From positions 1 to 64,000 of IMG/VR virus record IMGVR_UViG_3300011008_000043: a DNA stretch of 64,000 nucleotides. One strand, written 5' to 3'. This document shows, piece by piece, positions 1-64,000 of this stretch (the stretch's first letter is position 1; each line of letters opens with the position of its first letter). The notes beneath the pieces were generated by a model that worked only from the letters and a program-made list of their open reading frames with translations, was not told the origin of the DNA and did not search any database. Origin of the DNA: a virus. Lineage: Duplodnaviria; Caudoviricetes. The position numbers and the translations under genes were made by a program.

Positions 1-25
1 ATCGATTGTACCCACATCCAGAAGA

Positions 26-3000
26 TTGTCGATGGCACGATTACAAGATGCTCAAAGAAGCATTGTAGTTGTAACATTTATTTTTGCGGGAATCCTTACA
101 ACGTCGCTCAAAAACCTGACAGCGAAGGCGTGGAGAGTGGCGGTGAGGATGACGGATTTCGTCACAGCACCATTCCGAAAGCTTGTGAACATGATAAGAA
201 GCCCGATTATGATGACGCTTGGCGTTACGGGAATCACAATGGGCGCAAGCTCTTTCGTCACGACGTTTAAAGACTTCACAGCAGGAATGAGCAATGTGAA
301 AGCCCTGTCCGGCGCGACGAATGAGGAATTTGTCAAACTGACAGAGACGGCAGAAAACCTCGGTGCGACAACGAAATTCACCGCAACAGAAGCGAGCGAA
401 GGAATGCAGTACCTCGCAATGGCGGGCTGGAAAACGAATGACATAATTGCGGCGATGCCCGGATTGCTCGACCTTGCAGCGGCAGGCGGCACAAGCCTCG
501 GCACGGCGGCAGACATTGTCTCCGACGTGATGACCGCAATGGGAATGAGTGCGACGGAGGCAAGCCGTGCGGCAGACATTTTCGCCCGGACGGCGACCGG
601 CAGCAACACCACGATTGAAAACCTCGGCGAATCACTGAAGTATGCGGCCCCAGCTGCACACGCTTTCGGCCTGTCGCTCTCTGAAGCAGCGACGATTACC
701 GGCATGATGGCGAACGCGGGCGTAAAGGGCAGCATGGCAGGAACTGCTCTCCGGTCGAGCCTGCTCGGAATGGCAAGCCCGTCGAAGTCAGCGTCGGAGG
801 CGATGAGCAAACTAAATCTTTCCTTTGCAGACAGCACCGGAAAGATGAAGGATATGCGGACGATTATCAAAGACCTTAGCACAGCTTTTAGTGGACTGAC
901 GGAGCAGGAAAAGCTTACATACGCTGAAGACCTTTTCGGTACGCGTGGAAGCTCCGCATGGCTGGCGGTCATAGAACAGGGCGCAGACGAATACGAACGG
1001 CTATTCAAGGCCATTGACGACAGCAACGGCGCAGCAAAGGACATGGCGAACACTCAGCTCGACAACCTGACCGGCGACATTACGCTGCTGAACTCTGCAC
1101 TCGACGGAATGAAAATCAGTCTGATGAAAGAGCTGAACCCGTACCTGCGTAGCGCGGTTCAGTGGGTCACAGACAAAATCCCGATGATTACGGAGAAGGC
1201 CACAGAGTTGGTCACAAAGATTGTCGAGAAGGCGAAGGACATCAAGAACGCCATATCCGATGTGTTCAATAGCTCGGAATTTCAGAACGCGGAAGGATTT
1301 GCCGGAAAGTTCTTTGTTGCGTGGGATAAGCTGATCGCAGAGCCGTTCACCAACTGGTGGGAAGGCGGCGGTAAGCAGACAATTCTCGACGCGGTGGCGA
1401 AGCTCGGCAAGGGCCTCGGCGACCTGTACCACGGAATCATCAGCGGCGTATTCGCAGCCCTGAAGGGTGAAGAAGTCGATTTCGATGGAATGAACCTGAC
1501 CGGAATTGCGAAGGCGGGCGCGGAAGCGGCGAAGGCATTTATTGACAGCTTTAAAGAGGCGTTTGACCTCGGCGGGCTGGTCAACGATATGCCCGGAATG
1601 CTAAAGGCGGGCCTGTTCGGATACGGCGCGATCAAGGTTGGAACCGGAACCCTCAGCATCGCCCGGACGGTACGCGACCTGAGACTCGCTTTCGGAACCG
1701 TCGCCCCGGCAGCAGCAGAGGCCGGTGGAGCCGTCGCAAACGTTGGCGCACAGGCAGCGGCAGGCGCAGCAGGCGCAGGAAAGTTTGCCACCATGCTCGG
1801 AACCATCGGCAAAGGGTTGGCGGCTATCCCGGCATGGGGCTGGGTGGCAGCAGCTGCAATCGCGGCTGTGGCGATTGGAGTAGCGGCATATAACAAAGCG
1901 CAGCGCGAGCATGAGCAGGCGCTGTTGGACACTGGAAAAGCGGCGCAGCAGTACGAAGAGCAGTACGTGGAGACGGCGCAGAACATCGAACGGGCAATGG
2001 CTACGATGGATGAGATCAAGAAAATTGATCTGCTCATCGAAGAAAACAAGGGCGGCAACGCCGAAACCATAGCCCGCGTCAAAGAAGAGCTGGAAAGTGT
2101 ACTGGACAAGAAGGTACTGATCGAAGCGCAGTTCGCAAGAGGCGATATCACGAAAGAGGAATACGATGCGCTTATGGCCCAAATTGTTGACAAGACTGTT
2201 CAGATCAAGGCAGAGCTTATCAAAGAGGGTTACAATGAAGCAACGGCACAGCAGATCATTGACCAGTACAACGGAATTGCGGAAGGCCAGAAAACGATCA
2301 CGCTGATACTGGCAGCAAAAACCGATCTTACGCCAGACCAGATTCAAGAGTATGTTACCCGCCTTTCGGAGCTGATGGAAACGAAGACGGAGAAAGAGCT
2401 GTATATCAAGGGCAGCGGAATGACTGCCAATGAGATAAAGGCGTTGAAAGAGGATTACGATGCGATCAAGACCCGTACGGCAGAGCTTGAAATCCAAATC
2501 AATAAAGGACAGGGAACCATGTCCGATGATGAGTGGAACAGCCTCGTAACAGAATACAATTCACTCGTACAGCAATCCGGTGAGATAGAGATCATGCTAA
2601 AAGGTTCGGAAGCTAACGCGGAAGAAATAAAGCAGGCTCAGGACGAAGTAGCAAAGCTGAAAGGCGAAGCGGAAGGTATTCTCCTAAAACTCGGATACGA
2701 TGAGGGAAGCGATCTGACTCAGAGCGATTTGAACGAGATAGCTGGAACGCTCGCAGAGATTGGGGACAAGACGTTTGCAGCAAATGTCGCCTTGCATAAC
2801 ACGGGGATGTCCAAAAAAGAAATGCAGGCCCTTATCGATAAGCAGAACGAGCTGTATCGTACGATGGTCGAAACATCCGGAGGGGTGTATACCAAGAGAG
2901 ACGTAGAAACCGGCAGAATCACTCAGGAAGATTTCGACTACTGGATGAAAGATCAGGCAGCGAAGGCAGCCATTGAGCTGGCGTCCTTCAACGCTCAGAT

Positions 3001-4714
3001 CAAGGAAGATCGTGAAAACATCCCAGAGTTGGTTGAGAAGCGCAATACAGCGCGGGCAGCACAGGAAGCAGAAGACGCCGGATACCGGGCTGCTGTGTCT
3101 GATAAACAGTTCCTTAACGATCTTGAAAATAAGCGTCAGTCAGCACTTTACACTTATCTCAATTCGGAACAAACCGAAGCGGATTATGATAAATTGATGG
3201 CTGTCGGTTCGGAGATCAAAGAGGCTGGAAAGAACTATCAGTGGTCTGATCTTTTGGGCGCGCCGATGAATTTCGAAGCAATCCAACCGGAAGAATTGTT
3301 CGGGAAAACGACTGGCGGATGGTTCGGCACAGGGCTCTTCGGGCACTGGGAAGCCGACAAAACTCTGAACCCGTTCGGCAGTGCAATGGACGATCTGAAT
3401 CAACAGACAGACAGATGGATTGATAGAAGCGAGGAATACGGCGCTCAGGCCAACACATACGACGAAAGCCTGAACCGCCATTACCAGAACGAAGTCCGGG
3501 CGCAAGAGTTGAACGCATTCTCTGAACTCGGCTTTGAATCTGGGTTGACAACATCAACGGTTCAGGAAATGGCAAATAATTTCGCGAATCTTGATACGGC
3601 AGCGCAGGCCGCTTTCGTGAACGCTCTGGCTGGAATCCAGCAGCTTAACACGGAATCGGACTACATTGCGGAAGACCAGAAGGTGAACGTAAAGCAGGCA
3701 TACGAGACAGCGCAGAAGTCCATTACAGACAGCGGCTCGAAAGCCGTGCTTAACGACATCACAACGGAGCTAACGCATCTGAAAGCGACATACGATCAGT
3801 TTGGGACAGACGCACAAGGGAAGACGCTTATTCCAGAGGCACACGCGGAGACAGCAAAAGCAGACCTCGACGCGATAAACGCCGCACTGGAAAGCCTGAA
3901 CCTTGACAAAATATCCGACCTGAGCGAGATCGGAAGCGCGATTGAGCAGATCAACGCGCTCGACCCGTCCGTGATTTCCGATATGGACGCGACAGGGGTA
4001 GAAGCCGTTGCAGCCGCGTTGGAAGGCATTGGAGGCAGCGCAGAAGAAACCATATCGAAGCTGGAAGAAACGAAAGCAGCAGCGGAAGCCCTCAGACAGA
4101 CCTATGAAATGATTATCGAGGATAACGGTCAGGAAGCGGCGGCAAACTGTGCTGCCGCTGGAGCAGCAGCAGAAGGCGCAGCAGGAACCTACTACATCGA
4201 CATCATTACCAGATACTCATCACAAGGAGCGAAGGGCTCTGGTTATCCACAATTACCGCAAATCCCTATCCCCGGTGAAGCAAAGGGCGGTATTTTCGAT
4301 GGAGCTTTCCTCTCGTGGGTAGCAGAGGACGGCCCGGAGGCGATCATCCCGCTCGGCAGCGACAAGCGCGACCGTGGCCTCGATCTATGGCTGAAAGCCG
4401 GACAGATGATGGGCGTAGCAGAGTTCGCCAACGGCGGCATCATGGCCCCGTACACGGGACTGTTTGAAGATGCTCCTGACGATTTCTGGGACGACGACTC
4501 TCCGCGAGAGCTTCCACAGGCAAGCCCGAACAAGAGCAGCAGCGGAAACACGTTCGAGATCATTGTCGAAGCGCATCCGACGTTCGAGATTGAGAACACC
4601 GGCGACGGCGAAGACATACTCGAAAAGCTCAGGTATCACCAGAAAGAGCTGGCTGAAATGTTCGGCGGCGCAATCGCTGACCAGATGGCAGACATCGTAG
4701 CAAACATGGTATAA
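26..4714 (+). CDS. Tail tape measure protein (TP901-family core), 5' end probably outside the window
   Basis: 1562-aa ORF. Typical TMP core (ALSGATNEEFVKLTETAENLGATTKFTATEASEGMQYLAMAGW...), long helical Ala-rich body, C-terminal 'AKGGIF...AEDGPEAIIPL'. The frame has no stop upstream to base 2. Confidence 0.93.
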   Translation: MSMARLQDAQRSIVVVTFIFAGILTTSLKNLTAKAWRVAVRMTDFVTAPFRKLVNMIRSPIMMTLGVTGITMGASSFVTTFKDFTAGMSNVKALSGATNEEFVKLTETAENLGATTKFTATEASEGMQYLAMAGWKTNDIIAAMPGLLDLAAAGGTSLGTAADIVSDVMTAMGMSATEASRAADIFARTATGSNTTIENLGESLKYAAPAAHAFGLSLSEAATITGMMANAGVKGSMAGTALRSSLLGMASPSKSASEAMSKLNLSFADSTGKMKDMRTIIKDLSTAFSGLTEQEKLTYAEDLFGTRGSSAWLAVIEQGADEYERLFKAIDDSNGAAKDMANTQLDNLTGDITLLNSALDGMKISLMKELNPYLRSAVQWVTDKIPMITEKATELVTKIVEKAKDIKNAISDVFNSSEFQNAEGFAGKFFVAWDKLIAEPFTNWWEGGGKQTILDAVAKLGKGLGDLYHGIISGVFAALKGEEVDFDGMNLTGIAKAGAEAAKAFIDSFKEAFDLGGLVNDMPGMLKAGLFGYGAIKVGTGTLSIARTVRDLRLAFGTVAPAAAEAGGAVANVGAQAAAGAAGAGKFATMLGTIGKGLAAIPAWGWVAAAAIAAVAIGVAAYNKAQREHEQALLDTGKAAQQYEEQYVETAQNIERAMATMDEIKKIDLLIEENKGGNAETIARVKEELESVLDKKVLIEAQFARGDITKEEYDALMAQIVDKTVQIKAELIKEGYNEATAQQIIDQYNGIAEGQKTITLILAAKTDLTPDQIQEYVTRLSELMETKTEKELYIKGSGMTANEIKALKEDYDAIKTRTAELEIQINKGQGTMSDDEWNSLVTEYNSLVQQSGEIEIMLKGSEANAEEIKQAQDEVAKLKGEAEGILLKLGYDEGSDLTQSDLNEIAGTLAEIGDKTFAANVALHNTGMSKKEMQALIDKQNELYRTMVETSGGVYTKRDVETGRITQEDFDYWMKDQAAKAAIELASFNAQIKEDRENIPELVEKRNTARAAQEAEDAGYRAAVSDKQFLNDLENKRQSALYTYLNSEQTEADYDKLMAVGSEIKEAGKNYQWSDLLGAPMNFEAIQPEELFGKTTGGWFGTGLFGHWEADKTLNPFGSAMDDLNQQTDRWIDRSEEYGAQANTYDESLNRHYQNEVRAQELNAFSELGFESGLTTSTVQEMANNFANLDTAAQAAFVNALAGIQQLNTESDYIAEDQKVNVKQAYETAQKSITDSGSKAVLNDITTELTHLKATYDQFGTDAQGKTLIPEAHAETAKADLDAINAALESLNLDKISDLSEIGSAIEQINALDPSVISDMDATGVEAVAAALEGIGGSAEETISKLEETKAAAEALRQTYEMIIEDNGQEAAANCAAAGAAAEGAAGTYYIDIITRYSSQGAKGSGYPQLPQIPIPGEAKGGIFDGAFLSWVAEDGPEAIIPLGSDKRDRGLDLWLKAGQMMGVAEFANGGIMAPYTGLFEDAPDDFWDDDSPRELPQASPNKSSSGNTFEIIVEAHPTFEIENTGDGEDILEKLRYHQKELAEMFGGAIADQMADIVANMV

Positions 4715-4730
4715 GAAGGGAGGATGGCAC

Positions 4731-5630
4731 ATGGAATTCTATCTTACTTGCGAAGGTGACAAACTGCACCTGCCTCTCTCCCCGGACAACATCACGGTAA
4801 AACAGGGAACTCTGGCCCTGTCTTTCCAGATCATAAAAACCGGCGAACACAAGATACCCCGTGGCAATTCTGTCACGGGGTATTCTTGGAATGGAGTGTT
4901 CCCAGACCAGAGCATGGCAAAGCTGGGATTTGTGAAAGACTGGCAGTCACCGCCCCGAATCATTGAGAAGATCGAAGGCTGGATGCTGAAGAACAAGGTG
5001 ATACGCTTCCTTGTGACGGACACCGGAATCAACAGCGACGTTATTATTGACACGTTCAGCTACACATACGTAGGGACAGGCCGTGCGAATTACAGCCTGT
5101 CCCTATCGTCGTACAGGCCGCTGGAAGTCACCAACGCACCGCCACAGCCGGAAGTCGTGATACCGAAAGCCGCATCGAACAGTACATCGGCAGACTCCAG
5201 CGCATCCTCGACAGCGGCGCCGTCTTCTGGCGATGGAGGTGGCAGCACGGGCCAGAGCAGCAACAGCACAGACCCGAAAAAGAAGCAGCCTCTTTCCGTA
5301 TCCATACCGACAACAAAGCTGACAGGCATCGCCACGGCAGCTGCGAAGACCGCTCTCGTAAACGCGGTTCGGAACGTCAACGGCACGTTGCAGGTGGCGA
5401 CGGCAGCGCAGGCCGCTGCCGCATCGTTATCCAACGCTGTAAGCGGTGCAATGAAGAGCATACTGACAAAGAACGTGAATACAAACACAGGGTCAACGTC
5501 AAAGACCCCGGCAGTAAAAGCCCCGGCAGCGACTACAATAGTGAAATCAACGGCAACGTCACCAGCATTGCAAACGCTGAACTCGAAGCTCTCAGCGAAA
5601 GGATATGCGGTCACGCCTGCGAAAAAGTAG
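4731..5630 (+). CDS. XkdP-like tail tube initiator/baseplate protein with a long low-complexity Ala/Ser/Thr C-terminus
   Basis: Directly follows the TMP. N-terminus 'LHLPLSPDNITVKQG...YSWNGVFP' resembles XkdP-type proteins. RBS GGAGG upstream. Confidence 0.65.
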   Translation: MEFYLTCEGDKLHLPLSPDNITVKQGTLALSFQIIKTGEHKIPRGNSVTGYSWNGVFPDQSMAKLGFVKDWQSPPRIIEKIEGWMLKNKVIRFLVTDTGINSDVIIDTFSYTYVGTGRANYSLSLSSYRPLEVTNAPPQPEVVIPKAASNSTSADSSASSTAAPSSGDGGGSTGQSSNSTDPKKKQPLSVSIPTTKLTGIATAAAKTALVNAVRNVNGTLQVATAAQAAAASLSNAVSGAMKSILTKNVNTNTGSTSKTPAVKAPAATTIVKSTATSPALQTLNSKLSAKGYAVTPAKK

Positions 5631-5646
5631 CAAGGTGGTGTAGACG

Positions 5647-6666
5647 ATGGCAACATATACCGTCACGAAGAAGGATATATCCAAGATCAGCTATAACGTG
5701 GTTGCGGTGCTTTCCAGCGGGAACCAGATCAACCTCGATGAAGTGGCGACGAACATAGCGTGGGAGGAAAACGAAAGCGAGCTGGCAACCCGGCTCAATA
5801 TTACCATCCGGGACGTTGAGGTGAACGGGAAACGCCTCGCAACTCAGATCGCGCTATGCACAGCCGTTCTGCTGTACTACGACGATGGAGACGGGTACAA
5901 AGAGGCTTTCCGAGGGACAGTCTGGGAGTGGTCGCATTCCGGCGTGAAGGACGACGAAATCATTATCACGGCATACGATATGCTGTTCTACCTGCAAAAG
6001 AGCGACGATTACGGATTCTATGAGGCCGGAAAGACGACTCAGGAGATATGCCAGAGCATCCTGAACGACTGGGGCGTACCAGTCGGAGAATACAGCGCAC
6101 CGTCGATCAATCACGAGAAGGAAGTCCTGAAGACAAAGAAGATCAGCGCACTGCTGACGGAAATCCTGAAGAAAGCGGAGCTGATGACCGGCGCGAAGGG
6201 AATCATCCGGGCGAATCAGGGGAAGTGCGACATTATCAAGTACGGCACGAACTCGGAAATCTGGACGTTCTCTGCGGACACGAATTTGATGAGTGTCGCC
6301 GACAAGTACAGCATGACCGACCTGATTACCCGTGTGACGATCCTCGGTAAAGAGGATACAGAAGGCGAAAGCCGTCCACCCGTATATGCAGTCAGAGACG
6401 GCTCGACGCAGTACGGAACGCTGCAAAAGATCATCAGCATCGGCAGTGCGACGGAAGAGGCAGCTACGCAGGACGCAGAGAACACCCTGAAGGAAAAAGG
6501 AAAACCGACGCGACGAATAACACTGGTGGCACCGGATTTTCCACGCATCCGCAAGGGAGACAGAATCCGGCTGCTGACAGATATGGTAGACGGTTATTTC
6601 TTCGTGATGACGATCAGCCACAACGCCACGAATCAGCAGATGCAGATGGAGGTGGAGCCGTTATGA
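5647..6666 (+). CDS. XkdQ/YqbQ-like baseplate hub protein
   Basis: 339 aa, 'AYDMLFYLQKS', 'YSMTDLITRVTILG', 'IRKGDRI' motifs. Position in the TMP-P-Q-R-S-T gene order. Confidence 0.75.
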   Translation: MATYTVTKKDISKISYNVVAVLSSGNQINLDEVATNIAWEENESELATRLNITIRDVEVNGKRLATQIALCTAVLLYYDDGDGYKEAFRGTVWEWSHSGVKDDEIIITAYDMLFYLQKSDDYGFYEAGKTTQEICQSILNDWGVPVGEYSAPSINHEKEVLKTKKISALLTEILKKAELMTGAKGIIRANQGKCDIIKYGTNSEIWTFSADTNLMSVADKYSMTDLITRVTILGKEDTEGESRPPVYAVRDGSTQYGTLQKIISIGSATEEAATQDAENTLKEKGKPTRRITLVAPDFPRIRKGDRIRLLTDMVDGYFFVMTISHNATNQQMQMEVEPL

Positions 6667-7136
6667 GCCTCGGCGACAACAGCCCCGGAATCAGCCGTTT
6701 AACGGGTTTAATGAAGGAGATAGCGGAGCAGCAGAAAGATACCTCCCTGATGCTCGACTTCGGGCTTATCATGGACGATATGAGCCTGCTGACGAACAAT
6801 TTCCCGGAACCGATACCAGCGAAGGATTACATGGTCTGCCGGTGCGCGGCACTGAAGGACGAAGAGATTGTCAGCACGAGCGGACATGATCACGATGTAA
6901 AAAGCGTAGGCTACAGCCTGAATCTGGCAGAAGGCGGCGACCCGGCTCATACGCACGAAAAGACAAGCGGTTCAGTATTCGCACACAAAACAGTTGACGC
7001 AACGGACAGCGTGAACATAGCGCGTCCATCCCAGCGAAAAATACAGCCGGGAGACAGGGTGCTTGTGGCATGGGTGCAGAATGATGCTGTCGTGATAGAC
7101 ATCATTCTACAGGCAAATGAAATACCGTGGCTGTGA
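6663..7136 (+). CDS. XkdR-like (DUF2577-type) baseplate spike protein
   Basis: C-terminal 'IQPGDRVLVAWVQNDAVVID' OB-fold end, His-rich segment, synteny. Confidence 0.65.
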   Translation: MSLGDNSPGISRLTGLMKEIAEQQKDTSLMLDFGLIMDDMSLLTNNFPEPIPAKDYMVCRCAALKDEEIVSTSGHDHDVKSVGYSLNLAEGGDPAHTHEKTSGSVFAHKTVDATDSVNIARPSQRKIQPGDRVLVAWVQNDAVVIDIILQANEIPWL

Positions 7137-7147
7137 GGTGAGAAGAA

Positions 7148-7594
7148 GTGGCGAAGCAACTATTCCCCACATTTGAAATTCCGACGATCACAAGAGAGAC
7201 AGAGAACACAAGAGAAGGCTACTACTGGCCCGGCCCGCTGTTCGACTTCGAGAAGGGCGATTTCGTGCTGAACGGCGCTGGACAGGTGGTCATGGTAGAC
7301 GGGAACGATGAATTCACGCTCTGGTGCGTGAAATGCGTGAACACACAGCTTGGCGCAAGCCTCGCGTACCCGGAATTCGGCGTGGACATAGAGGGCGCGA
7401 TGAACCTGCCGACAATAGACGCAGCGACGGCAGAGCTGGAAAGGAGCATCACAGATGCCCTGATGAAGAACCCGCGCACGGAACGTGTGTACGGGTTCGA
7501 GTTTTCCAGAAGCCCGGACGAACTGTACGTCAAATTTGTCGTCAAGCCGTATTCGCTTGAGGCGTTTGATATCATGATGAACATTGTGGCCTGA
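7148..7594 (+). CDS. XkdS-like (DUF2634/gp25-like) baseplate wedge protein
   Basis: 'FDFEKGDFVLNG', 'YPEFGVDIE', 'ERSITDALMKNPRTERV' motifs; synteny. Confidence 0.75.
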   Translation: MAKQLFPTFEIPTITRETENTREGYYWPGPLFDFEKGDFVLNGAGQVVMVDGNDEFTLWCVKCVNTQLGASLAYPEFGVDIEGAMNLPTIDAATAELERSITDALMKNPRTERVYGFEFSRSPDELYVKFVVKPYSLEAFDIMMNIVA

Positions 7595-7611
7595 CAGGGA
7601 GGTGAAAGAAA

Positions 7612-8772
7612 ATGGCAATAGAAGCATCGAGCTACACGCCCCCGGAAATCCTCGACGATATGGACATAGACGAAATCCATAGCCGGATGCTGTCCGAGCT
7701 GCCGCAGAACCTCGATCAGACGGAAGGCGGCTTCATATGGGATATGACAAGGCCCAGTGCAATGGAGAAGTCCTATACGATGTCGGCGTTGAACGCGGTC
7801 GTGCAGATGATCTTCCCGGAATGGGCAGAAGGCATTATTCTGGATTACCACGCGAAGCGGAATGGCATCGCCAGAAAAGAAGCATCAAAGGCAACGGGAA
7901 CCGTCCACATCGTGGGGACAGGAAACGTCCTGATACCGCTTGGCTATGTGTTCAGTACACCGGGAACCACACTGACGACTGCGGTCACATTCGAGGCGAC
8001 GGAAGCCGTCACGCTGGAATACGACGAAGACGAAGGTGCCTATATCGCGGACGTGCCGGTCATCTGTCAGGAAGCAGGACTGATCGGGAACGTTCCAGCC
8101 TACGGAATTTCGGTGATGGCAGTGCCGCTCTCCGGCATCACGGAGCTGTACAACGAAAACAGCCTGACGGACGGAACGGATGAAGAGAGCGACGATGAAC
8201 TCCGGGAACGCGTCATGGAGTTCGACAGAAACCAGAACGTCAGCTACATCGGGAACGATTACGACTATAAACGCTGGGCCATGGAGATTGACGGCGTAGG
8301 CAGCGCGAGCGCCATCCGGGAATGGCAAGGCCACGGAACCGGAACTGTCAAGGTCATCATATTGAGTCAGGCAGGCGGGCAGGCTTCCAGCGCACTGATT
8401 CAGGCGGTGTACGATCATATCATGGGAACGGACGAAGAGCCGAACACAAGGCTCGCGCCCATCGGAGCGATTCTCACGGTTACGACGGGCCAGCCCATGA
8501 CGATCAATCTTACGGCGAACGTAGAGCTGGAAGAGGATTACACCGTTGAGACAGTGGAGGCCGGATTCAAGACGCTGCTGACAGAGTATTTCGACACAGC
8601 GAAGGAAGAAGGCGAAGTCAAGTACAGCCGGATTGCCAGATGCCTGAGTGAAACCCCCGGCGTAGCGGACTTCCGGCAACTGCTGGTGAACGGAACGCGA
8701 GACAATCTGACGGTCGGAGTAGAAGACCTGCCGGTCGTTACATCGCTCACACTGACTGAAATGGAGGTGTAA
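7612..8772 (+). CDS. Baseplate J-like protein (XkdT)
   Basis: 'EGGFIWDMTRP', 'DGTDEESDDELRER', 'GNDYDYKRWAMEIDGVG...GTGTVKV' baseplate-J motifs. Confidence 0.9.
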   Translation: MAIEASSYTPPEILDDMDIDEIHSRMLSELPQNLDQTEGGFIWDMTRPSAMEKSYTMSALNAVVQMIFPEWAEGIILDYHAKRNGIARKEASKATGTVHIVGTGNVLIPLGYVFSTPGTTLTTAVTFEATEAVTLEYDEDEGAYIADVPVICQEAGLIGNVPAYGISVMAVPLSGITELYNENSLTDGTDEESDDELRERVMEFDRNQNVSYIGNDYDYKRWAMEIDGVGSASAIREWQGHGTGTVKVIILSQAGGQASSALIQAVYDHIMGTDEEPNTRLAPIGAILTVTTGQPMTINLTANVELEEDYTVETVEAGFKTLLTEYFDTAKEEGEVKYSRIARCLSETPGVADFRQLLVNGTRDNLTVGVEDLPVVTSLTLTEMEV

Positions 8773-8775
8773 CCG

Positions 8776-9819
8776 ATGGCGAACAGCGACGGACAGACCT
8801 ACAAAGAAATGATCGTCCAAAGCACAGCCGCGAAACGCATGATCGAAATGGCCTCCCCTATTTACGAGGACAGTTACGTCGGAAGCTGGATATTCGAAAT
8901 TCTTGGGCGGTCATGGGATGAAGTCTGGGAAATCATAGACGATATGCCGAACCAGCTTTTCCCGCATATGGTGACATGGCTGATTGACCTGTGGGAGCGG
9001 AGATACGGCATCACGCCGAACATTGGAGATGATCTGGATACCCGGCGACGGCGGCTGCTGGAGGCAGAAGCACAACCACAGCCGTTTACTCCGTGGGCGT
9101 TAGACCAGTACGTGTACGCTCAATGCGGACGGCACGTAGTCGTAGATGAGCATATCGCCCCGTACACGTTCGGCGTTTACATCGTGGACAATGTAGACGC
9201 GCTTCCGCTGGACTATTCCAAAGTCCGCAGGCATATCATTAAGCACAAGCACAGCCATATGAGCTTCGAGCTGTTCTCGGAGAGCGACGAAAAGATCACG
9301 ATCAAGAGCGAAACCATGTACTGGAAATTCCGGTACAGGCAGGCGGGTACAGAGCCGTACCGGAACGTTCTGGTCGGAGTAGAGCGGAGCGAGATCGAAA
9401 TCCAGACGGAAGGCGAAGCTCACAAGATCGAATACGTTATGGCTGGTGTTGAAAAAACCGGTACGAAACCAAGAACGAATACGCTCGTTGCTATTGAACG
9501 AAGCGAAATCAACGTCGAGACGGCTGGAACCGGATACAAGCATCCATACCAGATGACGGGAACTGAAAAGACCGGCACAAAGCCAAAGACAAATACGATT
9601 GTTGCTATCGAAAGAAGCAAACTCACTGCTGAGACAGACAGCACTGGATACAGGTATTCGTACCCGATGGCAGGAACCGAAAACGCTGGTGTTCTCCCGG
9701 AAGTGAATATCAGCACTGGAATTAAGGGCAAAGAGGCTCAGATTTCGAGCAGCGGAAAAGCATATTGGATACGTTACCCCCCTTGCGGCACGATGAAAGC
9801 CGGTGGGGAAATTTTGTAG
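8776..9819 (+). CDS. XkdU/YmfQ-like (DUF2313) baseplate protein with C-terminal ~38-aa tandem repeats
   Basis: 'LIDLWERRYGITP...LDTRRRRL' motif followed by repeated 'xAGTEKTGTKPxTNTxVAIERS...Y' units. Confidence 0.7.
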   Translation: MANSDGQTYKEMIVQSTAAKRMIEMASPIYEDSYVGSWIFEILGRSWDEVWEIIDDMPNQLFPHMVTWLIDLWERRYGITPNIGDDLDTRRRRLLEAEAQPQPFTPWALDQYVYAQCGRHVVVDEHIAPYTFGVYIVDNVDALPLDYSKVRRHIIKHKHSHMSFELFSESDEKITIKSETMYWKFRYRQAGTEPYRNVLVGVERSEIEIQTEGEAHKIEYVMAGVEKTGTKPRTNTLVAIERSEINVETAGTGYKHPYQMTGTEKTGTKPKTNTIVAIERSKLTAETDSTGYRYSYPMAGTENAGVLPEVNISTGIKGKEAQISSSGKAYWIRYPPCGTMKAGGEIL

Positions 9820-9843
9820 TATCGACAGAAGGGAGAAGAAACC

Positions 9844-10155
9844 ATGCTCACAACAGCAGCACTGACCGGATTCAAGAACCACATTCTGAAATACGTCACG
9901 GCAGCCAGATACAAAGTCGGCAGCACATATTACAACGGGGAAATCCAGAACGCGCAAATCCTCTCGGACGGGCGGGTGGCGGTCGACGTGAAGATTGACC
10001 ACACCCTGAGCGGAAATATCACGGTGACAGAAGTTCAGCTCTACGACAGGAACGGCAACCTCTGGGCGAAGAAGGCAGACAGCGTTTCCCGCGCAGACTC
10101 GCAGGAAGGGATTCTGTACCGGTTCGCCTTTACCATTACGGAAGAGGAAATCTAA
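9844..10155 (+). CDS. Tail/baseplate-associated protein
   Basis: 103-aa ORF with RBS in the tail operon; 'ITVTEVQLYDRNG' resembles tail-fibre N-terminal adaptors. Confidence 0.55.
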   Translation: MLTTAALTGFKNHILKYVTAARYKVGSTYYNGEIQNAQILSDGRVAVDVKIDHTLSGNITVTEVQLYDRNGNLWAKKADSVSRADSQEGILYRFAFTITEEEI

Positions 10156-10175
10156 CGGGAAGGAGGTAAAAGGTC

Positions 10176-10682
10176 ATGAACTATTCTGTAATCGGCTGGC
10201 AGGATCACGAGACGGAGTATAGCGACAGGTACACGGAAACCACGAACAGTGACGGCACGATAACCCATACCAAAGTCGAGGGTGAAGTCATTGAAGAAGG
10301 AACCCCGATGTCAGCTACCAACTTCGGCAAGATGGATGGCGGGATTTTACAGAACGCGATTGTCCACGCCATGATGTTGAACGCTTTCCGGCAGCTCGGC
10401 TGGCGCACTGAGGATTTGGAGAAGGCGACGGTTCAGGAAACCGGCAGCAAGACGCTGACGAATACCGGCAAATTCCTGAACAACAATTCGCAGGTTTCCG
10501 CCGCGCTGCAAAACGTGAGAGACAACCTGAATTACGTTGTCGTGATTATTAGCGTCGAGGGAAGCGGAAACATCGGAGAGATCGAGATCAAAGACCGGCA
10601 GGTCAATGGATTCAAGATCGGTTTCACAGGCAGCGCAAAGAGCGCGACAGTAACTTATGCAGTGATTGGAGGGTATGATTAA
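10176..10682 (+). CDS. Tail fibre-associated protein
   Basis: 'WQDH...GEVIEEGTPMSATNF' motif typical of tail proteins upstream of DGR targets. Confidence 0.55.
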   Translation: MNYSVIGWQDHETEYSDRYTETTNSDGTITHTKVEGEVIEEGTPMSATNFGKMDGGILQNAIVHAMMLNAFRQLGWRTEDLEKATVQETGSKTLTNTGKFLNNNSQVSAALQNVRDNLNYVVVIISVEGSGNIGEIEIKDRQVNGFKIGFTGSAKSATVTYAVIGGYD

Positions 10683-11001
10683 GATGATTATCGTTGAGAA
10701 AAACGTTGGAGACAAAATCCCCTATGATGTCAACGGCAAGAAAGTCGTTTTTGACGACGACCTGAGCATCAACCTCACGAAGCGCGAGCAGGATTGGCCC
10801 GTGCATATTGACATCTGCTACGATTCGGACAAGGAGCTGGTCATCGGAACTTCTGCCGGTCGTGCGTATGTGGCAGAGATCGACATTCCGGCGAGACAGT
10901 ATACCTATCCGGAAACGGAAGAAGGCGAAGAGCCGCAGCCGCCCGTCCCTGTCCCGCTGGACATGGATACCGTCACCCTGAGCCTTTGGGCCATTGATTA
11001 A
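10675..11001 (+). CDS. Hypothetical tail-associated protein
   Basis: ORF coupled to both neighbours in the tail operon, immediately upstream of the DGR target. Confidence 0.5.
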   Translation: MIKMIIVEKNVGDKIPYDVNGKKVVFDDDLSINLTKREQDWPVHIDICYDSDKELVIGTSAGRAYVAEIDIPARQYTYPETEEGEEPQPPVPVPLDMDTVTLSLWAID

Positions 11002-11020
11002 GAAACAGGAGGAAAACAAA

Positions 11021-12100
11021 ATGCCGAATTTTGATCTGGCGAATCTGGCCTTGCAGGCCGTTTGCCCTAACAACGTACTGCTGTACGACGACAAGAATCT
11101 TCCCAGCGCCATGGTGAAGATTCCGAAAATGACCTATGCGCAGCTCGGTCTGGGAGACAGCTCCGCGACGCACCCGGCATTCATTGTGAACGGGCAGGAA
11201 GTCAGCGCGATCTATATCTCCAAGTACCAGAATGTGGTCATGAACGGACGCGCCTATTCCCTCCCGGGAGAAGACCCGCGAGCGACCATCACCGGCGACG
11301 CGGCTCTGGCAGCGTGTACCGCGAAGGGTGCTGGCTGGCATCTGATGACCCGCGCCGAGTGGGCGTTGCTGGCCCTGTGGTGCAAGCAGAACGGCACTCA
11401 GCCGACGGGAAACAATAACTACGGCAAAGATACCAGCGAGACGCTGTACAAAGCCATCCCGTCCATGGACAGGGACAGCAGCAACAGGATTCAGAGAGTT
11501 GCCACCGGAACCGGCCCGCTGGAATGGAGCCACGACGGAACCCCGGCTGGAATCTGGGATTTGAATGGCAACGTCTGGGAGTGGGTCGGAGGCATCCGCA
11601 CTGTGTACGGAGAGCTTCAGATTCTGGCGAACAACAATGCTGCCGACAGCGACAATTCGCAGGCCGCGACTTCCGCTCAGTGGATGGCGATCAACGCGGC
11701 GACCGGCGAGCTGATGACCCCGGACGGCAGCGGCACGACTTCTGGCTCCGTCAAGATCGACTGGGTATCCAGCCATGCCCGGTATGTTTCGACCATCACC
11801 ACGCAGGAAGCGACAGGACGCTCCTGCACGTTTGAGAGCGTGGATTGCGACAGCACCATTGGCGACGATACAAAGCTGCTGCTGCAGGCCCTCGCTCTTC
11901 TGAAGTACGACGACACCAGCGGCGCGTACAACGGTGACTATTTCTACTTCAACAACGGCGAAGCCGAGCGGGGCTTCCGCTGTGGTGGCGTCTGGGACGG
12001 TGGGGCGACTGCGGGCGTCTTCGACGTCAACGGCGGCAGCTCTTTCCGGTCGGCCTCGCTCACGATCATCGGGTTCCGCTCCGCTTTTGTTGAGCTGTAA
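11021..12100 (+). CDS. DGR target: Mtd-like C-type-lectin-fold (FGE-sulfatase-like) tail adhesin/receptor-binding protein
   Basis: RBS GGAGG then ATG at 11021. 'WHLMTRAEW', 'GIWDLNGNVWEW' and C-terminal 'GG.W..G..AGVF......R....IGFRSA' CLec motifs. The 3' end is the VR. Confidence 0.93.
   Translation: MPNFDLANLALQAVCPNNVLLYDDKNLPSAMVKIPKMTYAQLGLGDSSATHPAFIVNGQEVSAIYISKYQNVVMNGRAYSLPGEDPRATITGDAALAACTAKGAGWHLMTRAEWALLALWCKQNGTQPTGNNNYGKDTSETLYKAIPSMDRDSSNRIQRVATGTGPLEWSHDGTPAGIWDLNGNVWEWVGGIRTVYGELQILANNNAADSDNSQAATSAQWMAINAATGELMTPDGSGTTSGSVKIDWVSSHARYVSTITTQEATGRSCTFESVDCDSTIGDDTKLLLQALALLKYDDTSGAYNGDYFYFNNGEAERGFRCGGVWDGGATAGVFDVNGGSSFRSASLTIIGFRSAFVEL
11967..12087 (+). repeat. DGR variable repeat (VR), 121 nt
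   Basis: Aligns without gaps to 12552-12606 + 12806-12871, with 16 mismatches, every one opposite a TR adenine. Confidence 0.96.
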
Positions 12101-12105
12101 GCTGA

Positions 12106-12144
12106 CCCACCGTAAGCTGTGGGGCATCGCGATAGCGATGGCCC
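12106..12144 (+). promoter_or_regulatory. GC-rich hairpin(s) downstream of VR, DGR target-recognition element
   Basis: CATCGC-GATA-GCGATG stem-loop (12125-12140, extendable by GGG/CCC) plus CCCAC...GTGGG. The position matches the hairpin/cruciform needed for homing in characterised DGRs. Confidence 0.7.
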
Positions 12145-12184
12145 GATAAACCAAAAGAAATTCGCAGAAGGGGACTGAGCAGGC

Positions 12185-12553
12185 ATGGCGGTAGAAGAGT
12201 TCAAAACACTGACGAAAGTCAAGGATATGATGATCTATGCGTACCCGGTGCTTGCTCAGTTCCCGAAAGCGGAGAAGTTTTCGCTGGCGCAGGACATCCG
12301 GCACAGCATGGATCAACTGCTGGAACTCACGATTACGGAAGACAAGAAATATTACAAGAAAACCACGCTCGAAAGCATGGACGTAGAGCTGGCGAAACTG
12401 AAGACGTATGTCAGGCTCGGCATGGAGCTGAATTTTATTCCATTCCACAAATACGAGGTATGGGAAAGACACCTGACAGAAATAGGCAAGATGATCGGCG
12501 GCTTGATGAAATCCGTCAACAGCAAGCCGAAGAACATAGGGAACGAATCGTAG
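12185..12553 (+). CDS. avd: DGR accessory variability determinant (Avd-like four-helix bundle)
   Basis: 122 aa, 'FPKAEKFSLAQDIR...IGKMIGG' motifs, located between target gene and TR; its stop overlaps the TR start. Confidence 0.92.
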   Translation: MAVEEFKTLTKVKDMMIYAYPVLAQFPKAEKFSLAQDIRHSMDQLLELTITEDKKYYKKTTLESMDVELAKLKTYVRLGMELNFIPFHKYEVWERHLTEIGKMIGGLMKSVNSKPKNIGNES

Positions 12554-12871
12554 CGGGGCTTCAACTGTGGTGGCAACTGGAACAATGGGGCGAATGCGGG
12601 CGTCTTCGAATGGAGCGGTCAGACGGGAAACCACTGACCGGATGCTGGCTAATTCGGCGAATATCCCATAGGGACAACGCCGAGCTAAACCGGGAAACCG
12701 GAAATGTGTAGAGACTATATACCAGCGGCCTAAACTCATGGGGAGCAAGGTCAAGAAATAGTCCAGACCGCAACCGAAAGGGCTATGGCAACATAGTGCG
12801 GCAGGCGACGTCAACGGCAACAACTCTTTCCGGTCGAACTCGAACACGAACATCGGGTTCCGCTCCGCTTT
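12552..12871 (+). ncRNA. DGR template repeat (TR), split into exon 1 (12552-12606) and exon 2 (12806-12871) by an intron
   Basis: The spliced TR has 11 AAC/AAT codons in the VR reading frame and 26 adenines. Its 3' end diverges from VR after CCGCTTT (IMH versus IMH*). Confidence 0.95.
12607..12805 (+). ncRNA. Group I intron (compact, IC3/Azoarcus-like, no homing endonuclease), 199 nt
   Basis: 5' exon ends in U, which makes a U.G pair in P1 (CUUC-GAAU-GGAG). Intron ends in G. P2 GGUCAG/CUGACC with GAAA cap. P3 UGCUGG/CCAGCG. P4 AAUUCGGCGAA/AACGCCGAGC. P5 UCCC/GGGA. P6a CCGG-GAAA-CCGG. P7 GUAGAGACUA/AAGAAAUAGUCC. P9 region CCGCA/UGCGG enclosing CC-GAAA-GG and CUAUG-GCAA-CAUAG. Confidence 0.93.
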
Positions 12872-13025
12872 ACCCCGAACGCCAGATGCCGCAGGCTCAC
12901 GGGCCTGCTCCCAGAGCGATGGGTGAGTAAAGGGATTCGAATCCTTGGTCAACCACGGGCCAGAAAAAGAACGGCTGCGAAATCCGCGAAAGCTGATAAG
13001 CGCAGCTCTTCCATGGAGACTGAAT
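12872..13025 (+). promoter_or_regulatory. DGR spacer (Sp-like) between TR and RT with hairpins
   Basis: GCAGGC-TCACGG-GCCTGC hairpin and GGATTCGAATCC palindrome. Position is equivalent to the structured spacer RNA used for cDNA priming in the BPP-1 DGR. Confidence 0.55.
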
Positions 13026-14150
13026 ATGGAGAAATACCAACATGTTTTTGAAAAATTCGTGGAGTTTCGGAGACAGTACGACGGATACCGGCTGGCTCGC
13101 AGATGCAAGCGATTCCGGCCTGAGGTGCTATCCTATTCAGTCAAATTGGAAGACAACATTTTCGACATGATAGACCGGCTGAAAGACCGGACATATCACA
13201 TAGAAGGCGCACACGAATTTTACGAATACTTCCCAAAGAAACGCATCATAACAGCATGGCCTTTTCCGTACCGCGTAGTCAACTGCGCGGCCTATTTGAC
13301 GTTATGGCCCATATACGAGAAGAGTTTTTATGAACACAGCTATGGCAGCATCCCCGGCAAAGGAAGCATCAGAGCCGTACAGCAGGTGCAATACTGGCAG
13401 CGTCAGGCGCGAGCGACCGGAAAGAACACGGTCGCCGGAAAAGCGGATGTAGCGAAGTTCTTTTTCAGGGTTCCGCACGAGGTACAGCTCGACAGGCTGA
13501 TGCGTCCGCTAGATGACCCGAACATGGAATGGTTCTTGCGAACGTCCATCAATGGAGACGGCAGAGCGACAGGACTGCCACTGGAATTTTCCGACGTGGA
13601 AGACGCGGAGAGGATTTTCGGAATCGGGATGCCGGTAGGAAGCCTGATATCACAGATGACGGCGAACGTTGTCTTGACACCACTCGACCATTATATGAAA
13701 CGGGTGGTCGGGATACCGAAATATTGCCGGTACATGGACGATATGTACATACAGGGAGAGAGCAAACAGCAGGTCTGGGATGCCCTCGGAATGATGGACG
13801 GATTTCTGCGAAGGGAGCTGGGCCTGCAACTGAATCAGAAGACGGCGGTCATGCCATACGACAGCGGGATAGAGTTCGTCGGAAGAGTGATAACCCCAGA
13901 CAAGATCACGATCAGAAAAAGCACGACACTGCTGGTCAAAAAGCATCTGAATTACGTCCGGGAGGCATACGACCGCAGAGAAGTCTCGCTGGACTATGCA
14001 GAAAGCGTCATCGTCAGTTACCTCGGATTGCTGAAGCACACGGATTGCGACGCATTAAGGGAAAAGCTCTGCCGGGATTACGTGCTGATACGGCACTCAA
14101 CACCGGAAGAGATTGAACAGGAAAACAAGACCCAATGGATAGGGATTTGA
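13026..14150 (+). CDS. DGR reverse transcriptase
   Basis: 'SYGSIPGKG', 'KADVAKFF', 'GMPVGSLISQ', 'YCRYMDD', 'GLQLNQKT...IEFVG' RT motifs. No maturase/endonuclease extension. Likely ATG at 13026 after GGAGA. Confidence 0.96.
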   Translation: MEKYQHVFEKFVEFRRQYDGYRLARRCKRFRPEVLSYSVKLEDNIFDMIDRLKDRTYHIEGAHEFYEYFPKKRIITAWPFPYRVVNCAAYLTLWPIYEKSFYEHSYGSIPGKGSIRAVQQVQYWQRQARATGKNTVAGKADVAKFFFRVPHEVQLDRLMRPLDDPNMEWFLRTSINGDGRATGLPLEFSDVEDAERIFGIGMPVGSLISQMTANVVLTPLDHYMKRVVGIPKYCRYMDDMYIQGESKQQVWDALGMMDGFLRRELGLQLNQKTAVMPYDSGIEFVGRVITPDKITIRKSTTLLVKKHLNYVREAYDRREVSLDYAESVIVSYLGLLKHTDCDALREKLCRDYVLIRHSTPEEIEQENKTQWIGI

Positions 14151-14181
14151 GATACAAAGAAACAGTCGCAGAGGATAGGCC

Positions 14182-14445
14182 ATGAAGAACGCGCAAAGAG
14201 ATACCAACTCACCGCGAGATCATCCCCGGAAAACTCGCTTCTATCGCATCGAACCACGGGAAGATGGAACGGTAGACATCTATCTGCGGAGCGAGGTTAT
14301 TCCGGCGACGACAGAAGAAGGCGCAACAGATTACGATATTCGTATCCTGATTGTCCGTGGAGTCGTCCCGTGGGATGGGATGGAAGAAGATATCAGGCGA
14401 AGATATGACGCGTGGTGTGAGGCCGCTGAGACGGTTTATTTATGA
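14182..14445 (+). CDS. Hypothetical protein downstream of the RT
   Basis: 87-aa ORF with RBS (GAGGA). Confidence 0.55.
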   Translation: MKNAQRDTNSPRDHPRKTRFYRIEPREDGTVDIYLRSEVIPATTEEGATDYDIRILIVRGVVPWDGMEEDIRRRYDAWCEAAETVYL

Positions 14446-14542
14446 CCTATAGAGACGACGGAATGAAAGGATGAAGAATCATGAGGAAACCGGAAGCAAA
14501 GGAAAACGGAATCCCGATCATAGGCAGAGAGGGGTGTTTCCA

Positions 14543-14860
14543 GTGGGAGAAATAACAGGCCTACAGTGGCAGAACTTTTTGACGGTCGCGCTGGCAATCG
14601 GCGCGGCAGTCGTTCTTTTGGGGAATGTTACGAAGGCCATCAGGGAATGGCGAAAGCCATCCAACGATCTGCAAGAGTGGAAACGGGATGTGGATGATAA
14701 GCTTGGGAACGACAACGAACGCCTGAAAGCCATGGAGAATGGCACGAACGTTCTGTGCCGTGGGATGCTCGCACTGCTCAGTCATGAGATCAACGGGAAC
14801 TCGACAGACAAGCTTAAGGCATCCCAAGAGGAAATAACGGATTACCTGATAGAGAGGTGA
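14543..14860 (+). CDS. Putative holin-like membrane protein
   Basis: One N-terminal transmembrane segment followed by a coiled coil. Likely GTG start at 14543 (the ORF track extends to 14471). Confidence 0.55.
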   Translation: MGEITGLQWQNFLTVALAIGAAVVLLGNVTKAIREWRKPSNDLQEWKRDVDDKLGNDNERLKAMENGTNVLCRGMLALLSHEINGNSTDKLKASQEEITDYLIER

Positions 14861-15204
14861 AACCCATGGAGAAGAAGCAGGATCACAGAGAGCAGTTTTC
14901 AAAGAGGCTCGCCCGATACGGAGCTGTTGTCTGGGGCGTGTTTCTCGTCGCCGTCATTGTGCTGCTGTACTTTCAGCCGGAAACCGCTATGGCCTGCGTG
15001 TATCTTGTGCTGATAGTGACGGCAAACAAGGCACTGGACACATGGGCGTACACCAAAAACTCCACATATGAAAAGGGCCTGCTCGCGATGCTGGACAAGA
15101 CAAAGATGGAACTGAGCCTGAAGGGGATTGCGACAGCTCCGGGGAGCAAGGCGAAATCAGACAGCAGCAAAGACGACGATGAAGGCGAAGGGGGGAATGG
15201 CTGA
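14857..15204 (+). CDS. Putative holin (two transmembrane segments)
   Basis: Two hydrophobic helices and a charged C-terminus; directly upstream of the endolysin. Confidence 0.6.
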   Translation: MKPMEKKQDHREQFSKRLARYGAVVWGVFLVAVIVLLYFQPETAMACVYLVLIVTANKALDTWAYTKNSTYEKGLLAMLDKTKMELSLKGIATAPGSKAKSDSSKDDDEGEGGNG

Positions 15205-15923
15205 TGCTCAGTATCAAGAAACTTTCGGAATCGGCGAACGCCTGCATGGGCTGGCCTTACGACAGCCCCGGAACCAACGATAGCAAGGGGATTGACTGCT
15301 CCGGGCTTTTCGTAAAGATGTTCCGCGATCAGGGTGCGAAAATCTACCATGGCAGCAACACGATCTTTCGGAAATACTGTTCGGATACAGGAAAGCTGAC
15401 CAAAGCGAATCAGCTCATCCCCGGAATGGCAGTATTCAAGCGGAAAAACTGGACGGACGCCGACAAGGACAACCGGTGGTACGAAACGGAGCCGGGAAAT
15501 CTCTCTCATATCGGATACGTGGATTCCGTAAATCCGCTCAGAATTATTCACGCCAGCACCGGGACGATGTGCGTCACGACAGACAGCAGCATCAAAAACT
15601 GGGCGTACTGGGGAAAGCTGAAGAACGTGGATTACAGCGGAGACACCCCAGAGCCTACGCCTGAACCATCACCGGAACCTACCCCGGAACCGGAACCACT
15701 GGTCGCAGACGCGACGGTATGGTCAGAAAGCGGGAAGCCGGTAAAGATGAGGGCGAAGCCGTCTGGAAGCAGCAGACTCTACGACGAACTGCCGGTCGGA
15801 ACAGTTGTTACCGTGGAGGAATACAACTACACGACGGATGCCAAAGGAAACCAGTGGACAAAGATATCCTACGGCAGGCGCAAAGGATGGTACATTATGA
15901 CCAAATTCCTGAGCCTCGGATAA
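15204..15923 (+). CDS. Endolysin: NlpC/P60 peptidase, PEPT linker and SH3-like cell-wall-binding domain
   Basis: 'GIDCSGLF' catalytic Cys, 'SHIG...IIHAS' His residues, (PEP/T)n linker, 'VKMRAKPS...WTKISY...GWYIMTKFL' SH3b-like end. Confidence 0.88.
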   Translation: MLSIKKLSESANACMGWPYDSPGTNDSKGIDCSGLFVKMFRDQGAKIYHGSNTIFRKYCSDTGKLTKANQLIPGMAVFKRKNWTDADKDNRWYETEPGNLSHIGYVDSVNPLRIIHASTGTMCVTTDSSIKNWAYWGKLKNVDYSGDTPEPTPEPSPEPTPEPEPLVADATVWSESGKPVKMRAKPSGSSRLYDELPVGTVVTVEEYNYTTDAKGNQWTKISYGRRKGWYIMTKFLSLG

Positions 15924-15951
15924 AACAAAAAGCAGAAGGGAGAAAAGAACC

Positions 15952-16314
15952 ATGCAGATTGGTAATGTTACTATCGACCTGACCCAAATCATTTTGGCGG
16001 TATTCACGCTTATCTTCGGGCTGCTAATGAGGTACGTCATCCCCGGAATCAAAGAGAAGATGACGAACGATCAGATTGAGCTGCTGCGAATCGCAGTCAA
16101 GACGGCGGTTTATGCCGCTGAACAGCTTTACGGCAGCAAGCAAGGGCAGGAAAAGCTCGCCTATGTGATCGACCTGCTGTACCAGCAAGGCTACATCGTG
16201 GACAAAGACAAAGTAGAAGATACCGTACGGGCCTTGATCGAATCATTTGTCAAAGAGCTGAATATGGAGCAGGCAAAAATTGAAGCAGTAAAAACAGAAG
16301 CCACGAAGGAATAA
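15952..16314 (+). CDS. Phage holin (LL-H-like family)
   Basis: N-terminal transmembrane segment, 'AVKTAVYAAEQLY...GQEKL...IESFVKE'. Confidence 0.75.
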   Translation: MQIGNVTIDLTQIILAVFTLIFGLLMRYVIPGIKEKMTNDQIELLRIAVKTAVYAAEQLYGSKQGQEKLAYVIDLLYQQGYIVDKDKVEDTVRALIESFVKELNMEQAKIEAVKTEATKE

Positions 16315-16317
16315 ACC

Positions 16318-16503
16318 GTGAAAGCCCCGTGTAAAGACTGCCCGGGCAGGCAGCTCGGATGCCATTCTGCCTGCGAGAAATATTTGGCTTATGCTGCGGA
16401 ATGCGAGCAGAAAAGACTCAGGCGAAAAGACACGGCCCGGTATCTCAGCGAAGAAACGTTGAAGATGCTGCGGAGAAGAGCATTATCCAGAAACCATAGA
16501 TGA
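16318..16503 (+). CDS. Small Cys-rich hypothetical protein
   Basis: 'PCKDCPGR..GCHSACEKY' motif. Confidence 0.5.
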   Translation: MKAPCKDCPGRQLGCHSACEKYLAYAAECEQKRLRRKDTARYLSEETLKMLRRRALSRNHR

Positions 16504-16504
16504 C

Positions 16505-16545
16505 AGGCTGTCGTCCCGATGAAAGGGCGACAGCCTTTTTATTTT
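16505..16545 (+). terminator. Intrinsic terminator ending the tail/lysis operon
   Basis: AGGCTGTCGTCC-loop-GGGCGACAGCCT followed by a T-run. Confidence 0.85.
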
Positions 16546-16590
16546 GCGTCGCAAGATACGAAATTTGAAATTTTCTTAAATTATTTCTGA

Positions 16591-16637
16591 TTTTTTCGTT
16601 TTTGCCTATTGACAAAACGAAAAAGAAAGAGTAAAAT
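16591..16637 (+). promoter_or_regulatory. Sigma70/SigA promoter with operator-like inverted repeat (copy 1 of a 47-bp identical repeat)
   Basis: TTGACA-17 nt-TAAAAT, with TTTTTCGTTTT...AAAACGAAAAA flanking the -35 box. Identical to 21062-21108. Confidence 0.85.
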
Positions 16638-16684
16638 AACGTCGAAATCAGGAACCATACTACGAAATTGCGGAGGGAACGACG

Positions 16685-19600
16685 ATGGCACAGGCAGCAC
16701 GGGAAGCATTCGCACGGAAGATTAGGAACCTGAGCATGAGCAGGCTGGACGATACCTTCTACGACCTGCGGCACGGATGCGAAGACAGCACGGGACTCTC
16801 TCAGGAAGAGATCGCAGAGCGGCTGGAAATGGTTCAGAACGAATACTACAGAAGGATGAAATAAGGAGGAAACAACGATGACGACGGAAGTTAAGCCCTA
16901 CAACGGAACCCCCAAAGAGTGGGCGCACGTTTTCGAACTGGTGATTGCGAATAAGACGGCGACGATCGACGAACTGAATGCGACGAATCACCTCGCGCTG
17001 GAACACAAGGCCATTACCCTCGAACACTTCCAGAAAGCGGCGCGGGTGCTGACGGCAGAGATACTAAAGAGATAAGGGAGGCAGAAGCCATGAAGAAGTC
17101 ACAGATGAACACGAATCAGCTCCGAGAACTTGCGGTGCGGCTCGGAGCGGACAGGAAGAAGCTCTACGGTACCAGCAGGCAGGCAATCATTCTCACGATC
17201 AATCAGCTCGAACGCGAGCAGAAGACAGATAAAAAATAAGGGAGGAAACGGAAATGAATAACAACAGAAACGAAATCGCGGAGAACGTCGAGCGGTACAT
17301 CGAAGAAGCGGAAGCCTTCAAGGCTCGTTTCGGAACCGGAAAGAAGTTCATGATCACATACGTTTACGATGACCTGAGCATTTTCGACTGGTGGAACGAC
17401 TACCTGAGCCTGAGCCAACTGAAGCAGATGCAGAAGTTCCTCGAAACGGCAGAAAAGCTCGGCTACAACGGATATGTGTGCTTCAAGGTTGGCGCAAAGC
17501 ACTGCTCAAACGGCATGTGGGCCTACAAGAGAGAAAGCACAGAGGGACATAGCCCGGATGGAGAATGCCTGTATCACAGTTTCGTGAATGGGAGAAACGA
17601 CTGGGACGCGAAGCTGGCGAACGGAATGTGGGCGCACGACGTAACAGGAAAGTTCGACAACAGCCTGAAAGAAATCCAGAGCATGATTTAAGGGAGGGAA
17701 AGAGAATGAATCGGTACACAGCTAAATTCTGGCGCGGGAATCCTCAGCTTAAAAACGGAGGATACGAGACGACACGGACAATCGAAGCGAAGACAATCAC
17801 CTCGGCCCGGAAAAAGGCCCGCGAGATTTACGAAGATGGCTGCATCTACGGCAGTATGACGCTGATCGACATCAAGAGAGAAGAAACAAAGTAAGGGAGG
17901 AAAGAAGATGAACAGCGAGCGGTATTTGAAGATCATCCAGACGGCGGTAAACAACTGGCACATGACGCGGAGGGCGGCGACTCTGATTATCACGGGCCTG
18001 TGCCTCATGGCAAAGAATCCCGATCAGCCTGACCTTTGCCAGTACATGAAGATGATCGGGATTCTGATGGGGCTGAATGCGACGGAGGCAATCAGCGACT
18101 ACCAGTACGAGCAGCTTCACAGCGTTGTAGATCAGATTGACACGGTTTTACACGACAGTAAATCCGCGTACGAGCTGATTGAAAGCACATTCGCGGAAGA
18201 ATATCTCGGATGAAGGGAGGGAGACACCATGACGATGAAGGAAAAGATCAGGATTCACGTGGAGATCGAAGCAGAAAACAAGCGGAAACTGGAAGAATTC
18301 AAGAAGGGAGAAAAGGCAGCATAATTTGCAGACGGCAGGCCTGCCGGGGAGCCTCAAATCCCCGGCATTCATTGTAGAAAGCGGAGGGACGGAAAATGAA
18401 GCTGACCTATGCGGAGTGGAAAGAACACAAAGACCTGCTGAATGAGTTTGGAGAGCATAACAACAGCGACGGAGACAAAGCGCGAGAGTTCGTCAGAAGG
18501 ATAAAGAGCGAGGCGAAGATCGAGCTGCCGGATGACCTGTACAAAGGGATGGAAGAATTCAAGAGCGACATCTAATTTACCCGAGTGGCCTTTGAGAGCT
18601 TTTTCGGAAAGCGGCACAGCAGACAGACGGAGAAAGACGATGAACAGTGAGGTTCGGATAGGTGACCGCGTCAAGGTAAAAGACAATGGCGCATTCGTAA
18701 CGCACATCACACCACGGTGGGCCTACAGCTATTACGGAACGGTAATCAGACTGAATCCGCAATCTGTAACGGTACGGCTTGATGATTTCGACGGAATGAA
18801 AATCAGGGTAGATTACATCGACCTGACGATAATCAAAAGAGCGGAGGCGGCGCAGGATGACCAGCAGAGAGCTATACAGGGAAGCAGAGCGGCTATACCG
18901 GAACGTTGATTGGACAAACCGGCAGAGCATACATGAGTACAACGAAAAAGTGAGAGAGCTGCACAGGCAGCGGGAAAGAGAGGCAGAGGAAAGCAATGAA
19001 CACGGAATTAGACGATAAGCTGTACGAGCTACAGAAGGCTTGCAGACGGCACAGTGACCCGCTGGCAGACTGGGTACTGTTTGCGATCAGCAGACACATC
19101 AATACGGGCAGAGCTACACCGGCATTCATTCGCGGATTCATCGCCGTATCGGAGAAGGATTTCCCGGACATGATTACTCGCTGCCTGAACGGCGACAGAA
19201 GCGACAACGGCATCATGAAGACGGCGAAGAAATATATCAGGGAGATCAGATGACAGGGAGACAGAGAATGGAAAAAACACGGTTGCAGGGAGTCGGATTG
19301 CATCCGGCAATCCCAGCAAAGGAACTGAAACCCGGAATGACGGCGGTATGGAATTTCGGATACACTTCCCGAATAAAGGCGGTCGAACCGACAAAAACCG
19401 GGAAGATGGTCACGGTCACATCGGAGAGCAACGGCAAAGAGTACCAGCGACGTTTCGGAGCAGACCGGCTCGTCGCGGTGGAAATGGAGCCGTTCGACGG
19501 CGGCGAAGTCATCAAAATGCAGGCAGGATATAGCGCCTGCGATTATACGGATTACCAGAGGAAATATATCGAAGATGTAGGCGGCAGGATTGACGAAAAG

Positions 19601-19744
19601 ACCGGAATGATTACGATCAGCAGAAAGAACCTCCTGAACCGCGCTTACGCGAGCAAGAGCATAATCGATTCAAGCATCTACACGTGGATGCTGCCCGGAA
19701 GCTGCCTCATATTTGAAGGACGACATTTCACTATTACAGACTGA
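16685..19744 (+). other. Accessory module 1: run of small hypothetical CDSs (e.g. 16685-16864, 16878-17075, 17254-17691, 17706-17894, 17908-18213, 18640-18909, 18996-19253, 19250-19744)
   Basis: Co-oriented short ORFs, mostly with strong GGAGG-type RBSs, downstream of the copy-1 promoter. Two have KOW/SH3-like beta patterns. Confidence 0.6.
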
Positions 19745-19761
19745 AAGGAAGGAAACAGAAG

Positions 19762-20727
19762 ATGAAGAAAGCAGAACTCAACCTCGCAGGAACTTTATAT
19801 GGAGTCGCAGTCGGAGACGCACTGGGCGCACCGGTCGAATTCATGGGCGAAGAATCAATCAAAAGGCAGTACGGGAAGATCACGACGATGAAGAGCGGAG
19901 GCTGGATGAATGTAGAACCCGGCGAAGTAACGGACGATACACAGATGACTTTGTGCGTCGCAAGAGGCATCACGGAGAACCCGGATGCACCAGTGGAGGC
20001 AATCGGGCGCGAGTTCATCCGCTGGATCGAATCAAGGCCGAAAGACGTAGGCTCGACGTGCGCAGGAAGTATTTTCAGGGCGATAGACAAGGCGGCTCCC
20101 GGAAGAGTTCCGACAGAAGCACAATGGATGAAAGCGAGCGAGGAAAACCATAGGCAGCTCGGAGGCCGCAGCGGAGGGAACGGAAGCCTGATGCGGACGG
20201 CATACGTCGGAATGTATTATGAAGGCGAAGAAGCGACTAAGAAGGCATATCAAATTAGCCGGATGACCCATTGGGATGAAGAAGCAGGACACATCTGCTC
20301 GCTGTATAGCTGGATTATCAGCACGATATGCGACGAAAGCCTTACAACGGAGGAAAGATACTATCAGTTTTTTCAGGCAATCGTCAAGAGCGAGTACAAT
20401 GATGCCACAGAAGAGGATTTCAGGCCACGTCCTACCGGATACGTTGTGGACAGCTTTAAGGCGGCAATCTGGGCCATTGTGAAAGCGAGACGGACGGTCA
20501 CAATATGGGAGCGGCTTTTCAGAGAAGCGGTAGAAAACGCGGTGAACCTCGGAGGCGATGCGGATACCATAGGAGCCATCACGGGCGGGCTGGCAGGCGC
20601 GATCTGCGGCATTGGTGGAATACCATACGAATGGCTCATAGAGCTGAACCACGATGTAAAGGAAACCATGAACACGCTCATTGGATACGCTTTGAAGCAC
20701 AGCATTGACCCAAATGAAAAAGAATGA
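19762..20727 (+). CDS. ADP-ribosylglycohydrolase (DraG/ARH family)
   Basis: 'GVAVGDALGAPVEF', 'GEVTDDTQM', 'GNGSLMR', 'VNLGGDADTIGAITGGLAGA' motifs. Confidence 0.92.
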   Translation: MKKAELNLAGTLYGVAVGDALGAPVEFMGEESIKRQYGKITTMKSGGWMNVEPGEVTDDTQMTLCVARGITENPDAPVEAIGREFIRWIESRPKDVGSTCAGSIFRAIDKAAPGRVPTEAQWMKASEENHRQLGGRSGGNGSLMRTAYVGMYYEGEEATKKAYQISRMTHWDEEAGHICSLYSWIISTICDESLTTEERYYQFFQAIVKSEYNDATEEDFRPRPTGYVVDSFKAAIWAIVKARRTVTIWERLFREAVENAVNLGGDADTIGAITGGLAGAICGIGGIPYEWLIELNHDVKETMNTLIGYALKHSIDPNEKE

Positions 20728-20733
20728 TACAAT
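20705..20733 (+). promoter_or_regulatory. Predicted promoter for the small HTH gene
   Basis: TTGACC-17 nt-TACAAT with an extended -10 TG. Confidence 0.5.
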
Positions 20734-20766
20734 ACGAATACATTTTAGCAAAGGGAGGGACGCGGC

Positions 20767-20979
20767 ATGGGAATGATAACGCTGAAGGAATACGCGGAGC
20801 GGAACGGAAAGAACCATACGACGACGGTTCAGAAAGCAGCGCGAGGCGGCTTTACAACGGCCCGAAAGATCGGCTGCCAGTGGTTCATTGATGAAGACGA
20901 ACCGTTTGTCGATTACAGAATCCATTCGGGAATTTATGTCGGAAAGTCGGGACAGCGAAAAAAAGTTTCGAAATCCTGA
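20767..20979 (+). CDS. Small winged-HTH DNA-binding protein (excisionase/MerR-like)
   Basis: 'ITLKEYAERNGK......AARG....ARKIGCQWFIDEDE'. Confidence 0.65.
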   Translation: MGMITLKEYAERNGKNHTTTVQKAARGGFTTARKIGCQWFIDEDEPFVDYRIHSGIYVGKSGQRKKVSKS

Positions 20980-20986
20980 AATCCAT

Positions 20987-21013
20987 AGCCTGCCTTGCTC
21001 GGCAGGCTTTTTT
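20987..21013 (+). terminator. Intrinsic terminator
   Basis: AGCCTGCC-TTGCTC-GGCAGGCT then TTTTT. Confidence 0.85.
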
Positions 21014-21061
21014 CATGCAGATTTGATACGCATTTTCGTATTTTTTTGAAAAAATATCAAT

Positions 21062-21108
21062 TTTTTTCGTTTTTGCCTATTGACAAAACGAAAAAGAAAG
21101 AGTAAAAT
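21062..21108 (+). promoter_or_regulatory. Promoter/operator, copy 2 of the 47-bp identical repeat
   Basis: Identical to 16591-16637. Confidence 0.85.
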
Positions 21109-21159
21109 TCGTGTCGTTGGATGGGAAACCACGACGAAATCAAGCAGGAGGATACGAAA

Positions 21160-21974
21160 ATGAAGATCACGAAGAAGGCCATCAAGGAAGCTCCCGAATA
21201 CATGCTGGTTATCGACTGGAAAGCTGAGAAGCGGACGGAAATGAACGACCCCTTCACTTACAAGCTCCTGAACGCCACGAACGTATTCGAGGCCATGAAT
21301 GAAGCGGAGAAGGAAATCGACGAAACGGTCTACCTCGTGAAGCTCCTTCAGAAGACCGGAGAGATCGATAAGGAAGACGGAGAAGAAGCGACGCTCGGAA
21401 TCATCTACAGTGCGGTACTCTGCAACAGGACGAACGGATGGCACACGAATGATTACGATCACGGCGAAGGCAGATTCGAAGCTACCTACAACCCGAACTG
21501 GAGCTGGTTACCGATCAGTTTCTACCGGGGAGAGTAAGACGGAACCTGAACGACAGAGCTGACCTACCGGCTACACGGGGAGAAAGGAAACCACGATGGA
21601 TACATACACGATCTGCCTGCTGGCTTGGTACTTCGGGATGACTCCGAAAGACGTTACAAAGCGCGACTGGACGCAGGAAGACATCGACAAAGCTCAGGCC
21701 TACTGCGAAAAGAAGCACACTGACCCGATCGAATATTGGAGGTAAAAAGATGAATTTCAATAAGGATTACCGGATGGGAAGCACGAGCGTTACAAGCATC
21801 AGCAGCGTTTGCGAGGATGAAGAACTGGCGCGGGCAATCCGGCAGAGCGACTACATCAGGAACGAAACACTCAACCGGACATGGGCTATCCCGTCGATGA
21901 AGTACAAGAGCCTGAAGTGGAAGAATCGGTACTACGATCACTTCCGGCAGCAGGTTATCGCGGAGCTGAACTAA
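21160..21974 (+). other. Accessory module 2, small hypothetical CDSs (21160-21537, 21750-21974 and others)
   Basis: Short RBS-preceded ORFs downstream of promoter copy 2. Confidence 0.55.
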
Positions 21975-22022
21975 AAAAAATCCCGCCACGGAGGTTACGA
22001 CGGCAGAAAGGAAGGTAACACA

Positions 22023-23093
22023 ATGAAGTACGGACGCACACTGCAGGAACTCGCTCAGGAACTCGACCGGCAGGTCACCGCGAAGAGGGACTACCTCGTG
22101 GACACTCGCAATCTGGTAATGGACAGCATCAACGATGGATTCCAGATGCAGATGCAGAACAGCGCGAATCACAGCAGCACGATTTTCGGAGTGAACGACA
22201 TCGCTCACCGGCAGATCGGCTCCGCGCTGAAGATTCCGGCGAAGTATTACGACATGATGCGGACAGAGAACCCGGAACTCCTGACGGCGAACGTCAATAG
22301 CTGGTTCAACAAGAACCCGATGACCCGGATGGTAAGGACGATGGACGGGACGGCCCGCGCATTCCTGAGCGACAGATACCGGCGCATCGACAATTACGAG
22401 ATCGCGCAGACGGTTCTCCCGATTCTGTTCGAGCTGGACGGCGCGAAGGTTGAAAGCTGCGAAGTCACGGAGCAGCGGATGTATATCAAGGTCGTAAACC
22501 CGCGCTTGGAGACGGAGGTTGTTCCGGGGGATTACGTACAGAGCGGAATGATCATTTCCAACAGCGAAGTCGGGATGGGAAGCATGGCAATCCAGCCGCT
22601 GATCTACAGGCTGGCTTGCACCAACGGCATGATCGTAAACGACGCGGCAACCCGGAAGTATCACATCGGGCGCGGGAATCAGGCCGATGAAGATTACTCC
22701 CTGTACTCGGACGCGACACTGGAAGCGGATGACAAGGCACTGATGCTGAAGGTGAGAGACACCGTGAAGGCGGTGATCGATGAGGTTCAGTTCCAGAAGG
22801 TTGTCAAGATGATGAGGGACGCGAAAGAGGCGAAGATCACCGGACGGGTGCCTCAGGTGGTGGAGCTTGCCAGCGCGGACTACGGATTCACGAAAAAGGA
22901 AGGCGATAACATTCTCGAACACCTGATCAAAGATGGAGATTTCACGCTGTACGGACTGGCGAATGCGGTCACGCGAGCAGCACAGGATGTCGAGAGCTAC
23001 GACAGATCGACGGACATGGAGAGCATCGGATACACGGTTCTGGGAATGAGCCGCGACCGCTGGAACAAGCTGAACAGCGCACTCTCCGCGTAA
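22023..23093 (+). CDS. DUF932-like phage/plasmid protein
   Basis: 'RAFLSDRYRRIDN', 'CEVTEQRMYIK', 'ISNSEVGMGS..IQPLIYRLACTNGMI..H' motifs. Confidence 0.8.
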   Translation: MKYGRTLQELAQELDRQVTAKRDYLVDTRNLVMDSINDGFQMQMQNSANHSSTIFGVNDIAHRQIGSALKIPAKYYDMMRTENPELLTANVNSWFNKNPMTRMVRTMDGTARAFLSDRYRRIDNYEIAQTVLPILFELDGAKVESCEVTEQRMYIKVVNPRLETEVVPGDYVQSGMIISNSEVGMGSMAIQPLIYRLACTNGMIVNDAATRKYHIGRGNQADEDYSLYSDATLEADDKALMLKVRDTVKAVIDEVQFQKVVKMMRDAKEAKITGRVPQVVELASADYGFTKKEGDNILEHLIKDGDFTLYGLANAVTRAAQDVESYDRSTDMESIGYTVLGMSRDRWNKLNSALSA

Positions 23094-23370
23094 ACCACAA
23101 AGGACGCTGTGCTAGCGGCGAGACGGGCAGGAAGGAAGACGGATGCAGGCAACGCTCAGGAAGCGAGACAGATATCGGGACGAACCGGGCGAAGACAGAA
23201 TCCAGATCGACAACGTGATCAATGTGGAGATTAGCCTCGGTTCGCCGGATTTAACGGGACTCTGGACGGGATACGGATACCATATGGCGACGATCACGGC
23301 AGAGGGCATCGACGGACAGCAGAGCTACAATCTCGAAGTTTACCATATGATCATTTCATAGGAGGATAGG

Positions 23371-23682
23371 ATGAAGAAGATTACGAAAGAGAACTGGCCT
23401 GATGACTGGGAAAAGGTTCCGGCATGGACGATGGTCGATGAAGAAATGTACAATCGTTTTCTGAACTCACTACCACCGGTTAGCTTCTATCCAGATCATT
23501 TTCAGGCAGGTGGAGTCTACTCGCATGAAGAGGATGCATGGGGACGGCTCCACGGGCTGTATATGACGTTCGCAGACTGCGGCAAAGACGGACTGTACTA
23601 TCTCGGGCTTTGCCAGAAGGAAAAATACCCGGAAAAGGATATCGAAGCGATTAAGAAGGCAAGGGAGGAAAACGGATTATGA
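23371..23682 (+). CDS. Hypothetical protein
   Basis: 103-aa ORF, 'VDEEMYNRFLNSLPP...F..G..YSH' pattern seen in mobile-element proteins. Confidence 0.5.
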   Translation: MKKITKENWPDDWEKVPAWTMVDEEMYNRFLNSLPPVSFYPDHFQAGGVYSHEEDAWGRLHGLYMTFADCGKDGLYYLGLCQKEKYPEKDIEAIKKAREENGL

Positions 23683-24054
23683 AGACGATTGGACAGAAGG
23701 CGCGGAAGCCGCTCCCCTATTATGTGCGGTGGTACGAAAGCGCAGGCGTGTATACGGTGCTACGGAATAAGAGCTTTGCAGACCCGGCAGCGCGAGATAA
23801 GTTTGCGCGGAAACTTCCCCGGAAGGAAAATTTCGCCGGATACGCGAGATAAGGGAGGGCAGAATGAAAGTCAGATATATGCTCGCCTGCATGAACGCAT
23901 GGATTGACGGAATGGTCATTGATGATTTTAGCTCAGAAGAAGAGGCGATCAGGTACGCGGCAGATTATGAAGCGAGGCTATACAGGGTAGAAGAAGACGG
24001 AAGAATGACAGAGGTCTGGAAACCCGGACAGGACGACTGAGGGAGGGAAAGAGG

Positions 24055-24369
24055 ATGGCAGCATACAGATACTATTTACCGTACAGGATACCGGAACCCG
24101 GCGCAGTACCGGACAGCACGAAAGTCATCAACTGCGAATGCTTCGCAGGAAGGCAGTACGTACAGCACGTCGGGCAGGCCTACGGCTGGGTTGAATACGA
24201 GTATCCTCTGACGGAGAAGCAGGTCAAAGACTACGAGCTGGTAGAAGCGACGCTTCCGTATACGATCTTCTTCCCGGGCGGGGATATGTACACGATTTAC
24301 ACCACGGACAGAAACGCGGATGAAATGCGGACGAAACACGGAATCGAGATTGCGCCGAACGGGAGGTGA
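24055..24369 (+). CDS. DarA C-terminal-like (defence-against-restriction/polyvalent-protein) domain protein
   Basis: 'YRY...R.P.PGAVP ... YGWVEY..PLTEKQVKDYEL' matches my recollection of the DarA_C pattern. Confidence 0.55.
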   Translation: MAAYRYYLPYRIPEPGAVPDSTKVINCECFAGRQYVQHVGQAYGWVEYEYPLTEKQVKDYELVEATLPYTIFFPGGDMYTIYTTDRNADEMRTKHGIEIAPNGR

Positions 24370-24570
24370 GCGAATGCTATACGAGGTAAGCCAGCACAAA
24401 GAAAGCGGCCTGTACTACATCCACACGATTGGATACCCATACATCCCGGTATTCGGCAGCTTCACGGAAAAGAAAGCAGAGGCAACAAAGCTGGCAGCGA
24501 ATTACAGCGGATTCACAAAGGTGACGGAATACCGGCAGGCACTCAGACGGAAACAGAAAAGCTGAACAGA

Positions 24571-24612
24571 AAAACGCCATTCAATCACGAATGGCGTTTA
24601 ATTTAATTTAAT
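24571..24612. terminator. Intrinsic (possibly bidirectional) terminator
   Basis: AAACGCCATTC-AATCAC-GAATGGCGTTT, with an A-run upstream and an AT-rich run downstream. Confidence 0.7.
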
Positions 24613-24750
24613 TCGTCGCTCTGCTGTCTTCAGACGAAAAGAAGAAGAAATACCCATTAAAAAATGCATCGGCCTCAGATCGCAAATTTGGCTCAAAAAC
24701 GACAGTGCGGATTAAAAAGAGCGGAGCAGAACGAAAGATCGCAGAGGTCA

Positions 24751-24990
24751 TTTACCACGTTTTTACCACGTACGATACGATAGATACGGCAGATACGGCA
24801 GGAAGACCGGGAACCGGGCAAAGGGAAAGCCCTGTGAAATCAGGCGTTTCACAGGGCTTTTCTCTGTCGAAGTGGCGGGATTCGAACCCGCGGCCTTTTG
24901 GTCCCGAAACAAGGAGTCATATTCGCTCTCCTCCTTGTAAATCAAGCACTTTCTCATCATCGCTGAGGCAATTTACCACATATTTACCAC
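24751..24990. repeat. Integrase arm-type sites: paired TTTACCAC direct repeats on both sides of the att core
   Basis: TTTACCAC occurs twice at 24751-24769 and twice at 24972-24990. Confidence 0.6.
24866..24910 (-). other. attP core = 3' half of a tRNA-Pro(CGG) (anticodon loop, T arm, acceptor strand); not a complete tRNA
   Basis: Minus strand reads GTTTCGGGACCAAAAGGCCGCGGGTTCGAATCCCGCCACTTCGAC. It lies next to the integrase 3' end and is followed by a terminator-like hairpin (24826-24862). Confidence 0.82.
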
Positions 24991-25004
24991 GTGGCACCAA
25001 AATA

Positions 25005-26273
25005 TTACCCCAAATCAGGCGGCTTGTCAACGGTGACGAACAGCTTCCAGATCGCTGGCGCAGGAAGCGCGGCAGCATCATTTTTCATCCGGTCAGAAAT
25101 CCACGAATCAAAGAGAGCTACCATCTGTTTCCGGGAGGCGGCATCGCGCTCCTTGGACAGGTGGGTGTACAAATCCATGGTCACACGGATATCGGCGTGA
25201 CCGAGGAAATACTGAGCGGCTTTCACCGGAACCCCAGCATCATAAAGGGCGGTCGCGTAGGTATGCCTCAGGTCGTGGCAGGTGAAAGAGAAGACGATGT
25301 AATCCGGGGAAGCGCGGAGATCGTTGCGGGCTTTTTCCGCAGCGCGGGAAACCCGGACGCGGTTGTCAGGCGGCTCTCCATTCAGGATTCTCGTCATAAC
25401 ATCGCAGAAATGGTCTATTCCCCGCTTGACGGCGGTCGCGGTAAGAGGTTTACCGCGGGCAGAGAGACAGACCCTCCCTGTACGTTTTTTCTCCGGAATT
25501 GAGGATAGAGCATTAAAGAGGGCCTTAGGCATTGGAAGGACGCGGATTCCAGCATCCGTCTTGGCTCGTTTTTCGATCGCGGTCTGGTTTTTCAGGACGA
25601 TAGCAACCTGAGAGACGGAGACGGTACGATGTTCCAGATCGACATCCGACCAATCAAGGGCCATCATTTCAGAGCGGCGCAGGCCGGTGAGAAGCATGAG
25701 CAAAACCCAAAGACCGGCGCAGGTCGATTCGCAATTCCAGTTCGCCAGAATCAGCTCAATTTCCCAGCGGTCGAGACAACGGTGAGTTCCTTTGACAAAG
25801 GGCGGCATAGAAAGATCATCAGCAGGATTTTCGCTGATGATCTTATTTTTTTGCGCACGGAGAAACACTCGCCGGATGCACTGTATGTATTTATCGACGG
25901 TGGAGAAGGACATACCAGCGACGGCATTAAGCGCGGACTGAAGATCAGATTCCCGGATATCTACCATGCGTTTCCAGCCTAAAGCCTCTACAAGACGGTC
26001 ATAAGGAACCGAATCAATGTCCAAATAGGCAGAATGAACATTCTTGCGATAGGTGCGTTTGAAGATAGAAACCCATTCCGCAACGGTAATGTCCTGCGAG
26101 AAAGCAGAACCGGCAAGCATCCTCTCTTTGTACTCATCACGTTTACGCTCGGCTTCGGCGCGGGAATGACCGTAGAAGTATTTACGGTCAGGCTTGCCAT
26201 CTGCGCGGAAGCCTACCTGAAGCGAAACCTGAATCAAACCATCAGGCCGCTCGCCTTTTCGCTTCTTAGCCAT
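25005..26273 (-). CDS. int: Tyrosine recombinase/integrase
   Basis: 'LLTGLRRSEM', 'AKTDAG.R', 'HDLRHTYAT', 'AQYFLGHADIRVTMDLYTH'. Likely start MAKKRK at 26273, overlapping the upstream stop (TGATG). Confidence 0.95.
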   Translation of the reverse strand: MAKKRKGERPDGLIQVSLQVGFRADGKPDRKYFYGHSRAEAERKRDEYKERMLAGSAFSQDITVAEWVSIFKRTYRKNVHSAYLDIDSVPYDRLVEALGWKRMVDIRESDLQSALNAVAGMSFSTVDKYIQCIRRVFLRAQKNKIISENPADDLSMPPFVKGTHRCLDRWEIELILANWNCESTCAGLWVLLMLLTGLRRSEMMALDWSDVDLEHRTVSVSQVAIVLKNQTAIEKRAKTDAGIRVLPMPKALFNALSSIPEKKRTGRVCLSARGKPLTATAVKRGIDHFCDVMTRILNGEPPDNRVRVSRAAEKARNDLRASPDYIVFSFTCHDLRHTYATALYDAGVPVKAAQYFLGHADIRVTMDLYTHLSKERDAASRKQMVALFDSWISDRMKNDAAALPAPAIWKLFVTVDKPPDLG

Positions 26274-26734
26274 CAGGATACCTCCACGATATAGGTGGAG
26301 CCAAATGGTACGAGAGACAGACCGGAATAAGACGACAGAAGCCACGTCACAGTATACCGGTCGAAGGATTCCATGAGGGCGGCGCGAAGCTCGGAGACGG
26401 TGACGGCAGAATCAGATTCCCGGATAAAATCACAGGCAGCGGCAGCGCAGTCTCGTCGCTCAGACAACTGAGCGAGGGACATATTCAGATCTGCGGCAGA
26501 GATAAGGCCGGACGAGAAGCAGCGACGAAAAGCCGCCTCAGCAACAGACCAATCTCCGACGCGCTGCATCCGCTCAGAGAGAGACAGTAAAGCGTCTTCC
26601 TCGGAAGATGAAAGGGAGACAAAATAATCGCTACTACCACAACTGGAACATGGGAGCTGGAGAAGAGCCTGAGACAGAGAAGCAGACTGTCCGCAGGAAG
26701 AACACCAAATCAAATCGTCCATGAGACACCTCAA
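26273..26734 (-). CDS. Hypothetical protein with an N-terminal CxxC...CxxC zinc ribbon
   Basis: Translationally coupled to int; no competing long ORF on the + strand. Confidence 0.5.
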   Translation of the reverse strand: MRCLMDDLIWCSSCGQSASLSQALLQLPCSSCGSSDYFVSLSSSEEDALLSLSERMQRVGDWSVAEAAFRRCFSSGLISAADLNMSLAQLSERRDCAAAACDFIRESDSAVTVSELRAALMESFDRYTVTWLLSSYSGLSLVPFGSTYIVEVS

Positions 26735-27162
26735 TCAAAAACGATACCAGAGGGCGCAGAGAAGTAAGCAGCACCATTGCGAACACTTACAGTGAAGCCC
26801 TCTTCCAGATCAACTTTGCCGATGAGATCACCATTTTCGGCATTAAGAGTTTCGAGCAGGAACCATGCTCCTTTGGTATTATAAAAAGTCAACGTCGTAA
26901 CATCCACGCCATCAGCGCAGCGGGCAGAATAAGCCCCGGCAGGAAAATCGACCCCGACGACATATTCCCCGATAGGGACGATAAATGAAGCGGAGGCCGG
27001 AAGCAGAGAAAAGCCGTCAGGGAGAGAAACAGAGCTGCCAGTAGGAAGGAAATACCATCCTTCTGGAACATCAGAACCGACGACAACAGCAGAGTCCCCG
27101 GAAGCGGAGATCAACAGAAGAGACAGTAAAAGGGACAGAAGCGGGACAATGCATCTTTTCAT
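26731..27162 (-). CDS. Secreted/membrane-anchored protein in the lysogeny module
   Basis: Likely start MKRCIVPLLSLLLSLLLISASG (signal peptide); 'GEYVVGVDFPAGAY' beta-rich motif. Confidence 0.55.
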   Translation of the reverse strand: MKRCIVPLLSLLLSLLLISASGDSAVVVGSDVPEGWYFLPTGSSVSLPDGFSLLPASASFIVPIGEYVVGVDFPAGAYSARCADGVDVTTLTFYNTKGAWFLLETLNAENGDLIGKVDLEEGFTVSVRNGAAYFSAPSGIVFD

Positions 27163-27440
27163 GCGGGACATACCTCCAATCATAATGGGACAGGGACGGG
27201 ACAACTCACTTTGTCCCATCATTGTCCCACGGGACAAATACGGGACATACGCGGGACAGGGACGGGACACCACGGGACAAAAGCGGGACAATGCGGGACA
27301 GGGACGGACAGGGGACGGGACAGGGACGGGACAGGGACGCACCGTACCTTAACCATAGTAGTAGTAGAGAATAATAATACGTTTATATTATATATAATAA
27401 TATAATAAAGAAAGAACGCGCGCGTGCGCGAGGGAATGCC
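27132..27440. repeat. GGGAC(A) repeat array followed by an AT-rich tract and a CG-alternating run (origin-like)
   Basis: About 20 forward and 2 inverted GGGAC copies. CGGGACA starts at 27230, 27241, 27252, 27263, 27273, 27284, 27294. AT-rich tract at about 27365-27415. Confidence 0.8.
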
Positions 27441-27499
27441 TCTACGACCTCAGAAGCACAGGGATGCACCCCCATCGGACAGCGGCAGCGGAGAAGGCA

Positions 27500-27883
27500 T
27501 CATGCTGTTGCGCTTGACGTAATCCCCTGTTCAGCCTTGGCAAGGCGCAGCTCTTCGACGGCTTTGTTGGCGACGACGATTTTCCCCTCGTGCGGAAGCG
27601 AACGGAAAGTGCGCAGCAGGAAAGCCTCTTCTTCCGACAGCTCAACATAGGTATCCGGGATTTTCGGAGTAGCGATCTCCTGCCCATTGATGAGCCAAAG
27701 AGGATGGATGTCGAGACATTCTGCAATAGGGCCGACATACGAGGCCGGGAAATCGCCGCCACGGTTAATCCATGAATTCAGGGTGGTGGGAGGAATGCCA
27801 ATGTAATCTGCGAGGGCTTTTTTCTGAATCTTCTTCTCAGTCAAAACTTGGTTTATGCGTTGTGCTGGGGTCAGACCATCCAT
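27500..27883 (-). CDS. CI-like XRE-family repressor
   Basis: N-terminal HTH 'QKALADYIGIPPTTLNSWIN...IAECLDIHPLWLING'; divergent from the early operon. Confidence 0.85.
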   Translation of the reverse strand: MDGLTPAQRINQVLTEKKIQKKALADYIGIPPTTLNSWINRGGDFPASYVGPIAECLDIHPLWLINGQEIATPKIPDTYVELSEEEAFLLRTFRSLPHEGKIVVANKAVEELRLAKAEQGITSSATA

Positions 27884-28010
27884 GATTTGCGTCCTCCTTT
27901 GAAAATTTTTTCGAAAATTCTAATTTTCGTGTTGACAAATACGCAAAAAGGATTATAATTGGACACGCCGATACGAAATTTCGCACGATAATGCGAATTC
28001 GCGGAGGCTC
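27884..28010 (+). promoter_or_regulatory. Divergent immunity-region promoter/operators
   Basis: TTGACA (27932)-16 nt-TATAAT (27954). Palindrome-like TACGAAATTTCGCA and TTTTCG/CGAAAA half-sites. Confidence 0.7.
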
Positions 28011-28148
28011 ACCAGTGGGCTCTCTTGGGCGGTGGCACCGTGCGGTACGCGGAGACACCGGAAAGCCTCGGTACAGCGAATGATTCATTGTACCATATTT
28101 TTTGCGAATAAGCAAAACGAAAATGTGCCGGGAAGGGAGGAAATCAGG

Positions 28149-28370
28149 ATGAGAGGCGGAGTGGTCTATGACCGGACGTGGATGGAAGCGAAGCGGAATA
28201 CCATGAAACTGACACAGACTGAGGTTGCGAAAGCAGCGAAGACAAGCGTGAGCAACTACAGTCGCGTGGAAAAGGGCCTGTACACGCCGGACGTTAAGAC
28301 CGGGCTTCGCATCTGCGACGCTCTGAGGGAGAACCCCAGACGATTCTTGGAAGAGAAGCCCATCATCTAA
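28149..28370 (+). CDS. Cro-like HTH protein
   Basis: 'LTQTEVAKAAKTSVSNYSRVEKG..TPDV...ICDAL'. Confidence 0.8.
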   Translation: MRGGVVYDRTWMEAKRNTMKLTQTEVAKAAKTSVSNYSRVEKGLYTPDVKTGLRICDALRENPRRFLEEKPII

Positions 28371-28403
28371 CGACGAAAAACGACAGGAAGGAGGCAAAGG
28401 AAG

Positions 28404-28994
28404 GTGGTCAAAAACCGGATTCGAGTGATGCTCGCAGAAGCGAACACCAGTGCGGCGAAGCTGGCAGAAAAGATGCCGGGAATGAACAAGGTATGCATGA
28501 GCTTTATTCAACAGGGCATCGCGCTCCCGACAAGGGAAGGCATGGAGGCCATGTGTGAAGAGCTGGAATGCAAGGCCACGGACATTTACGACGAAAAGGA
28601 ACTCGACCTGAACGTGACGCGGGAAACGGAACGGAAAGCTACAAAGGAAGAAGCCTACGAAATGGCGAGGGACAAAATCACGATTAACCCGGACGACGAA
28701 CAGGTCACAATCCCGCTGAACTCCCTCGAAGCCCCGGTCAGGCAGAGAGTGGAGAAGCGGAACCACGGACACGAGAATCAGGAACGCGTATTCTTCTGGT
28801 TCGCATCGGACGAAAAAGCCGCATTGGTCAAAGCGGTGGAAGGTCTTGGGTACAGAAACCTGACGGAATGGATGCGGGAAATGTACAGGATGACCCTGAA
28901 GCAATACGCAGCCCTGAAGCTGGAAGGAAAGACGCTGCACGAATTGATTCCCCCTCTCGTGTCGCAGAACTCCTTAGCGACGGAGAAAGCATAA
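28404..28994 (+). CDS. HTH-containing regulatory protein
   Basis: N-terminal XRE-like HTH, GTG start. Confidence 0.6.
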   Translation: MVKNRIRVMLAEANTSAAKLAEKMPGMNKVCMSFIQQGIALPTREGMEAMCEELECKATDIYDEKELDLNVTRETERKATKEEAYEMARDKITINPDDEQVTIPLNSLEAPVRQRVEKRNHGHENQERVFFWFASDEKAALVKAVEGLGYRNLTEWMREMYRMTLKQYAALKLEGKTLHELIPPLVSQNSLATEKA

Positions 28995-29015
28995 CATCGT
29001 CGGGAGGAATACGAA

Positions 29016-29462
29016 ATGGCGGTGTTTACAGGAACTGACCTGCGAAAGTGGCGGGAGTCGCAGCAGATCAGCGCAGCAGACCTCGCGGAACGCATTTCCT
29101 GCGACACGACGACGATATATCGCTATGAGAGCGGGAAGATGAAGCCGAATCCCGACGTAATGTGGGAGATATGCGATGCGCTGGGTGACACGGGAGTATG
29201 GGTCAACTGGATGCGGACAGAATATCCAGCGAGCTTCGGAAGAGAATTCCCGGAAATGCCGATATGCGATCTGAAAGGCGCACTGCTGATGGCGTTCTCG
29301 GAGCTGGAAGATGCGCTGGAGTTGCGGAAGGAAGCGATGAAAGACGGCGCAGACGGACAGATCGACAATCCGCAGCTGAAGCAAGAGGTCGAGAAGGAAT
29401 TGACAGAGGTTATACAGGCAGCGCAGAGGGTGGTCAATCTGCTGAAAGGGAGGCCGAAATGA
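29016..29462 (+). CDS. XRE-family HTH protein
   Basis: 'LRKWRESQQISAADLAERISCDTTTIYRYESGK'. Confidence 0.8.
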   Translation: MAVFTGTDLRKWRESQQISAADLAERISCDTTTIYRYESGKMKPNPDVMWEICDALGDTGVWVNWMRTEYPASFGREFPEMPICDLKGALLMAFSELEDALELRKEAMKDGADGQIDNPQLKQEVEKELTEVIQAAQRVVNLLKGRPK

Positions 29463-29650
29463 AAACGGAGAAACGGTATTACAGCACAGCGGAAGTTCAG
29501 ATCATTCTTTCCTGCGGAAGGACGAAAGCCAATGAGATCATGCACATGTTTGAGAAGCGTGGGAAGCTGTTCCGGATTGGAAACATGATGCGAGTTGAGA
29601 AAAAGGCTTTCGATGATTTTATTAAACAGCACACGGCAAAATCCGCGTGA
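29459..29650 (+). CDS. Excisionase-like HTH protein
   Basis: 'YYSTAEVQIILSCGRTKANEIM...LFRIGNMMRVEK'. Confidence 0.7.
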   Translation: MKTEKRYYSTAEVQIILSCGRTKANEIMHMFEKRGKLFRIGNMMRVEKKAFDDFIKQHTAKSA

Positions 29651-29653
29651 TGG

Positions 29654-30100
29654 ATGGAGGAAACCATGGAACAAATTGAGAGAGCAACGGTCATGCTCCG
29701 AAAGAGCAGCAACAGAGAAGACCGACTCCGACAGGCGATGATCGATGGGCTTGTCAGACGGGAAGTGCAGCAGGATATCGAGGCTACGCTACAGGAAGTG
29801 GGCGAAGCGAGAAACAGAGCAGCGCAGATGGAAGCGCAGGCGAAAGCGGTAACGCGGCAGCTCGATCAGGCGAAGGCCCAGATCAACGATATGAGCTGGC
29901 ATATCACAGACCTGAAACGGCAAGCGCAGGAAAGAGCAGAGCATTACAGGCAGCTCGAATACGATTACCAGAAGCGGCAGAGGATAGTTCAGGGTCTGAA
30001 GGAAGGGCTACAGATAGCCGCGATGGCGGTAACGGCGATTGCCGTTCTGGTCGGGATTGATGTACTGGGTCGAATTGTTTACGGATTACTGATGCACTAA
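29654..30100 (+). CDS. Coiled-coil protein with a C-terminal transmembrane segment
   Basis: Heptad-rich body and hydrophobic C-terminus. Confidence 0.5.
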   Translation: MEETMEQIERATVMLRKSSNREDRLRQAMIDGLVRREVQQDIEATLQEVGEARNRAAQMEAQAKAVTRQLDQAKAQINDMSWHITDLKRQAQERAEHYRQLEYDYQKRQRIVQGLKEGLQIAAMAVTAIAVLVGIDVLGRIVYGLLMH

Positions 30101-30111
30101 GGAGGGAAAAC

Positions 30112-32082
30112 ATGAGACTGTCACTGGAAAAAATCCGAATCGAGAATTTCAAAGGGATTCGGGAACTGAGCATCGACTTTGGGGCCGAACAGACGGCAAT
30201 CGCGGCCCGGAACGGATGCGGAAAGAGCAGCATCGCAGACGCATTTACGTGGGTGCTGTTCAATAAGGATTCCCACGGCAACGCTCCCGGAAGCGATAAT
30301 TTCCGCGAGAAGCCGCTGGATGAAAACGGCGCAGAGGTTCACAACCTCGAAACGGTGGTTGAGCTGGATTGTACGCTGGATGGGCAGCGTTTCAGCCTGA
30401 AGAGGGCGCAGAAAGAGAACTGGGTCAAGAAGCGCGGCAGCACGAATCCTGAATTCAAGGGCAACGAAAGCCGCTACTGGATTAACGATGTGGAGACAAA
30501 ACTGAGTGACTTCAAGGCCAGAATCTCCCAGATCGTGCCGGAAGAGATTTTCAGACTGATTGGAACGCTTGCGGCATTCAATGCACAGGACTGGAAGAAA
30601 CGGCGCGAGCAGCTTCTCAACCTGACGGGTGGTGAAGTAGACGGTAGGCTGCTGGCGATGGACGAATACAGACCGCTGGCAGATGAGTGCGGGCAGCGGA
30701 ACATCAGCATCGACGAACTGAAAAAGGTGCTGATGGATCAGCGGAAAAAGATGAACGCGGAAATCAACGGAATCCCGATTCGGATTGATGAAGCGAGGAA
30801 AGCACTGCCGGAATTCGCGAAGGACGAAATCGACACGGCAGAATACATCATCAAAGAGAACACGAAAGATATCGAGCATATTGACGAACTGATTGCCGTA
30901 GAGAAGGCGAAGGTCAACCGGGAAAGCCATGCATCACAGATCGCGGCATTGGAACAGGAAGAAGCAAGCCTGATGCGGCAGGCATCCAGCGACTGGGCAG
31001 CGGGCCATCGGGAACTACAGAGGCGCAGAGACGAAGCGTCAGAGGATTTCCGCAAGACGATTGAGCAGAAAACGTCGGATGAACGGCGGTACGAGCTGAT
31101 GAAGAAGCAGCACGAAACCGCGAAATCGGAGCTGAACAGGCTCAGAGGGCAGTACAAGACGACGAAAGATGAAATGTTCGTGTGGGCCGATGAAGGAAAG
31201 AACGTCTGCCCGACGTGCGGACAGGAAATCCCCGCAGAACTGCTGGAAAAGAAAAAGGCGGTCGCCAGCGAGGTTTACGCGCAGGAAAAGACGATCAAGC
31301 TCAATGCGCTGAAGGAAAACGGAAAAGCGAAGGCTGAAGAGGTCGCGCTGATCGAAGCGAATATGCAGAAGGTTGAAGCGGAGATCGAAGAAGCGAACAC
31401 AAAGCTGAAGAAGGCAGAAGAGGCCCGCGACAAGGTGTCAGAAGAGCTGAAAGTATATCCGACTGAACCGAAATTCGACAACCCCCGGATTGAGGAAATC
31501 CGCACGGAAATCGCGAAGATGCGCGAGTTGGACGCGAGGGTGGCTCCGCTGGACACAAAGGGATATGAAGAGCGGAAAGCCTACCTGACAAATCAGATCA
31601 CAGAAAAGCGGGCCGTTCTGGCACGGCGCGACGCGGGAAAAGAGACGGAGAAGCGGATTGCGGAGCTGGAAGCAGAACAGAAAAAGCTCGGAGGCCGGAT
31701 GGCAGAGCTGGAACAGCTCATCGCACTGACGGAGAAATTCGTAACGGAACGGTGTTCCGCGCTGGAAGAGAGCATCAACGAGAAATTCCCCACGGTACGC
31801 TGGAAGCTGTTCGATACCCAGATCAACGGCGGGATTGTGGATGTCTGCGAGGCAAAGGTCAACTGCGACGGGCATTACGTACCGTACAGCACGGCAAACA
31901 CGGCAGCACAGGTACACGCGGACATTGAGATTGTGGACGTACTCAGCAAGGCCTACGACGTGAGGATTCCGCTGTTCGTGGACAACGCGGAGCGGTGCAA
32001 TCACATTCCGAAGATCGATTCCCAGATTATCACGATGGCAGTAAGCACAGACGAAAACATCACGATTAAGGAGGTCGCGTAA
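30112..32082 (+). CDS. SbcC/Rad50-like (SMC-type) AAA ATPase
   Basis: Walker A 'ARNGCGKSS', central zinc hook 'CPTCGQ', long coiled coils, Walker B 'LFVDNAE'. Confidence 0.85.
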   Translation: MRLSLEKIRIENFKGIRELSIDFGAEQTAIAARNGCGKSSIADAFTWVLFNKDSHGNAPGSDNFREKPLDENGAEVHNLETVVELDCTLDGQRFSLKRAQKENWVKKRGSTNPEFKGNESRYWINDVETKLSDFKARISQIVPEEIFRLIGTLAAFNAQDWKKRREQLLNLTGGEVDGRLLAMDEYRPLADECGQRNISIDELKKVLMDQRKKMNAEINGIPIRIDEARKALPEFAKDEIDTAEYIIKENTKDIEHIDELIAVEKAKVNRESHASQIAALEQEEASLMRQASSDWAAGHRELQRRRDEASEDFRKTIEQKTSDERRYELMKKQHETAKSELNRLRGQYKTTKDEMFVWADEGKNVCPTCGQEIPAELLEKKKAVASEVYAQEKTIKLNALKENGKAKAEEVALIEANMQKVEAEIEEANTKLKKAEEARDKVSEELKVYPTEPKFDNPRIEEIRTEIAKMRELDARVAPLDTKGYEERKAYLTNQITEKRAVLARRDAGKETEKRIAELEAEQKKLGGRMAELEQLIALTEKFVTERCSALEESINEKFPTVRWKLFDTQINGGIVDVCEAKVNCDGHYVPYSTANTAAQVHADIEIVDVLSKAYDVRIPLFVDNAERCNHIPKIDSQIITMAVSTDENITIKEVA

Positions 32083-32083
32083 T

Positions 32084-33163
32084 ATGGCAGAGGAAAACAC
32101 GAACATCGCCACGACGGAGCAGGAAATGAAAGCATCCGCGAGCGAGCGATTCACCAATATGGTGATGGCGAAATATAACGACATCGGAAGCGCACATCAG
32201 TTTACAGAGCGGGAAAAGATGCTGATACGGAATTATTTCATCTGCATCGATCAGACGTTGGCAGCGGCAGAAGAGGCCCGGATTCGGAAGAATGAATCCA
32301 ATACCGATCATGAGAAGTGGGACAACCCCCTCCCCTACAGCTGGAAGACGATTGACCTGCCCGCGCTGGCGCAGGATTTAGCGCACTACGCGCACGTAGG
32401 GCTGGACATGATGGAAGGCAATACGCTGTTCGCTATCCCGTACAAAGACAACAAAAGGAACCTGTACACCATTACGCTGATGGAGGGATACAACGGCATC
32501 CGGTATCAGGCAGAGAAGTACGCGCTCGACCCGTTCAGGGCGGTGACGGTGGAAGTCATTTATGAGAATGACCGGTTCGTACCGCTGAAGAAGAGTCACA
32601 GCAACCCGATTGAATCCTACGAGTTCGAGATTCCGAAACCTTTCGACAGGGGACGGCCCATTGGCGTGTTCGGATACATCGAATATGTTGACAGCGCAAA
32701 GAACAAGCTGCTGATGTTCAATGAGAATGACGTAATGAAGCGTAAGCCGAAATACGCGGCAGCGGAATTCTGGGGAGGAAAGAAGGAAGAGTACAAGTAC
32801 AACCCGGAAACGAAAAAGCGCGAGAAGCAGCAGGTGGAGATTGACGGATGGCTCCCGGAAATGTTTGAGAAGACGATGAAGCGGGCCATCTATGGAAGCA
32901 AGAATATCCCGCGTGACCCGGCGAAGATCGACGAAAGCTACAGGTATATCAGGAACCGGGAAGCTCAGTTCGCTGATTACGTGGTAGAGGCCGAGGTAAG
33001 CGAGAACGCAAACGGCGCAGCGGTGGTGCTGCCGGAAGCCCCGAAAGCATTACCGGAAGCAGAGGTCATCGAGGTTCCGCAGGAAAAGCCGGAACAGGAA
33101 CCGCCTGCGAAGAGTCCGGTACAGGTGGCGATGGATGAAGCCTCGGATGAGATTCCCTTCTGA
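32084..33163 (+). CDS. RecT-like single-strand annealing recombinase
   Basis: 'YAHVGLDMM....FAIPY', 'EGYNG', 'AVTVEVIYENDRF', 'W..EM..KT' pattern; located between the ATPase and the exonuclease. Confidence 0.75.
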   Translation: MAEENTNIATTEQEMKASASERFTNMVMAKYNDIGSAHQFTEREKMLIRNYFICIDQTLAAAEEARIRKNESNTDHEKWDNPLPYSWKTIDLPALAQDLAHYAHVGLDMMEGNTLFAIPYKDNKRNLYTITLMEGYNGIRYQAEKYALDPFRAVTVEVIYENDRFVPLKKSHSNPIESYEFEIPKPFDRGRPIGVFGYIEYVDSAKNKLLMFNENDVMKRKPKYAAAEFWGGKKEEYKYNPETKKREKQQVEIDGWLPEMFEKTMKRAIYGSKNIPRDPAKIDESYRYIRNREAQFADYVVEAEVSENANGAAVVLPEAPKALPEAEVIEVPQEKPEQEPPAKSPVQVAMDEASDEIPF

Positions 33164-33918
33164 TGAAACTGACGGTACTTGGGACTGGCAGCAGCGGAAA
33201 CTGCTACGTGTTGGAAGCAGGAGGGGCAGACGGACAGCTCCTCCTGCTGGACGCGGGAATACCAGTAAAGCAGATCATGAGAGGCGTGAAGGGATGGAGC
33301 CGGATAGAGGGATGCCTGATAACGCACGAACACGGAGATCATGCAAAGGCAGCGGAGGAAATCGCCGCCCTCGGCATTCCGACATACGCGACGGCAGGCA
33401 CAATCAAGGGCATCGTCGGGAGTGGCAGTTTAACGCGGTTAAATACGTCTCTGGCTCTACGAGCGGAGCAGGTAGGGCAATTCACCATTATGCCGTTTGA
33501 AACGCAGCACGACGCAAATGAACCATGTGGATGGCTCATCAGGTATAACCCGACGCAGGAAACGGTGATTTACGCGACGGACACGTACTACCTGAAGCAG
33601 ACGTTTCCCGGAGTGAATTACTGGATTGTGGAGTGCAATTACGTTGAGAGCATCATGAACGAACAGCAGGAAAGCGGAGAGCTGACACCGGAACTACGGA
33701 ACCGGCTAATAAAGAGCCACATGAGTCTGAGACGGCTGTGCGATGCCTTAGAGGCGAACGACCTACACGCGACACGGGCAATCGTACTGGTTCACCTGAG
33801 CGACGAAAGAAGCGACGAAAAGCTGATGGTCGATACGGTGAAGCAGGCGACGGGGATAGACGATGTATGGGCCGCAGAGGCCGGAAAGACATACGAGCTG
33901 GAATTAGTACCATTTTGA
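33163..33918 (+). CDS. Metallo-beta-lactamase-fold nuclease
   Basis: 'GTGSSGNCY', 'LLDAG', 'THEHGDH', 'HDA', 'TDT', 'SHMS', 'HLS'. Confidence 0.88.
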   Translation: MKLTVLGTGSSGNCYVLEAGGADGQLLLLDAGIPVKQIMRGVKGWSRIEGCLITHEHGDHAKAAEEIAALGIPTYATAGTIKGIVGSGSLTRLNTSLALRAEQVGQFTIMPFETQHDANEPCGWLIRYNPTQETVIYATDTYYLKQTFPGVNYWIVECNYVESIMNEQQESGELTPELRNRLIKSHMSLRRLCDALEANDLHATRAIVLVHLSDERSDEKLMVDTVKQATGIDDVWAAEAGKTYELELVPF

Positions 33919-33935
33919 GCGACGGAGGCGCGGAA

Positions 33936-34706
33936 ATGGCATGGATAGAATTACACCAGTCGCTGATAACGCATAAGAAAACGCGACGGCTTACCAGAAA
34001 GCTGGGACTGGAATATCCGGCAGAATTGCCGGAAACAATCGGTCATCTTTGCCTGTTCTGGCTGTGGTGCGTAGACGGTACAGAGAACGGCGACCTGACT
34101 GATCTCGATGCACAGGATATCGCAGACGCGGCAGGATGGACAGGTGACCCGGAAACGTTCTTTGGAGCGATGAAAGAAACCGGATTCATTGAAGACGTGG
34201 ACGGGAAAGTGATGATTCACGATTGGAGGGACTACATCGGAAAGCTGCTGGAACGACGGGAAGAAAGCCGCGAGAAGGAACGAAACCGGAAGCGGGATTA
34301 CAGACAGAGGATGAAGGCGAAGCAGACAGAGAATCCAACAGAGGATTACAGCCTCGAACTCGATATGGACAGCATCGACCCGGAATGGCTAAAGGTGGTG
34401 CAATGCTACGAGCATAACATCGGCCTGATACCGAACGGCAGTGCACTGGATGAATTGCAGCAGTCGATGGACAAGCTGGGCGCGGACGTTATATGCGAGG
34501 CGATTGTGATTACAAACAAAGCACAGGCAGACAACCCATGGAAGTATCTGAGGAAGATTATGCTGACGTGGGAAGAAAAGGGAATCGACACGTTGGAAAA
34601 AGCGCAGGCGTATACGAAAGACCTTGCGCGGAGACTTGAAAGCGCGAAAAAGCGAAGGCAACCGGAAGCCAGTGAACCTCCGGCAATATCCGGGAGCTTC
34701 TACTAA
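33936..34706 (+). CDS. Replication initiator/replisome organiser with a C-terminal DnaD domain
   Basis: 'MAWIELHQSL..HKKT', 'HDWRDY.GKL', and DnaD-like 'AIVI......WKYLRKIMLTWEEKGIDTLE'. Confidence 0.8.
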   Translation: MAWIELHQSLITHKKTRRLTRKLGLEYPAELPETIGHLCLFWLWCVDGTENGDLTDLDAQDIADAAGWTGDPETFFGAMKETGFIEDVDGKVMIHDWRDYIGKLLERREESREKERNRKRDYRQRMKAKQTENPTEDYSLELDMDSIDPEWLKVVQCYEHNIGLIPNGSALDELQQSMDKLGADVICEAIVITNKAQADNPWKYLRKIMLTWEEKGIDTLEKAQAYTKDLARRLESAKKRRQPEASEPPAISGSFY

Positions 34707-34717
34707 GGGAGGCAGGA

Positions 34718-36094
34718 ATGAACGATCAAGATCGAATGATGATTGCACAGGCATCACAGAACGGGAATGTTTCGCCGGAAGCAGAAGGAAGCCTGATCGG
34801 GAGTATCGTTTCTCGTTACGAGGATTGCGCTCATATCGTCTCCGAGCTTACGGAAGAGGATTTCTACTTTGAGGCATACGGAACGGCTCTGAGGGCCGTT
34901 AAACTCGCAAAGAATGATGGCCTCACGGTAGACCTTGTGACGGTAGAGCAGGAAGTACAGAAGATCAAGCCAGAAAAGGCCGGTGAAATCACGAACGCGA
35001 TCATATCAGCGCTGAACCACGCGGCCCCATGGGCAGCAGAGAGCCATTGCCGGATAGTGAAGGAACTGGCAGCGCGACGGAAAGCGACAGAATTGCTGGG
35101 CAAAATCGCGGAAAAGCTCAAAGACCCAACAGAAGACGTAAACGGAACGCTGGACGAACTGCGGACAAAGAGCAGCGAAATCCTCACGGGCGGGCATAAG
35201 TGGCACAGCATAGGCGACATTCTGATTGAGACGTACAACTACGTAGAACAGCGATACAAGGGCGAAATCAAGAGCATTCAAAGCGGAATTGGGAACCTCG
35301 ACAGGGTGATAGGTGGCTTCTTCGGAGGCGAACTGACGGTCATTGGAGCGAGGCCAGCGGTCGGCAAATCGGTGTTCGGGATGAACGTTGCACTGGCAGC
35401 AGCGCGACAGGGATACAGGGTCGGAATCGTGAGCCGGGAAATGACCGACATCCAGTACGGACAGAGAATCCTCTCCTACGCGAGCGGCGTGAACGGTTCA
35501 AAGATCAGGAAAGCAGAATTTGAAGAAGAGGACTGGATAAAGATGGCGCAGGCCCTCGGGCCAGCAGCGGCATTACCGGTCGAGTTCCTTTTCACGGTCA
35601 GAACCGTCGAAGAGCTGAGAGCAGAGGTACAGCGGAAACATAACCGGAAAGAGATCGACATGCTGGTGGTGGACTATTTGCAGCTCATGGACGCGGCACA
35701 GAAATACGACGCGGACAGGCTCAGAGTCGGCGCGATCAGCAAGGCACTGAAGGATATTTCAGTGGATTTCAAAATCCCGGTAATCGCGCTGGCTCAGGTA
35801 AAACGTTTCGCGGGCGGCGCAAGGGCAAGGATGCCTACGCTGGAAGACCTGAAGGACAGCGGAAGCATCGAGCAGGACGCGGATAACGTGATATTCCTGC
35901 ACAACCCATACGATGAAGAGGATGAGTTCGTAGACCCGAGGGACAAAGATTATTTCCAAGGGTACGTCCAGCAAGGGTATACGTACCAGTGCTTAGGGAT
36001 TGCAAAGCAGAGACAAGGCGTAACAGGCGTGTGCTGCATCCTGTTCGATAAACAGAAGATGCGATACATGATGATCGACAGGACAGGAGAGTGA
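34718..36094 (+). CDS. dnaB: Replicative DnaB-like helicase
   Basis: 'GARPAVGKS', 'VVDYLQLM', 'ISKALK', 'LAQ', 'DLKDSGSIEQDAD', 'IAKQRQG'. Confidence 0.92.
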   Translation: MNDQDRMMIAQASQNGNVSPEAEGSLIGSIVSRYEDCAHIVSELTEEDFYFEAYGTALRAVKLAKNDGLTVDLVTVEQEVQKIKPEKAGEITNAIISALNHAAPWAAESHCRIVKELAARRKATELLGKIAEKLKDPTEDVNGTLDELRTKSSEILTGGHKWHSIGDILIETYNYVEQRYKGEIKSIQSGIGNLDRVIGGFFGGELTVIGARPAVGKSVFGMNVALAAARQGYRVGIVSREMTDIQYGQRILSYASGVNGSKIRKAEFEEEDWIKMAQALGPAAALPVEFLFTVRTVEELRAEVQRKHNRKEIDMLVVDYLQLMDAAQKYDADRLRVGAISKALKDISVDFKIPVIALAQVKRFAGGARARMPTLEDLKDSGSIEQDADNVIFLHNPYDEEDEFVDPRDKDYFQGYVQQGYTYQCLGIAKQRQGVTGVCCILFDKQKMRYMMIDRTGE

Positions 36095-36098
36095 GAGC

Positions 36099-36491
36099 GT
36101 GAGGAAGGCGAAGCAAGCAATGCCGGTACCACCTGAGGCGGTGGAGCAAAAGACGCTGATGCAATGGGCGTTTTACAATTCGGCATCGCATCCAGAGTTG
36201 AAGCTGCTATACCACGTTCCGAATGAAGGACTGCGATCATACAGGACGGGCCGCGAGCTGAAAGAACAGGGAATGAAGGCAGGCGTACCGGACATCTGTT
36301 TACCGGTGGCAAGAGGCGGCTACCATGCGTTGTACATCGAAATGAAGCGCAGGAAGGGCGGCAAACTTTCGGAGGCGCAGCAGGATTGGCTCGACAAGCT
36401 GAACGAGGCCGGAAACCGGGCGGTAGTTTGCAAGGGCTGGGAAGAGGCAGCACAGGAAATCACCAGATACCTGAAGGGCGTGAGCGCATGA
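36099..36491 (+). CDS. VRR-NUC domain nuclease
   Basis: 'YHVPNEG', 'GMKAGVPDICL', 'LYIEMK...GG..S..Q..W'. Confidence 0.88.
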   Translation: MRKAKQAMPVPPEAVEQKTLMQWAFYNSASHPELKLLYHVPNEGLRSYRTGRELKEQGMKAGVPDICLPVARGGYHALYIEMKRRKGGKLSEAQQDWLDKLNEAGNRAVVCKGWEEAAQEITRYLKGVSA

Positions 36492-38933
36492 GAGTCGGAT
36501 ACGAGCGGCAGCACGAAACAGACACGATAATCAGATTTTACCAGATGATGAAATTCATGCTCGAAAAGGAAGAAACCCCGGAACTAAAGGCATTCGTGGA
36601 GAAGGCGCGACTGATCGTGATAATGGCGATGACGCGAGAAATGCAGGACATCGAACGCGGAAACATCGCGAAAGACCGAATCATGGAATGCCGGGAATGC
36701 AGGATGCGCCACGACGGAGAATGCCAGAAAAAAGACAGGCCGAATGGAAGGTGCATTTACGACACCCCGGAAGCAAAGATACGGGCCATTAGGAATCATT
36801 TCGGGGAAGAAGGGATGCAATGGGCCGCAAAAGCAGGTGAATTTGCCGAAAGAATATTGGAGGCGAAGAATGGGAAAACAGGTTGAGGTCATGATACCGG
36901 AAGGGATGACGTGCATAGGGGAAAACCTGAAGCCGTGCATCCTCGCCAGATACACAAAGAAGTGGGGAGCTTACAACTGTCAGCTATACCATAGGATTCT
37001 CAAGGGAGAAAAGACACCACGGAAATGTAAAGAGTGCATCGAAAGATGCGGAGAAGGGGGAGCAGAGCGATGAAGAAGACATTCACGTTTATGGAGGAAA
37101 AGAAGTGCCTGCCATTCCACAGTTGCCCGCGATGCAACGGAATAATGATTCTGGGGATGGAGCAGATCGAACCGGCAACGGACAAGCCGTGGCACGTGGA
37201 ATGCGCGAAATGCCATCTGGATACAGAGGATTACGAGAGCGAATATTTCGCATGGGACGCGTGGGACGTGCTGAGAAATAACTACGACGGAGAAGAATGG
37301 CATGGAGAAGCTTAAAGACTGTTTTATCGTTAAGAAGGACGGGCTGTATTTCCAGACGGAATACAGCAGCGGCCCGGAAAGAAACAAATTCCCGAAATTC
37401 TCCGCGTCATATTACGATGCGAAGAAATTCAAAAACGCGGCAGAAGCCCGAAAGATGGCAAAGAAGACCGATGGCGAAATACTGAGGTTCAATCAGCTCA
37501 CGGGCGAGATTACAAAGTACAGCCAGAAGGAAGACGAAATATGCGATACGTGCAGATTCTGGACGGTATACAGCGGAGCCTGCTGCAACGGGAAGAGTGA
37601 ACACAGGGCAGATTTCATGCTGCCGGAAGAATCGTGCGATGCTTGGGAAAGCAGAAAGGAAAGCACATGGTAACAGACGGATTCGCCGGATATGTCATAA
37701 GGACGAAACATGGATACATCGAAAGCGCGACACAGGAAAAGGGCATAAAGATCATGGTCTGCACAGCAAAGCTGGAGAAGGCGCGAAGATTCATGGAACC
37801 GGAAGCCGCGAAGGAATTCAGAGGGGTTTACGACGGAACTATCAAGATCGTTGCGACGGACAGCAAAGGGAAGCTCTACACAAATGGAACGCTGGTGCAA
37901 TAGGAGAAAAGGATTTGGCGCTATCATGAAAGTCAGAACAGCAAAGAAGCGGATACACCGCAATGTCCGATGGTTTGCAAGGCACAAAATCCCAAAGGCG
38001 TTTAAATTTGGAAGAGAAAGACGGGCATGGATAAAAGAGGTCAGTGACTATCATATTAGGAGGCTTTAATGGACAAGATCGACAGCGCAATCATTGATAT
38101 TGAGACAGCAATCAGATGGATTGAAGAAAACGACCATCATAAATTCGCCGGATGGATGAACGTAACAAACGCCATGAAGACGGCGAAGAGGCTGCTGGAA
38201 GAGCGGAAAGACAGAATCACGCACTGTAAGGATTGCAAACACTGGATACCCGGCAAGATCACAGACAACGATGATTTTATCCAGCCCAGATGCGTAAGGC
38301 ACGGCGGTGGATGGTCTGCAGATGAGTATTGCAGCGATGCGGAGAAGGAAGAGGAACCCGATTGCCCGATGACAATTACCCATGGATGTGCTGAGTGTCC
38401 AATAGAAGAACAGTGCGCAGCAAGGGAGGACGAAGATGACTGACAGAGAGAAAGAGATATGCCTCGATTTGGCAAAACACACCATTGGCATGGACTCAAA
38501 GGAAGTCTACAGAACGCACGGCGAAAAGGTCTACATCCCGTACAGGAATTATTTCAGCGCGGCGCACCCTGAAGAAGCGTGGGAGCTGATGGTCAAAGAA
38601 GGGTACGCGAAGCGGACAGACTATAAGGAATCCGTCAATTACAAGATGACCCCGGACGGAATCCAGTGGATGGCGAAAGAACTGAGGATAAACATCTGCT
38701 TGACGTATTAAGCGGCGAGGCGACCGCTGAGGGAGAAGACGATGAGAACGATCGACCCGAACAAATACAACATGAAGCTGGTAGATGCGGCGGTGATGCG
38801 GATAGAGAAATGCCTCGAAAACGATCACTGCGAAGAGACGGAATGCGCATATTTTCCATACCCGGAAGACCTGAAGGAACTGGTCAGATTCATTCGGGAT
38901 ATTCTTTGCGGAACAACACGAACGGAGGGATAG
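36488..38933 (+). other. Run of small hypothetical early/middle CDSs (e.g. 36488-36886, 37302-37673, 38069-38443, 38436-38711, 38742-38933), many Cys-rich
   Basis: Coupled ORFs with ATGA-type overlaps and RBSs. Confidence 0.55.
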
Positions 38934-38936
38934 CCA

Positions 38937-39740
38937 ATGGGAAAGCAGACAAAGATAGACTGGTGCGACAGCACGTGGAACCCGGTAACAGGCTGTCTGC
39001 ACGGATGCGAATACTGTTATGCGCGGCGCATAGCAGAGAGGTTCGGCAGTGGATTCAGCAAGGCTCCGATTATGAAAGAGGCAGAAATATTCTCGATCAA
39101 AGAGAAGCCGATTGCAAATGGAAAGTTCTTGCCGTACCCGTTCGATTTCAAACCGACGTTTCACAGGTATGCGCTGGATGTTCCGCAGCAGTGGAAGACT
39201 CCGAAGACGATCTTCGTGTGCAGCATGGCCGACCTGTTTGGAAGATGGGTTCCTGACTATTGGATAAAAGCTGTTTTCGATGCTTGTGAAGCAGCACCGC
39301 AACACCGGTATCTGTTCCTGACGAAGAACCCGTCAAGATATATTGATCTGGCAGAGAAAAATCTGCTCCCCCGGCAACACTGGTACGGGTACTCGGCAAC
39401 CAAACAGGATCAGCTCTGGACGTTCAAACACGCAGACGAGTGTCCGTGCCTAAATCTCTTCGTCAGCATCGAGCCGATTCAGGAGCAGATGCAGCCGGGC
39501 TTCTCTACCCACACACCGGCAGATTGGGTAATCATCGGGGCTGAGACGGGGAACAGAAAAGGAAAGACGGTTCCGATAAAAGAATGGATCGACAGCATCG
39601 TTATGGAGTGCGAATACACAGGGAGGCCGGTATTCATGAAGGAATCGCTCAGGGGAATAATGGGCGACGATTTCAGGCAGGAATTCCCGTGGGACAGGAA
39701 ACTGAACGGAGGCGAAACGTCAGATGGTCGAAGAGATTGA
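38937..39740 (+). CDS. DUF5131 (Gp37/Gp68) radical-SAM-like protein
   Basis: 'IDWCDSTWNPVTGCLHGCEYCYA', 'FVCSMADLF', 'LFLTKNP', 'SIEP', 'WVIIGAETG'. Confidence 0.85.
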   Translation: MGKQTKIDWCDSTWNPVTGCLHGCEYCYARRIAERFGSGFSKAPIMKEAEIFSIKEKPIANGKFLPYPFDFKPTFHRYALDVPQQWKTPKTIFVCSMADLFGRWVPDYWIKAVFDACEAAPQHRYLFLTKNPSRYIDLAEKNLLPRQHWYGYSATKQDQLWTFKHADECPCLNLFVSIEPIQEQMQPGFSTHTPADWVIIGAETGNRKGKTVPIKEWIDSIVMECEYTGRPVFMKESLRGIMGDDFRQEFPWDRKLNGGETSDGRRD

Positions 39741-41227
39741 GAAAACGGTGCGGACGGCGCGGAAGGTTCACAGATGTAACCTGTGCGGTGAGAACATTCT
39801 GCCGCTGGAGAAATACAATTACGCGAAGCTGAAATTCGATGGGGAGCTGTATCCGTGGAAAGAACACATAAGATGCAGCGAGGTATGCAGAGAGATATAC
39901 GATCTCGTAGACCCGGATGAAGGCATGACAATGGATGATTTCTGCGAGGGATGCAGAGAGGTATGCGGAGTATTTGTTTGCCCGGATTGCGAGTCTTACG
40001 ACCGCGAATGTCAAGACTGCGAGAAAGACAAATGCTACTGCATCGACAAGCTCCAAGAGCTTTTCAAGACGAAAGAGCTGTACATGGCGGCGCGACGGTT
40101 CGAAGGGCGCGAGTGGAAGGTCAGGGACAGAACTCTACCAGAGGACAGGAGGCGGGCAGCGGAATGACGAGGCTTGAAGAACTGAGGAAGCAGCGGCATG
40201 AGCTGAACCAGCAGATAAGAGAGCTGGAAAAGGGATACCCGATCATCAACGGGAAAGCAAAGCTCGACCGGCAGGAATATCCAACAGACAAGCCGGACAG
40301 ATATCACATTTCCATCAAGGTAGAACCGATCGATCCACCGGAAATGAACTCCCCGTGGGGCAGAAAAGGATACTGCTGGCGAACGGTAGCAAACGGCGGA
40401 ACGCGGGAAGAGGTCATCAAGCAGATTCCAGAGATTATCAAAGACCTGCAAGGCCTGCACGACGAATTGGTAGGAGGGCAAGATGGCGAAGGTTAAGTGC
40501 ATTTTCGAGACATACACGGAAAGAGAGACGGAGCCGGACAGCGGGCAGTACGAACAGCAGATGGAAGAGGGGTGCATCGCCGGAAATTTCAACGTCTGCT
40601 GGGAAAACGGCATCCTGTCCGTGCGGCGCGGGAATGATTTCAAGACAGTTTCCTGCACGAAGGAAGCCTACATACGGATAAAAGGCATCGACGGACGACT
40701 CAGGACAGGGACATACAGAGACATTGCGTATCTGGAGATCGATGGGACGGTATTTATCGGGGAGAAAAAGAAAAAGAACCTGAAGCTCCACGGATATACG
40801 GCAGAAGACTTTCGGAAAGCGGCAGACTTCCTCGCGGATGCGGAAGGATACATCGACGATAACAGCCCCGGACACGCGAGAGACATCGATGCGCTGTTCT
40901 GGGCCACGTGCGCGATAGCGAATCACCTTGTGACGGGCGAACCGCTGAAGACAGAAGATGATGACGATATGGAGGGATGAAGCGATGGAAGAGAAGGAAT
41001 GCGGATGGTGCCATTCAGACAATGAAGGGAATTACAACTGCAACAGATTCCAGAATGACAGCACCGGAGATACCTTGTCCATATTCTTCTGCGGAGGAAT
41101 GGCGACGATCAGCCTCGGAAGAAATGGACAGGCGATTGGGATGATGAGCGCGAAGATCAACTACTGCCCGATGTGCGGCAGGCTGGTGAGGAAAAAGGCA
41201 GAAGAAACGGAGGGCAGCGAAGGATGA
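39724..41227 (+). other. Small hypothetical CDSs (39724-40167, 40164-40496, 40483-40980, 40985-41227)
   Basis: Co-oriented coupled ORFs; several with CxxC pairs. Confidence 0.5.
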
Positions 41228-41658
41228 AAACACTGGGAGAGATTATCAGGAGCGGGAAGGTACTGGTGGAGGCGACAAGCTACGACGGTGGCAGAGGATT
41301 CCTGCCATGCCTCGACCCGAAACGCGCGTCAAAGCAGGCGCGGGTGATTTGGAGCAATGGCGGCGGGTGGGATCACGTATCAGTGAGCTGGCCCAGTCGC
41401 TGCCCGACGTGGGACGAAATGTGCAGAGTGAAGGATATTTTCTTCAGGAAGGAAGAAGCCTGCGTGGAGTATCATCCGGCAGAAAAAGATTATGTAAACC
41501 ATCATCCGTACTGCTTGCATATATGGAAACCGCAGGATGAAAAGCTCCCCATCCCACCGGCATTTTTCGTAGGGCCGAAAGAAGGACAGAGCATAGAAGA
41601 GGTAAATGCGCAGGCGAACGCATACATTGACGCATACGAGAGAGGTGAAAGACGATGA
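41224..41658 (+). CDS. Conserved phage protein ('WDHVSVS...PTWDEM...HP...HPYCLHIW' family)
   Basis: Characteristic His/Trp motif set. Confidence 0.6.
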   Translation: MKTLGEIIRSGKVLVEATSYDGGRGFLPCLDPKRASKQARVIWSNGGGWDHVSVSWPSRCPTWDEMCRVKDIFFRKEEACVEYHPAEKDYVNHHPYCLHIWKPQDEKLPIPPAFFVGPKEGQSIEEVNAQANAYIDAYERGERR

Positions 41659-42185
41659 AGGTTACGCTGATCAAAGGCCCGGACGACAGCGACCGGATGC
41701 TGTTCAAGAGGTGCATCTGGATAACGATGGGAAAGAAAGAGGCTCCGAAAACATTACCGGCATCAAAGTTGGTGGCGCAGGCATTGGACGCGAGGCACAG
41801 TCCGATTAGGGTACTGAATTTCGCGTTCCTGATCGAAGACATTCCCAGCAACACGGCAACACATCTGGTGCGGCACGTTCATGCAACGCCATTCGTGAGC
41901 AGTCTGAGAAATGACAGGCAGGACAGGATAGACGGAGACGCGGCACGACGGGATACGCCGGTGGATATGATTTTCTACTGCAACGCGGAAGAGCTGATGA
42001 ATGTGGCAAACAAACGGCTGTGCTTCAAGGCGGCACCACGGACACGGGAAGTGGTCGAAATGATGTGCAACGCGGCAGAAGAGTGCGTGCCTGAGCTGGA
42101 CGGGCTGCTGGTTCCGATGTGCGAATACAGAGGCCGGGAGTGCCACGAGATTAACGGGTGCGGATGGAACGAACACGCGAGATAG
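41655..42185 (+). CDS. ThyX-like (flavin-dependent thymidylate synthase fold) protein, short
   Basis: 'RHSPIR', 'THLVRH...S.R', 'KRLC', 'LVPMCEY'. The canonical RHR motif reads RHV. Confidence 0.7.
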   Translation: MKVTLIKGPDDSDRMLFKRCIWITMGKKEAPKTLPASKLVAQALDARHSPIRVLNFAFLIEDIPSNTATHLVRHVHATPFVSSLRNDRQDRIDGDAARRDTPVDMIFYCNAEELMNVANKRLCFKAAPRTREVVEMMCNAAEECVPELDGLLVPMCEYRGRECHEINGCGWNEHAR

Positions 42186-42198
42186 GGAGGCGCGACGG

Positions 42199-42705
42199 AT
42201 GAACAGCAGAGATCAACCCGGAACCATGCCGCTGACAGAGAGGGAATATTACGCGCTCAGGGAATTTTTCGGATTCATGAGCGCGGTAGCGAAACACATC
42301 GGGCTGCTGGAAAAACGGGCAAAGATGCGGCCCGGATGTTGGGAAGAGCTAAACGACGTGATGGAGAAAACCAAGAAGATCATACAGACGATGTTGGAGA
42401 CGATACCAATAGACAAGCTGAGGATGGTTCGGGAAGAGCTGCCTCACATCCGGGTAAGCACTGAGTTCGAAAAGCCGAACGGGCGCAGGAAAAAGAGCGA
42501 CGATTACGCCTGCGTACCATGCAAAGAGCTTGATATGCTGATTCAGAAGACGATAGACTGGGAATGCTTTTCCTGCGAAAAGAGCGGCAGAGAAATGTGG
42601 AGCTGCCCCATCAGGAAGGCGGTCGATGCGACATACCCGTTCCAGACAACGGGAGATACGATGACATATTGCAAATACAGTGGATTAAACATAGAGAACT
42701 CGTAA
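42199..42705 (+). CDS. Hypothetical protein
   Basis: 168-aa ORF with RBS and a C-terminal Cys cluster. Confidence 0.5.
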   Translation: MNSRDQPGTMPLTEREYYALREFFGFMSAVAKHIGLLEKRAKMRPGCWEELNDVMEKTKKIIQTMLETIPIDKLRMVREELPHIRVSTEFEKPNGRRKKSDDYACVPCKELDMLIQKTIDWECFSCEKSGREMWSCPIRKAVDATYPFQTTGDTMTYCKYSGLNIENS

Positions 42706-42726
42706 GGGAAGGAAGGACAGAAAGCA

Positions 42727-43059
42727 ATGGACATGAGCAATTACCAGAAGTTGGCAGCACGGACGATAAACAACAAACTGACAGCGAAGCAGAAACTGAT
42801 GCACTCGCTGTTCGGACTCGCCAGCGAGGTTGGGGAAATCCACGCATTGTTCCAGAAGGAATATCAGGGACATCCGATGGAGCGAGACAAACTGGTGAAG
42901 GAAATCGGGGACGTTCTGTGGATGATCGCGGAGCTATGTACGGTTCACGGATTCGACCTCGGATTCGTGGCGCAGGAAAACATCGACAAACTGAAAGCGC
43001 GATACCCGGACGGATTCTCGGAAGAGAGAAGCTTGCACAGAGCAGAGAATGATCGTTAA
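42727..43059 (+). CDS. MazG-like nucleoside triphosphate pyrophosphohydrolase
   Basis: 'YQKLAART', 'GLASEVGE', 'KEIGDVLW', 'ENIDKLKARYPDGF'. Confidence 0.88.
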   Translation: MDMSNYQKLAARTINNKLTAKQKLMHSLFGLASEVGEIHALFQKEYQGHPMERDKLVKEIGDVLWMIAELCTVHGFDLGFVAQENIDKLKARYPDGFSEERSLHRAENDR

Positions 43060-43168
43060 ATTCGATTAAACGTCCCTCTCGCTCCACGGAGAATCAAAAG
43101 CGAGCGGATGGAGGGTGGAAAAACAGAAGCCGCCAAATCTCAAATTTGGACGAAAGAAGGCATAGCGG

Positions 43169-43627
43169 ATGAATATATTCACGTTTGTAGGAAACCTGAC
43201 ACGCGACCCGGAAAGCTCGGTGATGCAGAATGGAAAGACTCAGACGAAATTCAGCATCGCCATGAACAGGCCGTATAAGGACGCGGAAGGGAAACAGGGC
43301 GCGGATTTCGTGCGGATTACGTGCTACGAGAAGACAGCGGAGAACTGCGCGAAATACCTGTCAAAAGGCCGGAAGGTCGGAGTGGTCGGACACGTAAAGA
43401 CAGGCCAGTACGAGAAGGATGGAAAGACGATATACACGACGGATTTCATAGCGGAAAACGTTGAATTTCTGTCCAGCGGACAGGCCGATGGACAGGGAGA
43501 AGGTCAGCAGGCAGCAACAGCCCCGGCACAGAGTCAACCGCCAATAGCACCGCAGAATGCGCCGTATCCGGCAGCGGCGGGATACAGCGGGTATACGTCG
43601 GTGGAGCCGGATGATTTACCATTCTGA
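43169..43627 (+). CDS. ssb: Single-stranded DNA-binding protein
   Basis: 'GNLTRDPE', 'ADFVRITC', 'AKYLSKGRKVGVVG', acidic 'DDLPF' tail. Confidence 0.93.
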   Translation: MNIFTFVGNLTRDPESSVMQNGKTQTKFSIAMNRPYKDAEGKQGADFVRITCYEKTAENCAKYLSKGRKVGVVGHVKTGQYEKDGKTIYTTDFIAENVEFLSSGQADGQGEGQQAATAPAQSQPPIAPQNAPYPAAAGYSGYTSVEPDDLPF

Positions 43628-43641
43628 AGGGAGGGCAATGC

Positions 43642-44145
43642 ATGACAGCGGAAAAGGCTGAGGAAATGCTGAGGGAATACAAAGAGTACACAGGGCGATG
43701 CGGGTTCCTGCAGAAGGCAATACCGGAAGTAAGAGCGGACATCGAAATGTGGGAGGCAAGCCTCGCGTCAGACCTTGCAAACAGCGGCGGCGTAAGCATG
43801 GACGGAATGCCCCATGGAACGTCAGTCGGAAACCCGACTGAAAGAATGGGACTGATGCTGGCGGCGGGATACGTGCCTCAGGGGTTAGGCGAAGCAAAGA
43901 AACGGCTGAAAGACATGGAAAGCGAGCTGCACGAAAAAGAGATCGTGGTGGTGTTCGTGGAATCATGGCTGAGTGGCCTCACAGAACGCGAGAAGTGGCT
44001 GATAGAGCAGAGCTATTTCGAGCAGAAGACCTACGCGGAAATCATAACTGGACTCAGGGATTCGCATGGCATCAGTACGAGCAAAGATGGAGTACGGAGG
44101 ATGAAGAAGGCAGCGATGGAAAAGATTTACAAGATGGCAGAATAG
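43642..44145 (+). CDS. ArpU/RinA-like transcriptional activator (sigma-70 region 4-like HTH)
   Basis: 'LREYK', 'VGNPTE', 'WLSGLTEREKWLIEQSYF...TYAEI'; position at the end of the early region. Confidence 0.7.
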   Translation: MTAEKAEEMLREYKEYTGRCGFLQKAIPEVRADIEMWEASLASDLANSGGVSMDGMPHGTSVGNPTERMGLMLAAGYVPQGLGEAKKRLKDMESELHEKEIVVVFVESWLSGLTEREKWLIEQSYFEQKTYAEIITGLRDSHGISTSKDGVRRMKKAAMEKIYKMAE

Positions 44146-45016
44146 GAGGCAGAGAAGATGAATGTGACGGAGTTTGCGAAGAAATACGGCATCGAGGTCA
44201 ACAATGCCTATTTGGCATCATTTGCAACAGAGACGCGGAGAACACATACATACGTGCGGAATTTCCCGGAAGACGAACTCTACGAGGCGACGATCAAGAT
44301 GCTCGAAGAGAGAAAGCGGAAGCACCAGAGGCACATAGAGAAATGCGAAGAAGAGCTGAAGAAGCTGAGGGCGAAGAATGGAGAAGAAACCTGAGCAGAA
44401 GAAAAAAGCACAGGCACGGGTTATGACGCTTGAAGAGGTGAAAGAGCTGCCGACTCCGAGCCTGCAATGGATGGAATTCAGAAAGCGCGGCGAACTATTC
44501 CACCAGTATCTTACGCGGGGACACATCAGCAGAGATTGGAATGGAACGTTTATATATGGGCTGGAATGGCGAGTATGGAGCGACAAACCAACGACGGAGC
44601 AACGGAGGAAAGCAAAGTGGAGAATCAAAAGCTGACGAAAGACAGGATAGCATCCTGCGACAACGAATGGCTGCTGCTGCATCTTATATGGAATTATAAA
44701 GACAATTTCTTTGACAAAGAGAAATCCGAATGGAGCGATGAGGTGGTAGACCTGTGGGAAGAAGCACTGGCCCGGATGAAGGAACCGGTGGTACATGGGT
44801 TCGACAAAGAAGGATACCTGAACAAACTCGAAGAGGAATACGAGCAGCAGGACGGCCTGCTCAAAAGCCCGGATTACACATACAGCTACCATTACGGCAT
44901 CAGAAGCGGGCTGGATATCGCGTTGAGGGAGTTCAGGAAAGCCATAAGAGCAGAAAAATGATTAAAAAATACGAAATCGCGACGAAAATGCAACCGATTT
45001 GCTACCTTTTTGCGTA

Positions 45017-45045
45017 TTGACAAACGAAAATTCGTCTGTTAACAT
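45017..45045 (+). promoter_or_regulatory. Promoter of the modification/packaging operon with an ACGAA-AA-TTCGT palindrome in the spacer
   Basis: TTGACA-17 nt-TAACAT. Confidence 0.65.
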
Positions 45046-45115
45046 TACACTAACGCGAAGCGCATCCGAACAGGGTGCGCGATTTTCGTATAAAAGAATA
45101 AACGGAGGGGATAGC

Positions 45116-45799
45116 ATGAAGGAAACGGTCGTCCAGATTGTGTACATCCCGATTGATCAGATCAGGGAGTACGAGAACAACCCGCGAGACAATGAGAAGG
45201 CGGTCGAAAGCGTAGCGAGGTCGATCAAAAAGTACGGATTTAGAAACCCGGTAATCGTGGACAAGGATAACGTACTGATTGCGGGCCATACCCGGCTGAA
45301 AGCGGCAATCCAGTTGGGGATGACGGAGATTCCGTGCGTGAGGGCAGATGACCTGAACAAAAACGAGGCGAAAGCCTTCCGGCTGGAAGACAACCGGACA
45401 CAGGAAGACAGCCAGTGGGATACAGAAGCACTGGCGAAGGAATTTGAGAGCCTGAAGAACAACGGATTCGACCTGATGGAAACCGGATTCGATGAATTCG
45501 AGATCAGCGGCATCGACATGAGCAGCTTCGATTTCAGCGCGGCCCCGGAAGATTATGACACACCGGAAGCGGAAAGCGGCGAAGACTTCCCGATGGATGA
45601 GGGCGACGATGAAGAAGTCCCGGAAGGCGACGAAGACGAAGAGCTGGTGGTCATATTCAGCCTGAAGGACGATGAAGAAAAAGCCGAGGTCGCAGAAATG
45701 ATCGGGGAAACCGGCGAACTGCGGATGCGATACACGGCTGGTCAGGTTCGGAAGATGCTGGAAGGTGAAGACGATGGAGAAGAGGACGCTGGTGTTTGA
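45116..45799 (+). CDS. ParB/Srx N-terminal domain protein with an acidic C-terminus
   Basis: 'YENNPRDN', 'SIKKYGFRNPVIVD....IAGHTRLKAA', 'FRLEDNRT'. Confidence 0.88.
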   Translation: MKETVVQIVYIPIDQIREYENNPRDNEKAVESVARSIKKYGFRNPVIVDKDNVLIAGHTRLKAAIQLGMTEIPCVRADDLNKNEAKAFRLEDNRTQEDSQWDTEALAKEFESLKNNGFDLMETGFDEFEISGIDMSSFDFSAAPEDYDTPEAESGEDFPMDEGDDEEVPEGDEDEELVVIFSLKDDEEKAEVAEMIGETGELRMRYTAGQVRKMLEGEDDGEEDAGV

Positions 45800-46832
45800 C
45801 GTTGACGATACCATCAGCATTCACCACAACCGCGATTACCCAAACGCGGAACCGATTCAGCCGGTGATAGACAAGATCAATAGACTGAAGGCAGAAGGGT
45901 ATTACATAAAGCTGTACACGGCAAGAGGCCAGAACAGTTGCCACGGCGACATTGAACTCATAAAAGAGCGGAATGAAGATGTGCTGAGGGATTGGCTGGA
46001 CAGGCACGGAGTACAGTACGATGAGCTGATATTCGGGAAACCGCTCGGAGACTGGTACATAGACGACAAAGGGATGAGTCTCGAAGCATTCCTTGCGGCA
46101 GAATTCAGGCCGATGCGCGGCGGCAGCGGCAGCGGGATTTGGCTGGAAGGAAAGACGGTCGTAAAGAAAACCTCGAAAGCGACGGCAGAAGAGGAATGGT
46201 ACCGAAGAGCGGAAAGTTACGGATTCGGAGATCGGATACCGAAATTGTATTCCCGGACGCTGGACACGCTATTCATGGAATACATAGAGGGCGAAACGCT
46301 TGCGGACGGCGCGACAAAGAAGGACATCTATGAAGCGCTGAAAATCCCATTCTGCTTCGCGATGATACCGGACGGCAGGAAGGATGTAGAAGGATACTGC
46401 CGGAACCTGATGAGCCACAAAAGCAGCGAAGCTACGCGGTGGGTGGTGAGCGAAGTAATGCGGAACCGGCGCGAGCTGGAAGATCAGGCGAGCTTCTGCC
46501 ACGGAGATTTGAGCTTGTCGAATATCATTCGCAGCAAAGACGGACTGAAGGTGATCGACCCGAACAACAAAGCCGACTATTCGAGCCATCTGCTCGACAT
46601 TGCCAAAATCCGCTTCTCCCTGACGGGATACGAGAGGATTTTCGGATACGGGAAGGCAGACCTGCGCGGGCTGAGACGAAAGTTCGACGAATATACGCAA
46701 CACCGGAAGATCATACCGCTGCTGGAAATTACACACTGGATTCGGCTTTATAAATACAGGACAGCGGAAGAACAGAAGACGGTGGACAGAGTGGTGGACG
46801 AATTGATAAAGGAGTACAGAAAATGGTCGTAG
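45774..46832 (+). CDS. Fusion of a HAD phosphatase (EcbF/BcbF capsule-type) and an APH/choline-kinase-like phosphotransferase
   Basis: N-terminal 'VFDVDDT', 'YTARG', 'GKP..DWYIDDK'; C-terminal 'CHGDLSLSNII', 'VIDP'. Confidence 0.82.
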   Translation: MEKRTLVFDVDDTISIHHNRDYPNAEPIQPVIDKINRLKAEGYYIKLYTARGQNSCHGDIELIKERNEDVLRDWLDRHGVQYDELIFGKPLGDWYIDDKGMSLEAFLAAEFRPMRGGSGSGIWLEGKTVVKKTSKATAEEEWYRRAESYGFGDRIPKLYSRTLDTLFMEYIEGETLADGATKKDIYEALKIPFCFAMIPDGRKDVEGYCRNLMSHKSSEATRWVVSEVMRNRRELEDQASFCHGDLSLSNIIRSKDGLKVIDPNNKADYSSHLLDIAKIRFSLTGYERIFGYGKADLRGLRRKFDEYTQHRKIIPLLEITHWIRLYKYRTAEEQKTVDRVVDELIKEYRKWS

Positions 46833-47263
46833 GATTTACGTCAGTGGTCGGCGACCTGCTTCACCCCGGACACATAGCGATGATCGCGGAGTGCGCCATG
46901 CAATGCGATACGCTGATTGTGGGGCTGATATGCGACCCAACGGACAGGCCGGAAAAGAACAGGCCCATCGAAAGCACGTTCGAGCGGTGGTACCGGTTAA
47001 GCCATTGCAAGGGCGTGGACATCGTAATCCCGTTGGACGGGGAGAAGGATTTGGAGCTGGCACTGGAAATGCTGGAATATGATGTGCGGTTCGTTGGAGA
47101 GGATTACAAAGGAAAAGAGTTTACAGGGAAGGACATATGCCAGCGGCGCGGAAAGCCCATCATATACAACCGGCGCGGACACAACCTCAGCAGTACAGAG
47201 CTGAGGAAAAGAGTTGCGGAGGCAGAAAATGGAAAAGTACGTGTACGCGATACCGAGCTATAA
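46823..47263 (+). CDS. Cytidylyltransferase (TagD/glycerol-3-phosphate cytidylyltransferase-like)
   Basis: 'DLLHPGH' (HxGH), 'KNRP...ER', 'GEDY', 'SSTELR'. Confidence 0.88.
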   Translation: MVVGFTSVVGDLLHPGHIAMIAECAMQCDTLIVGLICDPTDRPEKNRPIESTFERWYRLSHCKGVDIVIPLDGEKDLELALEMLEYDVRFVGEDYKGKEFTGKDICQRRGKPIIYNRRGHNLSSTELRKRVAEAENGKVRVRDTEL

Positions 47264-48023
47264 CAGGGTAAACAGACAGACAACGCTGGATTACCTGTCA
47301 AAGATGGGAGTGCCGAAAGAGAAAATTTGGATATTCACGCAAACGGAGAAAGACCTGAAGGAATACAACGCGGCGCACGGAGACAGGGCAAACATAGTCA
47401 TGGTACCGGCGACACGCGGAGTCACGGCCCGGAACAACATCCTCAACTGGCTGAAAGACGAAAATATCCTGATGATGGATGACGACGTGAAGATGATTCA
47501 CTACATGAAGGACGGAGGGCTGGTCGGATTCGAGAAGAGAATCGACCTCGCATTCGCATTCAACAGGTGTTTTGACCAGACGCGGAACCTGCGGACAAAC
47601 ATTTTCGGAATATACCCGGTCGCCAATGCCTTCTTCATGTCGGACGATGTAAGTACAAGGGTCACGGTCAACACGATATTCGGGTTCGCCCGGAATTTCC
47701 CACAGAGGTTTGACGAACGATACGAGACGAAAGAAGACGCGGAGCTGTGCGGACGGATGCTGCGGCATGGATGTCGCGTAGCGCGGTTCAACAATCTGGC
47801 GGTGACGGCAGACCATAACAAAGACAAAAACGGGTACAGGGAGAAATGGCATCAGGACGAAAACCTGCGGTCGGTCAAAATCCTGTGCAAGGTTTACCCG
47901 GAAATTTTCGCCCCGAAAAAAGGCCAGCCGTGGGAAGTAAGGGTGAAGATCAGGGATGAAAAGTTCCAGAGCATCCCATTCAAGAGCATTCAGGCTCCAC
48001 AGAAAGCGGTGAGCGGGGGATGA
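47229..48023 (+). CDS. GT-A fold transferase (GREB1/TET-associated glycosyltransferase-like)
   Basis: 'AIPSYNR', 'RNNIL', 'MMDDDV', 'KEDAEL...L..G..V.RFN'. Confidence 0.72.
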   Translation: MEKYVYAIPSYNRVNRQTTLDYLSKMGVPKEKIWIFTQTEKDLKEYNAAHGDRANIVMVPATRGVTARNNILNWLKDENILMMDDDVKMIHYMKDGGLVGFEKRIDLAFAFNRCFDQTRNLRTNIFGIYPVANAFFMSDDVSTRVTVNTIFGFARNFPQRFDERYETKEDAELCGRMLRHGCRVARFNNLAVTADHNKDKNGYREKWHQDENLRSVKILCKVYPEIFAPKKGQPWEVRVKIRDEKFQSIPFKSIQAPQKAVSGG

Positions 48024-48943
48024 AGAAAGCCTATTACCCGTTTTGCATACAGATCGAACTCGTTCAAGGATGCAACCGGGATTGTGAATTCTGCGCGACA
48101 CGCGGACTGGAAAAGAAATTCTATTACGCAAGCGCAGAAACACTCGCACACACTGCCAGACTGCTACAGAATTTCGGATACAAGGGCAGGATACTACTGG
48201 CGATGCACGGAGAGCCAACGCTACATCCGCACGTAGCGGAGTGCATAGAGATTTTGCGGAGAAGATTACCGGACGTTCTCATGGTGATGTTTACGAACGG
48301 GATTATGGTACTGAGAAAGCCGGAACTGCTCGAAAAGATGTTCAAGGCAGGACTGGATACGATCATGTTCGATGAATATACAGACAGCCTGATCGGGGAG
48401 CAGGTCATGAAAATTCCGGGAATCCAGCGGCACAAGGTAGAAATACTCAAACCCGGAGTGCATATCTTTGAGCGCAGCGGCAGAAAGAGGGTGCTTATAG
48501 CCCCTCCGATCGACGGAAAATTCGAAGTAATGAGCCGGAAGCTGAACAATCATGCTGGAGTCGGAATGAAGCCAACGGCAGAACCGCTCAAAAAGCCATG
48601 CAGCGAAATCTTCCGGGATTTCGCAGTGCGATGGGACGGCGGGATTGCATTATGCTGTAACGATTTTCGCGGAGAATACCCGGTAACAAACATCATGAAG
48701 TGCAAAACCTTTGAGCAGGCGTACTACCACCCACGGATAGAAGCGGCGCGAAGGCGGCTGATGCAGAAAGACAGGGCTTTCAATCCGTGTGCGAAATGCA
48801 GCTCGCTACCGATACGGCCCGGACTTTTACCAGATAAGGCAGGACAGATGAAGATGCCGCTACCGACAGAAGAGGATATCAGAATAACGGAGGAAAAACA
48901 TGAACCGATGGCGGTAATCAGAAAAAGAGAATGGGAGAAATAA
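48020..48943 (+). CDS. Radical SAM protein with a C-terminal SPASM/twitch domain
   Basis: 'GCNRDCEFC' (CxxxCxxC), 'GEPTLHP', 'FTNG', 'C...F....VRWDG..ALCCND', 'CAKC'. Confidence 0.9.
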   Translation: MKKAYYPFCIQIELVQGCNRDCEFCATRGLEKKFYYASAETLAHTARLLQNFGYKGRILLAMHGEPTLHPHVAECIEILRRRLPDVLMVMFTNGIMVLRKPELLEKMFKAGLDTIMFDEYTDSLIGEQVMKIPGIQRHKVEILKPGVHIFERSGRKRVLIAPPIDGKFEVMSRKLNNHAGVGMKPTAEPLKKPCSEIFRDFAVRWDGGIALCCNDFRGEYPVTNIMKCKTFEQAYYHPRIEAARRRLMQKDRAFNPCAKCSSLPIRPGLLPDKAGQMKMPLPTEEDIRITEEKHEPMAVIRKREWEK

Positions 48944-49071
48944 CCATGCAAGGTCAGATAAAGCACGATTACGGTTCGCCGCGATGGTCAAACGAAATAG
49001 CGGACTGTTCCCTACCGATGACGTTTGACACGTACTCAAACTGCTCGTTTGGGTGCGTGTATTGCTTTAGC

Positions 49072-50837
49072 CACGATCATTTGACTTTTTGCACATATGA
49101 AAATGCATAGTTTTGGTCTCAGATGTCATATCTGGTATTGATTCTTGAAAATACCTCAACAATTTGTAGATTTAACGCCATTTTTTCTTTGAAAATGGTT
49201 GACTTTTTCGTTCGTCTCTGTTAAAATATGCACATATGAAACGTGCTAAATGCACATATGCAAAGGAGACGTACGATGGGCCGCAAATCCTCAATCCCAG
49301 AAGAGATTCTGCAGTACAGACCATGTAAGTGTGTTCGCCTCAGAAATGATGGAAATGGTGTTTACCGTGTGTATAGATACAGCGCCGTTCAGCTTCCAAA
49401 CGGTGAATGGAGTAACGACTGGGGGCAGCTTATTGGAAAGATTGTTGAGAACGAGGGATTCTTTCCAAACAAACGTTATCAGAAGGAACTCGAAGAGCAA
49501 AAGAGATTGCGATTCAGCGATGAGATCACAGATGTAGCATACGGGCAGTACGCTTTGCTTCAAGTGCTTTCTGTTGACGTCCTTGAAAAACTTCAAGAAT
49601 GCTTCCTTCCGGACCGCGCTACACAGATATATACATACAGCCTCATCCTATGCGCAGAAGGCTTTGTACATCTGGACCAGGTTGGTGAGTTTTATATGGA
49701 AAGCATCATGTCGATCCAGTACAGGAACTATTCATTCAAGATGGGATATGATGCACTGACCAATCTTCTTCACGATCTTGGAATGCGGGGAAATCCTGTA
49801 CAGAAGTTTGAGCAAAGTCTTATTGACAATTGCTCTGGGAAAGTAGCAATAGATGGTCATGTCATTGCTTCCGGCTCCTTACTCAATGATCTTGCAGAGT
49901 TGGGTTACAAGGCAAACGAGCTAAAATCCGGGCAGGTTAATTTGTTAATTGCTTATGATACAGAGAAGCGATCCCCCCTCATGTATCGTACATTCCGGGG
50001 ATCAAGTGTAGACAATCAGAGTGTCATAAACTTTCTGGAAAGCAGAAAGTTCAAGAATGTAAAGTTCGTTGTGGATCGCGGTTTCTTTTCTGATAAGGTT
50101 CTTGAGCTAATGTCCAAGGATGGTAACAGCTACATTATTCCCCTGAAGAGTACCAACAAAGACTGGAAAAGAATCAAAAAGACTCTTGCTTATACATCCG
50201 GCGAGTTCATATACAAACCAAACAGCAAGGAAACAGCTCGTATCGTATACTATGAGGAAAAGATTAACGATAAGACACGTATCTTTGTTTTCATGGATGT
50301 TGATGAAAACAATTCGAAACGTAAGAACTATCAGCAGCTTATTGATCTTGAAGGTGGAAACTACACTAAGGAAAACTATGAAAAGTATTGTGACTGGTGG
50401 GGTGTGTATGTGTTACAGGATACTACAGGCCAACCGGCATGTCAGGTTTATTCTGATTATAAGGACAGATGGTCGATTGAAACATTCAACAACTACATAA
50501 AAAATGATGCTGGTTTTAAAAACTTGAAGTTTCAGGACTATTACTGTGAACATGGATTTGATTTCATCATGCTCGTAACTGGACTGATTCATTCACGACT
50601 GAATGAAGCTGTAAAAGCATTGAACAGATCAAGTATATCTACATTTGATATCTTGATCAAATCTGGACATATGAGGATGGTTTATGAAGATGAGCAATGG
50701 AAGCTGCATAATACCAGGATGAAAGACATCGAGTTATTCAAGGAAATGGGATTTACTCCTGAGCTACAATACATTCCAGCAGCGACGATAACGCATTGAT
50801 TTTACTGTTCATATGTGCAGAAAACCCAATGATTGTG
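49072..50837 (+). mobile_element. Insertion sequence, 1766 bp, IS4/IS1634-like
   Basis: Imperfect ~30-bp terminal inverted repeats (CACGATCATTTGACTTTTTGCACATATGAA / reverse complement CACAATCATTGGGTTTTCTGCACATATGAA). 6-bp target duplication TTTAGC at 49066-49071 and 50838-50843. Visibly more AT-rich than the phage. Confidence 0.92.
49243..50799 (+). CDS. DDE transposase (IS4/IS1634-like); actual start may be the ATG at about 49276
   Basis: 'VAIDG', 'VVDRGF', 'YIIPLK', 'YKDRWSIETF...K' (YREK-like) motifs. Confidence 0.88.
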   Translation: MLNAHMQRRRTMGRKSSIPEEILQYRPCKCVRLRNDGNGVYRVYRYSAVQLPNGEWSNDWGQLIGKIVENEGFFPNKRYQKELEEQKRLRFSDEITDVAYGQYALLQVLSVDVLEKLQECFLPDRATQIYTYSLILCAEGFVHLDQVGEFYMESIMSIQYRNYSFKMGYDALTNLLHDLGMRGNPVQKFEQSLIDNCSGKVAIDGHVIASGSLLNDLAELGYKANELKSGQVNLLIAYDTEKRSPLMYRTFRGSSVDNQSVINFLESRKFKNVKFVVDRGFFSDKVLELMSKDGNSYIIPLKSTNKDWKRIKKTLAYTSGEFIYKPNSKETARIVYYEEKINDKTRIFVFMDVDENNSKRKNYQQLIDLEGGNYTKENYEKYCDWWGVYVLQDTTGQPACQVYSDYKDRWSIETFNNYIKNDAGFKNLKFQDYYCEHGFDFIMLVTGLIHSRLNEAVKALNRSSISTFDILIKSGHMRMVYEDEQWKLHNTRMKDIELFKEMGFTPELQYIPAATITH

Positions 50838-52244
50838 TTTAGCCAGTACCAGCGGGCTATAGGCGGCGAAAAGAAGCGGCAGGAATACCTGAACAAGGTA
50901 GTACGGAGCGTGAACCCGGAAAAGATCAAGAAGCTGTTTTCGCTGGAGAGGGAAAGCCAATTCAACGAATGGATACGGCAGCGCAGGCCCATCCAGTGGG
51001 GAGGCCTGAGCGATCAGTTTGACGGATTTGAGAAGAAGTACGGAATCACGCTGGAAATCATGAAATTCCTGCGGCAGATGAATTACCCGATATGCTTCAG
51101 CACGAAAAGCGCGTGGGTATTCCACGACGAACGGTACACAAGGGTGTTCGAGGGCGCGGACAACTGGAACATGAAATTCAGCATTATCACGCTGGATGAA
51201 CAGAAGGCCGCGAAGATCGAACAAGGCGTACCTAGTCCGAAGGCGCGGCTGGAAGCGATGAAAATCTATTCCCAGCTCAATAAGGGCGAAAGTACGTTAC
51301 GCCTGAGGCCGTTCATAATCGGAGTGAGCAGCAAAGACTACAAAGATCTGATCGTCGCGGCGCACGATGCAGGCGCGACGGCGGTAACAACGGAGTTCTT
51401 CTGCCTCGAAGCGCGAAGCGTGGTGGCGCGGAAGAATTACGAGATCATCAGCGAATGCGCAGGATTCGATATCTTTGATTTTTACAAAAAGTACAGCAAC
51501 GGGAGCGGCTACCTGAGGCTGAACAGGAAAGTCAAAGAGAAGTACATCCGGGAAATGGACGAACTGTGCCGAAAACTCGGGATGCGGTACTACGTGAGTG
51601 ACGCGCATTACAAAGAGGCCTGCACAGGAAGTTGCTGCTGCGGATTACCGGAAGACCCACGGTACAATTACAGCAGAGGGAATTTCAGCTACGCGCTGCA
51701 ACAGTGCAAAAAGAACGGGCGAGTGACCTTTGCGGAGATCGACGCGGACATGGGGCATCTGAATTTCCCATACAGGGACGCGGAAGGCTTCAACACGATT
51801 AGCGTGGAGCATAGAGCGAAGTTCACGTATATGACAATGCGGGACTATCTGAGATACCTGTGGAACAACCCGTACGCCGGACAAAGCCCGTACACGCTGT
51901 TCGGTGGAGTGATGAAACCGGCAGGAAAAGACGCAAACGGCGACATCATATACGAGTACGACAGCACAAAGACGTATATAAGCCCGTGTGAAAGATGCCA
52001 CCTGAACGGATGAGAGCAGGAATCGTAGAGAATGCGTCCTGAATAAGCCTGAGATTAGCTTAAAGGACGTTGACGGGAAAACCTACGCTCGGACAGAAGG
52101 AACGCGTTAAATGCGGCGTTAAACGCGAAAGAGAAGCAAGTTACGACCGACTATATATTATATTATATATAGATATACCCTACCGTAATAATAATAAAAG
52201 AGGAATTATATAAAAAGAAACAGAGAAACGGAGGTAAAAGTCAG

Positions 52245-52892
52245 ATGGCGGTCAAGAAAAAACCAACGGGAGACAAAAACAGCAGGCTCGAAATTGTGAT
52301 GAAGAAGGTCAGCGACATCACACCATACGAGAACAACCCACGGAAAAATGAAGCGACGGCACTGAAGCTGAAGAAAGCCATAGAGGCATTCGGATTCAAG
52401 AACCCGATCATCATTGACCACGACAACGTGATTGTTTCGGGACACGCGAGACTGAAAGCAGCACAGATGCTCGGAATGGAAGAGGTTCCATGCACATACG
52501 CGGAAGGCCTGACAGAGGATGAGATACGCGGATTTCGGATTGCGGACAATAAGACAGCAGAGATCGCCGGATGGAATTACGACAAGCTGGTGGAGGAAAT
52601 GACCGCGCTGTCCGAAGTCGGATTCGATCTGGATTTTTCAGGATTCAATGAGGCAGAACAGCTCTTCTATTCGGAGAGAGACATTACACCGGACAAACCG
52701 GACAAAGAGGAATTCAAAGAGTACAGAGACGATGCAGAAGCCACGACAATCAAGGCATTCAACGTCGCAATCGTATGCGAAAGCCGCGAAGACAGAGAAT
52801 GGCTGGCGGGCCTTATCCATGAGACGAAACGCCTGAAACGCTTCTATCTGGGCGCTGAATTGCGGGCCATGGCGCAGGCAGCGACGGCCTGA
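52245..52892 (+). CDS. Second ParB/Srx N-terminal domain protein
   Basis: 'ITPYENNPRKN', 'FGFKNPIIID....VSGHARLKAA', 'FRIADNKT'. Confidence 0.88.
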   Translation: MAVKKKPTGDKNSRLEIVMKKVSDITPYENNPRKNEATALKLKKAIEAFGFKNPIIIDHDNVIVSGHARLKAAQMLGMEEVPCTYAEGLTEDEIRGFRIADNKTAEIAGWNYDKLVEEMTALSEVGFDLDFSGFNEAEQLFYSERDITPDKPDKEEFKEYRDDAEATTIKAFNVAIVCESREDREWLAGLIHETKRLKRFYLGAELRAMAQAATA

Positions 52893-52914
52893 GCGGCAGA
52901 AATGAGGCGGTGAA

Positions 52915-53418
52915 ATGGCAAACGAGCAGAATCTGATACCGTTCACCTCCGATCAAAGCCGAGAAGAAGCCAAGAAGAACGGCAGGAAGGGCGGCATCGC
53001 CAGCGGAGCCGCCAGACGGGCAAAGAGAGAAGCGAGAGAGACAGCGAAGCGGATACTGTCCTACAAGCCGGAAATCCCACGAGAGCTGCTGACGACGTTA
53101 CAGCGGATGGGAATGAGCAAGCGGAAGATGAACCCGGATATGAGAGAGATTATCACGCTTGCCATTGCACAGAAGGGCATGAAGGGCGACGTGAAGAGCT
53201 ACCAATTCCTCGTGGAGCTGGCAGGCGAAACGGCAGAGGCAGAAATGTTAGAGGCAAGAGCAGAAGAGGTTGCCCGTCGTAGCGGAATGGAGGATGAACA
53301 GAATGAAGAAGTTTTGATGGATGCGGACGGCATCCGGCAGCGCATGAGCGAAATGACGGATGAAGAGCTGGAGCAGTACGAAAAGCTGTGCATGAAGTTC
53401 GGAGGCGAAAGCCAATGA
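52915..53418 (+). CDS. Terminase small subunit
   Basis: 'ANEQNLIPF...EAKKNGRKGGIASG' motif, 'AMKGDVK'-like segment; directly upstream of the large subunit. Confidence 0.75.
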   Translation: MANEQNLIPFTSDQSREEAKKNGRKGGIASGAARRAKREARETAKRILSYKPEIPRELLTTLQRMGMSKRKMNPDMREIITLAIAQKGMKGDVKSYQFLVELAGETAEAEMLEARAEEVARRSGMEDEQNEEVLMDADGIRQRMSEMTDEELEQYEKLCMKFGGESQ

Positions 53419-54857
53419 GCGAAATTAGAATGGCAGGACGGCTCCCAATAGCAACCCCGGCAGACTTCCAACAGGAATGGGCGCGGAGACGGTTCGTCAA
53501 TTACTGCCAATACGTCCATCACGGCGCATGGATACCGGGAAGACACCACAGGCTGGTGTGCGAAAAGCTTGATGCGGTGGTCAGGGGGGAAATCAAGAAC
53601 CTGATGGTATGGATGCCCCCGCAGCACGGGAAGAGCATGTGCATCACAGAAACCTTTCCCAGCTACTACCTCGGACGGTTCCCGGACAGGCGGGTGATGG
53701 AGGTCAGCTACAATGACAATTTTGCGCAGAAGTTCGGGAGAAAGAACCGGGAAAAAGTCGAAGAGTTTGGCAGCAGACTTTGGAACATCGGCATTTCCCA
53801 GATAAACCACAGCGCAAGCAACTGGGACTTAGACCGGCGCAGAGGCGGCATGATCTCGGTAGGCTTCGGCGGTGCGGCAACCGGCGAAGGCTCCGACCTG
53901 ATGATTATCGACGACCCGATTAAAAACAGGCAGGAAGCGGACAGCAAGACGATGCGCGACAGGGTATGGGATGAATATACCAGCACATTCTCAACCCGTG
54001 TTCATCCCGGAAGCCCGGTCATTATCGTGATGACCCGATGGCACGAGGATGACCTGTGCGGACGGCTACTGCGAGGGGAATATGGCCCGGTGCTGGATTG
54101 GGACATAGTAAAGCTACCAGCAGTCGCAGAAGACGAAAACGACCTGTTGGGCCGGAAAGAGGGCGAAAGCCTGTGGCCCGAAAACGGGTACGATGAAGAA
54201 TGGCTGGATATGCAGAAGGGCAAAGTCGGCAGCTACGCATTTGCCGGACTGTATCAGCAGAGGCCAGCACCGGCAGAAGGTGGAATCCTGAAGCGGAGCT
54301 GGTTCCAGTTCTACGACAAGCTGCCGGAATCCGGCACTCAAGTGCAGAGTTGGGACTGTACGTTCAAAGACGGAGATAATCACGACTTTGTAGCGGGCCA
54401 CGTGTGGCAAAGAACCGGCGCGAATTACTACCTTGTGGACAGAGTACATGACCACATGGGAATCAGCGACACGATGCGAAGCATTAGAACATTGACGGCG
54501 AAGCATCCGAGGGCGCGAGCGAAGCTCGTGGAAGACAAGGCCAATGGAACGGCGGTCATAGAGCTGCTGAAAAAAGAGATTTCCGGCCTGATACCAATAG
54601 ACCCGCAAGGCGGGAAAGTGGTACGGGCGCAGGCAATCGCACCATACGCTGAGGCGGGAAACATCTTCCTGCCTAACCCACGGATGGCTCCGTGGATACA
54701 CGACTTTTTGGAGGAATGCGCAGCTTTTCCGAATGCGGCGCACGACGACGACGTGGACGCGATGACGCAAGCGATTAACTACATGAGCGCGGGAAACAAC
54801 ACAAGCCTGCCTCCGAGGAATTACGGAGCAGACCGCGTAAGCCCGTGGACAAGGTGA
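53415..54857 (+). CDS. Terminase large subunit
   Basis: 'MPPQHGKS' Walker A, 'IIDDPIK', 'MTRWHEDDL', 'SWD', 'VEDKANG', 'HDDDVDAMTQ'. Confidence 0.95.
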   Translation: MSEIRMAGRLPIATPADFQQEWARRRFVNYCQYVHHGAWIPGRHHRLVCEKLDAVVRGEIKNLMVWMPPQHGKSMCITETFPSYYLGRFPDRRVMEVSYNDNFAQKFGRKNREKVEEFGSRLWNIGISQINHSASNWDLDRRRGGMISVGFGGAATGEGSDLMIIDDPIKNRQEADSKTMRDRVWDEYTSTFSTRVHPGSPVIIVMTRWHEDDLCGRLLRGEYGPVLDWDIVKLPAVAEDENDLLGRKEGESLWPENGYDEEWLDMQKGKVGSYAFAGLYQQRPAPAEGGILKRSWFQFYDKLPESGTQVQSWDCTFKDGDNHDFVAGHVWQRTGANYYLVDRVHDHMGISDTMRSIRTLTAKHPRARAKLVEDKANGTAVIELLKKEISGLIPIDPQGGKVVRAQAIAPYAEAGNIFLPNPRMAPWIHDFLEECAAFPNAAHDDDVDAMTQAINYMSAGNNTSLPPRNYGADRVSPWTR

Positions 54858-54867
54858 GGGAGAGAGC

Positions 54868-56256
54868 ATGAAAGAATATGGCGCGATAGGACAGCGCAGG
54901 TACGCTGGGATTTTCGCAGAAGAATTCCTGAAAGAGCTGCAAGGCAAAAGAGGAATCGAGGTATTCCGGGAAATGAGCGAGAATGACGACGTGTGCGGCG
55001 CGATTCTGTACACCATCGAAATGCTCATCCGAAAAACCACATGGAGCATCCAGCCCGGAGGCGACGGAGCGAAGGATAAAGAATGCGCGGAGTTCGTTGA
55101 AAGCTGCATGAACGATATGCAGGACACATGGACGGACACGATAAGCGAGGTTCTTTCCTTCCTTGCGTTTGGGTGGAGCTACCACGAAATTGTGTATAAG
55201 CGGAGAACCGGAAACACGAACGACCCCCGGCAGAACAGCAAATACACAGACGGCCTGATCGGATGGCAGAAGCTCCCGATCAGAGCGCAGGAAACGCTAT
55301 TCCGGTGGGAATACGATGACAATGACAACCTGCTCGGAATGACCCAGCTCCCGCCTCCCCGGTATGTAATGGCGACTATCCCGATAGAAAAGGCGCTGCA
55401 CTTCAGGACAAAGAGCCGGAAGAATAACCCGGAAGGGCGAAGTATACTGAGAACAGCATACCGGGACTGGTACTTCAAGCGCAGGATTCAGGAAATCGAA
55501 GGAATGGGACTGGAACGCGACCTCGCCGGACTTCCCATTCTTACGCCCCCGGAAAACGTGGACATCTGGAACACGGATGACATGGCGATGCAGGAAGCAT
55601 TTGCACGGGCAGAAATGATCGTTCGAAACGTGAGGCGCGACGCGACGGAAGGACTCGTCCTTCCGAACGGCTGGACATTCCAGCTCCTTACGAGCGGCGG
55701 CAGAAGGCAGTTCGACACGAACCAGATCATCGAACGGTACGACACGCGAATCGCGATGAGTACGATGGCAGACTTCCTGCTGTTGGGGCATCAGGGCGTA
55801 GGCAGCTTCGCACTGAGCAGCGACAAGACGGAGCTGTTCAGCATCGCGCTGGAATCGTATCTCGATATCATCTGCGAGGTTTTCAACAATCAGGGAATCC
55901 CCCGGCTCATCGGAATGAACGCGGAGCATTTCAGAGGAATCACGGAATATCCGCAGCTCACACACGGGAACGTGGATGCGCCGAATCTGAAAGACCTTTC
56001 CACGTACATTAAAGAGCTGACCGGGTGCGGCGTGATTATGCCGGACGAGGCGTTGGAAGACTTTGTACGCGAGACGGGCAATCTCCCAGAGCGTCTGGAA
56101 GCGCAGCAGTTCGACCGGGAAGCGAGAGAACAGCAGCGGCGCGAACAGAAAGAACAGCAGACTGGCGGCAGGAAGCTGGACACGAAAGAGCTGGAAGATG
56201 AAGACGCGGAAGACGCGAAAGCAGCGGAGGCAGCAAAGCGCAGACTGGAAAGATAA
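54868..56256 (+). CDS. Portal protein
   Basis: Follows the terminase; 'NPEGRSILR..Y..WYFK', 'ERDLAGLP', 'FNNQGIPRL'. Confidence 0.85.
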   Translation: MKEYGAIGQRRYAGIFAEEFLKELQGKRGIEVFREMSENDDVCGAILYTIEMLIRKTTWSIQPGGDGAKDKECAEFVESCMNDMQDTWTDTISEVLSFLAFGWSYHEIVYKRRTGNTNDPRQNSKYTDGLIGWQKLPIRAQETLFRWEYDDNDNLLGMTQLPPPRYVMATIPIEKALHFRTKSRKNNPEGRSILRTAYRDWYFKRRIQEIEGMGLERDLAGLPILTPPENVDIWNTDDMAMQEAFARAEMIVRNVRRDATEGLVLPNGWTFQLLTSGGRRQFDTNQIIERYDTRIAMSTMADFLLLGHQGVGSFALSSDKTELFSIALESYLDIICEVFNNQGIPRLIGMNAEHFRGITEYPQLTHGNVDAPNLKDLSTYIKELTGCGVIMPDEALEDFVRETGNLPERLEAQQFDREAREQQRREQKEQQTGGRKLDTKELEDEDAEDAKAAEAAKRRLER

Positions 56257-56274
56257 ACAGAGGGGAGAAGTGGA

Positions 56275-59200
56275 GTGGCGAAGGACATTAAGCAGACCTT
56301 GGACGGGTGGATAGACTATTCCAGCCCGAAACTCGGCACTTTCCTTACGCGGACTTGGAAGAATCAGCAACAGGCGTTGACGTACAAGGAAATCCGCGAG
56401 GCCATTCAAAACGGACAGCTCGACATATCCTACCTGAGCCAATGGAGGCAGGATTACAGCAAGTTCATAATCAACGGATACGCGCCACTGGCCCAGCAGG
56501 CCATAGACAACAGCGTGAAGGCGGTCACCTCACAGTTTGGAGTCGGCGCGAAGATTCTACAGAACCAATACATCGACAATTTCATCAGCAGCAGAGGCGG
56601 CAAGCTCATACGCGAGGTTACGCAAGAGCAGTACAAGGCGATCAACGTACTGGTACGGCAGGCAACCATGAGCGAGGGCATGGACGTTCAAGAACTGGCG
56701 AAAGCGATAAGGCCCACGGTGGGCCTGACACAAAGACAGAGCATGGCAGCGTTTCACCGGTACGAGCAGGCGAAGAAAGACGGATACTCGGAGGATGAAG
56801 CGCGACAGCAGCAGGCAGCATACGCGGAGAAGCTGCACCGGCAGAGAGCGGAAACCATAGCCATAACGGAAATGGCATACGCTTACAACTACGGGCAGCA
56901 GGCATATATGGAACAGTGCATTAAGGACGGCACAATCGGAGGATGCCAGAAGGAATGGATAACGGCATTAGACGAAAGAGTGTGCGACATCTGCGGAAGC
57001 CTCGACAAGAAAGTTGTGGAAATGGATGAGGATTTCATAGCGGGCGGGATTACGGTACCGGTACCACCGGCGCACCCCCGGTGCAGATGCGTTTGCAATT
57101 ATGTCAACGTTCTGCCGCCTGCCGATTGGGTGGATACATCAATAAACACTCAGAGCAGCGCAGCCCCGGACGATGTGGAGATACCGGACGATTTCGACTG
57201 GTCAAAAACCGGAATGGATTACAAAGGACTTGCGCATCTTGGCGGCACGGGCGAAATGCACATCGTCGAAGACTCCCCGAGCGGAGAAGAATTCCTGTTC
57301 AAACCGGCTCAATCAAAGAATGGCACAGAAGAGGATTTCCGAGCGTATGTGCAGGAAGCTGGATACAAGGTTCAGGGCATTATCGACCCGGACAGCGCGG
57401 TCGTCGTCGGAACCGGATACGTGGACATACCGGGACGCGGCAACACGTTCGGCGCGGCGCAGCTCCGCATCCAGAACGTAGACGGAACGTTCGACCTCGA
57501 AGCGTGGCAGCTCCACGGCGGGACACTCGACCCGAATATAGTGGCGCAGCTACAGCGGGAAAATGTTACGGACTGGCTGCTGGGGAATTACGACTGCCAC
57601 GGCAGGAATTTTGTGCTGACGACAGACGGACGGCTGATCGGAGTAGACAAAGAACAGTCTTTCCGGTACATCAACGCGAGCGGCGCACAGACAATGAGCC
57701 TGAATTATCACCCGAACTCGATTTACCATGAGACGGAGCCGGTCTACAACACACTGTACAGACGGTTCGCCAATGGGGAGATCGACATAAAGCTCAACGA
57801 TACGCTGGCGTACATTAAGCGTATCGAGGCTGTATCGGACGCGGATTACAGGGAGATATTCAGACCTTACGCGGAAGCCTTGAAGGGCAAAGGGCCGAGT
57901 GCGGAGCTGCTACTTGACCAGATTGTAAGCAGGAAGCAGAACGTGCGAGCGACCTTTGAGAACTTCTATAGCGAGCTGCTTACCCAGCGCAAAGGGACGA
58001 AAGTGCAATTCCAGTTCGCAGACAACGGACAGAGCTTGATGTATCAGGCGAAATCCCCGCTGACAAACACGTTCTCGGTGGCAACGCTGAAAACGATGAA
58101 GTTGGCAGACCTTCACCAGCTCGCGAAGGCGCAAGGGATTAAGAACTTCGGGATTATGCACAAAGACGAAATCATCACCTGTCTGAGCGACCCGAGTAAG
58201 ATTCAGCAAATCCACGACACGGCGACAGAGCGAGCGCGGCTGATTGGACAGGCCCGAAAGACAAAGCAAACCGGGCAGGCCGGAAACGCGAGAACGCTGG
58301 AAGGCATTCCGCAGGTATCCGACGCGATAAAGAACCCGGATGCGGTTTTACAGACGGCAGGCCCGCGAGGCGTAGCGCTAATTGGTGATGCGACCGCGCT
58401 TGAGGGCATGGAAGCCACGATGCGAAGGGTGAGCATCGACGGAGAAGAATACATCGAGCTAACAGGCAAGATGACGCAGACCCGGTGGGAGCAAGCCCTG
58501 AACAACATGAACTCTTCCCAGAGTGGTTCATACTGGCGGTACAATCAGGGAGTCGGGAACATTGATTATACGCAGCCGGTTCTCAACCTGAGCAGCGGAA
58601 CGGAGAAGATCAGCCTCGGAACCCGATACATCAGGAACGGCGACGATATTCTCATTGTCGCAGGCTCAGACGCAGCGAGTAGCCAGCGGGCATTGATGGG
58701 GCAGTTTAACATCCGCGTAAAGGCAGGCCCGGACGCGGGCATGAGAATACAGGCCCTAATCAATCAGGCCGGAATCGGAGACGTGACAGCAGAGGCGACA
58801 GTGGACGCACTGGACAAATACAAAAAAATGCGCCTGCTGTGGCAGACAGACCCTAAGACGGCGACCGGGCTTGACCCGACGACGGTCACAGATACGCAAC
58901 TGACACTCGCGCTAAACCGCGCAGGAATCACTCAGGCACGAATAGACGCGGTGAAGGTAAAGCAGATTCAGGAAGGTTACTGGACGCTGGTTGACCCGGA
59001 AAACAAAGCCATTGCGGACAGAACCGGCGTAGCCTACATTTACCACCAGATTTTCGATGAAAGCGCGGTGGCCCCGGTGCTGAAAAGCGGTGAGTTGCTT
59101 GCTACTACAAACCGCTGGAACAGAGGAATCGTGAACAGCGGAATGAGCAGCAGCACGGACGTGCGGACGGGCGGCGCGGACAGCGTTTTCACGCGAGTTG

Positions 59201-59574
59201 TATTCAAAGACCATATAGGGACTGACACGCTGTACAGCAGCCATGCCGTGACATTCGTGTTTGACAAAGACATTCTTGAAAGAACGGACTGGTACGCATA
59301 CGGCAGAGACACCTACGGAAAAACGGACGATTACAATATGTCCAGCAGGCGTGGAACGGAAGAGTTCTTAAACAAGCTGAAGAACAGCTACAACGGCAGC
59401 AACGAAATCATGTTCCGCAAGACAGTGCCGCTGATGAAAGACCTGAAGGAAATCCGCGTAAGAACAGACTACGACAGGCAATCTTTGCTGGATAGCTTGA
59501 AGCAGGAAGGCATTACGCGGTACAATGGAGTCATAATAGAAGACTTCGTGAAGGTAGGAGGCGGGAAGCTGTGA
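56275..59574 (+). CDS. MuF/SPP1-gp7 head morphogenesis protein fused to kinase-like, Rho-N-like and putative ADP-ribosyltransferase-like domains
   Basis: MuF end 'RAETIAITE...KEWIT..DERVCDIC...PPAHPRCRC'. Kinase-like 'FLFKP...DWLLGNYDCHGRNF...VDKE'. HeH/Rho-N 'MKLADLHQLAKAQGIK...KDEII'. C-terminal 'YH...GGADSVFTR...NEIMF'. Confidence 0.8.
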   Translation: MAKDIKQTLDGWIDYSSPKLGTFLTRTWKNQQQALTYKEIREAIQNGQLDISYLSQWRQDYSKFIINGYAPLAQQAIDNSVKAVTSQFGVGAKILQNQYIDNFISSRGGKLIREVTQEQYKAINVLVRQATMSEGMDVQELAKAIRPTVGLTQRQSMAAFHRYEQAKKDGYSEDEARQQQAAYAEKLHRQRAETIAITEMAYAYNYGQQAYMEQCIKDGTIGGCQKEWITALDERVCDICGSLDKKVVEMDEDFIAGGITVPVPPAHPRCRCVCNYVNVLPPADWVDTSINTQSSAAPDDVEIPDDFDWSKTGMDYKGLAHLGGTGEMHIVEDSPSGEEFLFKPAQSKNGTEEDFRAYVQEAGYKVQGIIDPDSAVVVGTGYVDIPGRGNTFGAAQLRIQNVDGTFDLEAWQLHGGTLDPNIVAQLQRENVTDWLLGNYDCHGRNFVLTTDGRLIGVDKEQSFRYINASGAQTMSLNYHPNSIYHETEPVYNTLYRRFANGEIDIKLNDTLAYIKRIEAVSDADYREIFRPYAEALKGKGPSAELLLDQIVSRKQNVRATFENFYSELLTQRKGTKVQFQFADNGQSLMYQAKSPLTNTFSVATLKTMKLADLHQLAKAQGIKNFGIMHKDEIITCLSDPSKIQQIHDTATERARLIGQARKTKQTGQAGNARTLEGIPQVSDAIKNPDAVLQTAGPRGVALIGDATALEGMEATMRRVSIDGEEYIELTGKMTQTRWEQALNNMNSSQSGSYWRYNQGVGNIDYTQPVLNLSSGTEKISLGTRYIRNGDDILIVAGSDAASSQRALMGQFNIRVKAGPDAGMRIQALINQAGIGDVTAEATVDALDKYKKMRLLWQTDPKTATGLDPTTVTDTQLTLALNRAGITQARIDAVKVKQIQEGYWTLVDPENKAIADRTGVAYIYHQIFDESAVAPVLKSGELLATTNRWNRGIVNSGMSSSTDVRTGGADSVFTRVVFKDHIGTDTLYSSHAVTFVFDKDILERTDWYAYGRDTYGKTDDYNMSSRRGTEEFLNKLKNSYNGSNEIMFRKTVPLMKDLKEIRVRTDYDRQSLLDSLKQEGITRYNGVIIEDFVKVGGGKL

Positions 59575-59918
59575 GCATGGACTACAGGAAGACCTACAGA
59601 GTCGCCATAGACGACGGAGCAGGCACGATGACGGATTTCGCTATCAGGACGGAACTCCTGAAGGACGGGAAGCGCGAATACATAAGGTATTACAACTTCG
59701 AGCGCGAACACGTTTTCTACGGGAGGCTGAAAAAGCAGACGAAAGACGGATTCGTGTTTAAGACAGCAGAGAACGGATGGACACTGACGTTTGCAGAATT
59801 GACGTTGCAGGACTTTAACGACAACATCAGGCCGAATCTACCGCAGGAAGTCAGCGAAATGCTGGTAGACCTTGATGACGTTTACACATGGCTGAGACAA
59901 CAGGCCAAAATCAACTGA
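59571..59918 (+). CDS. Small protein coupled to the MuF fusion (candidate immunity protein)
   Basis: 4-nt overlap with the MuF stop, followed by a terminator. Confidence 0.5.
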   Translation: MSMDYRKTYRVAIDDGAGTMTDFAIRTELLKDGKREYIRYYNFEREHVFYGRLKKQTKDGFVFKTAENGWTLTFAELTLQDFNDNIRPNLPQEVSEMLVDLDDVYTWLRQQAKIN

Positions 59919-59921
59919 AAC

Positions 59922-59950
59922 AAAGCCCCCGCGAGCGCGGCGGGCTTTTT
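59922..59950 (+). terminator. Intrinsic terminator
   Basis: AAAGCCC-CCGC-GAGC-GCGG-CGGGCTTT followed by TT. Confidence 0.75.
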
Positions 59951-59952
59951 AC

Positions 59953-60453
59953 ATGGAGGAAAGAGCGATGAAAGATCACAGCTTTGAGACCTTTTACAAA
60001 CAGCAACCACGGGCAGACCCCGGACAGAAACAGCTCTTCTCCGTCGCGAAAGCGGATGAAGAGCGTCACATGGTTTTTGGATGGGCCAGTGTAGCAACCC
60101 TCGCGGACGGCTCTACGGTCGAGGATTACCAGAAGGACATTCTCGACATCGACGAACTGGAAGAAGCCGTATACCAGTACGTGCTATATTTCCGGGACGG
60201 CGGCGAAATGCACCAACGGCGCGGAGTAGGCGTGTTGGTCGAGAGTGTGGTATTTACCCCGGCAAAGCTGGAAGCAATGGGCATCCCGGAAGGGACGCTG
60301 CCGAACGGCTGGTGGCTGGGGCTGAAGATCACAGATGATGATGTATGGGCAAAGGTGAAGGACGGAACCTACACCATGTTCAGCATCGAGGGCGAAGCTA
60401 CGCGGGAACCTGTAGAAGAAGAGACGGAGGAAAATGCCGATGAGCAAGAGTAA
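59953..60453 (+). CDS. XkdF-like prohead serine protease
   Basis: 'ADEERHMVFGWA', 'D..D.DELEEA..Y', 'EMHQ', 'GWW.G.KI.DDDVWAKVKDG...FSIEG'. Confidence 0.85.
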   Translation: MEERAMKDHSFETFYKQQPRADPGQKQLFSVAKADEERHMVFGWASVATLADGSTVEDYQKDILDIDELEEAVYQYVLYFRDGGEMHQRRGVGVLVESVVFTPAKLEAMGIPEGTLPNGWWLGLKITDDDVWAKVKDGTYTMFSIEGEATREPVEEETEENADEQE

Positions 60454-61621
60454 GAAGCCTACCGTCCTTCGGAATCTGAACATCAAGAGCGTGAGCGTGG
60501 TCGATCAGGGCGCGAATCAACACGCGCACATCAAGCTCGCAAAACGGGCCGATGAAGAGGCCCCGGAAGTGAACACGGAAGAGAAGCCGGTCGAAAATGA
60601 CACGGCTTTTTTCGCGCGTCTGGGGCAGGCTGTTGCGAAGATGTTCAGGATGAATCCGAGAGAGACGGAAGAAGTCGAAAAGGAAGCGAGATCGTTCGCT
60701 ACCATCGACGGAACCCGAAAGACCTACGAGCGGATATACCGCATCAGCGATGCGCTGGGCGACAGTCTCCGCTCCATTGTATCGGACGAAGAGCTGAACG
60801 ATGAACAGAAGGCTGCTATGATCGTAGAGACGGCAGATCAGGCCGCGAAGGCGATCAAAACAGATATAGCCGCGATGTTTAACGGGACGGCGGCGGTCAC
60901 AAAGGGAGAAGCGGACGACAACGGCGAAAAAGGAGTAGGTGAAACGCCAAATCCTGAAGCTCCCGCAACAGACCCGGCCCCGGAAAGCAACCCGGCAGAA
61001 AACACGGCAGCGGAAAACCCCGTTGCAGAATCCAACATTGAGAAGGGAGAAACTGACATGAAATTCAACATGGAAGCCATGACCCCGGAAGAGCGGGCGC
61101 AGCTCGAAGACCTGCAGAAGCGTTTCGGTGTCGAAGAAGAAGCTCCTGCGGCTCCTGCCGCTGCTCCCGCTGACCAGAATGAAGGCGCGGGGGATGGAGA
61201 CGTTTTCAAGGGCCTGCATCCCGCTGTGAAAGCGGAGATCGAGAGCCTGCGGAAGTTCCGCGAAGAGACGGAAGAGCGCGAGCTGATGGAGATCGCGAAG
61301 CGGTACACCATTATCGGGAAGAAGCCGGAAGAGCTGGCCCCGGTGCTGAAGAGCCTGAAGGCCGCTGGCGGTACCGCGTTTGCGGATATGATCGCCATGC
61401 TGGACAGCACGAAGGAAACCGTCGAGAAGAGCGGCGTGTTTGGGGAGATCGGCAAGCGCGGCAACGTCGCCAGCAACGCGGATGACGCGTGGGGACGGAT
61501 TGAGGCCGCTGCGGATGAAATCCTGAAGAGCAATGCCAACATCACCCGGGCGCAGGCCATTGAGAAGGCGTGCGATGTGCACCCCGATCTGGTGGCCGAA
61601 TACGAAAACAGCCGGAAGTAA
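60434..61621 (+). CDS. Capsid scaffolding protein
   Basis: 'LRNLNIKSVSVVDQGAN' N-terminus, acidic/Pro-rich linker, helical C-terminus; lies between protease and capsid genes. Confidence 0.7.
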   Translation: MPMSKSKKPTVLRNLNIKSVSVVDQGANQHAHIKLAKRADEEAPEVNTEEKPVENDTAFFARLGQAVAKMFRMNPRETEEVEKEARSFATIDGTRKTYERIYRISDALGDSLRSIVSDEELNDEQKAAMIVETADQAAKAIKTDIAAMFNGTAAVTKGEADDNGEKGVGETPNPEAPATDPAPESNPAENTAAENPVAESNIEKGETDMKFNMEAMTPEERAQLEDLQKRFGVEEEAPAAPAAAPADQNEGAGDGDVFKGLHPAVKAEIESLRKFREETEERELMEIAKRYTIIGKKPEELAPVLKSLKAAGGTAFADMIAMLDSTKETVEKSGVFGEIGKRGNVASNADDAWGRIEAAADEILKSNANITRAQAIEKACDVHPDLVAEYENSRK

Positions 61622-61645
61622 GAACCGGCAGAAGGGAGAATAACC

Positions 61646-62035
61646 ATGTACCTGACTCATGCAATCAATGACAGCGGCGTTATCTACGGAGAAGCCGCTG
61701 CGGCCCTGACGGCCCCGGCGATGAAGGCGGTGGCCTTCGACAGCAACGGGAAGATCATTCTTCCTGCGAACTCAGGCGACCTTGCCATCGGCATCGTGCT
61801 TGCGGACGCGGCAGACATTGCCGCTGGCGGGCGGGTGAACGTGCAGATCAAGGATATCTGCTACGCGCTGGCTGGAGAAACCATCAAGCGCGGCGACCTG
61901 CTGATGGCTCATACGGACGGCAGCGTCAAGAAGGCCACAGCAGGCAAATGCGTACTCGGAATCGCGCTGGGTGACGGAGCTTCCGGCAAACCCGTCGAGA
62001 TGATGATTATGCACGACAGACTGCCTGCGGAATAA
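61646..62035 (+). CDS. Capsid decoration/cement protein (DUF2190-like)
   Basis: 'AGETIKRGDLL...DG...A..G...GIAL..A..G' pattern. Confidence 0.72.
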   Translation: MYLTHAINDSGVIYGEAAAALTAPAMKAVAFDSNGKIILPANSGDLAIGIVLADAADIAAGGRVNVQIKDICYALAGETIKRGDLLMAHTDGSVKKATAGKCVLGIALGDGASGKPVEMMIMHDRLPAE

Positions 62036-62058
62036 TCTGAAGAAGGGAGAACAAACAA

Positions 62059-63081
62059 ATGAACGCGAAAACCAATGCGTCCATCCAGAAGGCCCTGAGC
62101 AATGGATGGAAGCCGAACATGTACCTCACCAACATGAGCGTCGCGCACTTCCAGCCCGATGACTGGTTCGTGTCCCCGTTCATTTTTCCGATGCTGCCCG
62201 TGGCTCTGAGCAACGGCCTGTACAAGGTTTTTGACAAGGGCGATCTGGCGCGGGACAACATGGCCCGGAAGCCGGAATTCGGCAAGGTCACTCCGATGCT
62301 GTTCGGAAGCGACGAACAGCCCTATTCCTGCGAAGTCGATCAGGTCATCATCGGCCTTGACCAGATTGCGACGCTGGACTACCAGCGCAGCGCGAATCCG
62401 GGAATCACTGACCCCCGGAAGGCGAAAGTCCGGCTGGCGACAGAGCAGGCGAAGCTGCACATGGATGTGCTGTTTGCCAACGGCTACTTCAAGAGCGGCA
62501 TTTGGACGAATGAGTGGACTGGCGTTGCCTCCAACCCCTCTACGTCCCAGTTCATGCATTTCGATGACGCGAATTTCGACCCCATCAACTTCTTCGGCGC
62601 ACGGCGCGTAGAAATGATGAAGAACGGACGGCGCAAGCCCAATGTGCTGGCGCTGGGCGTTGAGGCCTATGAAGGCCTGAAGCAGAACCCGGACATCCTT
62701 GACCGGGTGAAGTATTCTGGCTCCACGGCGAATCCCGCTACGATCAACACGAATGTGCTGGCGCAGCTGCTGGAAATCGACCGCGTTGTTGTGCTGAACA
62801 GCGTGTACAACAAGGGCGCATACGGAACGACCAATATGGACTTCGTGTGCGACAGCAAGGGCGCACTGCTGGCCTATGCCGCCCCGAATCCCGCGATTGA
62901 TGAAGCGTCCGCAGGATACACCATCACGTGGGATATGCTGGGAACCGGCAACTATCTGGTGTTCGACCAGTGGGAAGGCGAGAACGGCACTCATACCGAG
63001 TTCATTGAAGCGCTGATGAGCTGCACCCCGAAGAAGGTGTGCGACGAACTTGGCGTGTACATGACCGGTTGCGTGGCCTGA
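62059..63081 (+). CDS. Major capsid protein
   Basis: 340 aa; 'YLTNMSVA', 'IFPMLPV', 'RKPNVLALG...LKQNP.I.DRVKY' (major capsid E-like). Confidence 0.85.
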   Translation: MNAKTNASIQKALSNGWKPNMYLTNMSVAHFQPDDWFVSPFIFPMLPVALSNGLYKVFDKGDLARDNMARKPEFGKVTPMLFGSDEQPYSCEVDQVIIGLDQIATLDYQRSANPGITDPRKAKVRLATEQAKLHMDVLFANGYFKSGIWTNEWTGVASNPSTSQFMHFDDANFDPINFFGARRVEMMKNGRRKPNVLALGVEAYEGLKQNPDILDRVKYSGSTANPATINTNVLAQLLEIDRVVVLNSVYNKGAYGTTNMDFVCDSKGALLAYAAPNPAIDEASAGYTITWDMLGTGNYLVFDQWEGENGTHTEFIEALMSCTPKKVCDELGVYMTGCVA

Positions 63082-63368
63082 TAAAGACCGTTGACAGCTC
63101 CGCGCTACAAGCGCAGCCGCATGAGTCCTATCACCTCCCTCATGGGTGATGCCCTCGCCGGAAGGAACGCGTTATTGCTGCCGCACCAGTGACACGATTA
63201 TAGAACGGGAGACAGCCTGACCAACTGTCTCCCGTTTGACTGACGGCGCAAAGGGTATCTAACGGAGCGTATCGCCTGTGAGGTTTGAATCCTTGCGTAC
63301 CACGCGGGGGACAAGTAGAACACACGGGCAAAGAAAAAACTATCTTTCAGTAAAAGGGGGAGAAAACA

Positions 63369-63647
63369 GTGTACACAGCAGAAAAGCCAATCAAGCTGAA
63401 TGGCAAGGCCTATCCCGTAGGCGCGGAGGTTCCCGAAACAGAGATCAACCCCGGAAGGGTGAAATCTCTGTTGAAATACGGGATACTTAAATTTGCGCCA
63501 GAAATGGCCTCAGCAGCTCCGCCAACGGCGAGCGGGACGAACACCCGCACAGAGACAAAAGAGGGCGCAGAAGCTGTTAAACAGCCGTTAAATGGCACAA
63601 AGAAACCGGCAGTCAGGAAGCAGCCCGTGAAGAAGGGCGGGAAGTAA
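63369..63647 (+). CDS. Small head-associated protein
   Basis: 'IKLNGKAYPVGAEV' motif typical of genes after the capsid gene; GTG start. Confidence 0.6.
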   Translation: MYTAEKPIKLNGKAYPVGAEVPETEINPGRVKSLLKYGILKFAPEMASAAPPTASGTNTRTETKEGAEAVKQPLNGTKKPAVRKQPVKKGGK

Positions 63648-63648
63648 G

Positions 63649-64000
63649 ATGGCATATACTTACAACCCGGAAGAAATAGCGGTGGAGAGCGTGAGCCGTG
63701 CGAGGTTCGAGCTTGGAGATATCGCAGTAGCGGGTGGAGCAGAAAGCTGTTACCTGTCAGACGAAGAGATTTCAGCGATATTGAATGACAGTACCACGAC
63801 GCGGTGGAAGAGGAAACTTTTCCGGCTGGCAGACGCGGTGTGCATGAGATTGAGCTACGAAACGAACTGGAAGAATGACGGAACGTCGTTCGACCTTTCC
63901 CAGAGGGCAGACCGCTGGATGGCGTTGAGAGACAGGCTGAAGAAGGAAGCAGACACTGAAGCGAGCCTACCGGCATCGAGCGCGGTACAAGAAAGCCTCA
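63649..64000 (+). CDS. Head-tail connector protein, truncated by the window end
   Basis: ATG GCA TAT ACT TAC AAC...; 'RFELGD...LSDEEI' connector motif; open to base 64000. Confidence 0.7.
   Translation, partial: MAYTYNPEEIAVESVSRARFELGDIAVAGGAESCYLSDEEISAILNDSTTTRWKRKLFRLADAVCMRLSYETNWKNDGTSFDLSQRADRWMALRDRLKKEADTEASLPASSAVQESL

Follow-up and report, generated by a model that had tools for sequence, protein, structure and literature searches.

A group I intron within the template repeat of a ruminant-gut phage DGR, and comparative evidence that the template is spliced before it is copied into DNA

Diversity-generating retroelements (DGRs) are the only known natural machines for targeted protein hypermutation in microbes. 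That they work through an RNA intermediate was established in Bordetella phage BPP-1, where a td group I intron from T4 was engineered into the template repeat (TR) and was spliced out before cDNA synthesis, so that only ligated exons reached the cDNA and the variable repeat (VR), with adenine mutagenesis seen in the spliced product (Guo et al. 2008, PMC2703419, as cited in Naorem et al. 2017, PMC5703328). Small, ORF-less group I introns are known from tRNA-Leu(UAA) genes (cyanobacterial/plastid type, probably subgroup IC3). Full-text literature searches found no report of a natural intron in a DGR template. Here, a ruminant-gut phage is described in which a small group I intron lies within the TR of a DGR, and the VRs of related phages indicate that the template is very probably spliced before it is copied.

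The analysed sequence (the window) is 64 kb of a complete, 73,256-nt phage record with direct terminal repeats. Relatives, and the sequencing runs containing similar sequences, come from sheep, goat and cattle gut or rumen metagenomes and from Clostridia bins. A full DGR, with all features on the plus strand, lies between a Mu Gp48-like baseplate gene and the lysis genes, a holin being found downstream of the target gene. The target gene (11021-12100) specifies 359 aa from the ATG at 11021, the ORF being open from TTG 10994, and carries an FGE-sulfatase/C-type-lectin-like domain (PF03781, 25 bits against a cut-off of 23.3). It shows a 69% DNA match to the Mtd-like gene of Faecalibacterium phage FP_Lagaffe. 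The product is a tail-fibre or receptor-binding type protein, and is not a demonstrated adhesin, as the initial annotation had called it. The VR (11967-12087) ends 13 nt before the stop codon, and is followed by a hairpin (12121-12144) with a GC-rich stem and a GATA loop (DNA fold of 12080-12160, z = -3.5), placed as DGR target-recognition hairpins are; its function is inferred by analogy with BPP-1.

Downstream is avd (accessory variability determinant; 12185-12553, 122 aa; PF22296 bAvd, 100 bits against a cut-off of 40), the stop codon of which overlaps the first TR bases. The TR is followed by a structured spacer RNA (12868-13005), the presumed cDNA-priming region (a role inferred from BPP-1, PMC5703328), which matches the Rfam RT-14 motif (RF02921) at 44.7 bits, just under its gathering score of 48.1. 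The motif also occurs in a related contig (L007, 3844-3983; 39.6 bits, again below the gathering score), and in both cases lies exactly between the TR end and the RT start; RT-14 may simply be the DGR spacer RNA of this DGR family. The reverse transcriptase gene (RT; 13026-14150, 374 aa) shows the YMDD motif and a VGSLISQ motif of the [ILV]GxxxSQ kind (Pfam RVT_1, 69 bits), and has 472 relatives at E <= 1e-60.

The VR (121 nt) aligns without gaps to TR exon 1 (12552-12606; 55 nt, 11 A) joined to TR exon 2 (12806-12871; 66 nt, 15 A), with no trace of the 199-nt insert (12607-12805) that separates them. There are 16 mismatches, all at TR adenines and eight in each exon, and none at any other base, confirming the initial annotation. 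The probability that 16 random mismatches all fall on the 26 adenines of 121 positions is about 1.5e-13. The nearest substituted adenines lie 13 nt 5′ and 14 nt 3′ of the junction, which corresponds to 12021|12022 in the VR. The whole phage holds only one VR and one TR, with no intron-free TR copy, so no intact second template can explain the VR.

The insert was identified as a group I intron. The Rfam model (RF00028) matches 12594-12786 at 56.3 bits, above its gathering score of 50 (E 9.5e-13), and the RNA folds better than all 200 shuffles (z = -3.85). Three bases (CGA) are shared by both boundaries, so that four junction registers fit the sequence, but only 12606|12607 and 12805|12806 give the group I signature of an exon ending in U and an intron ending in G. 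This register places the junction after the second base of a Phe codon (TT|C). The intron has no ORF and is of the phage tRNA-Leu(UAA) kind (IC3-like), its nearest relatives found by pattern scans being small introns in tRNA-Leu(UAA) genes of large ruminant-gut phages.

Searches by RT protein, blastn and intron patterns recovered four further DGRs carrying a homologous intron at the same Phe codon: loci L038 (RT 84% identical to that of the window; intron 199 nt), L001 (71%; 205 nt), L041 (61%; 198 nt) and L044 (about 56%, first 52 aa only; 203 nt). An Rfam search of 17 relatives at the gathering threshold had found nothing, because diverged TR introns score below it (33 bits for L001). All other hits were tRNA-gene introns, apart from one in an unidentified setting, and a genome-collection scan gave two intron-free relatives. 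The contig of another relative, with an RT 80% identical to that of the window, has avd and RT 535 nt apart, compared with 473 nt in the window and about 275 nt in two intron-free relatives (L047 and L048), which hints at another TR insert.

In all five TR introns the 5′ exon ends in U and the intron ends in G. Helices P2-P9, including the P3/P7 pseudoknot, could be written out on their alignment; 96% of cells are paired and 10 of 50 base pairs show compensatory changes, against 0-2 in slid controls, while P3 and P7 are invariant and fully paired. The three-base pairing between exon and guide sequence also co-varies, being CUU/GAG in the window, L038 and L044, and GUU/GAC in L001 and L041, which makes sense only if splicing at this TR site is under selection. 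The TR is not translated and has no known role except as a template, so selection for a splice-competent intron fitted to its local exon implies that a spliced TR matters. The TR introns differ from each other by up to 27%, but form one clade apart from the sampled phage tRNA introns (FastTree support 0.997). In the three cases with a VR on the contig (window, L001 and L041), adenine-only changes are seen on both sides of the junction.

If homing proceeds from spliced RNA, as the initial annotation favoured over a DGR frozen by a late intron, then adenine-specific VR variation would be expected on both sides of the junction in intron-bearing relatives, a test it had proposed for the 5′ side. 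This could be examined in the L041 clade, whose Avd protein occurs on 21 contigs. Seven of these, from seven samples in several studies, were compared at the DNA level; all carry an identical 198-nt intron, yet they hold five distinct VRs. All 24 VR-variable sites that are not TR polymorphisms lie on TR adenines, in both exons, and no VR differs from its own spliced TR at a non-adenine base. All six non-adenine TR SNPs, three in each exon, are mirrored in the VR of the same contig (42 of 42 cells); some are private to one contig, and they lie as close as 20 nt 5′ and 10 nt 3′ of the junction. All six are synonymous third-codon positions in the reading frame of the target. The intron (0 of 198 sites) and the spacer (0 of 185) are invariant in this clade, while the TR exons carry 6 SNPs in 110 nt, a split with a probability of about 1e-4. 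Near its 3′ end, the TR of L041 (minus strand) and of L052 lacks one G that its own VR (L041) or other strains' TRs have, a one-base difference in the presumed homing-initiation region that does not reach the VR. RT dN/dS is 0.08 within the clade and 0.05-0.12 elsewhere, including between intron-bearing strains.

The simplest reading is that the intron predates these SNPs and that TR information from both exons has since been written into the VR, which requires precise removal of the intron from the RNA. The likely sequence of events is that the avd-TR-spacer region is transcribed, and the intron folds, with its guide sequence GAG pairing to the last exon bases CUU, and removes itself, joining the two TR halves exactly. 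The RT-Avd complex then primes in the spacer and copies the ligated TR RNA, misreading adenines, and the cDNA replaces the VR at the 3′ end of the tail-fibre gene. Removal by ribozyme catalysis is inferred, in the absence of RNA evidence, as is priming in the manner of BPP-1. For the phage of the window itself, current activity is inferred from relatives, since its only second assembly is identical over 8125 nt and may come from the same data. Homing from spliced TR RNA is nonetheless considered very probable. Read in the frame of the target, an unspliced copy would meet a stop 11 codons into the insert in the window, and 4-34 codons in across the five lineages, even for the 198-nt intron, whose length is a multiple of three. 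This would remove the last strands of the variable domain, so only cDNA made from spliced RNA can yield a working tail fibre.

The best-surviving alternative, although unlikely, is that the DGR is frozen, the intron having entered the TR of this phage, or spread by recombination through already diversified strains, after the last round of homing, leaving the VR pattern as a fossil. Only one VR state is known for this phage, and intron presence is patchy, needing at least three gains or losses on the RT tree. L001 (intron at 3580-3784) is about 90-93% identical to L004, L005 and L017, and differs from them by the exact presence of the intron; its spliced TR equals the intron-free allele of L056 and L063. 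In that clade only 1 of 10 sampled contigs has the intron, and the L001 intron is closest to that of L041 although their RTs are far apart. The intron therefore moves between DGRs or is lost precisely, and any single copy, including that of the window, could be recent. Strains found twice in different samples (L050 = L053, L051 = L054) have identical VRs, so turnover is not fast, and no pair of strains in the sample showed different VRs on the same background. All four combinations of exon 1 and exon 2 TR alleles (positions 19/28 versus 100) occur among the seven L041-clade contigs, indicating recombination or recurrent mutation within the roughly 320-nt TR-plus-intron region. A frozen element cannot be formally excluded, but it would need many crossovers within 10-30 nt of an intron that has no homing endonuclease and that is fixed in 9 of 9 contigs of the L041 clade (two of these judged by gene spacing), and it leaves the maintained fold, the fitted guide sequence and the intact avd and RT unexplained.

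It is less likely still that the intron is skipped without ribozyme splicing, by a template jump of the RT from exon 2 to exon 1, by removal by a host or phage protein, or by occasional DNA-level loss followed by homing. Exact intron-free TR alleles do occur in close relatives, so DNA-level loss is possible, but the junction in the VR is exact in every case seen (three clades and seven contigs), it lies at the canonical exon-U/intron-G sites, and selection keeps the catalytic core and the P1 pairing, which would be needless for a jump or a DNA deletion. An assembly artefact is very improbable: although metagenomic assemblies can misjoin at repeats, and one related contig (L053, at 3600-3917), identical to L050 up to the 3′ part of the TR, then runs into unrelated sequence (either a chimera at the TR/VR repeat or a rearrangement), the two assemblies of this phage agree base for base, a 248-nt contig from a sheep-gut run spans avd, TR exon 1 and the intron start at 98% identity, and the arrangement recurs in five clades and more than ten samples.

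A more speculative, and doubtful, possibility is that a lineage of group I introns has taken DGR template RNAs as its niche, with splicing an obligatory and possibly regulated step of diversification, the ribozyme gating when an intact template exists (for instance through GTP or Mg2+ supply or folding kinetics). The intron may move between DGRs by reverse splicing into TR RNA at CUU-like sites followed by DGR reverse transcription, and may likewise be lost through cDNA of the spliced TR, which would explain its patchy but site-exact distribution.

On the favoured reading, these phages give sequence-only proof of an RNA intermediate in uncultured phages, and show that a template RNA can undergo processing before reverse transcription. 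They also represent a rare case of a ribozyme under selection in an RNA whose only job is to be copied into DNA, and suggest splicing as a possible control point for engineered DGR-based mutagenesis systems. DGR finders that demand a continuous TR/VR match will split or miss such elements.

Compared with ordinary phage DGRs with Avd and a C-type-lectin-fold tail-fibre target, represented by intron-free relatives (L002-L017, L039, L047, L048, L056-L065), the RT family (61-81% identity), the gene order, the Phe codon in the TR and the adenine-only VR changes are shared, but their TR is continuous and the avd-to-RT distance is about 200 nt shorter. Goat-gut contigs likewise hold intron-free TRs of relatives. 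In two intron-free relatives of L001 (L057 and L059), an ungapped comparison shows many non-adenine mismatches from about TR position 69 onward, plus one or two isolated ones upstream, as if the VR were one codon shorter than the TR, so VR and TR are not always the same length in this family.

Many large ruminant-gut phages (up to 413 kb) carry group I introns in tRNA genes, mostly tRNA-Leu(UAA), several with long insertions in peripheral helices. The TR intron shares core segments with the tRNA-Leu(UAA) introns at 67-69% identity, along with a similar size (the two smallest sampled are 205-213 nt), the CUU/GAG pairing, P7 and the 3′ end. It is not a member of that group by host site, which is a DGR template instead of a tRNA anticodon loop (the window holds no tRNA gene), and the TR introns have a distinct P2 and a short P6 (the hairpin after P4), two of them having switched the pairing to GUU/GAC. 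The BPP-1 DGR carrying the td intron has the same gene set and order (target, avd, TR, spacer, RT) and likewise a group I intron inside the TR, but that intron was placed by experimenters as a tag, whereas the intron described here is natural and ORF-less, of a different (tRNA-Leu-like) kind, conserved at one codon in five DGR clades, and has a guide sequence that has co-evolved with the TR exon.

Follow-up and report, generated by a model that had tools for sequence, protein, structure and literature searches.

The template repeat (TR) of a diversity-generating retroelement (DGR) in a tailed-phage genome is split by a 199-nt group I intron of tRNA type, and we consider it likely (probability roughly 0.8) that this ribozyme splices out of the TR transcript and that the reverse transcriptase (RT) of the element copies the ligated TR RNA into the variable repeat (VR) of the target gene. 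The intron, with its fold and its boundaries, was observed in six DGR loci and is precisely absent from relatives, and the pattern of VR changes across the splice junction was read directly from the DNA. The 64,000-nt stretch analysed here (the window) makes up the first 64 kb of a viral record of 73,256 bp, which has direct terminal repeats and is estimated to be complete.

The DGR cassette lies on the plus strand between the baseplate genes and the lysis module, in the order target, avd, TR and RT (Table 1). The target gene, which has a 359-aa gene call in the identical locus L075, finds its nearest annotated phage match in Faecalibacterium phage Lagaffe, and its product is a candidate tail or receptor-binding protein. 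The hairpin that follows 34 nt past the VR may serve in target recognition by the DGR or as a terminator; there are no functional data on it. The RT contains the YMDD motif and the motif GSLISQ (G205-S-L-I-S-Q210), the latter invariant in an alignment across nine relatives. The spacer RNA between TR and RT matches Rfam RF02921 with 44.7 bits (E 1.5e-4), just below the gathering score of 48.1, and a comparable RT-14-like match was obtained for the relative L016. With its type of RT, a bAvd protein, a lectin-like target and TR/VR differences confined to adenines, the locus meets the criteria for a DGR, and the first-pass annotation, which had assigned the intron to the TR of such an element, was right in doing so: bAvd, RT, target and TR/VR pair were all found. 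The closest RT relatives in genomes (57-73% identity) belong to Clostridia, Clostridiales, Eubacteriales and Bacillota MAGs and include one rumen MAG. These observations are best explained by a DGR clade that sits in gut and rumen phages, with near relatives in Clostridia MAGs.

Table 1. Positions of the DGR cassette, its upstream neighbours and the structural elements of the intron in the window.
Feature	Position	Strand	Description
Baseplate_J gene	7612-8772		Upstream neighbour of target gene
Mu Gp48-like gene	8776-9819		Upstream neighbour of target gene
DGR target gene	11021..12100	+	FGE-sulfatase/C-type-lectin-like fold, Pfam PF03781, E 1.7e-5
VR	11967-12087	+	3' end of target gene; continuous
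GC-rich hairpin	12121..12144	+	Inverted repeat, 10 nt arms, 90% complementary, 4-nt loop
avd	12185..12553	+	bAvd-like accessory protein, Pfam PF22296 bAvd, E 1.1e-28
TR exon 1	12552..12606	+	55 nt; 3' end CUU pairs with intron guide GAG
Group I intron	12607..12805	+	199 nt inside TR
P1 guide	12613-12615		3 bp, exon CUU/guide GAG; splice-site U12606-G12613 wobble
P2	12616-12640		GAAA loop
P3	12644-12648/12722-12726		
P4	12653-12659/12678-12684		
P5	12664-12667/12671-12674		
P6	12690-12693/12698-12701		GAAA loop
P7	12711-12718/12758-12764		GACUAU/AUAGUC pseudoknot
P8	12727-12730/12749-12752		Internal loop CCUAAAC/CA[A/U]GG, tetraloop-receptor-like
J8/7			AAGAAA
P9	12768-12772/12797-12801		Branched; GAAA and GCAA hairpins
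Terminal G	12805		
TR exon 2	12806..12871	+	66 nt
Spacer RNA between TR and RT	12868..13005	+	Structured, resembles Rfam RT-14
DGR RT	13026..14150	+	374 aa; Pfam RVT_1, E 7e-19

The split of the template is evident from a repeat search, in which 11959-12024 matches 12544-12609 at an offset of +585 and 12022-12087 matches 12806-12871 at an offset of +784. The TR exceeds the unbroken VR by the 199 nt at 12607-12805, and the division reported at first pass (12552-12606, 199 nt, 12806-12871) proved exact in both the repeat search and the TR/VR alignment. When 12607-12805 is removed, TR and VR align without a gap over 121 nt with 16 mismatches, all at TR adenines and divided equally between the upstream (8) and downstream (8) sides of the junction; 16 of the 26 TR adenines differ, and none of the 95 other positions. 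Like canonical DGRs of the BPP-1 Mtd type, the window element has an RT with YMDD and GxxxSQ, a bAvd protein, a structured spacer RNA, a target of the C-type-lectin fold, a VR at the 3' end of that target and adenine-specific mutagenesis. Unlike them, its TR is not colinear with the VR in DNA, the repeats of 55 and 66 nt lying at different offsets, and the DNA-level colinearity that is the norm for DGRs is broken by 199 nt. A search of the 73-kb genome for a second, intact TR found none, and an intact copy elsewhere serving as the real template was rejected on this ground.

An independent ENA assembly (20 kb) is 100% identical to the window over 5,369 bp spanning the cassette and the intron, and the insert is therefore not an assembly error. 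That assembly is the only other contig found with the same Avd, and its VR is no different from the VR of the window. No VR variants are recorded for the window target, whose protein cluster consists of the same protein with two start sites, nor for the target of L065, which is a singleton.

At the level of sequence and predicted structure, the proposal made at first pass that the 199-nt insert is a group I intron is confirmed. The RF00028 (Intron_gpI) model was searched and matches 12594-12786 over its full length with 56.3 bits, against a gathering score of 50 (E 1.3e-11), and it matches nowhere else in the genome. No ORF or homing endonuclease was found inside the 199-nt intron, and a homing endonuclease was rejected for want of an ORF. 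An unconstrained minimum free energy fold returned all of the helices except the P7 pseudoknot (z = -4.46 against shuffles); with this fold and the covariation described below, helices P2, P3, P4, P6, P7 and P9 are present as first annotated. RNAalifold cannot draw the P3/P7 pseudoknot and places a spurious hairpin there, and the structure was consequently written by hand and tested by pair counts. In all six TR introns, AGG or AAG directly precedes exon 2. The two TR exons can pair in a makeshift helix of 3-6 bp; this pairing was rejected as a discriminating feature, the same exon sequences being shared by intron-free TRs. In the window genome a shared CGA leaves the intron boundary ambiguous by 0-3 nt, and only cleavage between U12606 and C12607 and between G12805 and C12806 satisfies the group I rules.

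Homologous DGRs with and without the intron, which the first-pass annotation had left to a database search, were recovered as five further intron-bearing loci plus intron-free relatives. Fifteen related DGR loci with RTs 61-72% identical were collected from IMG/VR; both repeats were found in 13 of them, 12 of which have a continuous TR, and the intron-free TRs align across the junction with the spliced window TR. In L002 the TR is split (3523-3579 and 3785-3839) by a 205-nt insert that is 78% identical to the window intron. The RT of L002 is 97% identical to those of L005 and L006, and apart from two or three substitutions their TR regions differ only in the 205 nt, present in L002 and precisely missing from the other two: L002 reads ...CTCGTT[intron]CAACGG... 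and L005/L006 read ...CTCGTTCAACGG.... The empty site of L005/L006 is the predicted ligated junction of the L002 exons, and the comparison makes the boundaries unambiguous, with the exon ending in U and the intron in G. The window junction (U12606/C12607, G12805/C12806), which had been expected to restore a VR-colinear TR, does so and follows the boundaries fixed by the L002/L005 pair. Restoration of the exons by precise excision is in this way met at the DNA level only, by the VR and by the empty allele of L005/L006. The L002 RT is on record as a longer gene call and not from the MEKYQ start.

The exact 36-nt intron core had no match in viral contigs. A looser two-block intron pattern identified 42 loci in metagenome contigs, in four of which (L065, L057, L036 and L052) the intron lies between avd and a related RT, and the arrangement Avd-TR[intron]-RT is observed in six loci with the window and L002 included. 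A P9b-based pattern returned two further loci, which have no related RT in their records and are not DGR-linked. When sampling was based on the RT, the intron was present in 1 of 13 viral loci and in 0 of 5 close genome loci; the latter (Clostridia/Bacillota MAGs, all intron-free) are the close relatives among 18 loci obtained in an RT-based scan of bacterial and archaeal genomes. The adenine pattern of the window recurs at the other loci, with mismatches at adenines upstream and downstream of the junction numbering 6 and 5 in L002, 7 and 8 in L065, and 6 and 9 in L057. Comparison of VR with spliced TR, pooled over these three and the window, gives differences at 57 of 101 adenines and at 0 of 346 other positions. 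L036 shows a like adenine pattern, plus a 1-nt indel at the very 3' end.

Conservation of the fold was assessed with a covariance model built from the six TR introns, which finds 30 close, full-length relatives, and pairs were counted on the hand-written structure including the P7 pseudoknot. Among the 30 relatives 91.9% of the cells are paired, compared with 34-42% in slid controls, and 34 of 55 pairs have changed on both sides. For the six TR introns alone the value is 93.6% (slid controls 28-38%), with compensatory changes in 15 of 55 pairs. The observed pair values were never reached by shuffles. Across the 30 relatives every cell of P3 and P8 is paired and both helices have changed in a compensatory way, while P4 and P7 are invariant or hardly vary. 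P1 covaries with the exon, being CUU/GAG in three loci and GUU/GAC in the other three. The alignments used for covariation were fitted to the model, which favours the structure; the margin is nonetheless large. The 15 compensatory pairs among the TR introns indicate that the fold stayed under selection while the intron was resident in TRs. Selection on a ribozyme inside TRs is in turn difficult to account for unless removal of the intron matters, and thus unless the template matters.

Invariance of P4, P7 and the terminal G is not expected of junk in a dead template, and it argues against the possibility that intron-bearing TRs are recently disabled dead ends in which the adenine-only pattern predates the insertion. 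The TR introns moreover form a single clade, divergent by 9-18%, that has kept its helices through the 15 compensatory pair changes; their P1 has co-adapted to two exon contexts; and the absence of non-adenine differences (0/346) between VR and spliced TR holds in four lineages. We therefore regard a dead end as quite unlikely, though several observations would fit it. Intron-bearing loci are a minority, and the intron accounts for nearly all of the difference between L002 and the intron-free L005/L006. For the L002-type target 14 VR variants are on record, only one of them beside an intron-bearing TR (L002 and L027 are taken as the same VR because the target protein is recorded on both contigs), and the four others that were checked (P0004, P0006, P0011 and P0012) have a short, intron-free Avd-RT spacing. 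Since only intron-free TRs were found beside the checked variants, ongoing diversification is documented only for the intron-free relatives, and these variants carry no information on activity in the presence of the intron.

The preferred reading, that the intron is spliced from the TR RNA before that RNA is copied, predicts the following series of steps. The avd-TR-RT transcript would contain the intron, which the ribozyme would excise between U12606 and C12607 and between G12805 and C12806 by means of the 3-bp P1 (CUU/GAG with its U-G wobble) and the terminal G, and the ligated 121-nt TR RNA would then be the template of the RT. Synthesis of cDNA is predicted to start in the spacer downstream of the TR and to proceed through exon 2 first, then the junction and then exon 1, and the adenine-mutagenised cDNA would replace the entire VR. 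Priming of cDNA in the Bordetella phage takes place in the spacer that follows the TR, from where synthesis crosses the TR RNA in the 3' to 5' direction (PMC5703328); by analogy, the window spacer (12868-13005) is inferred to be the priming region. The rewritten gene matches the spliced template only, so the RNA was very probably spliced before it was copied into DNA. As the exon 1 part of the VR is adenine-mutagenised and bears no trace of the intron, the template must have been ligated RNA. Copies of unspliced RNA would bring the intron into the tail gene and should be lost, because 199 nt does not divide by three and the many conserved adenines of the intron would be mutagenised. Autocatalytic splicing, splicing ahead of reverse transcription and current activity of the DGR are inferred, there being no RNA or biochemical evidence for any of them.

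Dependence of the DGR on splicing, which the first-pass annotation had inferred, is upheld on comparative grounds only: five loci combine a continuous VR mutagenised on both sides of the junction with a kept fold, and there are no RNA data. The comparative evidence is strong and the dependence remains unproven; it would be a consequence of the arrangement and not a demonstrated regulatory device. The further suggestion that hypermutation is regulated by splicing through GTP or Mg2+ is speculation, and nothing here supports it.

A comparable arrangement has been made artificially. The td group I intron of T4, which belongs to subgroup IA2, was reportedly engineered into the TR of the DGR of Bordetella phage BPP-1 by Guo et al. 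in 2008. The BPP-1 TR with the td intron is spliced and the DGR remains functional (Naorem et al. 2017, PMC5703328), and the cDNA and VR products hold precisely ligated exons, indicative of an RNA intermediate (PMC5703328). Because this engineered intron works in the Bordetella phage, an intron-split TR can evidently be tolerated by a DGR. The BPP-1 td system has the same Avd-TR-spacer-RT layout as the window. Its intron, however, is a laboratory tag from an unrelated phage gene, whereas the window intron occurs naturally, is of tRNA-Leu(UAA) type, has been passed on and has diversified in a clade of DGRs, and has a guide adapted to the TR exons.

Self-splicing of a foreign group I intron from the Bordetella TR also bears on whether the window intron acts alone. 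It could instead be removed with the help of a host or phage protein (a maturase-like chaperone or a tRNA-processing factor), or be skipped by template switching of the RT on RNA that is still unspliced. We judge this account very unlikely, given that the core and tertiary-contact motifs of small self-splicing tRNA introns are all present, including GAAA in L2, the receptor-like motif in P8 and the GNRA loops in P9, and that template switching would not be expected to yield exact junctions in five separate loci. It is kept in consideration by P1, which has only 3 bp, so that self-splicing need not be efficient once the intron lies outside a tRNA, and a protein may have to assist. Relatives of the intron usually reside in a tRNA, where the anticodon stem assists in splicing (Zaug 1993, as cited in PMC3984707). 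In place of that stem, the TR exons provide only the makeshift helix described above.

The tRNA ancestry of the intron emerges from its relatives outside DGRs. In the 30-sequence alignment all 24 non-DGR relatives have a tRNA 3' half after the intron, and joining of the exons in silico produced tRNA-Leu(UAA) for seven of nine tested and tRNA-Leu(CAA) for one. Explicit joining was the approach that worked, as ARAGORN misses intron-containing tRNAs and a brute-force splice scan was noisy. The tRNA-Leu(UAA) relatives have an ORF-less intron between U34 and A35, which is the classic cyanobacterial and plastid trnL site. In the literature the tRNA-Leu(UAA) introns of cyanobacteria and plastids are classed in subgroup IC3, as is the Azoarcus tRNA-Ile intron. 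The likeness to the latter noted at first pass is supported indirectly as far as IC3 is concerned, through tRNA-Leu(UAA) relatives; the relatives are not tRNA-Ile introns. The intron thus appears to be of a tRNA-Leu(UAA), IC3-like lineage, an assignment that is supported by the comparisons made here without a formal subgroup assignment.

The tRNA-Leu(UAA) introns and the window intron are alike in a length of about 200 nt, a 3-bp P1 with a U-G wobble, a GAAA loop in P2, a receptor-like motif in P8, the lack of P5abc, GNRA loops in P9 and the terminal G. They differ in the host, which is a tRNA for the former and a non-coding retroelement template for the TR introns; in the context, between U34 and A35 for the former and after CUU or GUU and before C in a Phe codon for the TR introns; and in the guide, which has changed from GAG to GAC in half of the TR loci. 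Location in a tRNA anticodon loop is accordingly not met by the window intron, whose host is a DGR TR between avd and RT. That the insert arose in assembly, or that it is some unrelated structured sequence with a mere likeness to a group I intron, can practically be discounted: the window does come from a metagenome assembly and its Rfam score is just 6 bits over threshold, but the independent assembly is identical, homologues occupy the same place in five further loci from other samples, covariation is strong and relatives spliced in silico restore tRNA-Leu(UAA).

A tree of intron cores groups the six TR introns in one clade (support 0.98) that lies within the phage tRNA introns. Their history is most simply read as one capture by a TR. 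The RT tree shows intron-bearing loci scattered among intron-free ones, with L002 grouped with L005, L057 with L010, L036 with L014 and the window with L065, and it disagrees with the intron tree. Two exon contexts are found, 3-6 nt apart in the TR alignment and both inside a TTC codon with the intron following TT. Over the whole module L036 and L052 share about 85% identity, yet about 20 nt beside the junction differ, as does the guide sequence, which looks like co-conversion in a DNA-level transfer. The TR introns are 82-91% identical and their flanks 69-90%, and no pair among them combines near-identical introns with strongly diverged flanks. There is thus no sign of very recent horizontal spread, except for the gain or loss that separates L002 and L005. 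The intron may possibly have spread by recombination between co-infecting phages. We see it best as a selfish element that is tolerated because it occupies a safe harbour: the TR is transcribed and non-coding, and splicing restores its function.

A more tentative idea, unlikely in our view and yet worth stating, is that the intron is gained and lost at the RNA level, through the activity of the DGR RT. For gain, the intron would reverse splice into TR RNA at any NUU site matching its 3-nt guide, the RT, which is dedicated to this RNA, would copy the product and the cDNA would recombine into the TR. Loss would be easy if this RT returned a copy of spliced RNA to the TR. Such mobility, if true, would explain the patchy distribution, the two contexts with matching guides and how an intron that lacks an endonuclease gene has survived. 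It would also give a first natural setting to transposition of group I introns by reverse splicing, a route long proposed but without direct evidence according to a 2014 review of bacterial group I introns (PMC3984707).

Full-text literature searches, and the passages on introns in DGR survey papers, yielded no report of a natural intron in a TR, only the engineered tag. What appears new is a DGR whose template would need RNA splicing, a dependence as yet unproven, and a group I intron of tRNA type whose host is of a new kind, a retroelement template in place of a tRNA, rRNA or protein-coding gene; the arrangement recurs in at least six related phage loci. Repeat finders that look for continuous TR/VR pairs probably miss or truncate split TRs, and surveys may undercount them. 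We know of no better natural setting for testing spread or loss of group I introns by reverse splicing and reverse transcription than one that sits inside an RNA copied by a neighbouring RT. A TR intron also offers a ready-made splicing-dependent switch for engineered DGR mutagenesis; DGRs have reportedly been set up in E. coli (bioRxiv 10.64898/2026.07.21.739853). In the window locus, nature offers a counterpart to the experiment by which the RNA intermediate of DGRs was first proved. For the phage, rewriting of the receptor-binding gene would depend on a second, unrelated RNA element, a ribozyme that repairs the template.

In all six intron-bearing loci of the diversity-generating retroelement (DGR) template repeat (TR), the end of TR exon 1 can pair with the start of exon 2 across the group I intron, forming a helix of 3-4 bp in the related DGR locus L052 and of 5-6 bp in each of the other five; the same helix is drawn by RNAalifold. 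This exon-exon helix is reminiscent of the anticodon stem used by the Anabaena trnL intron, which is required for splicing of that intron (Zaug 1993, cited in PMC3984707). Because intron-free TRs have identical exon sequences, the helix may be either the reason for the site of the intron or pure coincidence.

According to an alignment of TRs from 15 loci, the intron occupies one of two exon contexts, which are separated by 3-6 nt; in both of them it splits a TT|C codon. Two further intron-bearing DGR loci, L036 and L052, are ~85% alike over the whole module and yet divergent in the ~20 nt adjoining the junction, a pattern that would fit co-conversion of the intron together with exon sequence at its flanks.

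Features of the TR intron, its exons and its relatives. L002, L036, L052, L057 and L065 are further related DGR loci; the other L loci carry relatives of the TR intron without a DGR link.
Feature	Location	Strand	Remark
Exon context GUCUU|C			guide GAG
Exon context UCGUU|C			guide GAC
Exon-exon pairing region	window:12600-12812		GCGUC/GACGU
Exon-exon pairing region	L002:3572-3792		
Exon-exon pairing	L065, L052, L036, L057		at junctions
GC-rich hairpin	window:12121-12144	+	34 nt past variable repeat (VR)
Upstream flanks of intron cores	L041, L046, L029, L063		HNH-like coding sequence
Multiple related introns	L043:469-705, 941-1143, 1230-1432		
Further phage tRNA intron relatives	L022, L058		
Distant family member	L018:1192-1385	-	preceded by HNH-like coding sequence
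Distant family member	L019:5372-5568	-	preceded by HNH-like coding sequence
Distant family member	L101:487-682	+	in 64-kb viral contig

Several of the relatives in phage trnL(UAA) genes have HNH-like coding sequence immediately upstream of the ribozyme core, and some phage tRNA arrays contain two or three related introns. Three more distant members of the family lie outside both tRNA genes and DGRs; no related reverse transcriptase was found in the 64-kb viral contig with the L101 intron.

Elsewhere in the window, the Rfam DUF3800-VIII RNA motif (RF03075) is matched at 63270-63333 (+) with 46.4 bits, against a gathering score of 40.2. A 711-aa open frame at 10973-13108 (-), antisense to the target gene, avd, TR and intron, probably reflects sequence composition rather than a real gene. 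The hairpin downstream of the VR could be a DGR target-site hairpin or the terminator of the target gene. The L002-type target proteins (P0003-P0016) are fourteen variants of one protein, at least 86% identical, that differ mainly at AAC-templated VR codons (columns 318-345 of their alignment, A5); they clearly illustrate how DGRs have diversified the target in the intron-free relatives of L002.
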